Source of the DNA: an uncultured Clostridia bacterium
GTDB lineage: Bacteria; Bacillota; Clostridia; Oscillospirales; JAAYOS01
DNA length: 64,000 nt
Reading direction: 5' to 3'
NCBI GenBank assembly: GCA_947630675.1
Contig: CANRIN010000001.1
Location: forward strand, 5,361 to 69,360
Shown: one piece after another, positions 1 through 64,000 of the stretch
How positions within the stretch are numbered: position 1 is the first letter of the stretch
How the letters are laid out: each line of letters starts with the position of its first letter
Translations under genes and position numbers: made by a program
Notes under the pieces: model-generated
Seen by the model: the letters and a program-made list of their open reading frames with translations, nothing else
The model's database searches: none
What the model was told of the DNA's origin: nothing

Positions 1-416
1 CGACCTTCACCTCGACGGGCGAGACGATAAAGAGCGGCGACGAATTCTACAACGAGAGCGAGGTGAAGTGGCTCGCGAAGATAATCACGGCCGAGGCGGG
101 CGGCGAGCCGTTCCTCGGTCAGATAGCGGTCGGAGCAGTGGTGCTGAACCGCATGAGGAGCCCGAAATACCCGAACACGATATACGGCGTCATATTCGAC
201 CGCGTCGGCGGGGTGCAGTTCGAGCCGACGCTGAACGGCAGTATATGGCGCGATCCCAGCGCAAACGCCGTCATCGCGGCGAAGCTCGCGCTCGAGGGCA
301 CGAACCCCGTCGGCGGCAGCCTCTTCTTCCTCAACCCGTCGATAGCGAAGTCCTCCTGGATACAGCGGAACCGCACGTTTTTCGTGAGGATAGGGCACCA
401 CGACTTTTATCTGTAA
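1..416 (+). CDS. SleB/CwlJ-family spore cortex-lytic cell wall hydrolase (5' end outside window)
   Basis: Frame 3 is open from the window edge to TAA 414-416. Motifs AEAGGEP, GQIAVGAVVLNRM, IYGVIF, VQFEP and HHDFY fit the Hydrolase_2 catalytic domain. Confidence 0.8.
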   Translation, partial: TFTSTGETIKSGDEFYNESEVKWLAKIITAEAGGEPFLGQIAVGAVVLNRMRSPKYPNTIYGVIFDRVGGVQFEPTLNGSIWRDPSANAVIAAKLALEGTNPVGGSLFFLNPSIAKSSWIQRNRTFFVRIGHHDFYL

Positions 417-476
417 CCCAAGCGCCTCCGCCCGAATAGAATGTCACGAGTGCAGAGCGGAGGTGACAAAGGACAA

Positions 477-920
477 ATGGCGTTATCCGATATAGAGCTG
501 TTTGCACGGCTCATACAGTGTGAAGCGGGAGGCGAGGGATACAGCGGGATGCAGGCTGTGGCGGGCGTCGTGATGAACCGCGTGCAGATAGGCTACGGCG
601 AGTATGCGCGGGTCTCGAACGGCGGCAATATCCGGAACATCATCTTTCAGGAGGGACAGTTCGACTGTACCCGGGAGGTGATAGGCGGCCGCTACAATCC
701 TCAGAACATCTACAACATGACACCCGACCGGATCCATTACGACATAGCGGAGTGGGCGATAGCCGGCAACCGGCTTGCGGGTATGGGTTGGGCACTGTGG
801 TTCTATAACCCGTACAGCTCGACCTGCCGGGGATTTTTCCCCTCTCAGGTCGGCGCTTTCGCCTTCCGGGTGGGAAACCACTGCTTCTACAACCCCACCG
901 ACGCGTATGCAGACACCTGA
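477..920 (+). CDS. cwlJ: CwlJ-like spore cortex-lytic hydrolase
   Basis: The ORF opens at 441, but ATG 477 has GGAGG/AAAGGA upstream. CEAGGEG, VMNRV and HCFYNPT parallel B. subtilis CwlJ (about 142 aa). Confidence 0.75.
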   Translation: MALSDIELFARLIQCEAGGEGYSGMQAVAGVVMNRVQIGYGEYARVSNGGNIRNIIFQEGQFDCTREVIGGRYNPQNIYNMTPDRIHYDIAEWAIAGNRLAGMGWALWFYNPYSSTCRGFFPSQVGAFAFRVGNHCFYNPTDAYADT

Positions 921-942
921 TTTTTGAGGAGGCCGCATTGAA

Positions 943-1446
943 ATGAACGGTTCCGGTAATTATCCCAATTTCAGCTACCGTATGCCGCAGCAGGGGGGAG
1001 ATACGCAGAACGGGCAGATGATGATGCAGCAGCAGGCTCAGTCCCCGGTGCTCTCGGGCGACCCGAACCGCACCGCGCGCGACTATGTGCTCGCGTTGGT
1101 GCTTCGGCTGAACCCGGCGTTTGAGATCCCGCCGCGCGAGGACTTCGGCTCGGAGGAGCTCCAGGGCACATTCCAGCAGCTCCTCTCCGACAACCTCGGC
1201 GCGTACATGATTGGCGAGTTCCTGCTCGGAACGAGCGGGATGACCACGCGCGAGGGCTTTCTTGTGGGTGTGGGACGCTCGTTCATACTCCTGTACGACT
1301 TCGGCACACGGGTTTTCACTATGTGCGACGCGTTCTCGCTGAAATTCGCGAGCTTCCCCTACCTTGACGCGGAGACGATACGAAATTACATACCGCGCCG
1401 CTATCTCTACGACCTTGAGAACGGTTCTCAGCGGGTAACGGGCTGA
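943..1446 (+). CDS. gerQ: GerQ-like spore coat protein
   Basis: GAGGAGG RBS. Gln-rich N-terminus (MMMQQQAQ). The C-terminal GFLVGVGRSFILLYDFGTR...LKFASF matches the GerQ pattern GIIEAAGRDHIILSD...LDYITF. It sits directly after cwlJ, as in the B. subtilis cwlJ-gerQ operon. Confidence 0.6.
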   Translation: MNGSGNYPNFSYRMPQQGGDTQNGQMMMQQQAQSPVLSGDPNRTARDYVLALVLRLNPAFEIPPREDFGSEELQGTFQQLLSDNLGAYMIGEFLLGTSGMTTREGFLVGVGRSFILLYDFGTRVFTMCDAFSLKFASFPYLDAETIRNYIPRRYLYDLENGSQRVTG

Positions 1447-1476
1447 GCGCGGACTGCGGTACACGGCAGATCCCAT

Positions 1477-1510
1477 GGGCGGCGGCACGAAAGTGCCGCC
1501 GCCCGGTTTT
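1477..1510 (+). terminator. Rho-independent terminator after gerQ
   Basis: GGGCGGCGGCAC-GAAA-GTGCCGCCGCCC (12 bp stem) followed by GGTTTT. Confidence 0.7.
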
Positions 1511-1512
1511 CC

Positions 1513-1541
1513 TTGACAACCTTCCGCAATTTGTGTATACT
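1513..1541 (+). promoter_or_regulatory. Sigma-A type promoter of the fur-family gene
   Basis: TTGACA (1513-1518), 17 nt spacer, TATACT (1536-1541). Confidence 0.65.
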
Positions 1542-1551
1542 GAAATCGGAA

Positions 1552-1566
1552 CGATAATCATTACTG
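1552..1566. promoter_or_regulatory. Fur/PerR-box-like site (possible autoregulation)
   Basis: cGATAATCATTActg resembles the 7-1-7 box TGATAATnATTATCA. It lies just downstream of the -10. Confidence 0.4.
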
Positions 1567-1582
1567 TTTTCGGAGGCTCCGC

Positions 1583-1969
1583 ATGAAAAAGTATTCCCAT
1601 CAGCGCGAGGCCATACGCGAGGCGCTCGTAAGCGTGAAGAGCCACCCCACCGCGAGCGAGATATACGAAATGGTGCGCGAGAAGATACCGAACATCAGCC
1701 TCGGCACGGTGTACCGCAACCTGTTCGTGCTCGCGGACGAGGGGGAGATACTCCGCATATCCACGGGGGAGGGCACGGAGCGCTTCGACGCGACGACCGG
1801 CAGCCACAGCCACCTCGTCTGCTCCCGCTGCGGAAGGGTGAGCGACGTCGACCTTCCGACCGGTGAGCTTGAACGGGCGGCGGAGAGAGCCTCCGGCGCG
1901 AGGATAGAGCGGCACAGCCTGATATTCTACGGCGTGTGCGCGGAGTGTGTAAAGAAGGGCGCATCGTGA
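1583..1969 (+). CDS. Fur-family metalloregulator (Fur/PerR/Zur class not resolved)
   Basis: GGAGG RBS. HPTASEIY...ISLGTVYRNL winged helix. HSHLVCSRCG...CAEC metal sites. Confidence 0.85.
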   Translation: MKKYSHQREAIREALVSVKSHPTASEIYEMVREKIPNISLGTVYRNLFVLADEGEILRISTGEGTERFDATTGSHSHLVCSRCGRVSDVDLPTGELERAAERASGARIERHSLIFYGVCAECVKKGAS

Positions 1970-2292
1970 AGGCGGAGCGAACGGGCGAGGTGTTCGCCAG
2001 GATATACGAAATAGTGAAGCGTATCCCGCGCGGCAGGGTGACGACCTACGGTCAGGTCGCGCTGCTCGCGGGGAACCCGCGCCTCTCGCGTGCGGTCGGG
2101 TACGCCCTGCACGTCAACCCCGAGCCGGGAGAGATACCCTGCCACCGCGTCGTCAACCGCTTCGGCGAGGTCAGCCGGGCGTTTGCATTCGGCGGGGAGA
2201 ATATGCAGGTAGAGCTCCTCGAGAGTGAGGGGGTCGAGTTCGTCGCGGGCAGAGTCCCGCTCGACCGATATATGTGGTACGGAGACGAATAA
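1966..2292 (+). CDS. MGMT-family protein (methylated-DNA-protein-cysteine methyltransferase DNA-binding/active-site domain only)
   Basis: GTG 1966 overlaps the fur stop (GTGA). IPRGRVTTYGQVA and IPCHRVV motifs. The ORF track opens it at 1936. Confidence 0.8.
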   Translation: MKAERTGEVFARIYEIVKRIPRGRVTTYGQVALLAGNPRLSRAVGYALHVNPEPGEIPCHRVVNRFGEVSRAFAFGGENMQVELLESEGVEFVAGRVPLDRYMWYGDE

Positions 2293-2447
2293 TGTGCCGC
2301 AGCGCCGTTCGAGCCGCGGAAAGCCGGGACATCGGCGCAGGGCGCCGCATGTAACTGCGTGAACCGGTGCAGGCGCCGCCTTCGGCGGCGCAGAGCGCGG
2401 GATGCAGGTTTGCGAGCGCATCCTCTACGGTTTTTGATAAGACGGAA

Positions 2448-2485
2448 GCGCCGCCCCCTGTTGGGGGCGGCGCATTTGCGTTGTT
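2448..2485. terminator. Hairpin terminator between convergent genes
   Basis: GCGCCGCCCCC-TGTT-GGGGGCGGCGC followed by ATTTGCGTTGTTTT. Confidence 0.6.
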
Positions 2486-2495
2486 TTAGTACTGC

Positions 2496-2828
2496 TCAAT
2501 GCATGCAGTCGTGGTAGTTTATGGTGTTGTAGCCGTTGCTGCCGGAGGTGTTGTAGCCGTAGCCGTTCCCGCCGCAGCCGCAGTCGGGCTTCAGGCTCTC
2601 GGCGACTTCGGCGGCGCAGCGGGCAGCCTCGGCGGCGCGCTCGGCAGCGGCGTTCGCCTCCTGCGCGTAGCATCCGGCGCGGTTCGCTATCTCCGCGGCA
2701 CGGTTTGCCATCTCGCAGGCGCACTTGGCGGTTTTCTCGGCCATGCACTGGGCCTCAGCGGCGGCGCGGGCGTAGGCGCGTGCGCGCTCATAGGCGGTGG
2801 GGCCGCAGCTCTTATAACAGTTTCCCAT
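2496..2828 (-). CDS. Small Cys/Ala-rich protein with Gly/Tyr/Asn-rich tail, function unknown
   Basis: GAGGGGGAG RBS 6 nt before the ATG, with a terminator downstream. 10 Cys in 110 aa, a long Ala-rich helical repeat, and the tail GGNGYGYNTSGSNGYNTINYHDCMH. Confidence 0.6.
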   Translation of the reverse strand: MGNCYKSCGPTAYERARAYARAAAEAQCMAEKTAKCACEMANRAAEIANRAGCYAQEANAAAERAAEAARCAAEVAESLKPDCGCGGNGYGYNTSGSNGYNTINYHDCMH

Positions 2829-3043
2829 ATCTTCTCCCCCTCACGTCCGCATACGCGGACGCGCCGTCTCTTGCGGCGGACGGCCTGCCGTGTTCGGGTC
2901 ATCCCGTACACATCATATTCCCGCCGGGAAGAGAGGGTGACTTCAAAATGTTACCGCTTTGTTTCTTGCAATCCGCTCCGCAGTGTGATAGAATAAAATC
3001 AAACAAAGTTCAACAATTTTTTCGAGAGAACAGGAGGCTCGCC

Positions 3044-3445
3044 ATGAAAAGAAATTATCTGCGCGTCATTGCCGCCCTGCTTGCGGCGCTCATGCTCACG
3101 CTTCCGCTTGCCTCCTGCGGCGGAAACGACGACAAGGTGGATACCTCGCCGAGCCCGGACACCTCGGTCGTACCCTCCGAGATCCCGACGCCGTCGCCCA
3201 CGCCGGAGTATATCACCGAGTATATCGGCACCGTCTACAACGTGTCGAGCTTCCTCAACGTCCGCTCCGGCCCCGGCACGAACTACGACAAGGTAGGCGA
3301 GGCGCACGCGGGCGACAAGTACACCGTGCTCGAGCAGAACGTCGGCGGCAGTGAGTGGCACAAGATAAGCTTCAGCGGGATCGAGGGCTACGTCCACAGC
3401 GACTACCTCACGATAGAGGCGATACAGGTAGAAGTAACTGAATAA
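3044..3445 (+). CDS. SH3b-domain lipoprotein
   Basis: AGGAGG RBS. Signal peptide with lipobox LASCG. The C-terminal LNVRSGPGTNYDKVG...GYVHSDYL is an SH3_3-type domain. The ORF track opens it at 2705. Confidence 0.75.
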   Translation: MKRNYLRVIAALLAALMLTLPLASCGGNDDKVDTSPSPDTSVVPSEIPTPSPTPEYITEYIGTVYNVSSFLNVRSGPGTNYDKVGEAHAGDKYTVLEQNVGGSEWHKISFSGIEGYVHSDYLTIEAIQVEVTE

Positions 3446-3499
3446 GTTCCCGACCGTGAAACGGAGCGTCGGAGCTCCGCGATGATTTGAAGCACGCGA

Positions 3500-3535
3500 C
3501 AGGGCGGACGACACGTCCGCCCTGTTTTTCGTTTT
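3500..3535 (+). terminator. Rho-independent terminator
   Basis: CAGGGCGGAC-loop-GTCCGCCCTG followed by TTTTTCGTTTT. Confidence 0.75.
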
Positions 3536-3613
3536 CCTGCGTGGACTTTGCGGGATATAAATATGCGGCAAAAATCGCGAATGTAACCGTTACGGATAAA
3601 AAGGAGATACAGG

Positions 3614-4333
3614 GTGGCGACTTGGGTAACACATTTAATGATAGCGGACGGCGTTCTTAAACGTATTCCAAACTTGGATAGGTGCGGCTTCTGCGTCGGT
3701 AATATTGCTCCGGACTGCAACGTAGAAAATGAAGATTGGACAGCCTTTACGCCGCCCAGAGAAGTGACGCATTGGATGCAGAGTGAGCGAAAGAAGGCGT
3801 CCGACGGTGATGCCTTCTGTATGGAGTACATCTTGAAGCGTAAAGCCACGATCAAATCTGCGGAAGAGTATGCTTTTCTGCTCGGCTACTACTGCCATTT
3901 GATCACCGATGCGGCGTTTCAAGCCATGATTCGGGACGAAGACCGCGTAAGAGCGGCTTGAGTGCGCATGAAAGCGGATGAAGGATTGAGCGCCGCCGGC
4001 GCCGACATGGCCGAAACGTGGGATTCGGTAAAAAGTCTCATTCCCAAGAAGGATCGGATGCGTGAGATCTACGCGATGGAAGCTGAGTATCTGAACGATC
4101 ATCCGAACTCCGGCTATCTCACGGAGATTCTTCCGTTGAAATCTTTTCCCGACTATATTGATTATCTCCCTAAAGGGTGTATCGTCCGCAAGATCGGCGT
4201 GATGGGTTATCTGCCCGAGCCCGACAAAACAATAAATAAATTTATTGCCGTGTCGAAAGACGAATATGCAAGCTTTGTAGAAGATACGATACAGCTCGTG
4301 ATCCGGCAGTTTTCCGAGAAGAATTTGATGTGA
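3614..4333 (+). pseudogene. Zinc-dependent phospholipase C-like family gene interrupted by an in-frame TGA (3959-3961)
   Basis: AAGGAG RBS plus GTG 3614. ORFs 3614-3961 and 3962-4333 are in the same frame, separated only by the TGA. THLMIADGV, GNIAPD and YYCHLITDAAF motifs are present. The surrounding DNA is lower in GC. Confidence 0.5.
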
Positions 4334-4422
4334 AAACATGGCCGGCTTTATCGGTATTGTGATAATTGTCTGCTTCATGAACAACAAAAGCATCAGAGCG
4401 CTGGAGAAGCGCGATATGGGGA

Positions 4423-4451
4423 TTGACAAAGGTTGGCGAAGATGTTATAAT
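4423..4451 (+). promoter_or_regulatory. Near-consensus promoter upstream of leader sORF and MFS gene
   Basis: TTGACA (4423-4428), 17 nt spacer, TGtTATAAT extended -10 (4443-4451). Confidence 0.7.
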
Positions 4452-4526
4452 CAATGCCGACTTAAACGATTGGCGGTGCGATTAAGACACGCCGTCGGTT
4501 TCGGAGAACGAAAGGAGGGGCGAGTG

Positions 4527-4622
4527 ATGCTTTTCACATGGTACATTCCGATGCTGAGCAGCTGGAAGAACGCGTTTAACGCGGCGGCCGATGGGATCAC
4601 TGCGCCCTTTTTCAGCCTGTAA
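4527..4622 (+). CDS. Candidate 31-aa leader peptide (MLFTWYIPMLSSWKNAFNAAADGITAPFFSL)
   Basis: GAAAGGAGGGG RBS 6 nt before the ATG. It lies between a strong promoter and a terminator-like hairpin, upstream of the MFS gene. Confidence 0.45.
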   Translation: MLFTWYIPMLSSWKNAFNAAADGITAPFFSL

Positions 4623-4656
4623 CGCATAGAAACGGCCTGTCGGCGCGGTGATTCCG

Positions 4657-4695
4657 GGAGCTTTTCCGCCTTGTGGCGGGAAAGCTCCTTTCGCT
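4657..4695 (+). terminator. Terminator-like hairpin in the MFS leader (putative attenuator)
   Basis: GGAGCTTTTCCGCC-TTGT-GGCGGGAAAGCTCC followed by TTTCGCTTGC. It sits 28 nt before the MFS start. Confidence 0.45.
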
Positions 4696-4723
4696 TGCAA
4701 AAAAACGAAAAGGAGTCGCCAAA

Positions 4724-5899
4724 ATGAAGAACAGACTTAAAAATAACACAAAGCTTTTCTATATATTCAGATTTTTCGCACGCTTTGCAATGACCGAGGG
4801 CGTGTGGGTGCTCTATATGATCTCAAAGGGACTCTCGCTCTGGCAGGTGGGTGTGCTCGAAGGCGTCTACCATGCGGTGTCGCTTGTGGCGGAGGTGCCC
4901 TCCGGTGCGATAGCGGACCTGCTCGGCCGGAAGAAGGTGCTCATTGTGAGCCGCCTGCTCGCGTTCGCGAGCTCGATACCGATGATAATGTCGGACAACT
5001 TCTTTGTCCTCGCGTTCGGATTTGCGCTCACCGGCTTCGGCGGGAGCCTCATTTCGGGCACAGAGGACGCGCTCATCTACGACACCTACCTCGGGCTCGG
5101 CGAGGAGCGTCGCTTCCTCGGCGCGACGAGCCGCCTCGGCTTCATAGCGGAAGTGTCGGGTGGGATAGCGGTGCTCGCGGGCGGTATGCTCGCGAAGCGC
5201 TCCTACCAGCTCTGCTACCTCGTCGAGATGGGGATAACGGTGTTGTCCGTCGCGATATGCCTCCTCCTTTGCGAGCCGGAGACGGAAAAGAGGCGGGAGA
5301 AGCGTCCCACGCTCCGCGAGCACTTCCGCGCGAGCATGGACGTCATACGCGGCGACCGTGACGTACGCCGGCTGATAATACACTACTCGTTGCTCGAGAC
5401 GTTCTACGTCAGCGTGTACTTTTACAGTCAGGAGCTCTACCGCTCGCTCGGCTTTGACGAAGCGGGCATAAGCGTAATACTTCTCGGCGCGGGCGCGGCG
5501 GCGAGCGCGGGCGCGCTGCTCTGCGAGCGGACGGCGCGGCGGCTCGGACGGCACACCGAATTTGCGGCCGGTGCGGCGCTCGCGCTCGGGATAGCGGCGA
5601 TGGGCGCTCCGAGCGTCCCGTGCTCGCTTGCCGGATTTGCTCTCGCGAGCGCGGCGAGCGCCATGCTCTCGCCGCTCGGCTCCGCCGAGCTGAACCGGCG
5701 CATCCCCTCCGAGCGCCGCGCGACGCTCATCTCGGTGAAAAGCATGTGCTTCTCGGTGGGCATGATAGTTCTTTTCCCGCTGATAGGCGCCCTCGGGGAC
5801 ACCTTCACGCTCGCGCGGCTGCTCGTGCTGCTCGGCGCGGCGCTGGGAGTGTATGTCACAGCGAAGCTGCTCGCGGAAAATCGCGGCGGGCAGACGTAG
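4724..5899 (+). CDS. MFS transporter
   Basis: AAAGGAG RBS before ATG 4724 (ORF track opens at 4673). About 12 hydrophobic segments. GAIADLLGRKKV loop motif. Confidence 0.85.
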   Translation: MKNRLKNNTKLFYIFRFFARFAMTEGVWVLYMISKGLSLWQVGVLEGVYHAVSLVAEVPSGAIADLLGRKKVLIVSRLLAFASSIPMIMSDNFFVLAFGFALTGFGGSLISGTEDALIYDTYLGLGEERRFLGATSRLGFIAEVSGGIAVLAGGMLAKRSYQLCYLVEMGITVLSVAICLLLCEPETEKRREKRPTLREHFRASMDVIRGDRDVRRLIIHYSLLETFYVSVYFYSQELYRSLGFDEAGISVILLGAGAAASAGALLCERTARRLGRHTEFAAGAALALGIAAMGAPSVPCSLAGFALASAASAMLSPLGSAELNRRIPSERRATLISVKSMCFSVGMIVLFPLIGALGDTFTLARLLVLLGAALGVYVTAKLLAENRGGQT

Positions 5900-6100
5900 T
5901 CTGCCCACCCTACCAATTTTCCGCGAGGCCATCGGACAGAGCAGAGCTCTGCCGACGGCAGCGCCGGTCCTTGTTCCTCACGGCTTCGCCGCTTGAAACG
6001 CGACCGGCGCGAGGAGTAAATTTCGACGTACACGCCGTCGAAATTTACAAATCGAACCTTATTTCGCGCCATTGGCGTAAAACTGCGCTTGAGCGTTGAC
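5900..6100 (-). repeat. Modular hairpin repeat, locus 1 (core element, inverted)
   Basis: The reverse complement aligns to the core at 14561-14737. M2 hairpin 6016-6048, M4 bulged hairpin 5928-5959. Confidence 0.8.
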
Positions 6101-6126
6101 ACGACTCACTACGCTGCGCATTTTTG

Positions 6127-6155
6127 TTGACTTTTTCGGGGCCCGGAAGTAAAAT
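6127..6155 (+). promoter_or_regulatory. Promoter of the methyltransferase gene
   Basis: TTGACT, 17 nt spacer, TAAAAT. Confidence 0.55.
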
Positions 6156-6185
6156 GTTTAAGCATCACGCCTTGGAGGTGGTAAC

Positions 6186-6842
6186 TTGAACGGCAATTTG
6201 TGGGAGGACATGTGGAGCCGCGAGGACGGGGAAGCACTGTTTCCGTACCTTGAGCGCTTCCGTAAGCTGAAGTCGCGCGCCATTGACATCTTTAAGGACT
6301 TCGGCGCCGTGCGCGTCTGCGACGCTGCCTGCGGCTTTGGCGCGTACTCGGTGGCTCTTGCCTCGAACGGATTTGAGGTGTACAGCTTCGATGTATCTCC
6401 GACTGCGGCGCGGCTCACGCGCATGGGCCTCGAGCACTGCGGGCTGGACGGTACGCGTGTGAAGTCTGCCGACATTCTCACCACCGGCTACCCGGACGCC
6501 TTTTTCGACGGAGCCGTGGCAAACTCCGTGCTCGACCACATGAGCGTCGGAGACGCAAGGAGCGCACTTTCCGAGCTGTGCCGCATAACGAAGCCGGGCG
6601 GCATCATCATGGTGTCCTTTGACAGAGCGGATGAGGACGACCTGTCCCTGCCGCACGAGCTCATGGACGACGGCAGCATACTTTACACGTCCGGCCGCCG
6701 CCGCGGGATGATACTTCACCCGTATGACGAGGCGGAGGCGCGCCGCCTTCTTGAAGGGTTTGAGATCGTCTATACCGAGCTTAGTCCGCAGGACGAGCAG
6801 GTCTTTATTTTCCGAAACACACCCCGAGCCGGTTCGGTTTAA
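6186..6842 (+). CDS. Class I SAM-dependent methyltransferase
   Basis: GGAGGTGG RBS with a TTG start. Motif I VCDAACGFGAYS. ITKPGGIIMVSF post-I region. Confidence 0.8.
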   Translation: MNGNLWEDMWSREDGEALFPYLERFRKLKSRAIDIFKDFGAVRVCDAACGFGAYSVALASNGFEVYSFDVSPTAARLTRMGLEHCGLDGTRVKSADILTTGYPDAFFDGAVANSVLDHMSVGDARSALSELCRITKPGGIIMVSFDRADEDDLSLPHELMDDGSILYTSGRRRGMILHPYDEAEARRLLEGFEIVYTELSPQDEQVFIFRNTPRAGSV

Positions 6843-6964
6843 GCTCCGCGCCGCCGCACCGCGCCTGCTGGGGCGCTTTACACTTAATAACATCGCGGAA
6901 CCGTTGCGCGCCGAGCAAAACAGTAGTATAATAAATTAAATACAGCGCGCGGGAAGGTGAGAAA

Positions 6965-7423
6965 ATGGTCTGCTCGGAGGAAAAGGCTTCGCCGGAGCTC
7001 ATAGATACGCTCGTCCGCCTCTCGGAGGACTGGGAGCGCGAGGGAAGCTGCTGGGGCTATGTGAGAAACCCCGAGGACAGCTTCTCGGGACAGCGCATAT
7101 TCACGGCGCGCGACGGAAAAGAGGTCATCGGCTACGCGCTCATCACTCACCGGACGGCGGAGCGGATGGGCTCGATAGTCCCGGACGGGACGGAGTACGT
7201 CGAGCTCGAGGAGCTGTATGTCGTCCCGGAGCGGAGGAACGCGGGCGTCGGTTCGGCGCTCTTCCGGTTCGTCGAGGACACCGTGCGGCGCGAAGGCGCG
7301 CCGTACCTCCTGCTCGGCACCGCGACGAAGGACCACCGCGCGATACTGCACTTTTACATAGACGAAGTAGGTATGGACTTCTGGTCGGCGAGGCTTTTCA
7401 AAAAGCTCTCGCCGGACGATTGA
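6965..7423 (+). CDS. GNAT family N-acetyltransferase
   Basis: ELYVVPERRNAGVGSALFRFV acetyl-CoA binding motif. Confidence 0.8.
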   Translation: MVCSEEKASPELIDTLVRLSEDWEREGSCWGYVRNPEDSFSGQRIFTARDGKEVIGYALITHRTAERMGSIVPDGTEYVELEELYVVPERRNAGVGSALFRFVEDTVRREGAPYLLLGTATKDHRAILHFYIDEVGMDFWSARLFKKLSPDD

Positions 7424-7438
7424 GAGGAGAGTGGCAGC

Positions 7439-8287
7439 TTGTACAGGATAGTTACGAAAAAGGTTCTCAATCCCTCGGTCACGCAGATGGAGATCGAGGC
7501 TCCGCTCGTCGCGCGGAAGGCGCGGGCGGGACAGTTCATCATCCTGCGCGTGGACGACGAGGGCGAGCGCATCCCGCTCACCGTTGCGGGCTGCGACGCG
7601 GGGCGCGGCACGGTGAAGATAATCTTCCAGATAGTCGGCGCGACGACGGCGCTGCTCGGCGCGAAAAACGAGGGCGAGTACATAAGCGACTTTGTGGGCC
7701 CGCTCGGCCGCGCGACCGAGACCGAGGGCGTAAAGAAGGTCTGCGTCGTGGGTGGCGGCGTCGGCTGTGCGATAGCGATGCCGGCGGCGCAGGAGTTCAG
7801 GCGCCTCGGCGCGGAGGTGACGAGCATCATCGGCTTCCGCTCGAAGGACCTCGTCATACTCACCGACGAGTTTGAGGCCTGCTCGGACAGAATGATACTC
7901 ATGACCGACGACGGCAGCGCCGGCCGGCACGGGAACGTCACCGTCCCGCTGAAAGAGCTGCTCGAGAGCGGCGAGCGCTTTGACCGGATACTTGCCATCG
8001 GCCCGCTCGTAATGATGAAATTCGTCGCCGAGGCGGCGCGCCCGTTCGGCGTCCCGGTCGTAGTGTCGATGAACCCGATAATGATAGACGGCACGGGGAT
8101 GTGCGGCGGCTGCCGCCTCTCGCTCGTGCATGAAGGCAAGCGAATAACGAAGTTCGCGTGCGTGGACGGCCCGGAGTTTGACGGCTACGAGGTCGATTTC
8201 GACGAGGCTATGACGCGCGGCAGGATGTATTCCGAGTTCGAGCGGCACGCATACGAGGAGACCTGCCGGCTGCTCGGCAGAGCTTGA
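7439..8287 (+). CDS. nfnA: FNR-like FAD/NAD-binding [2Fe-2S] subunit (NfnA type; sulfide/dihydroorotate dehydrogenase-like)
   Basis: TTG start. GQFIILRV, GPLG and VGGGVGCA motifs. C-terminal GTGMCGGCR cluster motif. Paired with a GltD-like gene. Confidence 0.75.
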   Translation: MYRIVTKKVLNPSVTQMEIEAPLVARKARAGQFIILRVDDEGERIPLTVAGCDAGRGTVKIIFQIVGATTALLGAKNEGEYISDFVGPLGRATETEGVKKVCVVGGGVGCAIAMPAAQEFRRLGAEVTSIIGFRSKDLVILTDEFEACSDRMILMTDDGSAGRHGNVTVPLKELLESGERFDRILAIGPLVMMKFVAEAARPFGVPVVVSMNPIMIDGTGMCGGCRLSLVHEGKRITKFACVDGPEFDGYEVDFDEAMTRGRMYSEFERHAYEETCRLLGRA

Positions 8288-8300
8288 GGAGGCGCAGAAG

Positions 8301-9710
8301 ATGGCGATACAGCAGAAAAAGCATGAGATGCCGACGCAGGCCCCGTCGGTGCGCGCGCATAATTTCGATGAGGTCGCGCTCGGTTACACCGAGGATATCG
8401 CAGTCGAGGAGGCGCAGCGCTGCCTGAATTGCAAAAACCGTCCCTGCGTGGAGGGCTGCCCCGTCCGCATAGACATCCCGGACTTCATAGCGAAGGTAAA
8501 GGAGCGCGACTTCGAGGGCGCTTACGGCGTGATAAGCAAAAGCTCGTCGCTCCCGGCGGTCTGCGGACGCGTCTGTCCGCAGGAGACCCAGTGCGAGAGC
8601 AAATGCACCCTCGGGATACGCTTCGAGCCGGTCGGCATCGGCCGCCTCGAGCGCTTCGTCGCGGACAGGCACAACGAGAGCGCGCCCGCCGCGCCGGAGC
8701 GCCCCGCCCCGAACGGGCACCGCGTCGCGATAGTCGGCTCCGGGCCATCCGGTCTCACCTGCGCCGGCGACCTCGCGCGCGCGGGGTACGAGGTCACGGT
8801 CTACGAGGCGCTGCATACCGCCGGAGGCGTCCTCGTCTACGGCATACCCGAGTTCCGTCTGCCCAAAAGGATAGTCGCAAAGGAGGTCGAGGGCCTGAAG
8901 GCGCTCGGCGTGAAGGTCGAGACGAACGTCGTCATCGGCAGGACGCTCACGATAGACGAGCTCTTCGACACGGGCTTCGAGGCGGTGTTCATCGGCTCGG
9001 GCGCGGGACTGCCGAACTTCATGGGCATACCCGGCGAGAGCCTTGTGGGCGTGTACTCCGCAAACGAATTCCTAACCCGCAGCAATCTTATGAAGGCGTA
9101 CCGCGAGAGCCCGACGACGCCGATAATGAAGGGCGGGCGCGTCGCCGTCGTGGGCGGCGGCAACGTCGCGATGGACGCGGCGCGGACGGCGCTCCGCCTC
9201 GGCGCGGAGAAGGTGTACATAGTCTACCGCCGCTCGATGGAGGAGCTGCCCGCGCGGCGCGAGGAGGTCGAGCACGCCGAGGAGGAGGGCATTGACTTCC
9301 GCCTTCTCAACAACCCGGTCGAGATACTCGGCTACACCAACCCAGACGACCTGCGCGACCCAAAGAACGGCTCGGTCATCGGCATGCGCTGCATACGGAT
9401 GGAGCTCGGCGAGCCGGACGCGAGCGGACGCCGCCGCCCGGTCGAGATACCCGGCTCGGAGTTCGTCCTCGACGTCGACACTGTGGTGATGGCGATAGGC
9501 ACCTCTCCGAACCCGCTGATAAAGGACACCACCGACGGGCTCGAGGTGAACCGCAGGGGCGGCATAATCGTGAACGAGGACGGACTCACATCCCGCTCGG
9601 CCGTCTACGCCGGCGGGGACGACGTCACAGGCGCCGCGACCGTCATATCCGCGATGGGCGCGGGCAAGACCGCCGCGCGTGCGATAGACGCATATCTCTC
9701 GGGGAAATGA
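8301..9710 (+). CDS. nfnB: NADPH-dependent GltD-like oxidoreductase subunit (NfnB / glutamate synthase small-chain type)
   Basis: CLNCKNRPC and CPQETQCESKC Fe-S motifs. VAIVGSGPSGLTCA and VAVVGGGNVAMD dinucleotide folds. Confidence 0.85.
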   Translation: MAIQQKKHEMPTQAPSVRAHNFDEVALGYTEDIAVEEAQRCLNCKNRPCVEGCPVRIDIPDFIAKVKERDFEGAYGVISKSSSLPAVCGRVCPQETQCESKCTLGIRFEPVGIGRLERFVADRHNESAPAAPERPAPNGHRVAIVGSGPSGLTCAGDLARAGYEVTVYEALHTAGGVLVYGIPEFRLPKRIVAKEVEGLKALGVKVETNVVIGRTLTIDELFDTGFEAVFIGSGAGLPNFMGIPGESLVGVYSANEFLTRSNLMKAYRESPTTPIMKGGRVAVVGGGNVAMDAARTALRLGAEKVYIVYRRSMEELPARREEVEHAEEEGIDFRLLNNPVEILGYTNPDDLRDPKNGSVIGMRCIRMELGEPDASGRRRPVEIPGSEFVLDVDTVVMAIGTSPNPLIKDTTDGLEVNRRGGIIVNEDGLTSRSAVYAGGDDVTGAATVISAMGAGKTAARAIDAYLSGK

Positions 9711-9720
9711 TCCGAAAGGG

Positions 9721-9749
9721 TTGAATCACCGCGAAATAAAGTATATAAT
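9721..9749 (+). promoter_or_regulatory. Promoter of the yegP-like gene
   Basis: TTGAAT, 17 nt spacer, TATAAT. Confidence 0.6.
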
Positions 9750-9794
9750 GTAAGTTAAGCAAGCGGACATATTTTAAATTGGGAGGAACAGAAA

Positions 9795-10163
9795 ATGGGC
9801 AAGTTTGTTATCCGTACCGTCCCGAGCGGGATAAAGTTCGACCTCAAGGCCACAAACGGCCAGGTCATCGCGACGAGCGAGGTCTACTCGAGCGAAAGCG
9901 CCTGCCGCAACGGTATAGAGTCGGTGCAGAAGAACGCTCCGATAGCGGAGATCGAGGATCAGACCGTCGCGGGATACGAGACCAAGACCAACCCGAAGTT
10001 CGAGGTCTATGAGGACAAGGCGGGCGAGATCCGCTTCCGCCTCACCGCGCGCAACGGCCAGATAATCGCGACGAGCGAGGGTTACAAGGCTATGGCGAGC
10101 TGCATGAACGGAATCGAGTCTGTGAAGAAGAACGCTCCCGAGGCCGAGATAGTCGAGGAGTAA
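9795..10163 (+). CDS. YegP-family (DUF1508) protein, two tandem repeats
   Basis: FxLKAxNGQVIATSEVY...C..GIESVxKNAP appears twice. Confidence 0.85.
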   Translation: MGKFVIRTVPSGIKFDLKATNGQVIATSEVYSSESACRNGIESVQKNAPIAEIEDQTVAGYETKTNPKFEVYEDKAGEIRFRLTARNGQIIATSEGYKAMASCMNGIESVKKNAPEAEIVEE

Positions 10164-10200
10164 AAACTTCGGAGACAGCACCGCGCATACATTGTAGAGA

Positions 10201-10235
10201 AAAAGTATGGAGGCCGACGGCCTCCATACTTTTTG
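10201..10235. terminator. Bidirectional terminator
   Basis: AAAAGTATGGAGGCC-GAC-GGCCTCCATACTTTTT, flanked by A and T runs, between convergent genes. Confidence 0.8.
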
Positions 10236-10287
10236 CACATTCGATATACTTTAAGTTGTATCGACAGATAATTATACTATTCGACGA

Positions 10288-12624
10288 CTATTTCGCGGCT
10301 ATCGTCACCGACGCGCTCTTCTCGCCGTCCGAGACGGTGAGGGTGAGCGGAGCGCCGTTCGAGCGCACGACGGCGAGCGCACGTCCGTAGAAGGTCGTAT
10401 AGCTGCCGGTGTGGAACTGCTCCTCGGTGCACGGGTTCGCACTGCCGAACGCGAGCAGCTCGCCGCCCTCGACCGACGCGTGCAGCAGGCGGTCGGCGTT
10501 CATCTCCGCTATGCCGTTTTCACCCACGAGCGTCACCGGGACGTAGCCTATCTCGCCCGCCGCGAGCGCCGCGTCCTCCGGACTGAGCGCTATCGAAATA
10601 TCGCCCTCAGAGCTTATGAGGCAGCCGCGCCCGGCCTCGCTGCCGTCGGCGTTGTAGGAGACGGCCTCGAGCTTTCCGGGGACGTACTTTATGTTGAATA
10701 TCGCCATGCACTCGGCGACGGGCTTTCTCCCGAGGCTCTCGCCGTTCAGGAAAAGCTCGACCTCGGCGGCGTTCGAGTAGACCTCGACCTCAGCGTCGTT
10801 CCCGTCACAGCCGCGCCAGCTCCAGCTCTCCATGGCGTTGGTGCCGCGCCAGACCGAGCGGGTCACCTTAACGCCGGGGTGATTTACCGGTTTCACCGAG
10901 AGAACCGGTTCGTGCGCCGAGCCCCAGACCGTCTCCGCATAGCGGCAGGAGGCGTCCGGGTCGCCGAGGATGTCGATAGCGCCGGAGCCCGCCATGAACC
11001 ACGGGTGCGGGCGGTTGAACGGCATGGCTCCGTCGTAGCTCCACGCGCCTATGCCGGCCTCGCCGAGGTAGTCCCAGGACACCCACATGAAGTCGCCGAT
11101 GAGGTAGGGGTACTTCTTCACCATCTCCCAGTTCTTCCATATATCCTGCGGGAAGGTCTCGCTGCCGACGATGACGCGCTTCGGGTGCGCCTCGCCCTCG
11201 AGCGGATAGCGCCCGGAGGCGTAGTTGTAGCCCGCGATGTCGAGACAGTCGAGGAAGGGGCTCGTGAGCGCGTCCACCTCGGGCGCGACGGCGGCGTTGT
11301 TCATGCCGGCGCCTATCTGCGAGACCATCTCGTTGAAATCGGCGCTCGTGTTCGTCGGGTCGCCGCCGCCGGTGGCGGGGGCGCTCTCGCCGTCGTTGTA
11401 GATGCCCTTTCCGGCGGCAGCGGCGGCCATTATCATGAGGTTTGCGCCGCAGGTGACCGGGCGGCTCGGGTCGAGCGAATGTATGAAGTCTACGAGCGCC
11501 CTGCCGGTGGCGACGCCCTTCTCCTCCGCAGGCTCGCTCACCTCGTTGCCGATAGAGTAGAGGACGACCGACGGGTGGTTGTAGTCGCGCTCGACCATCA
11601 TCCTGACGTCGCGCTGCCACCACTCCGGGAAGTCGTTGCCGTAGTCGTTCTTTGTCTTGCGGCTGTACCACATGTCGAAGGTCTCGTCCATGAGGTACAT
11701 CCCGAGCTCGTCGCACGCCTCGACTATCGCGCGGGACGTCGGGTTGTGGGCCGAGCGTATTGCGTTGAAGCCGTTGGCCTTGAGTATCTCCACGCGGCGG
11801 CGGTCGCTCTTCGGGAAGGACGCCGCGCCGAGGATGCCGTTGTCGTGGTGGATGCAGCCGCCGCGCAGCAGCGTCTCCTCGCCGTTGACAAAGAAGCCGT
11901 TCGGACCCCACTTGAGCTCGCGGATGCCGAAACGCTCGCAGACGGTGTCGGTGACGTCGCCGTTCTCGCGGAGGGTGACACGGCAGGTGTAGAGGTTCGG
12001 CGTCTCCGCGCTCCAAAGCTTTGCGGAGGGAACGGTGATGCCGACCGATGCGCCCGTGCCCCCGGCGATGACGGTGTCTCCGTCAAGAATCTCGACCGTT
12101 ATATCGCCGCGGGTCGCGGCGGTGTCCACGCGGATGCGCGCGGGTGATATCCCGAGCGTCGTTATCTTCACGCCGTTCCGCTCGATGCGGCTCTCGCCGC
12201 CGACGTAGAGCCATACCGGGCGGTATATGCCCGAGCCGGTGTACCAGCGGGAGTTCGGCAGCTTCGAGTTGTCCGCCGTGACGGTGAGGGTGTTCTTTTC
12301 GCCTATCTTCAGCCCGTCGAGCGGCACCGCAAACGAGGTGTAGCCGTAGGGGTGGAACGTGAGCTCCCGCCCGTTCAGCGCGACCGTCGCGTTCTTGTAG
12401 ACGCCCTCGAACTCGACCTCGACGCGCTGCCCGCGCCAGTCCTCCGGCGCATCGAATGTCTTCTCGTAGACGTACACGCCGCCGGGGAAGTAGCCGTGGC
12501 CGCCGTCCGAGACAGACGGGTCGCGCGTCTCGAGGATCTGTGCGTCGTGCGGCAGGGTGACCGGCGCGGGCGTTCCGCCCTGCTTTGCAAATGTCCATCC
12601 GCCGCAGAAATCGAACCGTTTCAT
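10288..12624 (-). CDS. Glycoside hydrolase family 2 (beta-galactosidase/beta-glucuronidase type)
   Basis: AGGAGGA RBS before ATG 12624 (ORF track opens at 12648). NAIRSAHNP and SIGNEV catalytic regions. Confidence 0.9.
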   Translation of the reverse strand: MKRFDFCGGWTFAKQGGTPAPVTLPHDAQILETRDPSVSDGGHGYFPGGVYVYEKTFDAPEDWRGQRVEVEFEGVYKNATVALNGRELTFHPYGYTSFAVPLDGLKIGEKNTLTVTADNSKLPNSRWYTGSGIYRPVWLYVGGESRIERNGVKITTLGISPARIRVDTAATRGDITVEILDGDTVIAGGTGASVGITVPSAKLWSAETPNLYTCRVTLRENGDVTDTVCERFGIRELKWGPNGFFVNGEETLLRGGCIHHDNGILGAASFPKSDRRRVEILKANGFNAIRSAHNPTSRAIVEACDELGMYLMDETFDMWYSRKTKNDYGNDFPEWWQRDVRMMVERDYNHPSVVLYSIGNEVSEPAEEKGVATGRALVDFIHSLDPSRPVTCGANLMIMAAAAAGKGIYNDGESAPATGGGDPTNTSADFNEMVSQIGAGMNNAAVAPEVDALTSPFLDCLDIAGYNYASGRYPLEGEAHPKRVIVGSETFPQDIWKNWEMVKKYPYLIGDFMWVSWDYLGEAGIGAWSYDGAMPFNRPHPWFMAGSGAIDILGDPDASCRYAETVWGSAHEPVLSVKPVNHPGVKVTRSVWRGTNAMESWSWRGCDGNDAEVEVYSNAAEVELFLNGESLGRKPVAECMAIFNIKYVPGKLEAVSYNADGSEAGRGCLISSEGDISIALSPEDAALAAGEIGYVPVTLVGENGIAEMNADRLLHASVEGGELLAFGSANPCTEEQFHTGSYTTFYGRALAVVRSNGAPLTLTVSDGEKSASVTIAAK

Positions 12625-12782
12625 CTGTATCTCCTCCTTGTGCAGCAATAGTAAAGCCTTGAGCCTGTGCTTACGGTATCTCTGATAATATCATACCAAA
12701 ATCCGGGGCGGATTTCCATATCAAAACAACGAAAAACTGTTGCTTTAATGGCGCGCCCGTTCGGCAGCGCGCGAAATTTCTC

Positions 12783-12811
12783 TTGTCATGCGCGCCGGGC
12801 GGGTCTATAAT
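12783..12811 (+). promoter_or_regulatory. Promoter of the thioesterase gene
   Basis: TTGTCA, 17 nt spacer, TATAAT. Confidence 0.6.
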
Positions 12812-12844
12812 GTATGGTGTATTCAGGCATACATCGGAGGCAAA

Positions 12845-13585
12845 ATGATTTACGAGGATTATTTTGAGAAGGACTACATCGCCACTATGGGCAGCACTGA
12901 CTACTTCGGACGGCTCAAGCCCTCGGCGCTCATGATGTTCATAGAAAACGTCGCGGTGGAGCACGTCTCGGGGCTCGGCTTCGACTGGGACTATACGACG
13001 CGGGAGCTCCACGCGGCGTGGATAATCGTCCGCACCCGCGTTGCGCTGAAGCGTCCTCCGCTCTATGGCGAGACTTTGCGCCTGCGGACGTGGGCGGCGA
13101 CGCCTAAGAACGCCTACTTTCCCAGAGAGACCGAGATCTTCGCGGACGACGGGAGCATCGGCGAGGCGAGCGCCGTCTGGGTGCTGGCGGACGTCGACAC
13201 GAGGAAGATACTTCCGCCGGCAAAGTTCTATGAGATAACCGGATTTAAGCATCGGGGCGACCCGCGCTTCGAGGCGCCGGCGAGGATACCGCACGACCTG
13301 GAGTACCGGAACGCGGAGAGCTTTGCCGTCCGCTACAGCGACCTCGACATGAACCGCCACGTCCACAACACGCGGTATATCGACATGGCGGAGGATCACC
13401 TCGCGGTCGAGCGCGAGCCGAACCTATGGGTGAAGGGGATAAACATAAGCTACGCGGCGGAGACCCGCGAAGGCGAGACGCTTGTTCTCACCGACGCGGG
13501 AGAGGGAATGCACCGCTTCGTCAAGGGTACCGACCCGAACGGAAAGAGGAAGTTCGACCTGGAGCTTTTGTTTGACAGGATCTGA
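12845..13585 (+). CDS. Acyl-ACP thioesterase
   Basis: GGAGG RBS before ATG 12845. Double hotdog layout, with DLDMNRHVHNTRYI in the second half. Confidence 0.8.
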   Translation: MIYEDYFEKDYIATMGSTDYFGRLKPSALMMFIENVAVEHVSGLGFDWDYTTRELHAAWIIVRTRVALKRPPLYGETLRLRTWAATPKNAYFPRETEIFADDGSIGEASAVWVLADVDTRKILPPAKFYEITGFKHRGDPRFEAPARIPHDLEYRNAESFAVRYSDLDMNRHVHNTRYIDMAEDHLAVEREPNLWVKGINISYAAETREGETLVLTDAGEGMHRFVKGTDPNGKRKFDLELLFDRI

Positions 13586-13594
13586 GGTGCGGAA

Positions 13595-13894
13595 ATGGAT
13601 GAGCTGAAGGAAGTCCTCGCGGAGGTGCGCCGCATATCGCGCGCGGAGCGGCTGATAGTCTACGGCCTCAAGCGCGAGGGTGCGAGGGAGCGGATATGCG
13701 GCGTGAAGGTATGCGTCGTGGCGGACACGCGGGACAAGGACGCGCTTGAAAGGGAGCTGTACCTTGGCATAGACGGAGACGTCGCGCTCGACGTCCTCGT
13801 CTACACTCCGTCGGAGTGGGAGACGCTGCTGCGCGACCCGCAGTCCTACGCGAGCCGGATAGCCGAGAAGGGACGCGAGTATGTCGAGGCGTAA
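13595..13894 (+). CDS. Minimal nucleotidyltransferase (MNT)-fold protein, partner of HEPN
   Basis: About 99 aa with a DVLVYTPSEWE C-terminal motif. It overlaps the downstream HEPN gene by 14 nt. The GS...DxD catalytic motif is not recognisable. Confidence 0.7.
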   Translation: MDELKEVLAEVRRISRAERLIVYGLKREGARERICGVKVCVVADTRDKDALERELYLGIDGDVALDVLVYTPSEWETLLRDPQSYASRIAEKGREYVEA

Positions 13895-14354
13895 CACCGG
13901 CACAAACGACAGCCGTCGCTACTACGAATGGCTCGACCACGCCGAGACCGATCTTCGTGCGGCGAGGATACTGCGCGGCGTCGGAGCGGACGGCAGGACG
14001 GTCGTGTACCACTGTCACCAGGCGCTCGAAAAGAGCTTCAAGTGCTTCCTGCTCTTTCGGAACGGACGGCATGTCGACGGACACAACATCACCTTCCTCT
14101 CGCGTCAGGCGGCGCGCGCGGACAGAGGCTTTTCCAAGTTTGTGGACAGGACGCCGCCGTTCAACCGCTACTATATCGAGACGCGATACCCCACCGACCT
14201 GCCTTTCGAGATAGGCGAGCGTGAGCTTGAACAGGCGTTTTCGCTTGCGGAGGAGGTCTACGGCGCGGTCGCGCGCGCTGTCATGTACGAGATAAAGGAC
14301 GACATTGACGAGGACGAGGAGCGTGCCGCGCGCCGGGACGAAGCCGATTTGTAG
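13881..14354 (+). CDS. HEPN domain protein
   Basis: The YYIETRYPTD motif is typical of HEPN (PF05168-type) proteins paired with MNT. Confidence 0.8.
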   Translation: MSRRNTGTNDSRRYYEWLDHAETDLRAARILRGVGADGRTVVYHCHQALEKSFKCFLLFRNGRHVDGHNITFLSRQAARADRGFSKFVDRTPPFNRYYIETRYPTDLPFEIGERELEQAFSLAEEVYGAVARAVMYEIKDDIDEDEERAARRDEADL

Positions 14355-14394
14355 AAGACATCGAGCGGTCGCGACGAAGCCGGACACTGATATG

Positions 14395-14785
14395 ACTTCC
14401 ATGTGCGAAGTTAGCGGCTTTGCCGCTAACTTCGACCGCTGCAAACAGCGAAAGCGCGAACCAATTCTTCATCCTACACTCTACTGCTTTCGCCGGTAAT
14501 ATTCGCTCCGCGAATATTGCCCGACATTGAGCTCATTGTAGGACGGAGCGGCGCAACCAAGCCTCGCAGAGTTTCGCCGCGTAAGCGGCGAAATAGATTC
14601 AAATCATTTTCGGCGGCGGCGTGTACGTCGCCGAAAATACCTCTCGCGGAGCGTGCGTCGAAGACGGCGAAGCCGTCGAGGCGCGTAGCGGAGCGCCTGC
14701 CGTCGGCAGAGCTTCGCTCTGTCCGACGGCCTCGCGGCAAATTGGTAAGCGAGCGAAGCGAGCGCGATTTGCCGCGAGTCGCGAG
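14395..14785 (+). repeat. Modular hairpin repeat, locus 2 (partial type-C hairpin plus full core element)
   Basis: Hairpins at 14407-14433, 14572-14593 (M1), 14606-14638 (M2), 14663-14677 (M3), 14699-14730 (M4) and 14731-14778. Confidence 0.85.
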
Positions 14786-14787
14786 AT

Positions 14788-14819
14788 AGAAAAAACCGGA
14801 AAGCATAAGCTTTCCGGTT
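14788..14819 (-). terminator. rpmB terminator
   Basis: AACCGGAAAGC-loop-GCTTTCCGGTT followed by TTTTTT on the minus strand. Confidence 0.8.
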
Positions 14820-14840
14820 CCGGTCTCTACCTATCACCCG

Positions 14841-15029
14841 TTATATCGCGCGGGTGACCTTGCCCGAGCGGAGGCACCGCGTGCAAGCGTAGACGTGGCA
14901 AGGCTTGCCGTCAACTATAGCCTTAACGCGCTTGACATTCGGCTTCCACATACGATTGGTACGGCGATGCGAGTGGCTGACGTTTATTCCGAACGTCACA
15001 CCCTTGCCGCAGAACTGACACTTGGCCAT
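14841..15029 (-). CDS. rpmB: 50S ribosomal protein L28
   Basis: MAKCQFCGKGVTFGINVSHSHRRTNRMWKPNV with a GGAGG RBS. Confidence 0.95.
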   Translation of the reverse strand: MAKCQFCGKGVTFGINVSHSHRRTNRMWKPNVKRVKAIVDGKPCHVYACTRCLRSGKVTRAI

Positions 15030-15210
15030 TCTTTGCACCTCCCAAGAAGTAATAAAAGTACCATATCCGACGCCCTCGGGAGGGCGTGAAACGGCAAATT
15101 AGGGGCGCCGTGCATCGGCGCAGATAATATAATATCAGAAAGCTGTGAAAATTGCAAGGGCTTTTTCAAAAAAATCCGAATATATTCGCAGCTTCATGCG
15201 GAAACGCTTG

Positions 15211-15239
15211 TGGACTTTGCCGCGCGCGTGTGATATAAT
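15211..15239 (+). promoter_or_regulatory. Candidate promoter with extended -10
   Basis: TGGACT, 17 nt spacer, TGaTATAAT. Confidence 0.4.
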
Positions 15240-15455
15240 AGTCGCGGCAAATCGCAGCCGCGCGCTCCGAGAGAGGAGCTTTTCCGACATACCGCCGTCG
15301 GAAAAACACATTGAAATTTGTTTTGCGCCCTTAGAGCCCTCCGGTAGGTATAAAGTCTGGCTTGCGGCGCTCTTCGCCGAAAGCGGATGCGCCCGGCAGA
15401 AAGTGCCGACACGGAACGAGCTGCACAGCTCTCTTGCCGCGATCATATATTTCCG
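15235..15455 (-). repeat. Modular hairpin repeat, locus 3 (type-B module plus 5' half of core, inverted)
   Basis: The reverse complement contains TTTTCCGAC-GGCGGTAT-GTCGGAAAA (an M2 variant), the CTCCTCTCTCGGAGCGCGC linker, and CCGGGCGCATC from the type-B module. Confidence 0.7.
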
Positions 15456-15509
15456 AAAACATAAATCGACCCGTCAATAGATAAATAGACAGATATAAAG
15501 GAGATAAAC

Positions 15510-17540
15510 ATGCCTGATACTTCAAACGGCATAGTCCCGTATCAGAACGCGCGGCGCGCCGGGCGCAAGTGGCTCGGCGACCACTCGAAGGACAAATACG
15601 GCGGCGGGCTCGCGGTCCTGGAGCGCGAGCTTGACGGCGTGGAGACGATGGGCGAAATTTCGCTCGGCGTCCACGAGATAGCGCTGAAAAAAATAGTCGG
15701 GACATACACCTCGGCAAGGGCGGACGCCTTTGCCGGCAACTTCATGCCGCTCTACGACGAGGGAAGCGAGTTCGCCTTCAAGTGGCGCTCGCTCTACAGC
15801 CACCATCTGAAGGACGGCATCACCGACCCGATAAAGGTCTACGAGTACATGGGGCTTTTCTATGTGATAGAGGGCAACAAGCGTGTTTCGGTGATGAACT
15901 ACGTCGGCGCGTACTCCATCTCTGCCGACATCACGCGCATAGTCCCCAAGTACGACCCGAACGACGACAACGTGCGGATATACTACGAGATAATGGAGTA
16001 CAATCCGCGCCTCTTCGCGTTCAGCGATATGTGGTTCTCGCACCCCGGCGCGTTCACTGCGCTCATCGCGTGGGCGAGAAACTTTGCGGAGCGCACCCCG
16101 GCGCTGAAGGGTCTCGAGCCGCACGAGTGGCTGCCCAAGGCTTACCGCGATTTCTCGCTTGAGTATCAGCGTGCCGGCTTCCGCGACATAGACATGACCA
16201 CCGGCGACGCGTTCATGATATACCTCGGGGTGTACGAGTTCCCCTACGACATAAGCCTTGAGGAGCTGGGCGAGCGCGTCCGCGCGTGCGAGCCGCAGTT
16301 CCGGCAGGTGAACGACCGCGTGCCGCCGTATATAGTCGAGAACGGCGAGAGCTCGCCGGAGAGCGGACGCGGCATACTCGGCATAGGCTCGCGGAGAGCG
16401 CATGCGGTGTTCGTGTACAACGCGACGCCCGAGACCTCCTACTGGACCCGCTCCCACGAGCTGGGACGGCTCGACATGGAGCGGTTCTTTGACGGCCGCG
16501 TCACCACAAAGGCGGTCTACTCCGTCTCCGAGCAGGAGGCGCACGATCGTCTGCGCGAGATAATCGAAGAGGAAAAGCCGGACGTGCTCTTCACCGTCAA
16601 CAGCGCATACGCGCACGCCGCATGGCAGATGACCCTTGAGCATCCTGAGGTGCTGATACTCAACTGCGGGCACACCCTCCCCGGAATGATGCTCCACACC
16701 TACTACTGCAAGCTCTACGAGCCGGCGTTCGTGCTCGGCGCGATCGCGGGCTCTTACACCAAGAGCGACATCATAGGTATAGTCGATATGCCGCAGCGCG
16801 CCACCGACTCCACCTACGTCGTCAACGCCTTCGCGCAGGGCGCGCGGCTGGTCAACCGAAACATCACGGTCAAGCGCTGCAAGCCGCGCGTCAATTTCTC
16901 CGGCGATGAGGACCGCCTCTGCCGGAAGATGCTCGCCGAGCGCGGCGCGGACGTCATACTCAGCCAGTACCCGACGTACGGTTCCGTAAACCTCAAGCCC
17001 TGCGACGACCTGTATGCCATGCTTGCCTCGGTCGGCCCGAACGGTAGGATAAAGGAATACCTCGCCGCCCCCGCTATTGACTGGGGAGTGATGTACCGCC
17101 GCATAATGAGCGACTACCTCGGCAGCGCGTTCGAGCGGGTACGCGAGCACTGCGAAGCGTTCCCGAGCATCTACTTCTGGCTCGGGCTCAAGAGCGGGAT
17201 GGCGAAGATATATGCTGTCGACGAGGTCATAGGTACCCACGCCTCGCGCCTTGCGCACATACTCACGACCGCACTCACATCCTCTCACGACGTGCATCCG
17301 TTCATAGGGCCGATGCGCGACCGCGGGGGAAACATGAGAATAGACCGCTACAGCGTCCCGTCCCTGCCGGAGATACAGTTCATGAACTGGACGAGCGACA
17401 TCGTAGACGAGGAGCTGCGTGCGGGCGAGGAGCCGACCGGGGGAGACGGAGGGTCAGGCATAGAGCAGTATTTCCCCGGCGTTCCCGTTCTGGAGGAGGC
17501 GCACGAGCCGCCGGCCGCCCGGGACGAACAGAGAGACTGA
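15510..17540 (+). CDS. Fusion protein: ParB/Srx-like N-terminal domain plus BMP/PnrA-like binding-protein fold, with no signal peptide
   Basis: AAGGAG RBS. PIKVYEYMGLFYVIEGNKRV is a ParB-like motif. The C-terminal approx 330 aa has a BMP-family layout (PDVLF, YEPAFVLGAIAG, GADVIL). Acidic/Pro-rich tail. Confidence 0.6.
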   Translation: MPDTSNGIVPYQNARRAGRKWLGDHSKDKYGGGLAVLERELDGVETMGEISLGVHEIALKKIVGTYTSARADAFAGNFMPLYDEGSEFAFKWRSLYSHHLKDGITDPIKVYEYMGLFYVIEGNKRVSVMNYVGAYSISADITRIVPKYDPNDDNVRIYYEIMEYNPRLFAFSDMWFSHPGAFTALIAWARNFAERTPALKGLEPHEWLPKAYRDFSLEYQRAGFRDIDMTTGDAFMIYLGVYEFPYDISLEELGERVRACEPQFRQVNDRVPPYIVENGESSPESGRGILGIGSRRAHAVFVYNATPETSYWTRSHELGRLDMERFFDGRVTTKAVYSVSEQEAHDRLREIIEEEKPDVLFTVNSAYAHAAWQMTLEHPEVLILNCGHTLPGMMLHTYYCKLYEPAFVLGAIAGSYTKSDIIGIVDMPQRATDSTYVVNAFAQGARLVNRNITVKRCKPRVNFSGDEDRLCRKMLAERGADVILSQYPTYGSVNLKPCDDLYAMLASVGPNGRIKEYLAAPAIDWGVMYRRIMSDYLGSAFERVREHCEAFPSIYFWLGLKSGMAKIYAVDEVIGTHASRLAHILTTALTSSHDVHPFIGPMRDRGGNMRIDRYSVPSLPEIQFMNWTSDIVDEELRAGEEPTGGDGGSGIEQYFPGVPVLEEAHEPPAARDEQRD

Positions 17541-17638
17541 CGTTTCCTGCCGGGCGCACCGCGGGGGACGAAGATTTTCGGAGATAAGGGCCCGGGAGGG
17601 CGCTTCAACCGACTAAACAGAGAAAGGATCGTAGTAAA

Positions 17639-18874
17639 ATGAGCGTGTTTGACAAGAAGGTCGGAGTAATAGGGCTCGGATATATCGGACTGCCGACGGC
17701 GCTGTCCCTTGCCGCGAACGGCGTCGACGTCACCGGCGTGGACATCAAGGAAGAGACGGTCGCCTCGCTGCGGGCGGGAAAGGTCACCTTCAAGGAGGAC
17801 GGGCTGGACGGCCTCTTCGCCGCCGCCGTCGCGAAGAAAATGACTTTCTCGACCGAGTACCCCGTTGCGGACATATACGTCGTCACGATGCCCACACCCT
17901 ATGACGAGATGACAAAGAAGGTGGACGCGAGCTTCATAGTCCGCGCGGTGGACAGCGTCCTCGACGTCATGCCGAAGGGTGCGGTCGTCGTCGTTGAGAG
18001 CACCGTCTCGCCCGGAACGATAGACGAGCACGTCCGGCCGCTTTTCGCGCGGCACGGCTTCACGCTCGGCGCGGACGCGCACCTCGCCCACGCGCCGGAG
18101 CGCATCATCCCCGGCAACATGCTCTACGAGCTCGAGCACAACGCGCGCACCGTCGGCGCGGACGAGCCGGAAATAGCGGAGCTCATACGCGAGCTGTACG
18201 GAACTTTCTGCAAGGGCGAGATAGTCACGACCGACATCCGCACGGCGGAGATGACTAAGATCGTCGAGAACACCTTCCGCTCGATAAACATCGCCTACGC
18301 CAACGAGCTCGCAAAGCTCTGCCGCGTCAAGGGCATGGACGTGCAGGAGGTCATACGCATAGCGAACAAGCACCCGCGCGTGAACATCCTGAGCCCCGGA
18401 CCGGGCGTCGGAGGCCACTGCATCTCGGTCGACCCGTGGTTCCTCGTGGGAGATTTCGGGTCGCTTGCGGAGCTAACGTTTGCGGCCGTTTCCGTCAACG
18501 CTTCGATGCCGGAGTTCGTGCTCGAGCGGATAAGCGGGATAAAGGAGAAGTACGGCATTAAGGACAACAGCCGCGTCGGACTGTACGGACTCACCTACAA
18601 GGAGGACGTCGACGACATACGCGAGAGCCCGACGCTTCAGCTCCTCGACTGCATGAAGCACCATCTCGCCTCCGGCGTGAAGGTATACGACCCGTTCGTG
18701 AAGGACGACGTGTGCGACGGACAGATGCACGACTTCGACGAGTTTGTGAACGCCGTCGACCTCGTCGTCATACTCGTCGGCCACACCGAGATAAAGCAGC
18801 GCATGAGCGCGCTCGAGGGAAAGACGGTGTTCGACACCCGCAACGTCTGCCCCTTTGCGCAGGAGAAGCTGTGA
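17639..18874 (+). CDS. Nucleotide-sugar dehydrogenase (UDP-N-acetyl-D-mannosamine dehydrogenase type)
   Basis: VIGLGYIGLP Rossmann motif. GGHCISVDP catalytic Cys motif. Confidence 0.85.
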   Translation: MSVFDKKVGVIGLGYIGLPTALSLAANGVDVTGVDIKEETVASLRAGKVTFKEDGLDGLFAAAVAKKMTFSTEYPVADIYVVTMPTPYDEMTKKVDASFIVRAVDSVLDVMPKGAVVVVESTVSPGTIDEHVRPLFARHGFTLGADAHLAHAPERIIPGNMLYELEHNARTVGADEPEIAELIRELYGTFCKGEIVTTDIRTAEMTKIVENTFRSINIAYANELAKLCRVKGMDVQEVIRIANKHPRVNILSPGPGVGGHCISVDPWFLVGDFGSLAELTFAAVSVNASMPEFVLERISGIKEKYGIKDNSRVGLYGLTYKEDVDDIRESPTLQLLDCMKHHLASGVKVYDPFVKDDVCDGQMHDFDEFVNAVDLVVILVGHTEIKQRMSALEGKTVFDTRNVCPFAQEKL

Positions 18875-18937
18875 GGCCCCGGCTGCGGCGAAGATAGTTG
18901 TAATAGTAAACAAATTGTGAACAATACCGCTTTCCGC

Positions 18938-18966
18938 TTGACGCGGAGGCGTGAGAAGGGTAAAAT
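18938..18966 (+). promoter_or_regulatory. Candidate promoter of the ABC transporter gene
   Basis: TTGACG, 17 nt spacer, TAAAAT. It abuts the terminator hairpin. Confidence 0.45.
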
Positions 18967-19010
18967 AGCTGACGGCGGCATACTTTGCCGCCGCCGGCTG
19001 TTTTCGTTTT
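18967..19010 (+). terminator. Terminator after the dehydrogenase gene
   Basis: AGCTGACGGCGGCA-TACTT-TGCCGCCGCCGGCT followed by GTTTTCGTTTT. Confidence 0.6.
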
Positions 19011-19054
19011 ATCGGGAAACGGCATTTTCCGACAATTAACAGGGGAGAACTCAG

Positions 19055-21661
19055 ATGCTCAGATTAAAGAACATAGTCAAGAACTACAAGGCGGGCGACA
19101 CCGAGGTCGCGGCGCTTCGGGGAGTGGATCTGAACTTCCGCGACAGCGAATTCGTGTCGATACTCGGCCCGAGCGGCTGCGGCAAGACAACACTGCTGAA
19201 CATAATCGGTGGCCTCGACCGCTACACCTCCGGCGACCTCATAATCGACGGACGCTCCACCAAGGAGTACCGTGACGGCGACTGGGACGTGTACCGCAAC
19301 ACCTCGGTGGGCTTTGTGTTCCAGAGCTACAATCTCATCCCGCACCAGACGATACTCTCAAACGTCGAGCTCGGTATGACGCTCTCCGGCGTCTCCAAGT
19401 CGGAGCGCCGCCGCCGCGCCATAGCGGCGCTGCACGAGGTCGGCCTCGGCGGGATAATCAACAAGAAGCCGAACCAGCTCTCCGGAGGTCAGATGCAGCG
19501 CGTCGCAATAGCGCGCGCACTCGCAGGCAACCCGCGCATTCTCCTTGCGGACGAACCGACCGGCGCGCTCGACAGCGAGACTAGCATACAGGTCATGGAC
19601 CTGCTCAAGGAGATAGCGAAGGACCGCCTCGTTATAATGGTCACGCACAACCCCGACCTCGCGGAGCGCTACTCCACCCGCACGATAAAGATACTTGACG
19701 GCCGCGTCACAGACGACTCGAACCCCTACCTGCCGGAGGAGGAGAAGGCGGAGACAAAGAAGAAGCGCACCCGCAAGAAGCCGATGAGCCTTGCGACCGC
19801 GTTCTCGCTCAGCATGACAAACCTCATGACGAAGAAGGGCAGGACCTTCCTCACGGCGTTCGCGGGGAGCATCGGCATAATCGGCATAGCGCTGATACTC
19901 TCGCTCTCAAGCGGAATGCAGAACTACATCGACCGGGTGCAGGAGGATACGCTCTCGAGCTATCCTCTCACGATACAGGACGAGTCGGTCGACCTCACCG
20001 GCATGATGACCTCGATGATGAGCGCCCGCACCGAGGTCGAAGAGCACAATGACGACAGGATATACCCCGTCCGCCTCATGACCGGTATGCTCGACACCGT
20101 CGTAAGTGAGATAACGACGAACAACCTCACCGACTTCCGCGCGTTCATCGAGGACGACGCAAGCGGCGTCAAAGAGCTTGTGAATGACGTCCAGTACAGC
20201 TACTCCACGCCTCTTCTCATCTACAAGGCGGACACGTCGGACGGGATAAAGCAGGTGAACCCGAGCACCGTCTTTGACGAGATGGGCATGGGTCAGATGA
20301 TGGAGATGCAGGCCGGAATGAGCGGCGGAGCCGTGGGCGGCGCGAGCGGCGGAGACGTCTGGAGCGAGCTCGTCGGCGGAGACGACCTCCTTGCGGTGCA
20401 GTACGATGTCCTCGCGGGACGTATGCCGGAGGCGTGGAACGAGGTCGTCGTGATAGTCGGCAGCAACAACGAGGTGACCGACCTCACCCTCTACGGCCTC
20501 GGGATGATGGACGCTGCCGAGCTCGGCGACATGATGGAGGCAACGATGAGGGGCGAGGAGTACGAGTCGCCGGAGTACCCCGAGAGCTACAGCTACGACG
20601 AGATACTCGCGCTCCGCTTCAAGCTCCTGCCCACCGCCGCGCGGTACTCCGAGACTGCGGACGGCGTGTTTGTCGACATGAGCGGGGACGAGGAGTTCAT
20701 GCGCACGGCGCTTGAGGACGCGCCGGAGGTCAAGGTCGTCGGCATCCTCCGCCCGGAGGAGAACGCCGTCGCGATAACGACGAACGGCACGGTGGGCTAC
20801 CGCTCCGAGCTGATGGACGAGATGATGAAGCGGACAAATGAGTGCCCCGTCGTCAAGGCGCAGCTCGCAGACCCGGATACCGACGTCTTCACCGGCATAG
20901 CGTTCAGCACCGGCGAGGAGACACCGGAGTTTGACATCACCGCACTTCCGCCCGAGCAGCAGCAGTACCTCATGGGGCTCAGCGATGAGGAGCGCGCCGC
21001 GGCGATAGCGCAGATGGCGGCCTCGATGACGACAAACGCGACCTACGACGGGAACCTCAACATCCTCGGCGTCGCCGACCCCGAGGTCCCGAGCGGAATA
21101 AAGCTCTACGCGAAGGACTTCGAGTCTAAGGAGCAGCTCGTCGACATAATAAACGACTACAATACCCGCATGGAGAACGAGGGCAAGGACGAAAACGTCA
21201 TAAGCTACACCGACCTCGTCGGCCTGATGATGACCTCGGTCTCCACGATAATCGACGCGATAAGCTACATTCTGATAGCGTTTGTCGCCATCTCGCTTGT
21301 CGTCAGCTCGATAATGATAGGCATTATAACCTACATCTCGGTGCTCGAGCGCACGAAGGAGATAGGTATACTCCGCGCGATGGGCGCCTCGAAGAAGGAC
21401 ATCAGCCGCGTGTTTAATGCGGAGACGCTCATCGTCGGCTTCAGCGCCGGAGCGCTCGGCATACTCGTCACGATACTTCTCTGCGTGCCGGTAAACGCGA
21501 TAATCAAGCACCTCGCGGATATATCGAATATCGCGGGGCTGCCGTGGCAGGGCGGAGTGATACTCGTGCTGATAAGCATGGCGCTGACGTTTATCGCCGG
21601 CCTCGTCCCGAGCCGCATAGCGGCGCGGAAGGACCCGGTCGAAGCGCTGAGGACCGAGTAA
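19055..21661 (+). CDS. Fused ABC transporter ATPase plus FtsX/MacB-type permease with a large extracytoplasmic domain
   Basis: GPSGCGKTT Walker A, LSGGQMQRVAIARAL signature, LLADEPTGALD Walker B. C-terminal FtsX segment (LRAMGASKKDI...). Confidence 0.9.
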   Translation: MLRLKNIVKNYKAGDTEVAALRGVDLNFRDSEFVSILGPSGCGKTTLLNIIGGLDRYTSGDLIIDGRSTKEYRDGDWDVYRNTSVGFVFQSYNLIPHQTILSNVELGMTLSGVSKSERRRRAIAALHEVGLGGIINKKPNQLSGGQMQRVAIARALAGNPRILLADEPTGALDSETSIQVMDLLKEIAKDRLVIMVTHNPDLAERYSTRTIKILDGRVTDDSNPYLPEEEKAETKKKRTRKKPMSLATAFSLSMTNLMTKKGRTFLTAFAGSIGIIGIALILSLSSGMQNYIDRVQEDTLSSYPLTIQDESVDLTGMMTSMMSARTEVEEHNDDRIYPVRLMTGMLDTVVSEITTNNLTDFRAFIEDDASGVKELVNDVQYSYSTPLLIYKADTSDGIKQVNPSTVFDEMGMGQMMEMQAGMSGGAVGGASGGDVWSELVGGDDLLAVQYDVLAGRMPEAWNEVVVIVGSNNEVTDLTLYGLGMMDAAELGDMMEATMRGEEYESPEYPESYSYDEILALRFKLLPTAARYSETADGVFVDMSGDEEFMRTALEDAPEVKVVGILRPEENAVAITTNGTVGYRSELMDEMMKRTNECPVVKAQLADPDTDVFTGIAFSTGEETPEFDITALPPEQQQYLMGLSDEERAAAIAQMAASMTTNATYDGNLNILGVADPEVPSGIKLYAKDFESKEQLVDIINDYNTRMENEGKDENVISYTDLVGLMMTSVSTIIDAISYILIAFVAISLVVSSIMIGIITYISVLERTKEIGILRAMGASKKDISRVFNAETLIVGFSAGALGILVTILLCVPVNAIIKHLADISNIAGLPWQGGVILVLISMALTFIAGLVPSRIAARKDPVEALRTE

Positions 21662-21688
21662 CGCGACAACATCCGAAAAGAGTATACG

Positions 21689-21725
21689 AAAAAACAGGTC
21701 ACGCAGCTGCGTGACCTGTTTTTTA
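21689..21725. terminator. Bidirectional terminator
   Basis: AAAAAACAGGTCACGCAGCTGCGTGACCTGTTTTTT. Confidence 0.85.
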
Positions 21726-21879
21726 TGGATAATGCGGATGTACGGAGTCTCGTTTGCGTTTAGACGGTTTGGCGCGTCCCGCCGTGAACCGCTTCGTGGG
21801 AGAAGACCCGTATGAGGAGAATTCCGCCGCGCCGAGGATTCTCGCGGGATATTCGGGGCGTCCGCATCGGGACGGGGTT

Positions 21880-22851
21880 TCACTTATCATATTTCAGTTT
21901 GAGCTGTAGGGTGTACTGTTCGCCGGAGCCGTCCGGGTTTTGGGTGAAGAACAGCGTCAGACGGTACTCCCCGGCGTCCTCGAGGGTGAGAAACTGCCTA
22001 AACATGAACAAATCGTCGTATCCGTACTTGCGCGGCTCGGATGAGGTGTCATAGAAGCGGTTGGCGTCGTCCAACGAAAGCAGAGACAGCTTCGTGTCGC
22101 TGGTGGACATATAAGTGAGATCATCGTATCCGCCTCTGTCCGTCTTTTTCTCAATGGTCCCGCGGGCTTGGTCGAGATATAGCGTGGCGCCGTCCATGTT
22201 TGGCCGTATGGCGACATAAACTCCGGCCTGATCGATATAATCTGCCGACACGATATCAAACTTGCTGTCGGTGGCTTCGGGAACGGTGACTGTGTGAGAA
22301 ATCGAATAGAGGGTATCGCCTGTCGTATAAGCCGAACCTTTTGCAGAAATGCTTTCGCGCATCTTGTACGTCAGCCTGTATGTTCCCGGCTCGTGTATCG
22401 GGAACGGCAGCAGCAGGCGGCTGCCTCCGCTGGGCAGTACCACATAATCGGGCACGCCGCCTACAGTTGCGAGCTGGTAAGGACTAATATTCTTCAAATC
22501 GACCCATTCGCCGTCTTCTGACCGCTCCATTGTGACGGCATCGTCGGACCATACACCGGGCGACGTCTGCGTGCCGTTCTCAAACACCTTCACCGTCACG
22601 GCGGCGTTATGCTCCCCGGAAAAGCATACTCCGAGCTGCGGCCCTCCGTTCCAGGTGTTGAAATAGTAGGAGGTCGCCTCAATAAAATCGGTGTCCCCCG
22701 AACAGTCGGAGATAGGTATTCTTTCGGCAGTCGAGAACGTCTTGTCGGAGTGAGCAAAATCGCCTTGGGCGCCCTCGGTGTCCTGCCCCGAGCAGGCGGA
22801 GAGCAACATGAGCGCCAGACAGAACGCAAATAATCTGTATATCCGTTTCAT
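21880..22851 (-). CDS. Lipoprotein of unknown function (two similar beta-rich halves)
   Basis: Signal peptide with LLSACSG lipobox. GTYRLTYKM and GEYRLTLFF suggest an internal duplication. Lower-GC DNA. Confidence 0.7.
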   Translation of the reverse strand: MKRIYRLFAFCLALMLLSACSGQDTEGAQGDFAHSDKTFSTAERIPISDCSGDTDFIEATSYYFNTWNGGPQLGVCFSGEHNAAVTVKVFENGTQTSPGVWSDDAVTMERSEDGEWVDLKNISPYQLATVGGVPDYVVLPSGGSRLLLPFPIHEPGTYRLTYKMRESISAKGSAYTTGDTLYSISHTVTVPEATDSKFDIVSADYIDQAGVYVAIRPNMDGATLYLDQARGTIEKKTDRGGYDDLTYMSTSDTKLSLLSLDDANRFYDTSSEPRKYGYDDLFMFRQFLTLEDAGEYRLTLFFTQNPDGSGEQYTLQLKLKYDK

Positions 22852-23132
22852 TTTATTACCTCCGTATTATAAAGTGTTTGAACAGGCCGGGCGGCAGGAC
22901 ATTTGCCCCGCACATCTGTCCGTTCACAGCGTATATGTCCGCATGCTGCGTTTTGAGGACAGCTTTTTCAAAAAAATTTTTCTGTTTTTGATGTCGGGAG
23001 CCGCGCGGGCGGCAGAAGGTCGAATGCGGTATATTCTTTCCGACGGGGGTGATCGTTCTCTCACTCGGAAGTGCGGTACATATCCCACGTTCCCGCGCCG
23101 TCCGCTCCTATCGGACGGGCGCGGGGTTTGCC

Positions 23133-23161
23133 TTGACACTGTTGGTATGAAATGGTATCAT
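23133..23161 (+). promoter_or_regulatory. Promoter of the SLH-protein gene
   Basis: TTGACA, 17 nt spacer, TATCAT. Confidence 0.6.
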
Positions 23162-23208
23162 ATATCAGTGAACGGCGCGAGCCGAAAATCGAAGAAGGAA
23201 GGGTTTGT

Positions 23209-24393
23209 ATGAAGAGAATTATTTCCGCGGTAACGGCGGCGGTGCTGCTGCTCTGCTGCCTTGTCGTGCCCGCAGCGGCGGAGGACTACACGTTCAAGGA
23301 CAGGGACGGCACCGAGATAACCGTGCCGGACGGGGCTTTTGCCGCAAAGGTCGTGAGCTTCACCCCGGGCGACCCGTGGACAAACTATGAGGAACAGCAG
23401 AAGCAGAGCAATGTGCTCGGCGCCCCCGACCGTACCGGTGACGAGAGCACCAGCAAGGGCGACCTTTGCCTCGGCGCCGGCGGCGTTATCGTTCTGCAAT
23501 TCAATATAAACATATACGACGGAGAAGGACTGGATATATACGTCTTCGAGGTCGGCGCCGCCGTGGAGGACACCAAGGTCGAGGTCAGCAGCGATCTCGT
23601 GACCTGGTACGACGTCGGCGTCGCCGCCGGAAAGACCGCCGGCGTGGACCTGAACGGCAAGGTGCCGGAGGGCAGCCGCTTCCGCTATGTCCGCCTCACC
23701 GACCTGAATTCGTCTGCCAGCGGAGGATGGCCCGGCGCCGACATCGACGCGGTCTCCGGACTGAACGTCAAGTCGGTCACGCAGGATTGGGCGATCCCTG
23801 AGATAGATAAGGCCGAGGAGCTCGGCCTCATCCCTGACATCCTGAAGAATACGGACCTCACGCAGAACATCACCCGCGAGGAGTTTGCGGCTGTGTCCGT
23901 CAAGGTCTACGAGGCTCTTTCCGGAGTCAAGGCCATCCCCGCCGTCAACTGCCCGTTCACCGACACCGACAACGTGGAGGTCATGAAGGCGTACAACATC
24001 GGCGCGGTCAACGGCATCACCGTCGACCAGAGCCTGTTTGCTCCGCACGATTTCCTGAACAGGCAGCAGGCCGCCGCTATGCTGACCCGCGTGTTCAAGA
24101 AGGTCTCGATGGTTGGCTGGACGCTTGAAGACGACGCCAAGTTCCCGCTCACGTACACGCAGCCCGCGCCCTTTGCCGACGACGCCGACATATCCGGCTG
24201 GGCAAGGGAGAGCGTGTACTTCATGGCGGCGAACGGCATCATCAAGGGAGTCGAAGACAAGAAAACGGGCGCCTTCAATTTCAAACCTCAGAATACGACG
24301 ACCGATAGGGAGGCTACGGGTTACGCCAACGCCACCCGCGAGCAGGCGCTTGCCATCGCGGTGCGCATGGTGGAAAACCTGAAGCAGAGATAA
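23209..24393 (+). CDS. Secreted cell-surface protein with three C-terminal SLH repeats
   Basis: Signal peptide (ORF track opens at 23152). SLH-like repeats occur around REEFAAVSVKVY, NRQQAAAMLTRVF and TREQALAIAVRMV. Confidence 0.75.
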   Translation: MKRIISAVTAAVLLLCCLVVPAAAEDYTFKDRDGTEITVPDGAFAAKVVSFTPGDPWTNYEEQQKQSNVLGAPDRTGDESTSKGDLCLGAGGVIVLQFNINIYDGEGLDIYVFEVGAAVEDTKVEVSSDLVTWYDVGVAAGKTAGVDLNGKVPEGSRFRYVRLTDLNSSASGGWPGADIDAVSGLNVKSVTQDWAIPEIDKAEELGLIPDILKNTDLTQNITREEFAAVSVKVYEALSGVKAIPAVNCPFTDTDNVEVMKAYNIGAVNGITVDQSLFAPHDFLNRQQAAAMLTRVFKKVSMVGWTLEDDAKFPLTYTQPAPFADDADISGWARESVYFMAANGIIKGVEDKKTGAFNFKPQNTTTDREATGYANATREQALAIAVRMVENLKQR

Positions 24394-24460
24394 GCAAGTC
24401 TCAAAGTTCGGTGAAGGACGGGTGTGCGGACAGCCGCACTTCAACAGAAGAAAGAACGAC

Positions 24461-24505
24461 AAAAAGGGCCGCTGCGGAATATCGCAGCGGCCCTGCCGTT
24501 TCTTA
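24461..24505. terminator. Bidirectional terminator
   Basis: AAAAAGGGCCGCTGCG-GAATAT-CGCAGCGGCCCT followed by GCCGTTTCTT. Confidence 0.75.
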
Positions 24506-24543
24506 TATTCGCGATGTAAGGACGGGCACCTTTGTGCAGGCTC

Positions 24544-25725
24544 TTACTTTATGTCGGTGAACTGTGCGGCGATACGTTCGAGCGCTTCCTTGAGGACGCT
24601 GCGGGCGCACGGGACGCACATACGCTGGCAGCACGCGCCGTATACCGGGTCGTGTACCTTGCCGTCCTGAAGGATGACGTTCGCCTCGTCGTAGATGCGG
24701 CGATGGATCTCGTCACCGTCGAGCCCGCTCGCGCTGAAGTCGATCCAGAGGCAGTAGGTGCCCTGCGGGTAGGAAATCTTGACCCACGGCATCTTCTCGG
24801 CAAAGAAGTTCATGGCGAGCTCGACGTTGCCGTCGAGATACTCGTTGAGCTCCTCGACCCAGTCGTCGCACTCGGTGTAGGCCGAGATGACGGCCGAGAC
24901 GCCGAACGGGGTCATTCCACCGCCGCCGCCCGCCTGACGATAGCGCTCACGAAGGAACTTGTTCGGGATGATGAGGTTCGAGCAGGCGAGACCCGCGATG
25001 TTGAAGGTCTTGCCGAGGCCGCCAGCAACGACGATGTTCGAATAGTCGTCGGTCATGGTGCCGATGGAGGTGAACTTTCCGCCCTTGCGGATGAGGTCGC
25101 AGTGTATCTCGTCGACGATAAGCAGGACGTTGTGGCGCTTCGTTATCTCGACTATCTTCTGAAGCTCCCACGGCTCCCACACGCGGCCGACGGGGTTGTG
25201 CGGCGAGCAGAGCAGGAAGATGCGGTTGTGCGAATCGCTGCAGGCCTTCTCTATCTCGTCGAAGTCCATGCGCCAGACGTTGTTCTCGTCGAGGTGGAGG
25301 TGGCAGTCGACAGCCTTGCGGTGGGTGTCGCCCTCGATCATGCCGGTGAAGTGGCCGTAGACCGGGCGGGTGATGATGACGCCGTCGCCGATGTTCGAGA
25401 ACGCCTCAATGACCTTGTTGATGCCCGAGCAGGTGCCGGCGGACGGGAGTATCCAGTCCTTCTCGATCTTCCAGCCGTAGTGGGTATCGAACCAGCGGAT
25501 GACCGCGTCGAAGTACTCCTGAGGCGGCATGGTGTAGCCGAAGATCTCGTGGTCGGCGGTGCGGTGCAGCGCCTTGATTATCTGAGGGGCGCACTTGAGG
25601 TCCATGTCCGCGACGAAGAGCGGGATGAAGCCGGGCTTATAGCGCGCGGCGGAACCGTCCCACTTGGCAGAGTATGTACCGAATCGATTGACGGGGGTAT
25701 CAAAATCGTATTTCATTGCTTTCAC
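24544..25725 (-). CDS. patB: MalY/PatB-type PLP-dependent C-S lyase (aminotransferase class I/II)
   Basis: FDTPVNR...YSAKWD N-terminus, SPHNPVGRVW, and a GLGKTFNIAGL PLP-lysine region. Confidence 0.85.
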   Translation of the reverse strand: MKAMKYDFDTPVNRFGTYSAKWDGSAARYKPGFIPLFVADMDLKCAPQIIKALHRTADHEIFGYTMPPQEYFDAVIRWFDTHYGWKIEKDWILPSAGTCSGINKVIEAFSNIGDGVIITRPVYGHFTGMIEGDTHRKAVDCHLHLDENNVWRMDFDEIEKACSDSHNRIFLLCSPHNPVGRVWEPWELQKIVEITKRHNVLLIVDEIHCDLIRKGGKFTSIGTMTDDYSNIVVAGGLGKTFNIAGLACSNLIIPNKFLRERYRQAGGGGGMTPFGVSAVISAYTECDDWVEELNEYLDGNVELAMNFFAEKMPWVKISYPQGTYCLWIDFSASGLDGDEIHRRIYDEANVILQDGKVHDPVYGACCQRMCVPCARSVLKEALERIAAQFTDIK

Positions 25726-25920
25726 TCCTTAGTTATAATGGGAAAAACTATTTTAAGTATATCACGTTTTCGGATAATTTCAAGAGAAACGCGCAAAAAG
25801 CGAAAAATTGGAGCGGACCGCCGAAAAGTGGCTGAAATATAGGAGAAGCCGCGCGGGACCGCCGGTATCGGCGGCCCCGCGCGGCTCATTTTCCGCAGGA
25901 CTCGTCCGCTTGCGAAGCGT

Positions 25921-26349
25921 TTATTTCTTGAGCAGGTCGCGGATCTCGGTGAGAAGTTTTTCCTCCGCGGAGGGCTCGGGCGCGGGAGCGGGCTCTTCGA
26001 CGACCACGACCTCCTTCTTGCGGTGGAAGCGGTTTATCACCTTGACCATCGTGAACACGACAACGGCGATGAGCAGGAAGTTGATCACCATCTGAATGAA
26101 GTTGCCGTAGTAAATGGCGGCCTCGGCGGTCTCCTCGGTGGCTTCCGCCAGCACGATCTTGAAATCGCTGAACGATATGCCGCCGATTATGTAGCCTATC
26201 GCGGGCATTATGACGTCATTGACAAGCGAATTCACTATCTGCGTGAAAGCGCCGCCGATTATGACGCCGACCGCCATGTCCACGACGTTGCCGCGGGAGA
26301 TAAACTCCTTGAATTCGGCAATCAAGCCTTTCTTTCCGTCCTTTGCCAT
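25921..26349 (-). CDS. mscL: Large-conductance mechanosensitive channel
   Basis: GGAGG RBS before ATG 26349. FKEFISRGNVVDMAVGVIIGGAF. Confidence 0.9.
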   Translation of the reverse strand: MAKDGKKGLIAEFKEFISRGNVVDMAVGVIIGGAFTQIVNSLVNDVIMPAIGYIIGGISFSDFKIVLAEATEETAEAAIYYGNFIQMVINFLLIAVVVFTMVKVINRFHRKKEVVVVEEPAPAPEPSAEEKLLTEIRDLLKK

Positions 26350-26374
26350 TTTGATTCCTCCAAACCTTTGATTT

Positions 26375-27028
26375 TTATTCCCTGTGCTTTTTACCAACCG
26401 AGAACTTCGACTCGGTATGATTTACGAGACGTTTGATGTTCGAGGCGTGCTTCACCGTAACGATAACGGCGATGAGCCCGAAGATAAGTACATAGGTCCA
26501 GCAGAGCGGGTCTGTGCGGTTGAATATCCCCAGCAGCACCTCCGCAAACCACACCGCGAGTATCGAGCCGAGCGACACATACCGCGTAACGAGCACGATG
26601 ATGATAAAGAGCGATATGGCGATAAGGAACACCCGCCAGTCGAATGCGAGTATCAGCGCCGCGACGCTGAGGACGCCCTTGCCGCCCTTGAACCCGAACC
26701 AAACGGGGTAGAGGTGGCCGATTATCACGAAGAAGCCCGCAAGGAACTTCGCGGTGCCGGATATTTCGTAGCCCGCTATGGTGTCGCCGCGGAAGAGCGC
26801 CTCCACTATCAGCACCGCCGCTATGCACTTGCCGAGGTCGCCCACCATCACGATGAGCGTCGAGAAGCCGCCGTAGTTGCGCAGATAGTTCGTTATTCCG
26901 GCGTTGCCGCTGCCGTGCTCGCGCACGTCGTCCTTCTGGAATATCCGCGAGCAGATTATCGAGAAGTTAAGGCTGCCGAGCAGGTAGCTCACCACGCAGA
27001 CGAGCGCTAGCTTGAGATAAAAATTCAT
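26375..27028 (-). CDS. plsY: Glycerol-3-phosphate acyltransferase PlsY
   Basis: GSGNAGITN and FKGGKGV motifs, downstream of der. Confidence 0.9.
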   Translation of the reverse strand: MNFYLKLALVCVVSYLLGSLNFSIICSRIFQKDDVREHGSGNAGITNYLRNYGGFSTLIVMVGDLGKCIAAVLIVEALFRGDTIAGYEISGTAKFLAGFFVIIGHLYPVWFGFKGGKGVLSVAALILAFDWRVFLIAISLFIIIVLVTRYVSLGSILAVWFAEVLLGIFNRTDPLCWTYVLIFGLIAVIVTVKHASNIKRLVNHTESKFSVGKKHRE

Positions 27029-27042
27029 AACGGCATCTCCCC

Positions 27043-28386
27043 CTATTTGACGGCGGGCGCGGCGCCCTCGCCGCGCTGCTTTACAACGAGCCGGACCGGC
27101 GTTCCCTCAAAGCCGTACGCCTCGCGCAGCCGGTTTTCGATGTACCTCCTGTACCCGAACCCGAAGAGCTCCGGGTCGTTGCAGAAGGCGACGAAGTTCG
27201 GCGGCTTCACTCCGGTCTGGGTCATGTAGTATATCCTGAGGCGGCGCCCCTTCACCGACGGCGGCTGCATCCTTGCGACCGCCTCCGAGAGCACCTGGTT
27301 GAGCTGCCCCGTCGTGACGCGCTTTGCCGCGTTCTCCGCGCAGGCGACGATGAGCGAAAAGAGAGTCCCGACGCGCTGACCCGTGAGGGCGGAGATGAAC
27401 ACCACCGGCGCGTAATCCATGAACGGCAGCTCCACGCGGAGCTTTCGCTCGAACTCCGCCGGGGTCTTTGTCGTCTTGTCGGGCACGGCGTCCCACTTGT
27501 TGACGACGAGCACCGAAGCCTTCCCCGCGTCGTGCGCGAGACCGGCGACCTTCGAGTCCTGGTCGGTGACGCCCTCGGACGCGTCTATCATTATGAGGCA
27601 GACGTCCGCGCGCTCGACCGCCATCCGCGTCCGAAGGACGCTGTACTTTTCGATGTTCTCCTCGACCTTCGACTTGCGGCGGAGGCCGGCGGTGTCGATA
27701 AAGTTGAACTTTCCCTCATCGCACTCGAAGAAGCTGTCTATCGCGTCCCGCGTGGTGCCGGCGACGGGGCTGACGATGACGCGCTCCTCGCCGAGTATGC
27801 GGTTGACAAGCGAACTCTTTCCGGCGTTCGGCTTTCCTATTACGGCGACGTTTATGACGTCGCTCTCCGCGTCCTCGTCCTCCGCGCCCTCGAGGTATTC
27901 GCAGCAGCGGTCGAGCAGGTCGCCCGTGCCGTAGCCCTGAAGCGCGCTCACCGCCACGGGGTCGCCGAGGCCGAGATTGTAGAACTCATAGAGCGCGGGG
28001 TCGGGCGCGCCCGGCTTGTCGCACTTGTTGACGGCGAGCACCACCGGCTTCTGCGCGCGGAGGAGCATATCCGCGACGTCCTTGTCCGCCGCAGTCACTC
28101 CCACTGTGAGGTCGCACACGAGCACGACGACGTCCGCCGTCTCTATCGCGGTCGCCGCCTGCGAGCGCATGAAAAGCAGCATCTCGCTCGAGGTGTGCGG
28201 CTCGATGCCGCCGGTGTCCACGAGGCTGAACCTGTGCCCCGCCCACTCGCTCTCCGCGTAGATGCGGTCGCGGGTGACGCCGGGCGTGTCCTCAACTATT
28301 GATATTCGCTTGCCGACGAGCCGGTTGAAGAGATGGCTCTTGCCGACGTTCGGTCTGCCTACTATCGCTATAAGCGGCGTGCTCAT
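27043..28386 (-). CDS. der: Ribosome-associated GTPase Der/EngA
   Basis: Two G domains (GRPNVGKS, GKPNAGKS) plus a KH-like C-terminus. GGAGG RBS before ATG 28386. Confidence 0.95.
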   Translation of the reverse strand: MSTPLIAIVGRPNVGKSHLFNRLVGKRISIVEDTPGVTRDRIYAESEWAGHRFSLVDTGGIEPHTSSEMLLFMRSQAATAIETADVVVLVCDLTVGVTAADKDVADMLLRAQKPVVLAVNKCDKPGAPDPALYEFYNLGLGDPVAVSALQGYGTGDLLDRCCEYLEGAEDEDAESDVINVAVIGKPNAGKSSLVNRILGEERVIVSPVAGTTRDAIDSFFECDEGKFNFIDTAGLRRKSKVEENIEKYSVLRTRMAVERADVCLIMIDASEGVTDQDSKVAGLAHDAGKASVLVVNKWDAVPDKTTKTPAEFERKLRVELPFMDYAPVVFISALTGQRVGTLFSLIVACAENAAKRVTTGQLNQVLSEAVARMQPPSVKGRRLRIYYMTQTGVKPPNFVAFCNDPELFGFGYRRYIENRLREAYGFEGTPVRLVVKQRGEGAAPAVK

Positions 28387-28410
28387 GCGCTGCCTCCGAA
28401 AAAACAAAGT

Positions 28411-29709
28411 CTATTCTTCGCGGAGAACCGAGTGGGTAAATCCTTCCTCGCTCTCCTGAATTATCACCTTCACGCCGAGCTCACGCTCAACGTCCTCCAC
28501 GGTCCCGTCGTCGAGAAAGACGTGCTCCCCCGCGCGGAGCATGGCGGACGGGATTATCAGCCGGTGCCCGAGCATATTGCCCCGTACCTGCTCTATGAGG
28601 TCGCGGCAGGTGACGAGCCCCGCGACCGTGATAGCTTCTCCGAAAAAGTGATTTACTATGGGTATGACTTTCCCACTGATATTATGACATTTTCCACTCA
28701 AAAGGTCAACCGCTTTCGCTATGACCGGCGCAAAAAGCGTGCCCGTCGCGACGGTGAACGGCGTGCAGGCCGCGTCCTCTGGGGTCGCGGCAAGCGATGC
28801 GTCGAACTCGTCAAGAAACATCGCCGTCATGCCGACGCCGTTCTCGTACTGCGGGAAGTCCTCGTAGTACTCGTAAGGCGGCATTTCGCGGCTGGCGAGG
28901 AAAAACAGCTCGTCCGAGCAGAAGAAGGTCCGCGCGCCGTACTTCTCAAGGCAGGTCTCACCCCAGCGCTCGGCGCGCTCTATCGCGTCGACGGCGTCCT
29001 CACGCGTCACGGGAGAGAGCTTTGTCAGTCCCTCGCGGTACTTCGTGAGGCCGACCGGGACTATCGAACAGCTCGTGAGACCCGGCGCGAGGGCGGCGAG
29101 GTCTCGGAGCGTCCGTTCCAGCTCCTCGCGGTCGTTCCAGCCGGGGCAGAGGACTATCTGAGCCTTTATCTCCACGCCCCCGTCCACGAGCCGCCGTAGG
29201 TACTTCAGCTTCTCGCCCGCGAAGCGGTTATTCAGCATCTTTACGCGGAGCTCGGGGTTTGTGGTGTGGACCGAGATATTTATCGGGCTTATCCGCATCT
29301 CGATTATGCGGTCTATGTCCTCGTCGGACATGTTGGTGAGGGTGACGTAGTTGCCCTGAAGAAAGCTGAGACGCGCGTCGTCGTCCTTGAAGTAGAGAGT
29401 TTCGCGCATCCCGGGCGGCATCTGGTCTATGAAGCAGAAGATGCACTTGTTGTGGCAGGAACGCGGGTTGTCGATAAGATAGCTCTCAAACTCGAGCCCG
29501 AGCGGTTCACCGACGTCCTTGCGGACGCGAAGCTCGAGGGGCTTACCGTCCCGCTCGACGTGCAGCAGCAGCCTCGGCTCGTAGGAGCGGAAGGTGAGGT
29601 CGAGCACGTCGCGTATCTCGTGGACGCCGATGGCGCGGAGGTCGTCCCCCGCGCGAAGCCCCGCTTTCCACGCCGGACCGTGTACATCGACGTGTGTGAC
29701 CTTTGCCAT
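28411..29709 (-). CDS. DUF512 / radical-SAM-like protein with N-terminal PDZ-like segment
   Basis: CHNKCIFC Cys motif. Conserved position upstream of der in Clostridia. Confidence 0.75.
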   Translation of the reverse strand: MAKVTHVDVHGPAWKAGLRAGDDLRAIGVHEIRDVLDLTFRSYEPRLLLHVERDGKPLELRVRKDVGEPLGLEFESYLIDNPRSCHNKCIFCFIDQMPPGMRETLYFKDDDARLSFLQGNYVTLTNMSDEDIDRIIEMRISPINISVHTTNPELRVKMLNNRFAGEKLKYLRRLVDGGVEIKAQIVLCPGWNDREELERTLRDLAALAPGLTSCSIVPVGLTKYREGLTKLSPVTREDAVDAIERAERWGETCLEKYGARTFFCSDELFFLASREMPPYEYYEDFPQYENGVGMTAMFLDEFDASLAATPEDAACTPFTVATGTLFAPVIAKAVDLLSGKCHNISGKVIPIVNHFFGEAITVAGLVTCRDLIEQVRGNMLGHRLIIPSAMLRAGEHVFLDDGTVEDVERELGVKVIIQESEEGFTHSVLREE

Positions 29710-29780
29710 GTATCCCACCTCGGAAAAGCGGACAGGGGAGCGGGCGCGCGCCCCCTCCCCTGTCCGAAGATTTTTTATCC

Positions 29781-29966
29781 TTACTTTGCCTCGACGTTGA
29801 GGACGGTACGTCCATCATACGCTCCGCAAGCCTTACACACCCTGTGCGGCAGGCGATACGCCCCGCAATTGGGGCAGGTCACGAGGCTCGGGGTGGCGAG
29901 CTTCCAGTGCGACGAGCGGCGCTTGTCGCGGCGTGCTTTCGATACTTTACTCTTCGGGACGGCCAT
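29781..29966 (-). CDS. rpmF: 50S ribosomal protein L32
   Basis: MAVPKSKVSKARRDKRRS...CPNCG...CKACG. Confidence 0.95.
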   Translation of the reverse strand: MAVPKSKVSKARRDKRRSSHWKLATPSLVTCPNCGAYRLPHRVCKACGAYDGRTVLNVEAK

Positions 29967-30053
29967 TTTTTGCACCTCCTTAAGGGCTTCGGCTTGATAC
30001 TTTGTCCTTGGATTTATATTATGTTACGCGCTTTGGCGCATAGCAAGCTGTGA

Positions 30054-30584
30054 TCAGTCTCCGGCTTCCTCCGTGCGCTTCTTTTCGAGAAGCTCGCGGA
30101 GCGAGTCGAGACGGTGGTCTCCCTCCGGCCTGCATCCGCAGGGGCCGAGGTTGAGGTTTTTTCCGCAGGTAGGGCAGATGCCCTTGCAGTCGTCACGGCA
30201 GAGGAAGAGCATATCGCTCTCGAGCACCATCGTGTCCCGCAGAAAACCGTCGAGCTCTGCCGAGCCGTCCGCATCCGTAACGAGGAGGTCGGAGGTCTCA
30301 AGGTCGTCGGGATTTGCGACCTCGGTGACAACGGTAGCGTCGACCGGCAGGAAGTAGTCCCGCACGGTATGTTCGGCGCAGCGGAAGCAGTCAAACTCCA
30401 TCTCGCCCGTGATGTCGCACTCGAGCGTGAGGATGCCCGCGTCGTTTCTCACCTCTCCGCAGACTCTCATCGGGTGGGGAAAGGGAAACACAAAATTGAC
30501 TTCCAAATCGCTGCAATCCATGGTATAATCAAACGAAACCGAGCTGCCCGGCTTCTCGATGATACCGGCGAGCTCCAGCTTCAT
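30054..30584 (-). CDS. yceD: YceD/DUF177 family protein
   Basis: GGAGG RBS before ATG 30584 (ORF track opens at 30791). C-terminal CKGICPTCG...CGC. Upstream of rpmF, as usual. Confidence 0.85.
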   Translation of the reverse strand: MKLELAGIIEKPGSSVSFDYTMDCSDLEVNFVFPFPHPMRVCGEVRNDAGILTLECDITGEMEFDCFRCAEHTVRDYFLPVDATVVTEVANPDDLETSDLLVTDADGSAELDGFLRDTMVLESDMLFLCRDDCKGICPTCGKNLNLGPCGCRPEGDHRLDSLRELLEKKRTEEAGD

Positions 30585-30729
30585 GAAAACACCTCCACGC
30601 GGCGGTACAGCGAATATTATAACTGCAAACGGGAATTTTGTCAACACATTCCCGGCAATTTTTTCTCGCAGACCCGCCGCGGGACGGTACCGCATACATC
30701 GGAATGCCCGGAGAAGGGGGGAACGGGGC

Positions 30730-31656
30730 ATGCGCGAGCTCAGGATAGGCAAAAACGACGGCGGACAGCGGCTCGACCGCTTTCTGCGCAAGGCTTTTCC
30801 GCACGTTCCGGAGGCGACGATACAGAAGTGGCTCCGCGAGAAGCGCGTGCGGATAAACGGCGTCCGCGCGGGGCGGGACGCGCGCGTCGAGGCTGACGAC
30901 GTCCTCTCTCTCTACATCCGCGACGAGTTCTTTGAGGCGCCGAGGGAGGACGAGGCGTTCCGCCTGATAAAGACGCCCGTGCTCGACGTCGTGTACGAGG
31001 ACGAGAACATCCTCGTCGTCTCGAAGCCGGCGGGACTTCTCTCCCACCCGGACGAGCGCGAGAAGGTGAACACCCTCCTCACGCACATACAGGCGTATCT
31101 GTTTGCGAAAGGGGAGTACGACCCGGATGCGGAGGCGACCTTCGCGCCGTCGCTCTGCCACAGGATAGACCGCAACACGCGCGGCCTCGTCGTCGCGGCG
31201 AAGAACGCCGCGGCGCTCAGATACATCGAGGAGAAGATACGCCGCCACGAGGTCGAAAAGACCTACGTCTGCCTCACGAAGGGCGCGCCGCGCCCTCCGG
31301 CGGGCGTGCTCGAGGGATATATCCTCCGCGACCGTGAGCGAAAGACCGTCAGAGTGTACGACGCGTCGCGCCCCGGCGCGCTCTACGCCAAAACGATATA
31401 CAGGACGCTCGAACGGCGCGGGAACACCGCGCTTGTAGAGTGCCGCCTCGTCACCGGCCGCACACACCAGATACGCGCGCAGATGGCGGCGGCGGGCTGT
31501 CCGCTCGTCGGAGACGGAAAGTACGGCTCGCTCGGGCGCGGCGAGAGCGCGGGACAGCGGCTCGTCGCGTACCGCCTGCGCTTCGCGTGGGGGAAGGACG
31601 GCTCGCCGTTCGACTACCTCGCGGGGCGGGAGTTTGTCATAGAGCCGGGGCTGTGA
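30730..31656 (+). CDS. RluA-family 23S rRNA pseudouridine synthase (RluC/D type)
   Basis: S4-like N-terminus. HRIDRNTRGLVV catalytic motif. GRTHQIRAQ. Confidence 0.9.
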   Translation: MRELRIGKNDGGQRLDRFLRKAFPHVPEATIQKWLREKRVRINGVRAGRDARVEADDVLSLYIRDEFFEAPREDEAFRLIKTPVLDVVYEDENILVVSKPAGLLSHPDEREKVNTLLTHIQAYLFAKGEYDPDAEATFAPSLCHRIDRNTRGLVVAAKNAAALRYIEEKIRRHEVEKTYVCLTKGAPRPPAGVLEGYILRDRERKTVRVYDASRPGALYAKTIYRTLERRGNTALVECRLVTGRTHQIRAQMAAAGCPLVGDGKYGSLGRGESAGQRLVAYRLRFAWGKDGSPFDYLAGREFVIEPGL

Positions 31657-31800
31657 CGATATATGTATAGCGGCGGCACACTTTTTTGCGCGCGTTTATT
31701 GACATTTTACGCACGGCAGGATATATTATAGGTGAAGTTGCAGGACAAACGGAAAAGCTGTACGTTCGGTCATTACATAGGCATATCGGGAGGAGAAAAA

Positions 31801-32583
31801 ATGGAAACGGAAGTAAAATTCACGGTGGGCGCGGTCGCGCCCGATATATGGCAGATAAACGAGAAGGGCGCCGGGCAGGACGTGGACTGTTACCTCGTCG
31901 TGGGTTCGGAGCGCGCCGTGCTCATTGATTCGCTGATGAGCCGGGGCGACCGCCGCCTGTACGACATAGTCCGCGAGAAGACCTCGCTGCCGGTGGACGT
32001 TCTGCACACCCACGGCCACGGCGACCACGTCGGCGCGGAGCTGAAGGAGTTCATCGACGCGGGGTGCGACATCTACCTCTCGCCGAAGGACCTCCCGCTC
32101 GTCGGGATGTTCGGCGCGGGCTACCCCTCGGATACCTTTAAGCCGCTCGAGGAGGGCATGACCTTCGACCTCGGCGGGCGGAAGCTCGAGACGATAGCGC
32201 TCCCCGGCCACACCCCGGGCAGCGTGCTGTTCCTCGACCGCGAGCGGCGGCAGATGCTCTCGGGCGACACGGTCGGTTCGGGGCACATCTGGCTCCAGCT
32301 CGACCACTCGGAGCCGCTGCATGTCTTCCGCGACGGGGTGAAGCGCCTCGAGGAGGAGATAGCGGACCTGCGCGGACTTGTGATTTACCCCGGACACCGC
32401 TCGCAGTCCGCCGTGCAGCTGAACGGCGCATATATAACGCACCTGCGCGAGCTCAGCGACATGGTGCTCTCCGGTGAGATGGCGGGCGACGAGAACCCGA
32501 TGCTCGCGGGCCGCTTCCCGAATGCGCGCGTCGTGAGCTACGGACTGGTGCAGAGCCTCGTCTACGACATAAACAACCTGTAA
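31801..32583 (+). CDS. MBL-fold metallo-hydrolase
   Basis: GGGAGGAG RBS. HTHGHGDH motif. Confidence 0.85.
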   Translation: METEVKFTVGAVAPDIWQINEKGAGQDVDCYLVVGSERAVLIDSLMSRGDRRLYDIVREKTSLPVDVLHTHGHGDHVGAELKEFIDAGCDIYLSPKDLPLVGMFGAGYPSDTFKPLEEGMTFDLGGRKLETIALPGHTPGSVLFLDRERRQMLSGDTVGSGHIWLQLDHSEPLHVFRDGVKRLEEEIADLRGLVIYPGHRSQSAVQLNGAYITHLRELSDMVLSGEMAGDENPMLAGRFPNARVVSYGLVQSLVYDINNL

Positions 32584-32724
32584 AACCACAAATCGGCGAA
32601 AACGCGAGAATCGCGGTACGATCCCCGGCGGATGGCTCCGCCGGGGATTCTTTGGTGTTCCCGCCCCGCTGCGGGACCGGCGGCGGTTCGCGCAAAAACG
32701 AGTGGAAAAATAATTCTCGAAATG

Positions 32725-32743
32725 TAGTAAAAATTTTTTACTA
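32725..32743. promoter_or_regulatory. AT-rich near-palindrome immediately upstream of the -35 (UP-element or activator site)
   Basis: TAGTAAAAATTTTTTACTA ends 5 nt before the TTGACA. It shares TAAAAATTTTTTA with 60277-60299. Confidence 0.4.
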
Positions 32744-32748
32744 AAGTA

Positions 32749-32777
32749 TTGACAAATATGAGACAGCGGTGTATACT
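32749..32777 (+). promoter_or_regulatory. Consensus-like promoter of the DUF2500 gene array
   Basis: TTGACA, 17 nt spacer, TATACT. Confidence 0.7.
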
Positions 32778-32822
32778 CACAATAAAGTTACCACCATAAC
32801 ACTTCAGAGAGGAGCTGTCGAA

Positions 32823-33227
32823 ATGATACATCTTTTTATGAGCGTGGATCTGGAGGAGACCTATAGGGTTGTGGCGGCAGTAATAGCTGAGGTGCTGCTT
32901 ATACTGTCGGTAGTGGTGATAATTGCCGCGGCCGTGTGGCACTTCGTAAAGAAGTACCGTCTGAATAACGGCATCGGAAAGACCGTACCCGCGACGTTCG
33001 AGTCGAGCAGCTATGTGCGCGGCAGGGCAAACCTCGCGGACAAGGGACGCGTCGCGGGCAACGCCGTTGCCGTCGCCCTGGAGCACCGTCTGCTTACCTT
33101 CCGCTGCGAGAACGGGAAAGAGCTCCGCTTCGCGGTGGATACGGACGTCGCCCACGACTGGCGCGAGGACTCGGAAGGCAGACTCACATACAACGGGCGT
33201 CAGTTCATAGGCTTCGAGGCGAACTGA
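32823..33227 (+). CDS. DUF2500 (YhhM-like) membrane-anchored protein, paralog 1
   Basis: N-terminal TM helix. GKTVPATFE, LLTFRCENGKELRFAV and EGRLTYNGRQFIGF match the E. coli YhhM pattern GTLSYKGTRFVSF. Confidence 0.8.
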   Translation: MIHLFMSVDLEETYRVVAAVIAEVLLILSVVVIIAAAVWHFVKKYRLNNGIGKTVPATFESSSYVRGRANLADKGRVAGNAVAVALEHRLLTFRCENGKELRFAVDTDVAHDWREDSEGRLTYNGRQFIGFEAN

Positions 33228-33280
33228 CTTTGGCGGCGGATCGCGCTGCCTGGCGGGTACAATGAAAGAGGTGCGAAAAT

Positions 33281-33655
33281 ATGCCGAAATATGTCAACTG
33301 GACCGCACACGGCGTCTTTCTCATGGGGCTCTTTATAGCGGGCGTTGCGGTGATAGGGGGCGCTGTTGCGTGGTTCCTCATAAAGAAGCTGCGCACGAAG
33401 CTCAAAATGGGCAGGACAGTGCCCGCGACGTTTGAGGCGCGCGAGCATATTCTGAACACCGTATATTTCCCGCAGATGCACGTGCAGAGCACACGCAATC
33501 TGCCGGTAGAGTATAATCTGCTCACGTTCCGCGACAAAGCCGGAAAGCTGCTCCGCTTTGCGGTGAATCCGAACGCCTGGTGCAGCTGGAACGAGGGCGC
33601 GGAGGGCAAGCTCACCTACAACGGAAGTCAGTTCATAGGGTTCGAGACTAACTGA
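33281..33655 (+). CDS. DUF2500 (YhhM-like) membrane-anchored protein, paralog 2
   Basis: Same architecture: GRTVPATFE, LLTFRDKAGKLLRFAV, EGKLTYNGSQFIGF. Confidence 0.8.
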   Translation: MPKYVNWTAHGVFLMGLFIAGVAVIGGAVAWFLIKKLRTKLKMGRTVPATFEAREHILNTVYFPQMHVQSTRNLPVEYNLLTFRDKAGKLLRFAVNPNAWCSWNEGAEGKLTYNGSQFIGFETN

Positions 33656-33707
33656 ACTTTCCGGCGGCTCCGCGCCGCCGGGCAATATAGTGAAAGAGGG
33701 GTTGTAT

Positions 33708-34112
33708 ATGAGGGGCGCAGTATACGCAGTGACGATAGAAGACGCCGGTATGTGGATAGGAATAGCGACTATCGGAGCCATCTTTATCGCGTTTGCCGCG
33801 TATGTCATCTACCGGTTCGTGAGGCGGTTCATTCTCGACTCGCCGAGGAGGAGCGTGACCGTCCCGGCCGTCTTTCTCGAGCGGGCGGTCGTCAAGGGCA
33901 AGGTGCCGATAAGCGACCGCGGGCGGCACGAGATGGCGGCTACCGGGGGAAACAACGTCGTCGTTGAGAACTACTTCGTCGCCTTCCGCGACGGGGACGG
34001 CAAGGTCCTGAAGTTCTTTGTGGACGGAGAGACCTGTCGCGGCCTCGGCAACGGCTGCGAGGGCAGCCTCACATACAGCGGCAAGCGCTTTATGAGCTTT
34101 GCCGTGAAGTAA
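33708..34112 (+). CDS. DUF2500 (YhhM-like) membrane-anchored protein, paralog 3
   Basis: GAAAGAGGGG RBS before ATG 33708. TVPAVFLER, FVAFRDGDGKVLKFFV, EGSLTYSGKRFMSF. Confidence 0.8.
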   Translation: MRGAVYAVTIEDAGMWIGIATIGAIFIAFAAYVIYRFVRRFILDSPRRSVTVPAVFLERAVVKGKVPISDRGRHEMAATGGNNVVVENYFVAFRDGDGKVLKFFVDGETCRGLGNGCEGSLTYSGKRFMSFAVK

Positions 34113-34177
34113 AGCCGGAACGTCCCGCCCGGGCGGTATGTTATAAGTAACGCATATTACGAAAGGGGTTCTATGTT

Positions 34178-34567
34178 ATGTTAAAAGGATTCGGAATATT
34201 GATGACCGCCGCCACCGTCGGCGCGGGAACGTGGGTAGGGATAGCGGCCTGCGTGCTGATACTCGCGGCGCTCCTGATATACACGGGGACGAGGCTCGCG
34301 CGCCTGTTCGGCAAGCCGACGACTGTCGACGCGGTGTTCCTCCACGAGGCGGGCTCGGTCGTGAACACCGCCGCCACCGACCGCGCGCGGATGGCCAAGG
34401 AGGGCGCTTCGATAGCGCTCGAGAACCACGTCCTCTGCTTTGAAAACGGGGCGACCGGCGAAGAGATGCGCTTCTCGGTCTCCGGCGACTGCCGCACATG
34501 GCCGGAGGGCAAGCAAGGCAGACTTACATACAGCGGGAAGCGGTTTATTGAGTTCAAAGCGGAATAA
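34178..34567 (+). CDS. DUF2500 (YhhM-like) membrane-anchored protein, paralog 4
   Basis: TVDAVFLHE, VLCFENGATGEEMRFSV, QGRLTYSGKRFIEF. Confidence 0.8.
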   Translation: MLKGFGILMTAATVGAGTWVGIAACVLILAALLIYTGTRLARLFGKPTTVDAVFLHEAGSVVNTAATDRARMAKEGASIALENHVLCFENGATGEEMRFSVSGDCRTWPEGKQGRLTYSGKRFIEFKAE

Positions 34568-34612
34568 GCGGTCGCGGCAAAGCAATGTGAGGCAGACTCG
34601 GAGGAGGACAGC

Positions 34613-34840
34613 ATGAAACCGAAGGAAGCGAGAAAGCTCACGGTCACCTTGATCATCGTAGGGTTTGTGGTGATGTTGATGGGGTATTTCCACGGGGCGT
34701 TTTTTGCTTTGGGAGCCTGTGTTTCCTTTGCCGCCCTCATTCCCAACTTTCTTTTTTACAGATGCCCGCACTGCGGGAGGTATCTGGGAAGGAGCGACGG
34801 AGCTTTCTGCCAACACTGCGGGGAACGCCTCGAGGAGTGA
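34613..34840 (+). CDS. Small two-TM membrane protein with C-terminal zinc ribbon
   Basis: GGAGGAG RBS. Two hydrophobic helices followed by CPHCG...CQHCG. Confidence 0.65.
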   Translation: MKPKEARKLTVTLIIVGFVVMLMGYFHGAFFALGACVSFAALIPNFLFYRCPHCGRYLGRSDGAFCQHCGERLEE

Positions 34841-34902
34841 CGACTTTGCCGCTGCTCCGTTGAGCATGGTAAAGGTTCGTGGGCGCCCCGAGATCAGCTG
34901 AA

Positions 34903-34983
34903 GGTCGGGACGTCGGCGCGAAGCGCCGACGTCTGATGCGCCCGGTAGAAAGTCGGATGCGGTATGGGTTCGAGGGCGCATTC
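34903..34983 (-). repeat. Modular hairpin repeat, locus 4 (type-B module only, inverted)
   Basis: The reverse complement aligns with 57374-57450 (GAATGCGCCC...CTACCGGGCGCATCAG...GGCGCTxCGCGCCGACGTCCC). Confidence 0.8.
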
Positions 34984-35012
34984 TTGACAAGCGCCGCGCA
35001 CTGTGTTATGAT
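34984..35012 (+). promoter_or_regulatory. Promoter of the ABC-F leader
   Basis: TTGACA, 17 nt spacer, TGtTATGAT extended -10. Confidence 0.7.
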
Positions 35013-35073
35013 GTCTGTGTGTCGGGAGGCGCGGAGCCTTGCCGACACGAAATAATTCGAGAAGGGTGAAAGG

Positions 35074-35094
35074 ATGTACAGGATCTCCCGGTAA
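35074..35094 (+). CDS. Candidate 6-aa leader peptide MYRISR
   Basis: The purine-rich GAAGGGTGAAAGG runs directly into ATG 35074 (GAAGGG/GGTGA lies 5-8 nt upstream) and is followed by TAA. It lies between the promoter and the terminator of the ABC-F leader. Confidence 0.45.
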   Translation: MYRISR

Positions 35095-35211
35095 AACTTA
35101 TGTTTTGCGGCTTTTCCGCGGGCGCGGCGCGCCCGGGCGGAGCCGTGCGGGAAATCGGCGTACATCTTTGCTGCCGGGACTGTTGTACCGGTATAGTATA
35201 CTTAGAGGTGT

Positions 35212-35247
35212 TTGAGACGCGGATTTTCCGCGTCTCAATTTGTTTTT
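35212..35247 (+). terminator. Intrinsic terminator inside the ABC-F 5' leader (attenuator)
   Basis: TTGAGACGCGG-ATTTT-CCGCGTCTCAA followed by TTTGTTTTTA. It ends 24 nt before the ABC-F start. Confidence 0.75.
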
Positions 35248-35270
35248 ACAACTTTTACTCGGAGGTCACG

Positions 35271-36791
35271 ATGATAATAGAAGTACAAAACCTTTCGTTC
35301 ACCTATCCCGGCTCGGCCGAGCCGGTGTTCGACGGACTCTCCTTCCGAGCCGACACGTCGTGGCGGCTCGGACTTATCGGCCGCAACGGACGTGGCAAGA
35401 CGACGCTCATGCGCATCCTCGCGGGCGAGCTCGAGGGCTCGGGGAGAATCATCGGCCTCGCGGGCGGCGCGGACTACTTCCCGTATCCCGAGCCGCCGGA
35501 GGGCGTTGCCGCGCTTGACGCGGCGTATCTCGCGCGGCCTGACCTGGAGGAGTGGCGGCTCCGCCGCGAGCTGCGCGGCCTCGGCGCGGACGCGGACGAC
35601 ATCCTTCCGCGCGATTACTACACACTTTCCAACGGCGAGCGCACGAAGCTCATGCTCGCGGTGCTCTTCTCGTGTGAGGGGCGCTTCCTCCTCATCGACG
35701 AGCCCACGAACCACCTCGACATGGAGGCACGCGAGCAGACGGCGGAGTATCTGCGCCGCAAGGATGGCTTTCTGCTCGTGAGCCACGACCGCGCATTCCT
35801 CGACGCCTGCACCGACCACACCCTCTTCCTCGGGCGCGGCACGGCGGAGGTGATACGCGGCGGCTACTCGGTCTGGAGAGAGGCGCGAGACCGCCGTGAG
35901 AGCTTCGAGCGGACGCAGTCGGAGCGGCTCGAACGTGAGGTGAAGCGCCTCGACGCCGCCGCAGACGAGGCAGGCCGACGCGCTGCCCTTGCGGACAGTG
36001 CGAAGTACAAGCGGGCAAACGGCAGTACCGCCCTGCACGAGAATATCTCTCGGGGGCACGTCGGTAAGATGGCGGCGCGCTCGGCGCACAAGGCCAAGGC
36101 GCTCGAACGCCGCCTCGACCGCACGGCGGACGAGCGGCGCGAGCTGCTTGCGGCGGCGACGCACCTCCGCCGCGACGAGCAGGTGGAGGCGCTGAAGCTC
36201 TCCCCGCGCTTCGACATCCGCAGGACGCTGCTGCGCGCGGAGGGGCTGTCTGTCGCATACGACCCGGCGCGCCCGGTGTTTGAAAACCTGCGGTTCGAGG
36301 TGAAGCCGGGCGAGCGCGTCGCGCTCCGGGGACGGAACGGCTCGGGCAAGAGCTCGGTCCTCCGCCTCGCGCTCGGGGAGGACGTTCCGCACGGCGGCAT
36401 ATTCGAGCGCGCCTCCGGCGCGGTGATAAGCTGGCTGCCGCAGGATGCGTCCGGGCTTTCAGGCAGCGTCTACGACTACGCGGCGGAGTGCGGCGTGGAT
36501 CACGTCCTCATGCTCGCGATACTGAGAAAATTGGGCTTTGCGCGCGAGCTCTTTGAGCGGGATATGCGCGGCTGGTCGGCGGGTCAGAAGAAAAAGGCGA
36601 TGCTCGCGCGGAGCCTCTGCGAGCAGGCACATGTCTACCTCTGGGACGAGCCGCTGAACTTCATCGACCTCGAGAGCCGCGAGCAGATAGAGTCGCTGAT
36701 ACTCGAATTCAGACCGACGATGCTGTTTGTCGAGCACGACCGGCGGTTCGCGGAGAACGTTGCGACCGGCACGGTGACGCTCGACATGTGA
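35271..36791 (+). CDS. ABC-F ribosomal protection-type ATPase (Lsa-like)
   Basis: GGAGG RBS before ATG 35271 (ORF track opens at 35100). Two ABC domains (GRNGRGKTT, GRNGSGKSS) and no TM segments. Long basic interdomain linker. WRLGLIGRNGRGKTTL, LIDEPTNHLD and GFLLVSHDRAFLD parallel Lsa. Confidence 0.85.
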   Translation: MIIEVQNLSFTYPGSAEPVFDGLSFRADTSWRLGLIGRNGRGKTTLMRILAGELEGSGRIIGLAGGADYFPYPEPPEGVAALDAAYLARPDLEEWRLRRELRGLGADADDILPRDYYTLSNGERTKLMLAVLFSCEGRFLLIDEPTNHLDMEAREQTAEYLRRKDGFLLVSHDRAFLDACTDHTLFLGRGTAEVIRGGYSVWREARDRRESFERTQSERLEREVKRLDAAADEAGRRAALADSAKYKRANGSTALHENISRGHVGKMAARSAHKAKALERRLDRTADERRELLAAATHLRRDEQVEALKLSPRFDIRRTLLRAEGLSVAYDPARPVFENLRFEVKPGERVALRGRNGSGKSSVLRLALGEDVPHGGIFERASGAVISWLPQDASGLSGSVYDYAAECGVDHVLMLAILRKLGFARELFERDMRGWSAGQKKKAMLARSLCEQAHVYLWDEPLNFIDLESREQIESLILEFRPTMLFVEHDRRFAENVATGTVTLDM

Positions 36792-36808
36792 GTGAAAGGA
36801 GCTTCGAA

Positions 36809-37279
36809 ATGGCAAAGGTGACGCTGATATGCGGTAAAATATGCTCCGGAAAGACGCGGCTCGCGCGGACGCTCCCCGGCGTGCCGCTCAGCTGCGACGA
36901 GCTGATGACATCTCTCTTTCCCGAGCCGATGGGGGACGGGTACGACGCCGCCGCGCGCCGCGCGAAGGAGTATCTGCTTTCGCTTGCGGAGACGCTGCTG
37001 CGCGGCGGAGTCGACGTCCTGCTCGACTGGGGGTTCTGGACGCGCGCGGAGCGGGACGAGACCCGTGCCCGCTTTGAGCGCATGGGGGCGGAGGTCGAAC
37101 TTGTCTATGTCGAGCCGACGCCGGAGCGGCGCGCAAAAAACATCGAGACACGGAACGCCGAGGCCGCCGGTGGCGCGAGGGACGTCTACGCGGCGGACGA
37201 AGGACTGCTCGCAAAGTGTGACTCGCGCTTCGAGCCGCCGACCCCGCCGGAACGGTTCACGCTTGTGCGGAACGAATAG
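36809..37279 (+). CDS. P-loop NTPase/kinase (AAA_33-like)
   Basis: GAAAGGAG RBS. Walker A GKICSGKT. Confidence 0.65.
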   Translation: MAKVTLICGKICSGKTRLARTLPGVPLSCDELMTSLFPEPMGDGYDAAARRAKEYLLSLAETLLRGGVDVLLDWGFWTRAERDETRARFERMGAEVELVYVEPTPERRAKNIETRNAEAAGGARDVYAADEGLLAKCDSRFEPPTPPERFTLVRNE

Positions 37280-37289
37280 GGGAGGAAAT

Positions 37290-37733
37290 ATGGGCGATTA
37301 CACAATACGGAGCGAGCGCGTCACGGCGGACGAGTACATATCTTTCCTTAAACGGACCGACCTCGGTTCGCAGTATCCGCGCGAGCGCTTCCGGGAGAGG
37401 ATAGAGCGGCTTACCGCGCGCGTCTCGATAAGCCTCACCGCCCGCGACGGCGAAAGGCTCGTCGGGGTATGCTTCGGGATAACCGATTTCGCGTACTGGC
37501 TCTTCATCACCGACTTGGGTGTGGACCGGGAGTATACAGGGCGCGGGATAGGCAGTGCGCTGCTTCACCGCGCCCACGAACTTGCGGGCGGGGAGCGGGA
37601 TATCGTGCTCTACACATGTATAAACGAGAACGCCGCGGGCTTCTATGAAAAGCTGGGGTTCCGCCGAGACCCGGATGTGATGAAGCTCGACCGCGTTGAC
37701 TGGACGGACTTTACCGTCACCGGAGACGAATAA
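37290..37733 (+). CDS. GNAT family N-acetyltransferase
   Basis: GGGAGG RBS. VDREYTGRGIGSALLHRA motif. Confidence 0.8.
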   Translation: MGDYTIRSERVTADEYISFLKRTDLGSQYPRERFRERIERLTARVSISLTARDGERLVGVCFGITDFAYWLFITDLGVDREYTGRGIGSALLHRAHELAGGERDIVLYTCINENAAGFYEKLGFRRDPDVMKLDRVDWTDFTVTGDE

Positions 37734-37759
37734 TTCGTATACGAAAGGAAGGAAATACC

Positions 37760-38425
37760 GTGAAAATAGAGATAAGTTCAAATATAATCAGACACTACCT
37801 GCGAAACGTCTACTTCATCAACGGCCACAGCTATGCGGGAAAGTCTACGATGGTGAAAATGCTCTCCGAGCGGTACGGCATGATACACTGCGGGGAGAAC
37901 TTCCACGACGTATTCCCGCGCTCGGAGCTAGACCGCTGGCAGCAGCCCGGCCTTTGCTACTTTGATACGATGAGCGGATGGCAGGAGTGGCTTTCAATGA
38001 CGGCGGAGCAGCATTGGCGCTGGACACAGGAGGTCTCACGCGAGTGCGTCGAGATAGAGGTGATGGAGCTCACGCGGCTCGCGGCATCCGGGCAGCGCAT
38101 CATAGTCGACACCAATATACCGCCGGACGTGCTCCGCGAGATATCCGACTACCGCCACGTCGCGATAATGCTCTGCGACCCTCCGGATGTGACGCGGACG
38201 CGGTTCTTCGACCGCGACGACCCGGATAAGAAGTTCATGCTCGAGCAGATAGCGCTGTGTCCCGACCCGGAGGCGGCGCGCAGGAACTTCGACTCGTGGC
38301 TCGGCTACAAGCCGCCGATTGAGGAGGACTGGAGCGGGTTCTTCACGCTCACACGCTCCGACTTCGAGCACGACACCCGCGAGGAGACGCTGGCGACACT
38401 GGCGAAACATTTCGGATTGGAATAG
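37760..38425 (+). CDS. P-loop NTPase of unknown specificity
   Basis: GTG start. Walker A GHSYAGKST. IIVDT is Walker B-like. Confidence 0.6.
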   Translation: MKIEISSNIIRHYLRNVYFINGHSYAGKSTMVKMLSERYGMIHCGENFHDVFPRSELDRWQQPGLCYFDTMSGWQEWLSMTAEQHWRWTQEVSRECVEIEVMELTRLAASGQRIIVDTNIPPDVLREISDYRHVAIMLCDPPDVTRTRFFDRDDPDKKFMLEQIALCPDPEAARRNFDSWLGYKPPIEEDWSGFFTLTRSDFEHDTREETLATLAKHFGLE

Positions 38426-38599
38426 AGGCGTTTTTCACGCCTTGCCTTCGTAGATGCGAACGCATTTGAGGAGCATGCGGTGCGGAAACTGACCGAAAGG
38501 GCTATCGGCGGCTGCGTCCCCGGGAGTCTGGACACGTTTTTCGACGAAGAACTGGCGGCGGAGATGGACGGCGGGGTCAAGCGACCCCGCCGTCACAGC

Positions 38600-38947
38600 T
38601 TGTCGAAAAGCCTCGCAGAGTTTCGCCGCGTCAGCGGCAAAATAGGTTTCAATCTGGTTTTTCCGGCGGCGTGTACGTCGGAAAAAACTCCTCTCGCGGA
38701 GCGCGCTTCGAAGCGCCGCAGGCGGTTCCGCGCCGGTTCGCGCGGTTAAAGTTGCTTGCCTATGGCAAGCAACTTTGCGGAGCCAGAATTCATTTCCGGC
38801 GAGCATTTCAATCAGAAGGGCTCCCACGCGGCCCAGCCGCGTGGGAATTGCAGAGCGGAGCGTTGCCGTCGGCATGGCTGTGCCCTGTCCGACGGCCTCG
38901 CGGGAAACAGGTTGCGGGCTTTGCCCGCAACCTGTTTCCCGCGAAAG
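38600..38947 (+). repeat. Modular hairpin repeat, locus 5 (core element with a nested type-C module and a terminal long hairpin)
   Basis: GCCTCGCAGAG at 38610, M2 at about 38658-38688, nested unit 38744-38851, M4 38865-38896, 21-bp perfect hairpin 38899-38943. Confidence 0.85.
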
Positions 38948-38949
38948 TT

Positions 38950-39213
38950 TTATTGCGCCATCTTTTCGAGGAGCGCAAGCGCCTCCTCTATCTTACCGTC
39001 CGGGTCGCCGCTCTCGAGCGCGTCCTTGACGCACATTCGGATGTGTGCCTCGAGTATCTGCTGATTGACGCCGCGCAGGAGCGCCTGCGTCGCGAGTATC
39101 TGGTTTGAGATGTCCACGCAGTAGCGGTCCTCCTCCACCATCCGAAGGACGGCGTCTATCTGGCCGCGCGCGACCTTGAGCTTGTGAGTTATCTGTTCTC
39201 TGTTGGCTTTCAT
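38950..39213 (-). CDS. csoR: CsoR-family copper-sensing repressor
   Basis: DUF156 fold with the C-H-C ligand pattern (RYCVDI...EAHIRMC). It overlaps the copA stop by 4 nt. Confidence 0.85.
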   Translation of the reverse strand: MKANREQITHKLKVARGQIDAVLRMVEEDRYCVDISNQILATQALLRGVNQQILEAHIRMCVKDALESGDPDGKIEEALALLEKMAQ

Positions 39214-41804
39214 ATAGCTGCCTCCTCAATACCGGTTACGGTGTAGTCCTCGGCCTCGACAGCGGCGCGGAGCGCGTCGTCTGGGACGGGACGCGCGAGC
39301 GAGACGAGCGCCGTGGCGTCCTCAAGCGAGACCTCCACCGCGAGGACGCCGGGGACGCCGCGTAGTGCGTCGCCGACGGTCTTCACGCAGTGCTCGCACA
39401 TCATGCCTTCGACGCGGATGAGCTTTCTCGCAGCACCGGCGGGAGCGTCGGACACGGCCTTCGGCGCGTCCGACACGAGTGACGACGCCGAGACAGACAC
39501 CACCGGCGCGGAGGTGCGCGTCTCGGGCGCGGCCGAGTGTATCGGCTTGAAGAACTTGAGCCGCAGGGCGTTCGACACGACGAACACCGAGCTGAAGCTC
39601 ATCGCGAGCGCGCCTATCATCGGGTTCAGCTTGAGCCCGAACGCGGTGAAGAACACGCCTGCCGCTATCGGTATGCCTATCGAGTTGTAGAAGAGCGCCC
39701 AGAAGAGGTTCTGCTTGATGTTGCGGAGCACCGCCCGGCTGAGGCGTATCGCCGTCGGAACATCGAGCAGGTCGCTCCGCATGAGGACGATGTCGGCCGA
39801 CTCTATCGCAACGTCGGTGCCCGCGCCTATCGCGACGCCGACCGAGGCGCGCGCGAGGGCGGGCGCGTCGTTGATGCCGTCGCCCACCATCGCGACGGTG
39901 CGCCCCTCCTCCTCGAGGGCGCGGACCTCGCGCTCCTTGTCCTGCGGCAGGACCTCGGCCACCACGCGGTCGACGCCGACGTCCGTGCCTATCGCCCTTG
40001 CAACTCCGGCGTTGTCGCCGGTCAGCATGACGACCTCGACGCCCATTGAGTGGAGCTCCGCTATCGCCTGGCGGCTCGTGGGCTTCACGACGTCCGCGAC
40101 GGCTATCGTGCCGATATATTTTCCGTCCCGCGAGAAGTGGAGCGCGGTCTCGCCGCGGGAGGCGGCCTCCTCGCCCACGCGGCGCGCGGTGTCGGTCGGG
40201 ACGCCCTCGCGCTCGAGCAGGCGGAGGTTGCCCGCGGCGACGACGTGTCCGTCCACCGCGGCTTTCACTCCGCCGCCGGGGATCTGCACGAAGTCGGAGG
40301 CGGGGCGCGCCTCCGCGCCGGTCTCGCCGGAGTATTTCACTATCGCGCTTGCGAGCGGGTGCCCGCTCAGCGCCTCCACCGACGCCGCGAGCGTGACGAG
40401 CTCCTTCTCGTCCACGCCGTCCGCGCAGAACACCGCGACGACGGCGGGCCGCCCCTCGGTGATGGTGCCGGTCTTGTCGAGCACGACGGTGTCGACGGCG
40501 TGCGCAGTCTCGAGCGCCTCGCTGGATTTTATCAGTATGCCGTTCTGCGCGCCCTTGCCGGTGCCGACCATTATCGCCGTCGGGGTTGCAAGTCCGAGCG
40601 CACACGGGCAGGAGATGACGAGCACCGAGATGCCGACCGACAGCGCGAACTCGAACGTCGCGCCGCAGAGCATCCAGACTGCCGCCGCGACGACGGCTAT
40701 GGCTATGACCGCCGGCACGAACACGCCGCTCACCCTGTCCGCGAGCTTTGCAATAGGCGCCTTCGAGCTCGACGCCTCGTCAACGAGGCGGACTATCTGC
40801 GAAAGCGTCGTGTCGTCGCCGACCTTCACGGCGCGCATACGGAAGAAGCCGGAGAGGTTTATCGTCGCTCCGGTGACCGCCGCGCCCTCCGTCTTTTCGA
40901 CCGGGACCGACTCGCCGGTGATGGCGCTCTCGTCGAGCGTGCCGCTTCCGTCGATGATAACTCCGTCGACCGGGACGGATTCGCCGGGGCGGACGACCAC
41001 GGTGTCGCCGACCATGACCTGCTCCGCCGGGATCTCGACCTCCGCTCCGTCCCGCAGGACGCGCGCCGTCTTCGGCGCGAGGTCGATGAGCTTAGTTATC
41101 GCGTCGGAGGTGCGGCCCTTCGCACGTGCCTCGAAGAACTTTCCGAGGGTGATGAGCGTGAGAATGGTCCCCGCCGACTCAAAGTAGAGCTCGTGCATAA
41201 CGCTCTCGAGCGCGGGAATGTCCCCGGCAGACGCGGCGTGCATCATGCGGTACATGATGTATATGCCGTACACGAGCGACGCGCCCGAGCCTATCGCTAT
41301 AAGCGAGTCCATGTTCGGCGAGCCGTGTATAAGCGTTTTGAACCCGACGCGGAAGTATTTGAAGTTCACCGCGACAATGGGGATGAGCAGCAGGAACTGC
41401 GTGAACGCAAACCCGAGCGCACCCTTCGTGCCGTGGAAGAAGTGCGGTATCGGCAGCCCTATCATGTGTCCCATGCACAGATAGAAGAGCGGCACGCAGA
41501 ATATGAGTGAGACGATGAGCCGCTTCCGCAGGGAGAGATACTCCTCCCGCGCGACGCTGTTCCGTTCGGACTTGCCGGACTTCTGCTCCGCGCCGCGTTC
41601 GCGCGCGCCGTAGCCCGCATGAACGACCGCTGCCACTATATCCTGCGCGGAAAGCCGCGCCTCGTCGTAGTTGACGACCATGCTGTTTGTGAGAAGATTT
41701 ACCGAGACCGACTCGACCGCTTCGAGCTTCGCGACGCTCCGCTCCACCCTTGAGGAGCAGGCGGCGCAGGTCATCCCGGTGACATCGAACTGAGTCTTGC
41801 GCAT
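39210..41804 (-). CDS. copA: Copper-translocating P1B-type ATPase with N-terminal and C-terminal HMA domains
   Basis: GMTCAACSSRV (N-terminal HMA), CPC TM motif, DKTGT, GDGINDAP, and a C-terminal GMMCEHCV HMA. Confidence 0.95.
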   Translation of the reverse strand: MRKTQFDVTGMTCAACSSRVERSVAKLEAVESVSVNLLTNSMVVNYDEARLSAQDIVAAVVHAGYGARERGAEQKSGKSERNSVAREEYLSLRKRLIVSLIFCVPLFYLCMGHMIGLPIPHFFHGTKGALGFAFTQFLLLIPIVAVNFKYFRVGFKTLIHGSPNMDSLIAIGSGASLVYGIYIMYRMMHAASAGDIPALESVMHELYFESAGTILTLITLGKFFEARAKGRTSDAITKLIDLAPKTARVLRDGAEVEIPAEQVMVGDTVVVRPGESVPVDGVIIDGSGTLDESAITGESVPVEKTEGAAVTGATINLSGFFRMRAVKVGDDTTLSQIVRLVDEASSSKAPIAKLADRVSGVFVPAVIAIAVVAAAVWMLCGATFEFALSVGISVLVISCPCALGLATPTAIMVGTGKGAQNGILIKSSEALETAHAVDTVVLDKTGTITEGRPAVVAVFCADGVDEKELVTLAASVEALSGHPLASAIVKYSGETGAEARPASDFVQIPGGGVKAAVDGHVVAAGNLRLLEREGVPTDTARRVGEEAASRGETALHFSRDGKYIGTIAVADVVKPTSRQAIAELHSMGVEVVMLTGDNAGVARAIGTDVGVDRVVAEVLPQDKEREVRALEEEGRTVAMVGDGINDAPALARASVGVAIGAGTDVAIESADIVLMRSDLLDVPTAIRLSRAVLRNIKQNLFWALFYNSIGIPIAAGVFFTAFGLKLNPMIGALAMSFSSVFVVSNALRLKFFKPIHSAAPETRTSAPVVSVSASSLVSDAPKAVSDAPAGAARKLIRVEGMMCEHCVKTVGDALRGVPGVLAVEVSLEDATALVSLARPVPDDALRAAVEAEDYTVTGIEEAAI

Positions 41805-41821
41805 AGAAGTGCCTCCTTTGC

Positions 41822-41848
41822 ATACCCCACCCCCGGGGAGGGGGGTAT
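41822..41848. promoter_or_regulatory. CsoR operator-like GC-rich pseudo-palindrome upstream of copA
   Basis: ATACCCCACCCCCGGGGAGGGGGGTAT. The ATACCC...GGGGTAT ends match known CsoR operators. It begins 18 nt upstream of the copA start. Confidence 0.7.
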
Positions 41849-41896
41849 TATCAGTATACGCCGGTGAGCGCGGGATGTCAATAGGATTGCGAAAAA

Positions 41897-41950
41897 TTCA
41901 CGGCTGATTGCGGGAGCGGGCTTTCGCCCGCTCCCGCAATCAGCCGTGAA
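41897..41950 (-). terminator. 25-bp perfect hairpin terminator
   Basis: TTCACGGCTGATTGCGGGAGCGGGC-TTTC-GCCCGCTCCCGCAATCAGCCGTGAA, followed by ATTTTT on the minus strand. Confidence 0.75.
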
Positions 41951-41957
41951 AAATCCG

Positions 41958-42383
41958 TTACGCGCGGCACAGCCTTATCATAAGGCAGAAACCGCCGTCC
42001 GAGACGGCGACGCTCACCGTGGCGTCTCCGTTTTGCAGCAGCTCTGCCGACGCGCCGCTCTCGTCCGCGTGCTCAAGCGGCTCGAACCCGCTTGACCGCA
42101 GCAGCGCGACATACTCGTCTCCCTGCTCCCGCGCGGCATGAAAGGCAACTGAGAAGTATCCCGCGCTCTCGTCGCAGACCGTCGCGCTGTAAGGCGTTCC
42201 GGACTCCGGACGGGGAACGGAGGATGTGTAGACGTTCTCCGGCCACGCGTCTATACTCTCCCACTCAAGCGTAGGAAGTCCGCCCGACGGCTTCGAGCCG
42301 CCGCTCCGTGCGCCGTATGCGCATATGCCTGCTGCTGCGGCGAGCAGTACGAGCAGCACGGCGGCAGCGAGGAACTTTTTCAT
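41958..42383 (-). CDS. Small secreted/membrane-anchored protein, unknown function
   Basis: N-terminal hydrophobic signal/anchor. Only 6 nt downstream of the XRE gene (likely an operon). Confidence 0.6.
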   Translation of the reverse strand: MKKFLAAAVLLVLLAAAAGICAYGARSGGSKPSGGLPTLEWESIDAWPENVYTSSVPRPESGTPYSATVCDESAGYFSVAFHAAREQGDEYVALLRSSGFEPLEHADESGASAELLQNGDATVSVAVSDGGFCLMIRLCRA

Positions 42384-42389
42384 CTAAAA

Positions 42390-42851
42390 TCAGCCCCTTT
42401 TCTTTCGCTTTGCCCGAAAGAGAGAGAATACCGAGACGGCGGCGAGGACGGCACCCACGGCGCAGAGCAGGAGCGGACGGAGGGACGGTCCCGCGACGAG
42501 AATGCCCGTTTCCGCGTCCGCATAGCCTATGTATGCGCTGGTGAGCGAGTTGTCGGACACAGCCCATACGGTGGCGAGGACGAGCAAAACGCATCCGGCG
42601 GCGAGGGTGCACGCGGACAGAATGTTCCTCCGACGGTGTGCCGGAGCGTCCGTCTGCTTTTCCGGCGTAAGCTCTGTGAGCGGTATGTCGAAAAGCCGAC
42701 AGAGCGCAAGAAGGTTCGCCGTGCTCGGCAGGCTTGCACCGTTTTCCCACTTTCCGACGGCCTGCCGCGAGACTCCCAGCGCCTCCGCCAACGTTTCCTG
42801 TGACATCCGCCGCTCCGTGCGGAGCTGCTTTATACGCGTTCCGATATCCAT
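42390..42851 (-). CDS. XRE-family HTH regulator with two C-terminal transmembrane helices
   Basis: IKQLRTERRMSQETLAEALGVSRQAVGKWENG HTH motif, then two hydrophobic segments and a basic tail. Confidence 0.8.
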   Translation of the reverse strand: MDIGTRIKQLRTERRMSQETLAEALGVSRQAVGKWENGASLPSTANLLALCRLFDIPLTELTPEKQTDAPAHRRRNILSACTLAAGCVLLVLATVWAVSDNSLTSAYIGYADAETGILVAGPSLRPLLLCAVGAVLAAVSVFSLFRAKRKKRG

Positions 42852-42864
42852 GTATACTCCTCCG

Positions 42865-42884
42865 GGTCAGGATATATACTGACC
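42865..42884. promoter_or_regulatory. Inverted repeat upstream of the XRE gene (possible operator overlapping a -10-like TATATA)
   Basis: GGTCAG-GATATATA-CTGACC, 13 nt upstream of the start codon region. Confidence 0.35.
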
Positions 42885-43069
42885 GATTTTGAGACAAATG
42901 TCTACCAACTATCGCGCAACTATCGGTTGCACCGCACATTTTCGGGCAAAACTTTCCGGCATAGTTCCTTCGAAATGTCTGACCCGGGCAAACACCCGGG
43001 TCAGGACGGAAGACTTTCCTTACTTTTACAATATAAGTATAAGTGCAACAGGGAGCGAAAAAGCGTGCT

Positions 43070-43765
43070 TTATTTCGCCGCGCGTATCAGCGTGCGGATG
43101 TCGCGGTCGCGTACGTCCGGCAGGACTTCTCGGACACGCTCCGCTATGTCTTGTACTGCCCGTGCGGGGTCGAGCTCCGCCGCCTCGTCCTCCGCGCCGG
43201 GAAAGAAGCTCTCCGACGTGCAGAGCACCGCGCCCGGCCAGCCGTAGGGCTCGCCCGTGCGGCTTATCTTCTGCGCCTCGCCGCAGTAGGTGATGTATAG
43301 CGACATTTCGAGCTCGACTATCGCCCGCTCGAACACCGAGCGCTTCTCCTTAGAGAGGCCCGCGGAGACGCGGAGGTCGAAGACCGAGAGGGCGGGAACG
43401 TCCCGCAGCACGTCGTAGATACGCTTCGCGGGGCGGCTTATCTTGCCGGCCTCCCACGCCTCATCGAGGCTTTCCGCGCGGCGGCGTGCCGCGATGAAGC
43501 GCGGGTACCACTCGCGCGTTATATATCCGCTCTTACCTGAGAAGAGCTTGCCGTAGGCTATGTCCTCGCAGTCGGTGAGGACGCGGATACGCCACTCCCA
43601 CGGGTCAAGGTCGGATATTCCGGAGTGCCACTGAACGTCGGGCGAGGCAAGCGTCGAGACCGACAGGCGTCCGCCGTCCGACCACGGGAAGCCGCCCGGG
43701 AGAAAGCCTATCTCCCGGACGGTGCGCGTAAATTCTTCAAATGTCGTGAATTTCTTCGGCGTCAT
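43070..43765 (-). CDS. Hypothetical cytoplasmic protein (possibly a winged-helix/AlkZ-related fold)
   Basis: Clean 231-aa ORF abutting the GH3 gene (4-nt gap). I see no diagnostic motif. Confidence 0.5.
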   Translation of the reverse strand: MTPKKFTTFEEFTRTVREIGFLPGGFPWSDGGRLSVSTLASPDVQWHSGISDLDPWEWRIRVLTDCEDIAYGKLFSGKSGYITREWYPRFIAARRRAESLDEAWEAGKISRPAKRIYDVLRDVPALSVFDLRVSAGLSKEKRSVFERAIVELEMSLYITYCGEAQKISRTGEPYGWPGAVLCTSESFFPGAEDEAAELDPARAVQDIAERVREVLPDVRDRDIRTLIRAAK

Positions 43766-43768
43766 TTT

Positions 43769-46036
43769 TTATTCTATCCCGTTGAGACTGTTTATCTGCC
43801 TCAGCATACCGAGCACGACGTTGGGGTCGATCTGTCCTCCGATAAACGACAGAGCGGTGCCTATCGGGATGCCCATGGCCATCTCCATCATTCCCTCGGC
43901 CGAGAACATCTCGTCGTCCCCTGTGGCCGGAGCCATCGACTGCGCCGCCTGCATGAGCGGTCCGAAGACCTCCATGGCGTGCGGGGTGGCGAGTATCTCT
44001 CCGATGGTCGACTCGAGAGTGAGCGGCTCGAGCGTCTCGGAGGTGGAGTTCACCTTGACGGTGACGCTCTTCTGACGCTTCGGGCAGGAGCAGGGCGCGA
44101 CGGACACGGTAAACGTCCCGGTCTCGATCACCCAGTCGTGCTTCGAGACGTCCCAGAACGCGAAGGCGCGGCGGTCGAGCGTGAAGGTGACGGTCTTCGT
44201 CTCGCCCGGCTCGAGCCGGACCTTCTCGAAGCCCTTGAGCTCCTTTATCGGACGGGTGACCTTGCGGCAGATGTCCTGACCGACGTAGAGCTGTACTATC
44301 TCCGCGCCGGCGCGAGAGCCGGTGTTCGTTATGTCGGCGGAGACGGTGAGCGGCTCGCCCTCGGTTATCTCCGAGGCGCTCACGCGCGGTTCGGAATATT
44401 CAAACGTGGTGTAGCTGAGGCCGTGGCCGAAGCGGAAGCGCGGCTTGATATCGTGCGCGTCGAACCAGCGGTAGCCGACCCATATACCCTCCTCGTAGCG
44501 GACGTCGCCGCTCTTGCCGAAGTTCGGGTGCGCGGGGGACTGCCTGTGGTTCATAGGCCAGGTCTCCGCGAGCTTTGCGGACGGGTTGACCGCGCCGGTC
44601 ACGATGTCGACTATCGCGCCGGCGGCGGCCTGTCCGCCAAGATAGGCGATAAGGAGCGCGCCGAGCTTGTCGAGGAACGGCAGCTCGACCGGCGCCCCGC
44701 AGGTGAGCACTAGCGCCGCGCCGGGATGCGCCTCCGCGACGGCGGTTATCATCTTCACGACGCCCTTGGGAAGCGCCATGCTCTTGCGGTCGGCGCCCTC
44801 GGTCTCCTGCGGGGAGCCCGCGACTATGAGGACGTTCTCGGCCTTCTTTGCCGCCTCTATAGCTTCGGCGATGAGCTCGTCCGTCGTCTCGCCGTTCTGC
44901 TTGCAGCCCTTCGCGTAGATGACCTCGCCCGAGGCGACCTTGCCGTACTCCTCGAGTACGTTGTCGAGATACGGATTGTTGATATGCGACGAACCGCCGC
45001 CCTGGAACATTATCTTCTCGGCATACGCGCCGATTATCGCGGTGCTCTTCGAGGTGTCGAGGGGCAGGACGCCGCCCTCGTTCTTCGCGAGGACCATCGT
45101 CTCGCCCGCTATCTTCCGCGCGAGCCTGTGGTGCGCCGCGAGGTCGAGCGTTACGTCCTTCTTGCCGGTCTCTATCCAGCGGTAGAGGATGTTCAGCATC
45201 CGCTCGACCGAACGGTCGAGCACCGCCTCGTCGAGTTCGCCCGACTTCACCGCCGCGACTATCTTTTCGTCGTTTGCCGTGGACATGCTCGGCATCTCGA
45301 GGTCGCAGCCGGCCTTCAGCGCCGCGACGCGGTCGTGCATTGCGCCCCAGTCGGTCATGACGTAGCCCTCAAAGCCCCACATGTCGCGGAGGACCTTCGT
45401 CAGCAGGTATTCGTTCTGGCAGTTGAAGGTGCCGTTCACCTGATTGTAGGAGTTCATGATGGTGGCGGGCTGAGCCTTCTTGACGGCGGTCTCGAACGGC
45501 GCGAGGTATATCTCGTGCATGGTGCGCTCGTCGACGACGGAGTTGCCACTGTTCCGCGCGGTCTCCTGATTATTCATGGCGAAGTGCTTGAGGGACGTTC
45601 CGACGCCCTCCGACTGAACGGCGTTGATATAGCTTGCCGCCATCTCGCCCGCGAGATACGGATCCTCCGAGAAGTACTCGAAGTTGCGCCCGCAGAGCGG
45701 GCTGCGCTTGATGTTCGTGCCGGGGCCGAGCAGTATCGAGACGTCGTTTGCCTGCGCCTCCGCCGCGAGCGCGCGTCCCTGAGTCGCGATGAGCTCGCGG
45801 TCAAAGCTGGACGCGAGACCCGCCGCCGTGGGGAAGCAGGTCGCGGGCACGCTCTCGTTGAGGCCGAGGTGGTCGCCCTCGCCCGCCTGCTTGCGGAGTC
45901 CGTGAGGGCCGTCGGTCACCATCACCGACGGGATGCCGAGACGTTCGACGGGCTTGGTGTTCCACCAGCCGAGACCCGAGCAGAGACTTGCTTTCTCCTC
46001 AAGGGTCATCTTTCCGACGAGTTCCTTGACGTTCAT
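43769..46036 (-). CDS. Glycoside hydrolase family 3 beta-glucosidase (BglX type)
   Basis: AGGAGG RBS. MTLEEKASLCSG, GIPSVMVTDGPHGLR and GYVMTDWGA catalytic Asp region. C-terminal Fn3-like domain. Confidence 0.9.
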   Translation of the reverse strand: MNVKELVGKMTLEEKASLCSGLGWWNTKPVERLGIPSVMVTDGPHGLRKQAGEGDHLGLNESVPATCFPTAAGLASSFDRELIATQGRALAAEAQANDVSILLGPGTNIKRSPLCGRNFEYFSEDPYLAGEMAASYINAVQSEGVGTSLKHFAMNNQETARNSGNSVVDERTMHEIYLAPFETAVKKAQPATIMNSYNQVNGTFNCQNEYLLTKVLRDMWGFEGYVMTDWGAMHDRVAALKAGCDLEMPSMSTANDEKIVAAVKSGELDEAVLDRSVERMLNILYRWIETGKKDVTLDLAAHHRLARKIAGETMVLAKNEGGVLPLDTSKSTAIIGAYAEKIMFQGGGSSHINNPYLDNVLEEYGKVASGEVIYAKGCKQNGETTDELIAEAIEAAKKAENVLIVAGSPQETEGADRKSMALPKGVVKMITAVAEAHPGAALVLTCGAPVELPFLDKLGALLIAYLGGQAAAGAIVDIVTGAVNPSAKLAETWPMNHRQSPAHPNFGKSGDVRYEEGIWVGYRWFDAHDIKPRFRFGHGLSYTTFEYSEPRVSASEITEGEPLTVSADITNTGSRAGAEIVQLYVGQDICRKVTRPIKELKGFEKVRLEPGETKTVTFTLDRRAFAFWDVSKHDWVIETGTFTVSVAPCSCPKRQKSVTVKVNSTSETLEPLTLESTIGEILATPHAMEVFGPLMQAAQSMAPATGDDEMFSAEGMMEMAMGIPIGTALSFIGGQIDPNVVLGMLRQINSLNGIE

Positions 46037-46307
46037 AGAAATACCTCCTGTTTTTATTTAAGAGAGGCAAAGCCTCTCGACTTTCCGTGCTTATTACCAT
46101 TATTGCACACAATATACAATGTGTCAAGCGGCTCCCGGCGCCGAGGTTGTAAATTCTGCATATATCAGTATAACTATTATATCCGGCGCGGAGAAGCGTT
46201 TCAACAGCAAATACCGACATAACTGTTGCGATAATGCGTGAGCACGGAATAAACCGCAGAGCGGGACAATATAAAAAGAAAAGAACAAAAACGACGGAGG
46301 TATATCC

Positions 46308-46985
46308 ATGCGAGAGAAACTGAAAAAGCTGCGGGACGCGTGGCGCACGAGCGAGCGGGTGCAGCGGCGCGTCTATATGGTGTGCACCGTGGCGGCGATA
46401 GCGATGTCGGCGCTGATACTCGTCTCGATAGCGCACGGCGAGAGGAACGGCGCTCCGGAGCCGCCTATAGCAAGCGCGCCGGACGAGGGGGAGACCCTGC
46501 CGCTCGGCGAGGGCGTGGACGCCGCCGCGAGCGCCGCTCCGGAGGCCGGCAAGGGCATGATAGAGCTCACCGACGGCGAGGCGGGCGCGCTTATTGCGCT
46601 CGCGCTCGGGCAGAAGCTCGAGACGGAGGATGTGACGGCGCACTTCTACGCGCCGGACGGCGTGCGGGTCGGCATATCCGTGACGCGCGACGCGCTGCGG
46701 GACTTCTTGGAGCGCGAGCCGGCGGGCGTCCCGCCGGCGCTCACGTCGCTGCTCCCGGACGAGCTCACTATTGAAATAGACATGGGCTTTTCGGTGTCGG
46801 AGGAGGGACGCTGCTCGCTTGAGCCTAGAGAGCTTTCCGCCCTGGGCGCGGATATCACCGAATATCTCCCGGGTTCGCTCGTGCAGGCTGCCGCGGAAGC
46901 CCTGAACTCCGCCCTGCCGGAGAAGACGCCGATCCGCTCGGCGGAGGTGCGCGACGGAAGCGCCGTCTTTACACTCGAACTGTGA
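46308..46985 (+). CDS. Single-pass membrane protein, unknown function
   Basis: GGAGG RBS and one TM helix (VYMVCTVAAIAMSALILVSI). No recognisable domain. Confidence 0.55.
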   Translation: MREKLKKLRDAWRTSERVQRRVYMVCTVAAIAMSALILVSIAHGERNGAPEPPIASAPDEGETLPLGEGVDAAASAAPEAGKGMIELTDGEAGALIALALGQKLETEDVTAHFYAPDGVRVGISVTRDALRDFLEREPAGVPPALTSLLPDELTIEIDMGFSVSEEGRCSLEPRELSALGADITEYLPGSLVQAAAEALNSALPEKTPIRSAEVRDGSAVFTLEL

Positions 46986-47009
46986 AGCAAAAGTCTTTAC
47001 GATTTCCTC

Positions 47010-47038
47010 TTGACAAACGGCGCGGGGCGTAGTACAAT
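47010..47038 (+). promoter_or_regulatory. Promoter of the ylxM-ffh operon
   Basis: TTGACA, 17 nt spacer, TACAAT. Confidence 0.65.
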
Positions 47039-47095
47039 ATGCGTAAAGCAGGAAGCTTTACAACATTCGGACATTCGGGAAAGGGGGAGAGACGC

Positions 47096-47467
47096 GTGAA
47101 GGAACGCTCGCTTGAGCTGTCCGTCCTGTACGACTTCTACGGGGCGCTGCTCACCGACAAGCAGCGCGCGATATTCTCGATGTATTACAACGAGGATCTC
47201 TCGCTTTCCGAAATAGCGGAGAACGAGGGGATAACGCGCCAGGGCGTGCGGGACGCGCTGCTGCGCGCCTCCAAGACCCTCGACGAGACTGAGGAGAAGC
47301 TGGGTCTCTTCCGCCGCTACGGCAGTCTCGACCGAAAGCTCGGGGCGCTTGAGGACATAGCGGGGAAGATGCGCGCCGTAAACCGTGAAAAGTTCCTCTC
47401 CCCGGAGATAGACGATCTGGTGCGCGAGCTGCTCGGCACGATACGCGACCTGCGTGAGGAGATATAA
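47096..47467 (+). CDS. ylxM: YlxM (UPF0122) putative DNA-binding protein
   Basis: GTG 47096 after a GGGGGAG RBS. LTDKQRAIFSMYYNEDLSLSEIAE...ITRQGVRD. Immediately upstream of ffh. Confidence 0.85.
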   Translation: MKERSLELSVLYDFYGALLTDKQRAIFSMYYNEDLSLSEIAENEGITRQGVRDALLRASKTLDETEEKLGLFRRYGSLDRKLGALEDIAGKMRAVNREKFLSPEIDDLVRELLGTIRDLREEI

Positions 47468-48825
47468 TGGCATTTGAAGGACTCAGTGAAAAGCTCTCGG
47501 CCGCGTTTGCAAAGCTGCGCGGCAAGGGCAGGCTGCATGAGAGCGATATAAAGGAGGCCATGCGCGAAATCCGTCTCGTGCTTCTCGAGGCGGACGTGAG
47601 CTACAAGGTCGTCAAGGACTTCGTGGCGCGCGTGAGCGAACGGGCTGTCGGGCAGGACGTGCTCGAAAGCCTCACGCCGGCGCAGATGGTCGTAAAGATA
47701 GTAAACGAGGAAATGACGGCGCTGATGGGCGGTGAGGTCGCGAAGCTGAACCGCGCAAAGAAACCGCCGACGGTCGTGATGCTCTGCGGACTTCAGGGCG
47801 CGGGCAAGACGACGAACGGCGCAAAGCTCGCGGGGTACATGCGCAAGCAGGGCTCGCGTCCGCTCCTCGCCGCGTGCGACGTCTACCGTCCCGCCGCGAT
47901 AAAGCAGCTTCAGGTCGTGGGCGAACAGCTCGGCATCCCGGTCTTTGAGATGGGCCAGGGCGACCCGGTGGAGATAGCGAAGGAAGCGGTGAAGCACGCA
48001 AAGAAGTTCGGCAACGACATAGTCTTTCTCGACACCGCCGGACGGCTCAGCATAGACGAGGCGCTGATGGACGAGCTCCGCCGGATAAAGGCCGCCGTCG
48101 CGCCGGACGAGATACTCCTCACGGTTGACGCCATGACCGGACAGGACGCGGTCAACACCGCGGAGAAGTTCAACGGGGAGCTCGATATCACCGGCGTCAT
48201 GCTCACCAAGCTCGACGGAGACACGCGCGGCGGCGCGGCGCTCTCGGTGCGCGCCGTCACCGGCAAGCCGATAAAGTTTGCGGGCACGGGGGAGAAGCTC
48301 GACAAGATAGAGCCGTTCTACCCGGACAGGATGGCGAGCCGCATCCTCGGCATGGGGGATGTGCTGACGCTCATAGAGAAGGCGGAGGCCGCCATAGACG
48401 AGAAGAAGGCGCTCGAGATGGAGCAGAAGCTCCGCCAGAACCGCTTCACGCTCACCGACTTCCTCGAGCAGATGGCGCAGCTCCGGAGCATGGGTTCGCT
48501 TGAGGACATAGCGGGGATGATCCCCGGTGTGGACGCGCGGGCGCTCAAGGGCGCGACGATAGACGAGAAGGCCATGCCGCGCATGGAGGCGCTTATCCTG
48601 TCGATGACGCCGGAGGAGCGCGAGAACCCGTCGGTCATCAACTCGAGCCGCAAGCGGCGGATAGCCGCCGGCGCGGGACAGCGCGTCGAAGACCTCAACC
48701 GTCTTCTGAAGCAGTTCGACATGATGCAGAAGATGGCGCGTAGCCTCGGCGGCTTCGGCGGCGGAGGAAAGCGCGGAAAGCGTATGCGCCGCGGCGGCAG
48801 TCCCTTCTCGATGTTCGGAAGGTAG
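47467..48825 (+). CDS. ffh: Signal recognition particle protein Ffh
   Basis: NG domain (GLQGAGKTT, DTAGR, TKLDGD) plus a Met-rich M domain. Confidence 0.97.
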   Translation: MAFEGLSEKLSAAFAKLRGKGRLHESDIKEAMREIRLVLLEADVSYKVVKDFVARVSERAVGQDVLESLTPAQMVVKIVNEEMTALMGGEVAKLNRAKKPPTVVMLCGLQGAGKTTNGAKLAGYMRKQGSRPLLAACDVYRPAAIKQLQVVGEQLGIPVFEMGQGDPVEIAKEAVKHAKKFGNDIVFLDTAGRLSIDEALMDELRRIKAAVAPDEILLTVDAMTGQDAVNTAEKFNGELDITGVMLTKLDGDTRGGAALSVRAVTGKPIKFAGTGEKLDKIEPFYPDRMASRILGMGDVLTLIEKAEAAIDEKKALEMEQKLRQNRFTLTDFLEQMAQLRSMGSLEDIAGMIPGVDARALKGATIDEKAMPRMEALILSMTPEERENPSVINSSRKRRIAAGAGQRVEDLNRLLKQFDMMQKMARSLGGFGGGGKRGKRMRRGGSPFSMFGR

Positions 48826-48931
48826 ACCGCAGTCCCGGACTTCGGGGCAAAAACAACACAGCTATTCAACGGCTCCGGCCGTGAATATATAAAAACCCAC
48901 ATTTTTGTAAAGCTTTTGGAGGTATGTTCAA

Positions 48932-49171
48932 ATGGTCAAGATCAGGCTTCGCCGCATGGGCGCAAAGAAGGCGCCGTTCTACCGTATCGTCGTGGCTGAC
49001 AGCCGCAGCCCGCGCGACGGCCGTTTTATTGAGGAGCTCGGCATATACAATCCGCTCGTCGAGCCCGCCGAGGTCCGCATTGACGCCGACCGCGCCAAGG
49101 ACTGGATGCAGAAGGGCGCTCAGCCGACGGATACCGTCCGCCGTCTGATGAAGAACGCGGGTATTCTCTAA
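48932..49171 (+). CDS. rpsP: 30S ribosomal protein S16
   Basis: [34 protein letters not shown]. Confidence 0.97.
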
Positions 49172-49174
49172 GCT

Positions 49175-49405
49175 ATGAAGGAGCTTCTTGAATACATCGC
49201 AAAGAGCATGGTCGACAACCCCGACGAGGTAGAGGTCACCGAGGTGGAGGAGGAGAACGGCACGAAGCTCGAGCTGCGCGTCGCACCCTCCGATATGGGC
49301 AAGATAATCGGCAGGCAGGGGCGCACCTCCAAGGAGATACGCGCCATCATCAAGGCTGCCGCCGGCTCGAAGCGCGTCGTGGTGGACATAATCGACAAGG
49401 AATAA
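49175..49405 (+). CDS. KH-domain RNA-binding protein (YlqC type)
   Basis: [12 protein letters not shown] motif, between rpsP and rimM. Confidence 0.9.
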
Positions 49406-49896
49406 TGACGAAGTTCCTGGAAGCGGGCAAGGTCGTCGCGACACACGGCGTGCGCGGCGCGATGCGCGTTGAAGTCTGGTGCGACTCCGTCGGGTTCCTG
49501 CTCGATGTGAAGAGACTTTTTATAGGCGGGGAGCAGTACAAAGTGCTCGCCGCCTCTGCTCATAAGGGTCAGCTTCTCGTGACCCTCGAGGGAGTGACTA
49601 CGCTCGACGAGGCGCAGCGCCTCAAGGGAAAGACCGTCCTCGTCTCCCGTGAGGACGTTTCGGCGGGGGAGGGCCGGTACTTTATCGCCGACCTCATCGG
49701 TCTCGAGGTGCGCGACCGCACGCGCGGCGTACTCGGCAGGATAAAGGACATCATGACCATGCCCGCAAACAACGTCTACGTCGTGGAGGGCGGGGGGAAG
49801 CACTGGCTCATCCCCGCCGTCGACGAGTTCATAAAGAATACCGACATCGAGGGCGGATACGTCGAGGTCGATATAATAGACGGCATGGAGGAGTAG
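49405..49896 (+). CDS. rimM: 16S rRNA processing protein RimM
   Basis: GKVVATHGVRGAMRV and YFIADLIGLEV, in conserved operon position. Confidence 0.92.
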   Translation: MTKFLEAGKVVATHGVRGAMRVEVWCDSVGFLLDVKRLFIGGEQYKVLAASAHKGQLLVTLEGVTTLDEAQRLKGKTVLVSREDVSAGEGRYFIADLIGLEVRDRTRGVLGRIKDIMTMPANNVYVVEGGGKHWLIPAVDEFIKNTDIEGGYVEVDIIDGMEE

Positions 49897-49897
49897 T

Positions 49898-50662
49898 ATG
49901 CGTATAGACATACTCACGCTCTTTCCCGAGACGATGGAGCGCATGACGGACGAATCCATACTCGGCCGTGCGCAGGACAGAGGGTATCTGCTGATAAAGT
50001 GCCACAACATCCGCGACTACACGAAGAACAAACAGATGCAGGTGGACGACTATCCCTACGGCGGCGGGATGGGCATGGTCATGCAGGCCGACCCGCTCTA
50101 CAACTGCCTGAGCGCTGTGCGCGACATGGCGCCGGGAGAGGTCTACACCGTCTACATGTCGCCGCAGGGGAAGCCCTTCACGCAGGAGACGGCAAAGCGC
50201 CTCGCGGGGCTCGGCAGGCTCGCGATAGTCTGCGGGCACTACGAGGGTGTGGACGAGCGGTTCATCGAGGAGTGCGTGGACGAGGAGATATCGCTTGGGG
50301 ATTTCGTCCTCACCGGCGGGGAGATACCCGCCCTCGCCGTATGCGACGCGGTGGCGAGGCTCACGCCGGGCGTGCTCGCGAGCGAGGAGAGCTTCACCGG
50401 CGAGAGCCACTGGGACGGTACGCTTGAGTACCCGCAGTATTCCCGCCCGGAGGAGTGGCACGGCAGGAGCGTTCCGCCGGTGCTGCTGTCCGGCGACCAT
50501 GCGAAGGTCGCGGACTGGCGGCGTGGACAGTCGCTTCTCCGCACAAAGCGGAAGAGACCGGATATGTTCGAGCGCCTCACGCTCACCGAGAAGGACAAAA
50601 GGCTTCTCGCCGCTGCGGAGCTTGAAAGCGGCGGCGCGTCGACAAAGAATGACACGGAATAA
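49898..50662 (+). CDS. trmD: tRNA (guanine37-N1)-methyltransferase TrmD
   Basis: MRIDILTLFPE, DDYPYGGGMGMVM, GHYEGVDERF. Confidence 0.97.
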   Translation: MRIDILTLFPETMERMTDESILGRAQDRGYLLIKCHNIRDYTKNKQMQVDDYPYGGGMGMVMQADPLYNCLSAVRDMAPGEVYTVYMSPQGKPFTQETAKRLAGLGRLAIVCGHYEGVDERFIEECVDEEISLGDFVLTGGEIPALAVCDAVARLTPGVLASEESFTGESHWDGTLEYPQYSRPEEWHGRSVPPVLLSGDHAKVADWRRGQSLLRTKRKRPDMFERLTLTEKDKRLLAAAELESGGASTKNDTE

Positions 50663-50672
50663 CAACAAGTAT

Positions 50673-50707
50673 AAAACACCGGAGGGTATACCCTCCGGTG
50701 TTTTTTT
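50673..50707 (+). terminator. trmD operon terminator
   Basis: ACACCGGAGGG-TATA-CCCTCCGGTGT followed by TTTTTT. Confidence 0.85.
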
Positions 50708-50764
50708 GCGTCTGTCTCCGCAAATCGCGGACGCGGATCTCTGACATTGTATACGGAGTACGCT

Positions 50765-51215
50765 TAGCTTCGCAGAGTTTCGCAATTCCCAAACGCTCCT
50801 TTGGAGCGTTTGGGAGCCCTTCCGATTGAAATACTCGCCGGAAATGAATTCCGGCTCCGCGAAGTTAACGGCTTTGCCGTTAACTTCAACCGCGCGAACC
50901 GGCGCGGACGGCGCTTTGCGCCGTTTTGAAATTGGAACAGCCTCGCAGAGTTTCGCGCCGGAAGGCGCGAAATAGATTCTAATCCGTTTTTTCCGACGGC
51001 GTGTGCGTCGGAAAAAACTCTTTGCGCAAAGCGTGCGTCGATTTTTCGCCGAAGGCGGAAAACTCGGCGCGTAGCGCAGCGCATGCTGTCGGTAGGGCTT
51101 CGCCCTATCCGACAGCTTCACTTGAAATTGCGTCGCGCAATTTCAAGTGAAAGTCTCGGCGCGAAAGGGTGCGCAGGGCAATTCATTGCCCGAGCACATT
51201 TCGCGCCGAAGCGAA
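50765..51215 (+). repeat. Modular hairpin repeat, locus 6 (largest array: inverted type-C module, full core, extra hairpins)
   Basis: Type-C unit 50782-50891 (inverted relative to 38744-38851). Core from 50940 with M1 50951-50972, M2 50987-51017, M3 about 51043-51063 and M4 51085-51116. Further hairpins extend to 51210. Confidence 0.85.
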
Positions 51216-51218
51216 GCG

Positions 51219-51824
51219 CTATATGTCTCTCCTTCCCTCGAGCGCGCGCCCGAGCGTCAGCTCGTCGGTGAACTCGAGGTGTCCGCCCATAGGTATGCCG
51301 TAGGCGAGGCGCGTCACCCTCACGTCAAAGGGACGCAGGAGACGCGCGATGTACAGCGCCGTAGCCTCGCCCTCGGTGTCGGGGTCGGTGGCGAGAATGA
51401 CCTCCGAGACGCCGCCCGCGCTCACCCGCGCGACGAGCTCCTTTACATGTATGTCGTCCGGGGAGACGTGATTGAGCGGGGAGATCACACCGTGCAGAAC
51501 GTGATACAGTCCGCGGTACTCCGCCGTCCGCTCGATAGCCGCGACGTCCTTCGGGTCGCTCACGACACAGATATGGCTGCGGTCGCGGGTGGGGGAGGAG
51601 CATATAGGGCAGGTGTCGCCCGCGGAGAGGTTGAGGCAGGTCTTGCAGAAGGTGACGCGGCTCTTCGCGGCGGTTATCGCCGCCGCGAACGCCTCCGCCT
51701 CCTCGTCAGACATGCCGACGATATGGAACGCGAGCCGCTGCGCCGTCTTTCTGCCTACGCCGGGCAGGCGCGCGAACTGGTCGATAAGGTTCTCGACCGG
51801 CGCGGGAAAAAACGAATTAGGCAT
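51219..51824 (-). CDS. recR: Recombination protein RecR
   Basis: LPGVGRKTAQRLAFH, a C4 zinc finger and a Toprim region. Confidence 0.95.
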   Translation of the reverse strand: MPNSFFPAPVENLIDQFARLPGVGRKTAQRLAFHIVGMSDEEAEAFAAAITAAKSRVTFCKTCLNLSAGDTCPICSSPTRDRSHICVVSDPKDVAAIERTAEYRGLYHVLHGVISPLNHVSPDDIHVKELVARVSAGGVSEVILATDPDTEGEATALYIARLLRPFDVRVTRLAYGIPMGGHLEFTDELTLGRALEGRRDI

Positions 51825-52159
51825 CAGAACAGTCCGGGGAGGTTCAGTCCGCCGGTTATCTTGCTCATCTCGCTCTCGGCGGTCTCGTCCGCCTTGCGCA
51901 TAGCCTCGCCGACAGCGGCGATTATCATGTCCTGGAGCATCTCGACGTCCTCGGGGTCGACCGCCTCGGGGTCTATCGTGAGCGCGGTGAGGCGGTGCTT
52001 GCCGGTGACGGTCGCGGTGACCATCCCGCCGCCGGAGGTCGCCGTGAACTCGCGCGCCTCAAGCTCCTCCTGCATGGCTATCATGTCCTGCTGCATCTTC
52101 TGCGCCTGCTGCATGACGTTCATGCTGTTTTTCGGCATATTCGGAAATTTTCTTGCCAT
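51824..52159 (-). CDS. ybaB: YbaB/EbfC nucleoid-associated protein
   Basis: MQQAQKMQQDM...GGGMVTATVTG, between dnaX and recR. Confidence 0.92.
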   Translation of the reverse strand: MARKFPNMPKNSMNVMQQAQKMQQDMIAMQEELEAREFTATSGGGMVTATVTGKHRLTALTIDPEAVDPEDVEMLQDMIIAAVGEAMRKADETAESEMSKITGGLNLPGLF

Positions 52160-52176
52160 ATTTATGTCCTCCCGGT

Positions 52177-53988
52177 CTATTCCACTTTGAAGTTGTCAAA
52201 TCTTGTCTGCATTTTCAGCAGCTCGTCCATCGCGTCCCGCTCGCCCCGCTCGCTCTCGAGCAGGCAGCGCGCTCCGACCTGCCTTCCGAGTATCCGGCTC
52301 GCCTCGCGCCCGACCGCCGCAAGGACCTTTGCATCGCCCGCAATGTGCTTTGCAAAGGAGCTCGCAACGTATATCGTGACGGTGTCGCCCTCGAGCACGG
52401 CGGGAGGCTGCGCTGCGAGCTGCATGTAGTTCGAGATGGGTATCTTGGGGCGGACGGCGATAAGCGTGTCCTGCCACCATCCCGCTGAGGTCTCATCCGA
52501 AGGGGTCCTGGCCCGGGCGGGTTTTGCGGGTGCGGACGGCTCCGCACGGCGAGGCTCTACCGGCGGCTCGCTGCCCCACGGAGGGGCTTCGTCCGCGTCC
52601 GGGATCGGCTCGCCGGGCTGAACGCTGTCGTCGGGGGGAGGCACGTCCTCCCACGGGTCGCCGGAGGACGGCGGCTCGGGCTCTGCGGATTTCCCGGGAG
52701 CACCGGAGACGGCCGGAGCCGCGTCCCACGGCGGAGCGTCGTCCGCGCCGCCGGTCAGGGGCGGTGCGGCTGCACCTTTAGGTTCGGACGGCGCGGCAAC
52801 GGTCGGTTCGGACACTGCTGCGGGCGGCGCTGCGGGTGCGGCGGACGCGCGGACGGCGCGATCCCGCGCCGTCTGTGCCGTCGGCGCTTCGTCGGATGCG
52901 GGAATGCTTCCCGCCGCCCTCGCCGCGAGCCGGACAAGGCACAGCTCCGCTTCGAGCCGTGCCGACGACGAGCGCGCGGTGCGCGCCTGCGCGTCGGATA
53001 TGTCCTCGAGCATTGCGCCGAGCGTCGTGGCAGGCAGGCCGAGCGCGTCGAGCGCTTTTGCGGGGTACCGCCCGGAGAGCAGGGCGGAGGATTTCGTCGT
53101 TATAAGAATGAGCGCGTCCCGAAGAACGGAGGAGAGTTCGCCGAGGAACGCCGCCATGTCCTTGCCCGCGTCGTAGAGCGAGCCGAGGATGTCGAGAGCG
53201 TGCGCCGCGTCGCCTGCGGCGACGGCCGCCGCCGCCTCGAGGGTGTCCTGCGAGCCGGCAAGGCCGAGCTCGTCGAATATCGCGTCCTCGTCGAGCGGGA
53301 CGTCCGGCCGTGCGGAGGCGCACTGGTCAAGCATTGAGATGGCGTCCCGGAACGCCCCGTCCGCAAGGCGGGCTATGGCCGCCGCGCCGTCCTCGGTGAG
53401 GGTAATCCGCTCCACCGCCGCTATTTCGCGGACGCGCAGTGCGAGGTCGCGCACCGTGCCGCGCCGGAAGGCGTAGCGCTGGCAGCGCGAGAGTATCGTC
53501 GGGGGTATCTTGTTGAGCTCGGTCGTGGCGAGTATGAAAAGAACGTGCTCCGGCGGCTCCTCAAGAGTCTTTAAAAGCGCGTTCCACGCGCCGACGGAGA
53601 GCATGTGGCACTCGTCGATGATGTAGACCCTGTACTTCAGCTCGACCGGGACGTAGGCCGCCTGGTCGCGTATGGCGCGGATGTTGTCGACGCCGGAGTT
53701 GGAAGCGGCGTCTATCTCACTCACGTCGACGGCGGAGCCCTCGTTTATCGCGCGGCAGGCGGGGCACTCGTTGCAGGGCTCGCCGTCGTGCGGATGGAGG
53801 CAGTTTGCGGCCTTCGCGAGGATTTTGGCGCAGGTAGTCTTGCCCGTGCCCCGTGTGCCGGTGAAAAGGTATGCGTGGGACAGTCTCCCGCCCGCGATCT
53901 GTTTTTTCAGTGTTTCGGTGACCTGCGGCTGCCCGACAACGTCCGAAAAGGTCATCGGCCGCCACTTACGATAGAGCGCTCTGGCCAT
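52177..53988 (-). CDS. dnaX: DNA polymerase III subunit gamma/tau
   Basis: Start at ATG 53988 (MARALYRKWRPMTFSDVVGQ...GTRGTGKTT). The ORF track extends it to 54711 across the SRP RNA gene. The central region is Pro/Ala-rich and low in complexity. Confidence 0.93.
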   Translation of the reverse strand: MARALYRKWRPMTFSDVVGQPQVTETLKKQIAGGRLSHAYLFTGTRGTGKTTCAKILAKAANCLHPHDGEPCNECPACRAINEGSAVDVSEIDAASNSGVDNIRAIRDQAAYVPVELKYRVYIIDECHMLSVGAWNALLKTLEEPPEHVLFILATTELNKIPPTILSRCQRYAFRRGTVRDLALRVREIAAVERITLTEDGAAAIARLADGAFRDAISMLDQCASARPDVPLDEDAIFDELGLAGSQDTLEAAAAVAAGDAAHALDILGSLYDAGKDMAAFLGELSSVLRDALILITTKSSALLSGRYPAKALDALGLPATTLGAMLEDISDAQARTARSSSARLEAELCLVRLAARAAGSIPASDEAPTAQTARDRAVRASAAPAAPPAAVSEPTVAAPSEPKGAAAPPLTGGADDAPPWDAAPAVSGAPGKSAEPEPPSSGDPWEDVPPPDDSVQPGEPIPDADEAPPWGSEPPVEPRRAEPSAPAKPARARTPSDETSAGWWQDTLIAVRPKIPISNYMQLAAQPPAVLEGDTVTIYVASSFAKHIAGDAKVLAAVGREASRILGRQVGARCLLESERGERDAMDELLKMQTRFDNFKVE

Positions 53989-54023
53989 AGCACCCGACCC
54001 CTTTGAAATTGAATAAACGTCAC

Positions 54024-54305
54024 ATTGCAGAACCGCACGACCGGCTTTGTGCGTGTCTGCCGCCCGCTTTCCGGCAAAGAGACTCAGACACGGCTGCCCC
54101 GCGGCACATCGGCAGTCACTGCTTAATGCTGCTCGGTTCCCCGCCTGACATGGTTCGCAGGCTCCGATTGCGCGGGACCGTATCCTCAACATCCCCGTAC
54201 CGGGGCTGCCACCGACAGACTCCGCCCGGGGCCGGTCATCACCCCAACTGTAGCGGATTGAAGGTACAGGGCGCCGCTGCTGCCCCGGCTGTGCGGTTCT
54301 GCAAT
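54024..54305 (-). ncRNA. ffs: Signal recognition particle RNA, long (Bacillus/Clostridia) type with Alu domain
   Basis: On the minus strand, GGCGCCCTGTACCTTCAATCCGCTACAG (Alu domain) and GTCAGGCGGGGAACCGAGCAGCATTAAG (domain IV GGAA/AGCA) match the B. subtilis scRNA. The terminal helix TTGCAGAACCGCAC.../...GTGCGGTTCTGCAA closes the molecule. The scr-dnaX-ybaB-recR order is conserved. Confidence 0.88.
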
Positions 54306-54481
54306 ATGACGTATATAATATGCGTAAATAAGTATACCACAAACCTCTCTGTTTAGCAAGCACAGAAAAATTTCTTTGCGGAGCGCGATTTTTTAATGAT
54401 TTGTTTATTGCTATTTGAAATGATTTGTGTAAAATATAGAGGTAATGATTTTGTTCAAAAGTGTACGGAAAGGATGTACCG

Positions 54482-55171
54482 ATGGAAGAAGAGAAGAACC
54501 TTCCGACGGAGGGCGTCGAGGCGGAGGACACCGGCGAGGACGGAGAGGCTCCTGCGGCAGAGTCGAACGAAAAGCACGGCGTCAGCACTGAGGGCAAGCT
54601 CGCGGCGTGGTTCGGGCTCGGGCTCACGATAGTCGTCTGCGTCGGCGTGGGTATAATGATAATGCGGCTCGGCGTTCTGGAGAGCGTCGAGAGGATACGC
54701 GGCTGGGTCACGGCGCTGGGGCCGTTCGGCCCGATAGCGGTCTATGCCGCGCAGGTGGCGCAGGTAATACTGCGCTTCGTGCCGGGCGGAGTTACCTGCA
54801 CCGCGAGCGTGCTGATATACGGGCCGGTGTGGGGGTTCGTGATAAGCTACGCGGGGCTCCTCACGGGCTGTGTGCTTGTCTATCTGCTCGTTCACAAGTA
54901 CGGCATACGCATTGCGGAGCGGCTTGCGGGGCGTGAAAACCTCGAGAAATACTGGAAGTGGACGAGCGGACGGCGCTTCGATGTCATCTTCCTCGTCACG
55001 GCGATACTGCCCGCGTTCCCGGACGACATAATATGCGTCGCGGCGTCGCTGACGAAAATATCCTTCAAAAAGTATTTCATCATCTGCGCACTGGGGCGTT
55101 CGTTCGGGCTCATCCTCTACTCGCTCGCGGGCGCGGGCGTGTTCGCGTGGCTCGGCATCGGCCTCGGCTGA
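54482..55171 (+). CDS. TVP38/TMEM64 (DedA-related) family membrane protein
   Basis: GAAAGGA RBS before ATG 54482 (alternative GTG at 54461). Motifs FVPGGVTCTASVLIYGP and ILPAFPDDIICVAASLT. Confidence 0.8.
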   Translation: MEEEKNLPTEGVEAEDTGEDGEAPAAESNEKHGVSTEGKLAAWFGLGLTIVVCVGVGIMIMRLGVLESVERIRGWVTALGPFGPIAVYAAQVAQVILRFVPGGVTCTASVLIYGPVWGFVISYAGLLTGCVLVYLLVHKYGIRIAERLAGRENLEKYWKWTSGRRFDVIFLVTAILPAFPDDIICVAASLTKISFKKYFIICALGRSFGLILYSLAGAGVFAWLGIGLG

Positions 55172-55241
55172 CCGCAGCCCGGCGACAGACCTCGCAGTAG
55201 AAGTCTGCGATATCTTTACGATATTTGGAGGCGCATTTCAA

Positions 55242-55925
55242 ATGTTTCACGCATCCGGAGAGATGTGGAAGCGGGCGGTGCTCGCAACGCTCTTTCTCGT
55301 GCTCATGTACGTCTGGTTCCTGCTCTGCGAACGGACGGTGCAGGTCCCGACCTACATAGTCTATCATCCGCTCGACCAGAGGATACCGTTCATCCCGCAG
55401 TTCATAATTCCGTACTATCTGTGGTACGCCTATATAAGCATACCGATAATCTGGCTCTTTTTCGTCTCGCCGGAGGACTATGTAAAGGGCATGATCTTCC
55501 TCGGGATGGCGCTGTTCGTGAGCTGCCTCGTTTACACGATAGCCCCGAACGGACAGCGGCTCCGTCCGCGCTACCTCGGGGACGGGTTCTTCGAGCGGTG
55601 GGTCGCGTTCACATACAGCGTGGATTCGCCGAACAACGTCTCGCCGAGCCTCCACGTCCTCGACAGCATCGCCGTCCACTCGGCGCTGATGGGCTGCCGG
55701 AAGTTCCGGCGCTGCCGTCCGGCGGTGATGATAAGCGCTGTGGTCTGTGTCGCGTGCAGCATCTCGACCGTGTTCGTCAAGCAGCACTCGATATTCGATA
55801 TCTTCGTGTCGATACCGCTCGGCGCGATAATCTGGTTCGGTATCTACGGCATACCGCGGATGATAAAGTACCGCCGCGAGCATCCGGGATACAGGCTCAG
55901 GCAGTGGTTCAGGTTCAAGTTCTGA
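55242..55925 (+). CDS. PAP2-superfamily integral membrane protein (PAP2_C/sphingomyelin-synthase-like)
   Basis: Six hydrophobic segments. SPSLHV and KQHSIFD motifs. Confidence 0.65.
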   Translation: MFHASGEMWKRAVLATLFLVLMYVWFLLCERTVQVPTYIVYHPLDQRIPFIPQFIIPYYLWYAYISIPIIWLFFVSPEDYVKGMIFLGMALFVSCLVYTIAPNGQRLRPRYLGDGFFERWVAFTYSVDSPNNVSPSLHVLDSIAVHSALMGCRKFRRCRPAVMISAVVCVACSISTVFVKQHSIFDIFVSIPLGAIIWFGIYGIPRMIKYRREHPGYRLRQWFRFKF

Positions 55926-56003
55926 TTTCCCCGGGCGGGAGCTTGCGGCAAACCAAAGCAAAACGAAAGGGCGGCGCACATTGCGCCGCCCTTTTTCGTA
56001 CCG

Positions 56004-56627
56004 TTATTCTTCTTTGGATCGTTCAACGTCCCCGGAGGCGTCGTCCGTATCGCTTCCGGCCTCTGCTTCAGCCGCGGCGGCCGCTTTTTCCTCTGCTTTG
56101 CGCTTTTTGGCCTCCGCTATCCGCTCTTTCATAAAGGGCAGGAAGTCGGCGGCGTCTCCCTCTGTGAACGCGTCCCGCTTCACATGGTAGGCGGAGGAAG
56201 GATTCAGCCAGAGGCAGAACCACTCGCCGTTCTCGGTGGCGTCGGCAAACTCGGAATAATCGAGCTCGGTGGTCTTGCCGGCGTCCTCGACCTCGAGCGA
56301 TTCATCGCCGAAGCGGGTCTCACGCCGCCACACTCCGCCCGGCTTGCTCTTCAGCACACGGCGAAAGTCGCGGCGGTGCTTCAGCCCGTCGAGAAGGAAC
56401 TGCTTGAGCGTGATGTAGCCCGCCGCCACGCAGCCGACGATGACGTAGAGCATGTTGTCTGCACCGAGCCCGTAGACCGCCACGCCCACGGACACCGCAA
56501 GCTCGGCAAAGAAGAGTATCAGCATCATCTTGGCGTTCTTCTTTGCCACCGGCCCGATGGGATGCTTTGACCAGTCCATGTATACGCTTTCGGTTATGTC
56601 GAAGGAATTTACGAAGCGGGGATTCAT
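56004..56627 (-). CDS. YcxB-like membrane protein
   Basis: Two TM helices followed by a YcxB-type domain (WFCLWLNPSSAYHVKRDAF). Its start overlaps the upstream PAP2 stop by 4 nt. Confidence 0.65.
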   Translation of the reverse strand: MNPRFVNSFDITESVYMDWSKHPIGPVAKKNAKMMLILFFAELAVSVGVAVYGLGADNMLYVIVGCVAAGYITLKQFLLDGLKHRRDFRRVLKSKPGGVWRRETRFGDESLEVEDAGKTTELDYSEFADATENGEWFCLWLNPSSAYHVKRDAFTEGDAADFLPFMKERIAEAKKRKAEEKAAAAAEAEAGSDTDDASGDVERSKEE

Positions 56628-57217
56628 TGAGTTTTCTCCTTTCCGGCGGCGCGCCGCGCGGACGCGGCCTTAACGATGTGTGCCACGATGAGCGCGGCGA
56701 CAAGTCCGCAGAACGTGCCGATCACGGCGCCCGCCGCGACGTCGCTCGGGTAGTGGACGAGCACGACCACGCGGGAGACGCCTATCGCCGCCGCGAATGT
56801 CACGAGCGCTCGTCCAACGCCGCGAGGCTCGCCGCAGAAACGGCGGCAGAGCGCGAACGCGACCGCACCCGCGAAGGAAACGCTCGTGTGTCCGGACGGG
56901 AAGGAGTAGTCGTCAGGACGCGGAGCCTTCGGGATGAAGGTGTAGAGGTCATACGGGCGAGGCCGCGCGACGAGCGGCTTTATCGTGAGATTGGTGATAA
57001 TAAGGCTCAGCAGCAGCGCGAGAAGCATCGAGACGCCACACTTCCGCGTCTGCGGCAGCGCGGCGAGCACCGCCGCGAGCAGCACCCAGAATATCCCGCC
57101 GTCTCCGAAGAGCGCGAGCACGCGCGAGAGCCGCGCGAGTATCGGAATGTCTATCGACTGAAAGAAGCCGAGTATCGCGACGTCTATGTTTTCTATGAAC
57201 CCGGGCATCACAGTCAC
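56624..57217 (-). CDS. PAP2-family lipid phosphatase (BcrC/PgpB type)
   Basis: KPLVARPRP, PSGHTS and SRVVVLVHYPSDV motifs. Confidence 0.85.
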   Translation of the reverse strand: MTVMPGFIENIDVAILGFFQSIDIPILARLSRVLALFGDGGIFWVLLAAVLAALPQTRKCGVSMLLALLLSLIITNLTIKPLVARPRPYDLYTFIPKAPRPDDYSFPSGHTSVSFAGAVAFALCRRFCGEPRGVGRALVTFAAAIGVSRVVVLVHYPSDVAAGAVIGTFCGLVAALIVAHIVKAASARRAAGKEKTQ

Positions 57218-57299
57218 CTCCTCGGTCGTATATATAATGTATTACATATTATACTCCGAAAAGCGGAACAGAGCAATCCGATTTTTAGAAGAAAGAATC

Positions 57300-57690
57300 T
57301 CGCCGGCGCAAACCCGCCGCCGAGTCCGGCCAGCCTCGCTAAAGCTCGCTGCCAGCTTCAAAAGCCTCGCAGAGAATGCGCCCGCGAACCTCTACCGCAC
57401 TCAACCCTCTACCGGGCGCATCAGCATTCGGCGCTCCGCGCCGACGTCCCGCCAAAAGCCTCGCAGAGTTTCGCCGCTAAAGCGGCGAAATAAACTCTAA
57501 TCATTTTCGGCGGCGGCGTGTACGTCGCCGAAAATACCTCTCACGGAGCGTGCGTCGATTTTCCGCCGAAGGCGGAAAACTCGGCGCGTAGCGGAGTGTT
57601 GCCGCCGGCAGAGCTTTGCTCTGTCCGGCGGCCTCGCTGTGAATAGGTGCAGGAGCGGGCAAAGCCCGCTCCTGCACCTATTCACAGCGA
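57300..57690 (+). repeat. Modular hairpin repeat, locus 7 (type-B module plus full core plus 25-bp terminal hairpin)
   Basis: Type-B 57374-57450. Core from 57458 with M1 57469-57490, M2 about 57503-57536 and M4 57601-57632. Perfect hairpin 57636-57688. Confidence 0.85.
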
Positions 57691-57728
57691 AAAAACACGG
57701 GGAAGCTGCGTTATCACGCAGCTTCCCC
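57690..57728 (-). terminator. Terminator of the zinc-ribbon gene
   Basis: GGGGAAGCTGCG-loop-CGCAGCTTCCCC followed by GTGTTTTTT on the minus strand. Confidence 0.8.
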
Positions 57729-57758
57729 ATGTGCAGGCAGTCCTGTGGACCGAGCAGC

Positions 57759-58043
57759 TTAAAGGCTTCCGTTTTCGCGGAGCTTGGCGAAGCACTCGCT
57801 GCAGTATACCGGACGGTCGGTCTTCGGCTCGAACGGTACACGCGCCTCTTTGCCGCAGTTGGCGCAGGTGGCGGTGAAGTACTCGCGCGGTCCGCGCGCG
57901 GCGGCCTTGCGGGCGTCACGGCACTTCTTGCAGCGCTGGGGCTCATTCTGGAAGCCGCGCTCTGCGTAGAATTCCTGCTCGCCGGCGGTGAAGACGAACT
58001 CCTCGCCGCACTCTTTACAAACTAATACCTTGTCCTCGTACAT
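57759..58043 (-). CDS. Double zinc-ribbon protein (zf-trcl-like)
   Basis: CKECGEEFVFTAGEQEFY...RCKKCR and CANCG...RPVYCSEC. Confidence 0.75.
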   Translation of the reverse strand: MYEDKVLVCKECGEEFVFTAGEQEFYAERGFQNEPQRCKKCRDARKAAARGPREYFTATCANCGKEARVPFEPKTDRPVYCSECFAKLRENGSL

Positions 58044-58153
58044 TTCCTGATCCCTCGTTTGAAATAAGACTTTTTACCGCAGGACGGATTTTCACCGCCA
58101 TCTCAGACTCTGCGCTCTTGTTGAGCTACTGCGGCATATATGCAAAAACGGCG

Positions 58154-58756
58154 TCAGCCGTTGCTGCCCTGTTCGGTGAGGCGGAGGAGCTTTCTCCTTA
58201 TCCGCCCTATGGCGTTATCTATCGACTTTCCCGGCTTCGAGAGCCGTTCGGCGATCTCCGCCGTCGCCAGTCCCTCGAGGTAGAGGTCGAGCACCTTCGC
58301 CTCGAACCGGCTGAGCGCCGCGCGGAACTCGCGGAGGCGTTCAAGGTAGCTCTCGCGTTCGAGAAGCACCTCGGCGGGGTCGGAGGCGTGTCCGGCGGGG
58401 AGACCGTCGTCCTCCGCAACGTCTCCGAGCGGGAGATAGTCGCGGAGCGGGAGGTGCTTTATCCGGGAGGCGGCGCGCTCGACCGAAATCATCCGGTTCC
58501 GCACGCACCGCTGCGCAAAGGCGGAAAAGCCGCCGCGCGCCGGGTCGAACTCGCGTATCGCACTGACGAGCCCGAGCATCCCCTCCTGAATGAGGTCCTC
58601 CTGGTCGCCGCCGGCGAGGTAGTACGACCGCGCGGCCGCGCGGACTATGTAAAAATAGCGTTCGGCGAGGACGTTTTCCGCTTCACGGCTCCCTTCACGG
58701 GCGAGCCGGCAGAGCTCCTCGTCATTCAGACCGGTCAAATTTCCATATTTCAACAT
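58154..58756 (-). CDS. sigH: Sporulation-initiation sigma factor SigH-like (sigma-70 family)
   Basis: ARSYYLAGGDQEDLIQEGMLGL, FSAFAQRCVRNRMIS and KSIDNAIGRIRRKL parallel B. subtilis SigH. Confidence 0.8.
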   Translation of the reverse strand: MLKYGNLTGLNDEELCRLAREGSREAENVLAERYFYIVRAAARSYYLAGGDQEDLIQEGMLGLVSAIREFDPARGGFSAFAQRCVRNRMISVERAASRIKHLPLRDYLPLGDVAEDDGLPAGHASDPAEVLLERESYLERLREFRAALSRFEAKVLDLYLEGLATAEIAERLSKPGKSIDNAIGRIRRKLLRLTEQGSNG

Positions 58757-58977
58757 TTAACACCACCAGTAATTATAGGATAAAATCATAAAAAGTCAAG
58801 AGCAATTTTAAAGATTTTGTGAAATTATTCAAAATTTCAAGTTTCTCCGACGCCTGACGCCGCGCATTTCCCGCGTGTTTGCGCAAAACCGTTGTTTTTT
58901 TGGGGGGCTTGTGTTATACTAACCATGTATATACGCGCGCATGTGCGCGGACAATTTTGAGGAGAGGAGCAAGCGTT

Positions 58978-59292
58978 ATGCTTCACATTACAAAGGAGAA
59001 CTTTCAGACAGAGGTAGTGGAGAGCGACCGTCCCGTAGTCGTCGACTTCTGGGCGGAGTGGTGCGGCCCGTGCAAGATGGCGGCGCCGATATTCGAGTCG
59101 CTCGCGGAAAAGCACGGCGACAAGATAAAGTTTGCTAAGCTCAATATCGACGAGCAGGGAGAGCTCGCGGTGATGAACCGCGTAATGAGCATCCCGACCT
59201 TCATCGTCTTCGACGGCGGCAAGGCCGTGGACAGGATGATCGGCCTCAGCTCGGAGGAGGAGCTTGAGGAATTCGTAACGGCGCGGCGCTGA
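58978..59292 (+). CDS. trxA: Thioredoxin
   Basis: VVDFWAEWCGPCKM active site. GAGGAG RBS before ATG 58978. Confidence 0.93.
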   Translation: MLHITKENFQTEVVESDRPVVVDFWAEWCGPCKMAAPIFESLAEKHGDKIKFAKLNIDEQGELAVMNRVMSIPTFIVFDGGKAVDRMIGLSSEEELEEFVTARR

Positions 59293-59330
59293 AGCACCGC
59301 GTCCTCGGGGACTGCCGGGGGGAGAGAGAT

Positions 59331-59990
59331 ATGGACATAAACAAAAGGCTGCGCCGCGCGCTTCTCGGCGGCTTCAACAGCAGAGACGTCGTCGCTTACA
59401 TAGATACGCTCACCGAGCAGCACCGTATGGAGACGGCGGAGCTCAGGCGCGAGCTCGACCGCGTCACGGGCGAGCGGGACGCCGCCCTGCGCGACGGAGG
59501 CGATGCCGACGGTATTCGCCGCTCGCTCGAGGAGGCGGAGGCGGCGCTCGCGGAGAAGTCGTCCGAGCTCGAGCAGGTCACGGGCGAGCGGGACGCGCTC
59601 CGCGGCGAGCTCGCGGACGCGCGCGAAAAGCTCGGGCGCTATGAGTCCGCCGACACCGAGCTCTCGGAGAAGCTCGCGGAGCTGGAGCGCGTCAAGGCGC
59701 GCGTCACCGATATCGAGCTCGAAGCACACGAGCGCGCCCGCGTGATAGAGAAGAACGCGGCGGAGCGCGCCGAGTCGGTGAGGCGCGAGAGCGAGGAGCT
59801 GCTGCGCGACGCGTGCCGCAGATACGGCGCGGCGCGTGTGTCCGCCGCCGGAGCGATAGAGGACGGCATCGGCGCCGTCGACCGGCTGCGCGGCGAAATG
59901 GCGGAGCTTCTCCGCAGTCTCGACGGTATAGGCGAAAAGCTCGGCGGGATAGACCCCGGAGAGCCCGCGAGCGGGGACGACGGCGAGTGA
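59331..59990 (+). CDS. DivIVA-domain coiled-coil protein
   Basis: The N-terminal LLGGFNSRDVVAYIDTL resembles the DivIVA N-domain. The remainder is a charged heptad-rich coiled coil. Confidence 0.5.
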   Translation: MDINKRLRRALLGGFNSRDVVAYIDTLTEQHRMETAELRRELDRVTGERDAALRDGGDADGIRRSLEEAEAALAEKSSELEQVTGERDALRGELADAREKLGRYESADTELSEKLAELERVKARVTDIELEAHERARVIEKNAAERAESVRRESEELLRDACRRYGAARVSAAGAIEDGIGAVDRLRGEMAELLRSLDGIGEKLGGIDPGEPASGDDGE

Positions 59991-60088
59991 AACGTCTCGC
60001 CGGTCGTCATAAATGACAAAAGCCTTTTTTGAGACGGTTGATTTTCAAAAGGGCTTTTGTGCAGTATGACTAAAATGCGGCTCGTGAG

Positions 60089-60120
60089 CTGCCCCGCGCG
60101 GATGCGCGGGGCGCAGTTTT
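60089..60120 (+). terminator. Rho-independent terminator
   Basis: CTGCCCCGCGC-GGAT-GCGCGGGGCAG followed by TTTT. Confidence 0.75.
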
Positions 60121-60276
60121 CCCTAAACAATCGCATTTATTTCGGAACGGCGTGATTTTGCGCCGTAAATATTAAAAAAGTGTGAAAGTTTTCGACTTCA
60201 AGTTTGTGGAAACGCACAGTAATTAAAACGCGCATTCGAGGAAATTCGTCGAAAATGCAGATAACGGAGATGAAAA

Positions 60277-60299
60277 TTTGTTAAAAATTTTTTAACAAA
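60277..60299. promoter_or_regulatory. AT-rich palindrome immediately upstream of the -35 (UP-element or activator site)
   Basis: TTTGTTAAAAATTTTTTAACAAA (11-bp arms, 1-nt centre) ends 4 nt before the -35. Confidence 0.4.
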
Positions 60300-60303
60300 C
60301 CTC

Positions 60304-60332
60304 TTGCGCGTTTAAAAAATCTGCTATATAAT
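60304..60332 (+). promoter_or_regulatory. Promoter of SBP gene 1
   Basis: TTGCGC, 17 nt spacer, TATAAT within TGCTATATAAT. Confidence 0.55.
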
Positions 60333-60393
60333 ACAGAGGTCAGACGGACAGGTATATCCTGCCCAAAAAAATAATGTAGGAGGTCTACACGCA

Positions 60394-62133
60394 ATGAAGA
60401 AGTTTATTGCCCTTCTTCTCGCTCTGCTGATGATGGCGGGTCTGCTGGCCGGCTGCGGCGGCGGCGGCGAGGAGACAACTTCCCAAGAGCCTTCTTCCGG
60501 GACGACGAGCACCGAGCCCACCAACGCCCCGACCTATGAGGCTCCGACGGAGAGCGTAGAGCCGACCGAGATCGAGCTGCCGCTTGTTGAAGACATCCAT
60601 GAGTTCGAGTATTGGATTGCCAACGGCTACTCCTTCGAAGAGTTCTCGACCTACGCGGACAACCTGTTCTTCCAGTGGATGGAAGATCAGACCAACGTCC
60701 ACATCAAGTGGAACCACCCCGCTTCCGGCTCCGAGAGCGAGGCATTCCAGACCATGATCCTTTCGAATGAGCTTCCTGACTTCATCCAGTCGGTCAAGAA
60801 CTACTACACCGGCGGCGTCGACAAGATGGTCAATGACGGATATCTCCAGCCCCTCAACGATTACATGGACCTTATGCCCAACTACAAGGCTAAGCTCTAT
60901 CGTGACGAGGAGACCTTCATTCAGGGCGTTTCCGATGAAGGCAACATCTGGGCCATCCACCACATAGTCGACGTCCCGCAGGGCGCGTGGTTCGGCTTCG
61001 GCGTCCGTCAGGACTGGCTCGATGACCTCGGCATCGACATCAGCACCGCCGAGACCATCGATGGCCTCGAGACCATCCTCACCGCGTTCAAGGACAAGAC
61101 CTACAACCATGTTGGTCCGCTGTGGCTGTCGAACGGCGGCTTCAGCCCGTCCCACGCTCTTAACGGCTCCTACGGCGTTACCGGCGTCAACAACGGCGCT
61201 ATCATGCAGAAGGGCGAGACCGCTGTTTACACCGCTCTCGAGCCCGGCTTCAAGGATTACGTCGCTAAGATAGCTGACTGGTATGCCAAGGGCCTCGTTC
61301 ACAGCGAGTACATAGCCACCGCTTCCTGGTCGACTCCTGAGGACCGTTGGGTCAACAGCGAGGTCGGCGTGGGCGACTTCATCTACACCTCTGATAAGCT
61401 GTACGCTGCTTCCGCTGCGATAAGCGAGCTCCAGCCCGATCCGGACTTCAAGCTCAGCGCTATCTCCAGCCCGAAGCTCGACGCGAGCATGGATTGGTCC
61501 GACATCCATCTCCGCAACAACCAGGATAAGATCCGTTCCGGCAACTCCATGGGCATCACCACCCAGTGCAACGACCTCGAGCTTGCCTGCAAGTATTGGA
61601 ACTACGCCTGGAGCGAAGAGGGCATCGAGGCTTCCAACTGGGGCCCGTACCTCGGTGAAGAGGGCGACACCAACGCCACTTACTTCATCGATCCCGATGA
61701 TACCAATGGCGACGGTCACGTCGAGTGCTATCAGCCTTGGCTGATGGAGAAGTACAACAACGTCACCAACGTCCAGGTCAAGGTCGCTTGCCACAACCTG
61801 CCGACCTACTCCATCTGGAGCCGTGAATGGTGCACGCTTGAGCCGTACCAGATCGAGTACACCGAGATTTGGGACCGCGTTGGCGCTGAGTACTGCTGGC
61901 CTGAGGGCGTTACCCTCACCACCGACGAAGGCACCCGCGCATCGGCTATCATGACCGACTGCAACGGCATCGTCAACGAATGGGTCGCTAACGTTGTTAC
62001 CGGCACCACCAGCGTCGACACTTACGACGATATGTGCAAGCAGCTCAAGGACAACAACATCGATGAGGCTGTTGCCTGCTACCAGGCTGCTCTTAGCCGT
62101 TACAACGAGCGTATCAAGTACATGGGCCAGTAA
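60394..62133 (+). CDS. Large extracellular solute-binding lipoprotein of a carbohydrate ABC transporter (LplA-like)
   Basis: AGGAGG RBS and LLAGCGGGG lipobox. About 580 aa, which fits the large family-1 SBPs. Confidence 0.85.
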   Translation: MKKFIALLLALLMMAGLLAGCGGGGEETTSQEPSSGTTSTEPTNAPTYEAPTESVEPTEIELPLVEDIHEFEYWIANGYSFEEFSTYADNLFFQWMEDQTNVHIKWNHPASGSESEAFQTMILSNELPDFIQSVKNYYTGGVDKMVNDGYLQPLNDYMDLMPNYKAKLYRDEETFIQGVSDEGNIWAIHHIVDVPQGAWFGFGVRQDWLDDLGIDISTAETIDGLETILTAFKDKTYNHVGPLWLSNGGFSPSHALNGSYGVTGVNNGAIMQKGETAVYTALEPGFKDYVAKIADWYAKGLVHSEYIATASWSTPEDRWVNSEVGVGDFIYTSDKLYAASAAISELQPDPDFKLSAISSPKLDASMDWSDIHLRNNQDKIRSGNSMGITTQCNDLELACKYWNYAWSEEGIEASNWGPYLGEEGDTNATYFIDPDDTNGDGHVECYQPWLMEKYNNVTNVQVKVACHNLPTYSIWSREWCTLEPYQIEYTEIWDRVGAEYCWPEGVTLTTDEGTRASAIMTDCNGIVNEWVANVVTGTTSVDTYDDMCKQLKDNNIDEAVACYQAALSRYNERIKYMGQ

Positions 62134-62174
62134 TTCAGAATTGAATTCGGCACTGTAAAGATCCGCAATTAGAA

Positions 62175-62207
62175 GTGTCCCCGCCGCAAGGCGGGGACAC
62201 TTTTTTT
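62175..62207 (+). terminator. Rho-independent terminator
   Basis: GTGTCCCCGCC-GCAA-GGCGGGGACAC followed by TTTTTTT. Confidence 0.85.
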
Positions 62208-62360
62208 GTCAAACCCGAGCGGCCCTCGCCGTCTCGGGTTTGATGTGTGCGGGAATTCGCGATTGGCGGCATTTTTCCGGTGTTACGGCGCAGAACAAAA
62301 CACTGACAAAAATTTCCTGAAGCAAATCGGAAGTTTGTGGAAATTGTTTAAAGAAAAGTA

Positions 62361-62389
62361 TTGCATTTGCCGAAAATGTGCTATATAAT
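62361..62389 (+). promoter_or_regulatory. Promoter of SBP gene 2
   Basis: TTGCAT, 17 nt spacer, TATAAT within TGTGCTATATAAT. Confidence 0.6.
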
Positions 62390-62448
62390 ACAATCGTTCA
62401 AAAAGACAGGAGATCCTGCCAAAAATTTGTTAGGAGGTCACACACGCA

Positions 62449-64000
62449 ATGAAGAAGTTTATTGCCCTTCTTCTCGCTCTGCTGATGATGGCGGGCCTGC
62501 TGGCCGGCTGCGGCGGCGGTGGCGAGGAGACCACCTCCACCGAGCCTTCCGGGACGACGAGCACCGAGCCCACCACCGCCCCGAGCTTTGAAGGCCCCGT
62601 GGAGACCAGCGACGATCCGGCAGGGATAGTGCTGCCGCTCGTTGACGACGTCCATGATTTCGAGTACTGGATCGAGAATCCGTATTCCTTTGAGGACTTC
62701 TCGACCTACGGGGACAACCTTTTCTTCCAGTGGATGGAGGAGAAGACCAACGTCCACATCGTCTGGAACCATCCCGCTTCCGGCTCCGTTTCCGAGGCGT
62801 TCCAGACCATGATACTCTCCAATGAGCTGCCCGACTTCATCCAGGGCGTCAAGGGTTACTACACCGGCGGCGTCGACAAGATGGTCAATGACGGATATCT
62901 CCAGCCGCTCAACGACTACATGGACATCATGCCTCACTACAAGGCCAAGCTCTACGAGGACGAGACGACCTTCATCCAGTGCGTCTCCGACGAAGGCAAC
63001 ATCTGGGGCATCCATCAGATATGCGACCGTCCGCAGGGCGCATGGTTCGGCTTCGGCGTCCGTCAGGACTGGCTTGACGACCTCGGTATCGACATCAGCA
63101 CCGCCGAGACGATAGACGGCCTCGAGACCATACTCACCGCCTTCAAGGACAAGACCTACAACAACAACGGCCCGCTGTGGCTCTCCGGCGGCAGCTTCAG
63201 CCCGTCCTGCGCGCTGAACGGCTCCTACAACGTCGCTTCGGTCACCTGGTCGAACAACGGCATCATCAACAAGGACGGCACCGCCGTTTACAGCCCGCTT
63301 GAGCCCGGCTTCCGTGACTACGTCGCGAAGATAACCGACTGGTATGCCAAGGGCCTCATCCACACCGAGTACATAGCCACCTCCTCCTGGTCGACCCCGG
63401 ATGACCGCTGGGTCAACAGCGAGGTCGGCGTGGGCGACTTCGTCTACACCAACGACAAGATGCTCGCTCAGTCCGCTGCGATAAGCGAGCTCATGCCCGA
63501 CCCGGACTTCGCGCTCAGCGCCATCACCACCCCGAAGGTCGACGCGAGCATGGACTGGAGCGACATCCATCTCCGCAACCGTCAGGATAAGGTCTTCTCG
63601 GTCAACTCCATGGGCATTTCCACCCAGTGCAACGACCTTGAGCTTGCCTGCAAGTATTGGGACTATGCGTTCACCGACGAAGGCATTGAGGCCGCCAACT
63701 GGGGTCCTGTTGAAGGCCCGGAGGGCGACGCCAACGCCACCTACTTCGTCGACCCGGCCGACACCAACGGCGACGGACATCAGGAGTGCTATCAGCCCGC
63801 TCTGATGGAGAAGTACGACAACAACGTCACCAACGTTCAGGTCAAGGTCTCGAGCTTCCTCACCCCAGGCTACCGTATATGGAGCCGCGAGTGGTGCACG
63901 CTTGAGAAGTACCAGATAGACTACTGCAACACCTGGGACAAGGTCGGCATCGAGTATGTCTGGCCGGACGGCGTTACCCTCACCGCGCAGGAAGGCACCG
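62449..64000 (+). CDS. Second large solute-binding lipoprotein, tandem paralog (3' end outside window)
   Basis: ATG 62449 after AGGAGG. The signal peptide and lipobox DNA are nearly identical to 60394 onward. The frame stays open to the window edge. It is missing from the ORF track because no stop codon is reached. Confidence 0.85.
   Translation, partial: MKKFIALLLALLMMAGLLAGCGGGGEETTSTEPSGTTSTEPTTAPSFEGPVETSDDPAGIVLPLVDDVHDFEYWIENPYSFEDFSTYGDNLFFQWMEEKTNVHIVWNHPASGSVSEAFQTMILSNELPDFIQGVKGYYTGGVDKMVNDGYLQPLNDYMDIMPHYKAKLYEDETTFIQCVSDEGNIWGIHQICDRPQGAWFGFGVRQDWLDDLGIDISTAETIDGLETILTAFKDKTYNNNGPLWLSGGSFSPSCALNGSYNVASVTWSNNGIINKDGTAVYSPLEPGFRDYVAKITDWYAKGLIHTEYIATSSWSTPDDRWVNSEVGVGDFVYTNDKMLAQSAAISELMPDPDFALSAITTPKVDASMDWSDIHLRNRQDKVFSVNSMGISTQCNDLELACKYWDYAFTDEGIEAANWGPVEGPEGDANATYFVDPADTNGDGHQECYQPALMEKYDNNVTNVQVKVSSFLTPGYRIWSREWCTLEKYQIDYCNTWDKVGIEYVWPDGVTLTAQEGT

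Follow-up and report, generated by a model that had tools for sequence, protein, structure and literature searches.

The 64-kb window, by which we mean the whole stretch of 64,000 nt that was analysed, carries seven loci built from shared hairpin modules. Their core is very probably a non-autonomous transposable element (MITE) of ~200-240 nt without genes, and with similar confidence we regard the window loci as copies, fragments and nested insertions of a MITE family of Oscillospiraceae. Small size, no coding capacity, many dispersed copies, terminal inverted repeats (TIRs), target duplication and empty sites are all found in the family. Integration takes place precisely where an intrinsic-terminator hairpin has its foot, whichever way round the element lies, and the whole hairpin is duplicated on both sides of the element.

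The earlier note on this DNA had listed the seven loci, and all are present with modules in common, as seen with a repeat finder and in the sequences themselves (Table 1; the gene calls of the window were verified with Pfam). The stems it quoted for M1, M2 and M4 are correct. It had also described an M1-M2-M3-M4 core in five copies. Five core copies exist, but the one at 38610 is without M3, and an insertion of ~140 nt separates its M2 from M4. M1 is diverged in the copy at 5900-6100. Each core is closed by a long, copy-specific perfect hairpin that is absent from the previous description of the unit. The loci had been called strictly intergenic, which is not quite so, as the terminal hairpin of the 5870-6107(-) copy overlaps the final 9 codons of the MFS ORF (4673-5899).

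Table 1. Copies, modules and fragments of the element in the window. R1 is the covariance model of M1 plus M2.
Feature	Position	Strand	Parts	R1 match, bits	Context
Diverged full copy	5870..6107	(-)	TIR-L-like GAGTCGTGTCAACGC 6093-6107; M1-like 6061-6086; M2 6016-6048; M3 ~5968-6000; M4 with bulged T 5928-5959; copy-specific terminal hairpin 5870-5927	5989-6097(-), 66 (65.8)	antisense, between MFS (+) and methyltransferase (+)
Accessory hairpin modules	14395..14556	(+)	hairpins 14407-14433, 14497-14522		5' of copy 2
Full copy (copy 2)	14557..14785	(+)	GCCTCGCAGAG 14561-14571; M1 14572-14593; M2 14606-14638; M3 ~14643-14695; M4 14699-14730; terminal hairpin 14731-14785	14557-14665, 113	
Partial/rearranged inverted copy	15235..15455	(-)	M2-like hairpin 15283-15315; module-B-related piece 15365-15400	15251-15365(-), 27 (E 2.4e-4)	divergent rpmB/Bmp spacer
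Solo module/element B	34906..34984	(-)	AATGCGCCC...GGGCGCATCAG + hairpin GTCGGCGCTTCGCGCCGAC		
GC-rich hairpin	38567..38594	(+)	GACGGCGGGGTC-AAGC-GACCCCGCCGTC		directly abuts 5' end of copy 5
Copy 5	38595..38945	(+)	TIR-L CAGCTTGTCGAAAA 38596-38609; GCCTCGCAGAG 38610-38620; M1; M2 38657-38689; inserted module set 38716-38845; M4 38865-38896; terminal hairpin 38898-38945	38606-38715, 103	
5'-end fragment, then inserted module set	50763..50935	(+)	fragment GCTTCGCAGAGTTTCGC 50767-50783		
Full copy 6	50936..51152	(+)	M1 50951-50972; M2 50987-51017; M3; M4 51085-51116; terminal hairpin 51117-51152	50936-51045, 113	between trmD (+) and recR (-)
Locus 7 5' end	57349..57374	(+)	CAGCTTCAAAAGCCTCGCAGAG; TIR-L-like plus linker		
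Element B, 79 nt	57375..57453	(+)			nested inside 5' end of copy 7
Full copy 7	57454..57690	(+)	M1 57469-57490; M2 57503-57535; M3; M4 57601-57632; terminal hairpin 57634-57690	57454-57562, 116	antisense, between PAP2 (-) and zf_Tbcl gene (-)

In the window subfamily, other small modules, B among them, are nested in or beside the copies. The module at 34906-34984(-) is distinct from the core; it shows 85% identity to 57373-57451 by the repeat finder and is preceded by the TIR-L-like CTTGTCAAG. At locus 7, the nested B is flanked by a 15-nt direct repeat, AAAAGCCTCGCAGAG, at 57360-57374 and 57454-57468, the first of which lies within the 5' end of the locus. In L025 and L055, B is found inside the M2 loop. 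The insert of copy 5 is partly the reverse complement of 50802-50908 (repeat finder), and the module set in front of copy 6 is inverted relative to locus 5. Since the 17-nt motif at 50767-50783 occurs again at 50940-50956, this insert is bracketed by a direct repeat. The accessory hairpin 14407-14433 is found again at 50865-50890; some relatives have the accessory block and others are without it. Hairpins and terminators also lie next to the copies. A bidirectional terminator common to HEPN (+) and rpmB (-) follows copy 2 at 14791-14822, and copy 7, whose terminal hairpin is a perfect one of 27 bp, adjoins the terminator of the zf_Tbcl gene (57700-57735). Near copy 6, trmD has its own terminator (50673-50704), and an additional hairpin (51156-51210) lies 3' of that copy. 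The GC-rich hairpin at copy 5 is in the position of a target hairpin.

The canonical order of the element is the left TIR CAGnnTGTCRAAAAAG, the linker GCCTCGCAGAG, M1, an A/T-rich spacer, M2, M3 and, at the terminus, a foldback hairpin with the right inverted repeat as its 3' arm. The M2 loop is conserved as GGCGTGTACG or GCGACATGTGCG, and M3 is a long hairpin with conserved internal loops. The TIRs in relatives read 5'-CAGnnTGTCRAAAAAG...CTTTTTYGACAnnCTG-3', and the inverted ends CAGTCTGTCGAAAAAG / CTTTTTCGACAGTCTG are located at the junctions with the duplicated flanks. In nearly all copies the 5' and 3' ends are mismatched at 5-7 of 16 positions, so that the 3' end is not definable by self-complementarity to the 5' end. 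The window lineage is a diverged subfamily with an extra, bulged-T M4 and long copy-specific terminal hairpins. A clear left TIR is seen in the window only at copy 5, and degenerate ones are at 57349-57359 and 6093-6107. Judging from the homology of M1-M3 and the linker to well-bounded copies elsewhere, the window copies appear to be members of the same family. Only spurious ORFs run over the elements, and one RefSeq 'hypothetical protein' is located inside a copy. The TIRs, the association with terminators and the target duplication, which the earlier note had missed, are obvious only from related genomes.

At least 16 of ~100 copies stand between direct repeats, 11-34 nt long and specific to the locus, and each of these repeats is a complete terminator hairpin. 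One repeat ends ~15 nt 5' of GCCTCGCAGAG, and the other begins directly after ...TTTTTCGACAGTCT. A repeat of at least 13 nt is estimated to occur by chance in fewer than 1 per 1,000 copies. Duplication of the terminator hairpin is also seen at 4-5 of the 12 copies in the finished genome of the isolate V. fastidiosa. A hairpin of at least 9 bp stands within 45 nt upstream in 55 of 117 copies, compared with 8 of 117 shuffles, and its foot abuts the element end in 37 of those 55. At the window's own copies no intact target duplication was seen.

Filled and empty forms of the same site can be compared. The site downstream of uvrC is empty in L281, which has a single terminator, AAAAATGACCGCCGGAGGCGGTCATTTTTT. 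It is filled in V. fastidiosa MM35, where the L281-type hairpin flanks a full element on both sides, and in L282 the same hairpin flanks on both sides a short deletion form consisting of M1 and the terminal hairpin. In a second pair, a 45-49-nt spacer with one terminator (12 contigs) stands against hairpin-element-hairpin in MM35. The cyclase locus does not fit so simply, since the hairpin duplicated in MM35 shows no relation to the terminator found in the empty alleles, which are 97% identical, and an extra step is needed. The 8 SNPs found in 40 nt beside the junction suggest that an allele was imported by recombination. No convincing excision footprints (tandem terminators without an element) were found in 1.1 Mb, and 200 kb of V. 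fastidiosa contain no further copies of the flanking hairpins that could have served as donors. A search for empty sites by exact recR protein yielded one short contig only, and at the oxidoreductase locus the relatives are not syntenic.

The family is dispersed, as had been claimed, with copies far outside the window rather than confined to it. The 17-mer GCCTCGCAGAGTTTCGC matched more than 116 contigs, nearly all of them from Oscillospiraceae. The R1 model was run on the window, where five strong matches and one weak match were obtained, and on 200 kb of the finished V. fastidiosa replicon, where there are 12 full and 2 partial copies; the density is ~1 copy per 11-14 kb. The copies within a genome are 71-95% identical to each other (median 79%), indicating that many are old and yet have retained their folding. 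Orthologous spacers differ in their content. Among relatives with 90.5-92.4% identity in the HEPN gene, the HEPN-rpmB spacer measures 376, 486 or ~600 nt, and the orthologous element in it either carries B, at one and the same position, or is without it; the rpmB/Bmp spacer of relatives is occupied by other elements. Over the time in which strains and species diverge, copies come and go, undergo internal deletion and insert into one another. Among 89 loci, 45 lie between convergent genes, 22 are co-directional antisense, 16 co-directional sense and 6 divergent. The copies favour gene 3' ends, without orientation preference.

The compensatory stem changes described earlier are genuine. Every core is more stable than shuffled sequence, with folding z of -6.9 to -14.6. 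In a set of 50 copies (5 from the window and 45 from other genomes), 97.1% of M1+M2 positions pair, compared with 80.6% in shuffles, and both sides have changed in 16 of the 22 pairs. The covariation of 0.422 (0.124 when shuffled) was matched by none of 500 shuffles, and slid controls gave pairing of at most 56%. The unpaired T of M4, said to be the same in all copies, is constant in position across 9 stem variants in various genomes. The loops, internal loops and M4 bulge are conserved between genera, suggesting that a protein or RNA makes specific contact with them. The idea that M1-M4 are captured target hairpins was dropped, because conserved loops make the modules homologous.

Such features recall a family of structured RNAs with the fold under selection, either trans-acting small RNAs or cis-acting 3'-UTR elements, the latter serving as stabilisers, terminators or protein-binding sites. 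RNA was one of the two options that the earlier note had offered. The folding energies are very low, the covariation is strong, the loops, internal loops and bulged T stay constant despite many stem variants, a G.T atop M2 is kept in 32 of 50 copies, and the majority of copies lie directly 3' of a gene. We nevertheless find an RNA very unlikely. Orientation relative to flanking transcription is mixed, 16 sense to 22 antisense overall and 1 to 4 in V. fastidiosa, and both co-directional copies of the window are antisense; many copies are insulated by a terminator on either side, and no conserved promoter-like sequence was seen at the 5' end. Once the one conserved position atop M2 is excluded, the non-Watson-Crick cells hold 12 G.T and 10 A.C, so the stems are near-perfect palindromes in which G.T is about as rare as A.C. 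Presence or absence and module content also differ at orthologous sites of close relatives. No Rfam family fits, in agreement with the claim that the family is unnamed: SRP RNA alone passes a gathering-threshold scan of the window, and an E-value scan of 14380-14830 gave only sub-threshold matches, the best being Cupriavidus-1 (24.3 bits, gathering score 45.5). The compensatory changes need not imply RNA function and may represent the upkeep of DNA palindromes, through selection for transposition competence, templated correction within quasi-palindromes, or both. The DNA-level option, the other one offered, is retained here.

At the DNA level, REP/BIME-like palindromes moved as single-stranded hairpins by a RAYT or IS200/IS605-type Y1 (HUH) transposase had been suggested, and there is a resemblance in the clustered, mosaic, hairpin-rich arrays of imperfect palindromes at gene ends, the high copy number and the compensatory stem changes. 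The present unit is 200-240 nt with five different hairpins, whereas a REP is one palindrome of 20-40 nt that begins with a conserved GTAG/GTGG and is tied to a Y1 transposase. To our knowledge, IS200/IS605-type elements and REPs have neither inverted ends nor target duplications, unlike the elements here with their TIRs and long duplications. The GTAG 5' of M4 in three window copies, proposed as a REP guide, is a conserved part of the M3 3' internal loop and reads GCAG in most relatives. The Rfam match to the REP-derived naRNA4 (22.7 bits, E 0.07) is far under the gathering score of 59.5, and no RAYT was met in the genome portions examined. This origin is hardly credible. Integron attC sites, IS110 bridge-RNA ends and TnpB/IscB omega-RNAs were also ruled out; no recombinase or nuclease is adjacent, and these have neither inverted ends nor long target duplication. 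A further reading, which overlaps with the MITE one, is that the elements spread as MITEs and are now kept for host use as domesticated DNA sites, for instance as additional terminators or insulators where genes converge, as sites bound by nucleoid or topoisomerase proteins, or as recombination hot spots. The high density, the enrichment between convergent genes (45 of 89), the internal loop sequences shared across genera and the folding of old copies would agree with it, but orthologous sites are often empty or filled differently, which argues against site-specific necessity. We consider this reading unlikely. The MITE reading is preferred.

No autonomous partner or transposase was found in the window, ~0.8 Mb of MAG loci, 200 kb of V. 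fastidiosa, viral contigs or PLSDB. TIR pairs 0.06-4 kb apart in 116 loci are all MITE-sized, and blastn of PLSDB with the canonical and a window copy hit only the V. fastidiosa chromid. All-vs-all blastp of the locus proteins gave no transposase-like cluster of multi-copy proteins, none of the ORFs beginning just 3' of M1 is transposase-like, and the 200 kb of V. fastidiosa have no annotated transposases. An IMG/VR scan for CAGNNTGTCRAAAAAGCC returned mostly chance matches in a phage gene and few MITEs. The top candidate of a generic scan for direct repeats plus inverted ends (L048, 476-2171) proved to be argJ flanked by another repeat. With no transposase in the sequence searched, the enzyme class can only be inferred; our best guess would be a DDE enzyme that targets hairpins, of the kind found in the IS1182/IS1272 family, the nearest known model for the integration. 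A DDE-type transposase would act in trans and recognise structure in the DNA (an extruded hairpin or cruciform) and not its sequence. The element ends would be joined to the two 5' feet of the stem, and gap repair would then duplicate the stem-loop. We propose only tentatively that a transposition system reads intrinsic terminators purely as DNA structure, cuts both hairpin feet and copies the terminator to either side. The enzyme of such a system could be a new branch of the hairpin-targeting transposases, and the genus-spanning loops, internal loops and bulge could be its recognition code.

Few gut bacteria are as abundant, or as hard to work with, as the Oscillospiraceae. An element at every ~11-14 kb shapes their intergenic DNA, breaks metagenome assemblies and creates spurious ORFs in annotation. 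Because of its textbook covariation, it could easily be mistaken for a structured RNA in comparative screens. Its insertion polymorphisms are ready-made strain markers, and the duplicated terminators may change read-through between convergent genes. Dozens of natural junctions record structure-directed integration in which a terminator hairpin was duplicated as a whole, and they make the cruciform-attack model for hairpin-targeting transposases directly testable. If the structure-reading system is real, the element would generally drive the duplication and turnover of terminators across a dominant gut bacterial family.

Nothing was found in the literature on a MITE or hairpin repeat of Oscillospiraceae or Ruminococcaceae, and in the searchable literature no MITE was found with documented structure-directed terminator duplication. 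The closest likeness in targeting is to IS1272/TnSha1 of the IS1182 family, whose insertions enter terminator hairpins regardless of sequence and lie in both orientations (PMC4923244). As in the present elements, a DNA secondary structure is targeted, in most cases a rho-independent terminator of ~22-30 bp directly 3' of a gene, primary sequence is not read, and the TIRs are ~16 bp (PMC4923244, PMC5678879). Some copies (IS1272L) have one end repeated internally, which can be likened to the terminal foldback of the present elements. IS1272, however, removes or replaces the hairpin that it targets, with no duplication left behind, whereas the present element duplicates the whole hairpin; for IS1272 this outcome, predicted when the element enters at the 5' feet of a cruciform, is drawn only as hypothetical pathway b (PMC5678879, Fig. 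13). The present elements also differ in being 200-240 nt without an ORF, and the sequence searched yielded neither an IS1182-type transposase nor an autonomous element to match. They share with IS1182 the targeting of palindromes or terminator hairpins irrespective of sequence.

BOX of Streptococcus pneumoniae, known with RUP and SPRITE, has a modular boxA-boxB(n)-boxC build with variable module numbers; these small repeats cluster and nest between genes, and no transposase is known for them (PMC3049150, PMC10969869). The modular build, and the clustering and nesting of different small repeats between genes, are alike in the present family, but there is no sequence similarity and the host clade is different. 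We know of no report that BOX targets or duplicates terminator hairpins. Bacterial MITEs such as Correia/NEMIS, ERIC, RUP, Chunjie and QMITE are small, non-coding, multi-copy elements with TIRs and target duplications, and they have stable folds, a mostly intergenic location, size variants from internal deletion and insertion polymorphism among strains (PMC10969869). All these general traits are also seen in the present elements. They depart from other MITEs in that their target duplication of 11-34 nt is set by the size of the hairpin, in contrast to a fixed stagger of 2-10 bp, and in that their interior is made up of several separate hairpins, each with covarying stems, and not of a single long foldback.

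The repeat loci of the window (G+C about 60%) were recovered by a repeat finder, which confirmed the family of hairpin modules (M1 to M4, in order along the core) reported in the earlier note; the modules it quoted were all present on reading of the loci. The repeat finder linked direct copies at 14680–14744, 38846–38910, 51066–51130 and 57582–57646, with 5911–5961 as an inverted copy of the same set. Segments 14559–14661 and 57456–57558 match at 94%, 34906–34984 and 57373–57451 are inverted copies at 85%, and more pieces are common to 38727–38835 and 50802–50908. The five cores, folded as single strands, reach z-scores of −6.9 to −14.6 relative to dinucleotide shuffles. Motif counts show that the linker GCCTCGCAGAG and the M2 loop CGGCGTGTRCGTCG are much commoner than expected by chance.

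Repeat loci and other features of the window, with sites of element B (a separate module of about 79 nt) in other genomes; genes were called with a codon-usage model and then checked against Pfam
Feature	Position	Strand	Left gene	Right gene	Remarks
Repeat locus	5900–6100	−	MFS (+)	methyltransferase (+)	
Repeat locus	14561	+	HEPN (+)	rpmB (−)	
Repeat locus	15235–15455		rpmB (−)	Bmp (+)	
Repeat locus	38610	+	AAA_18 protein (+)	csoR-like (−)	
Repeat locus	50940	+	trmD (+)	recR (−)	
Repeat locus	57458	+	PAP2 (−)	zinc-finger gene (−)	
Element B	34906–34984				alone
Element B	57375–57453, inside copy 7				bracketed by 15-nt direct repeat
Element B	L025, L055 (other genomes)				inside M2 loop
Small ORFs	32769–34567				four tandem paralogues, 125–153 aa, period about 430–457 nt (repeat families D5, D12)
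SRP RNA, large, Firmicutes-type	54033–54296	−			Rfam RF01854, 145.8 bits; flanked by 32-nt inverted repeat 54013–54044/54285–54316
Tandem paralogous genes	60394–62133, 62449–63999+				580 aa and >517 aa; 2055-nt period and 75–94% nucleotide identity

The loci had been called strictly intergenic, but the terminal hairpin of the inverted 5900–6100 copy contains the last 9 codons and stop (5870–5899) of the MFS ORF 4673–5899, so the C-terminus of this transporter may be element-derived. Separately, a perfect 25-bp hairpin lies between A- and T-runs at 41897–41950, downstream of ORF 41958–42383(−). Its inner stem GGAGCGGGC/GCCCGCTCC is that of the copy 7 terminal hairpin (57652–57672); the 25-bp hairpin could be either what remains of a lone terminal hairpin or just a long terminator.

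The family is not confined to the window. An exact scan for GCCTCGCAGAGTTTCGC, with one genome per species, found it in at least 116 contigs, almost all from Oscillospiraceae, including Oscillibacter, Scatomorpha, Avoscillospira, Papillibacter cinnamivorans DSM 12816 and many MAGs; the few matches in other phyla are due to chance. One architecture is common to these copies: an A-run, GCCTCGCAGAG, M1 (TTTCGCnnn/nnnGCGAAA), an A/T-rich spacer, M2 with an A/T-rich base, a variable G/C top and the loop GGCGTGTACG or GCGACATGTGCG, a long hairpin with conserved internal loops CAAGTGTG ... TGCGCGCAG (AGCGTGCGTCGA ... GGCGCGTAGCGGAGCG in the window), and a terminal hairpin. Short forms (L013, L060 and L061, from other genomes) comprise M1 and the terminal hairpin only. 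The GTAG once likened to a REP guide tetranucleotide is part of the M3 3′ internal loop and reads GCAG in most relatives.

The compensatory stem changes were borne out. On 50 copies, M1 and M2 pair at 97.1%, against 80.6% in shuffles and at most 56% in slid controls, and both sides change in 16 of the 22 pairs. The constant bulged T of M4 likewise persists in all nine stem variants. A covariance model built from the 50-copy M1+M2 alignment identified 6 copies in the window and 12 full plus 2 partial copies in 200 kb of replicon pMM35_01 of the finished isolate Vescimonas fastidiosa MM35, a density of one copy per 11–14 kb.

The ends of the element were located from its flanks. Similarity among several copies of one MAG begins about 15 nt upstream of the linker, and one copy there carries the same terminator hairpin on both sides. 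For each copy we took the longest word common to the 110 nt upstream and the downstream region. The background is 6–10 nt, with a tail of 11–34 nt in about 17 copies, and every repeat in this tail consists of a hairpin, specific to its locus, with A- and T-tracts. One repeat copy ends directly before CAG(T/C)nTGTC(G/A)AAAAAG (TIR-L, the left terminal inverted repeat), and the other begins directly after the complementary ...TTTTTCGACAGTCT(G/C). Together these are terminal inverted repeats and a target-site duplication spanning a whole intrinsic terminator. The same duplication is found in 4–5 of 12 copies of the finished MM35 genome, and is therefore not an artefact of MAG assembly. A hairpin of at least 9 bp occurs within 45 nt upstream in 55/117 copies, compared with 8/117 shuffles, its foot touching the element end in 37 of these 55. 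Because the M4 3′ arm and the following CCTCGCGG resemble TIR-L plus linker, M4 may be the relic of a junction at which two ends met.

At uvrC, filled and empty sites were found when contigs of V. fastidiosa UvrC homologues were looked up. In a strain with 98% identical UvrC, just one terminator, AAAAATGACCGCCGGAGGCGGTCATTTTTT, follows uvrC. At this place MM35 has the AAAAATGACCGCCGGAGGCGGTCATTTTTT hairpin, a full inverted element and the hairpin repeated, and in a third strain (UvrC 99%) these two hairpin copies enclose the short M1+terminal-hairpin form. The site shows that an element inserted, that the resident hairpin was duplicated, and that the short form arose in place through an internal deletion. 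At the convergent cyclase/GATase_3 pair, 12 contigs have a 45–49-nt spacer holding one terminator, 7 of them with flanks 97% identical to MM35, which has hairpin-element-hairpin. The hairpin duplicated in MM35 (L251 41240–41550) is unrelated to the empty-allele terminator (L270–L277), and SNP density climbs beside one junction (8 SNPs in 40 nt); the filled allele may have been imported by recombination.

Instability is just as marked at the loci of the window itself. An exact match to the L28 protein is encoded on 23 contigs, whose HEPN gene is 90.5–92.4% identical to the window's. The HEPN-rpmB spacer measures 376, 486 (as in the window) or about 600 nt. In five relatives the window's arrangement also contains element B (about 110 nt), placed directly after GCCTCGCAGAG; others carry quite unlike sets of modules. 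Depending on the relative, the rpmB-Bmp spacer contains a complete inverted element (TIR CAGATTGTCAAACGCC), the same partial one as the window, or neither. At 13595–14354, a 99-aa ORF overlapping the HEPN-domain gene gives the pair a toxin-antitoxin-style look, and the pair is kept beside rpmB in all relatives found. Since its sites vary (M2 loop, solo, within copy 7), element B is mobile or recombinogenic. At locus 6 (50765–51215) a 17-nt repeat of the element 5′ end stands on either side of another module set, and in the copy from 38596 TIR-L still directly abuts a hairpin. The repeat-bracketed element B and locus-6 set, and the differing content in relatives, indicate that the window loci are insertions of a diverged subfamily, nested in or abutting one another.

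The earlier note proposed a folded RNA or single-stranded DNA. Folding with covarying stems stands, and would suit an RNA function, but other observations argue against RNA. Copies between co-directional genes are sense in 16 and antisense in 22 cases, 45/89 lie between convergent genes, and the annotated copies of V. fastidiosa agree with this. Where the terminator is duplicated around a copy, read-through into it is blocked from either side. RNA under selection would tolerate G.U and not A.C, yet with one conserved G.T set aside, 1,093 stem cells contain 12 G.T and 10 A.C. Rfam has no match for the family. Thus the covariation is of the kind shown by DNA palindromes. Such covariation would be expected if the hairpins play a part in transposition, and template switching within quasi-palindromes would also give it without selection.

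Other repeats and genes were seen in the related genomes. In L048 (476–2171), argJ lies between inverted copies of a different repeat (TGTGTCTAAAGCG...), is also flanked by a 20–26-nt duplicated hairpin inside a longer palindrome, and has a tandem 22–23-nt repeat GCGCCGCATCCCTCGCGGCAGA beside it. A second hairpin family, GGATTGCCAC-hairpin-TCGCAATGACAGG, occurs one to three times and with differing inner hairpins in Vescimonas-like spacers (L237 about 23790–23860, L281, L282, L004, L279). The RefSeq hypothetical protein KI236_RS09015 lies wholly within an element copy (L237 1927–2106, NZ_AP023416.1 376926–377105) and is probably not a real gene. Near the start of the V. fastidiosa chromid record (NZ_AP023416.1) lies a Tn916-like conjugative element (L249 3572–17739) encoding MobT relaxase, FtsK/SpoIIIE, ArdA and conjugal transfer proteins.

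The observation of the earlier note is confirmed, and its interpretation gives way to a better-supported one: the element is very probably a MITE. The kind of element is known but the family is new, and its unusual target choice is informative on mechanism. Literature searches turned up no repeats of this sort in the clade, and MITEs that duplicate terminators are not described in a 2024 review of the prokaryotic ones (PMC10969869). No transposase for the element was found in the window, about 0.8 Mb of MAG loci, 200 kb of V. fastidiosa, a viral-contig scan or PLSDB. Among documented systems, IS1272/TnSha1 (IS1182 family) behave most similarly: they insert into 22–30-bp terminator hairpins regardless of sequence, in either orientation and directly 3′ of genes, and delete the target hairpin (PMC4923244, PMC5678879). 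By this likeness and the matching product described below, the element might tentatively be mobilised in trans by a structure-directed DDE transposase of that kind. IS1272/TnSha1 remove the hairpin, whereas the present element duplicates it; insertion at the 5′ feet of a cruciform was predicted, as a hypothetical pathway, to duplicate the whole stem-loop (PMC5678879), and this is exactly the product seen here.
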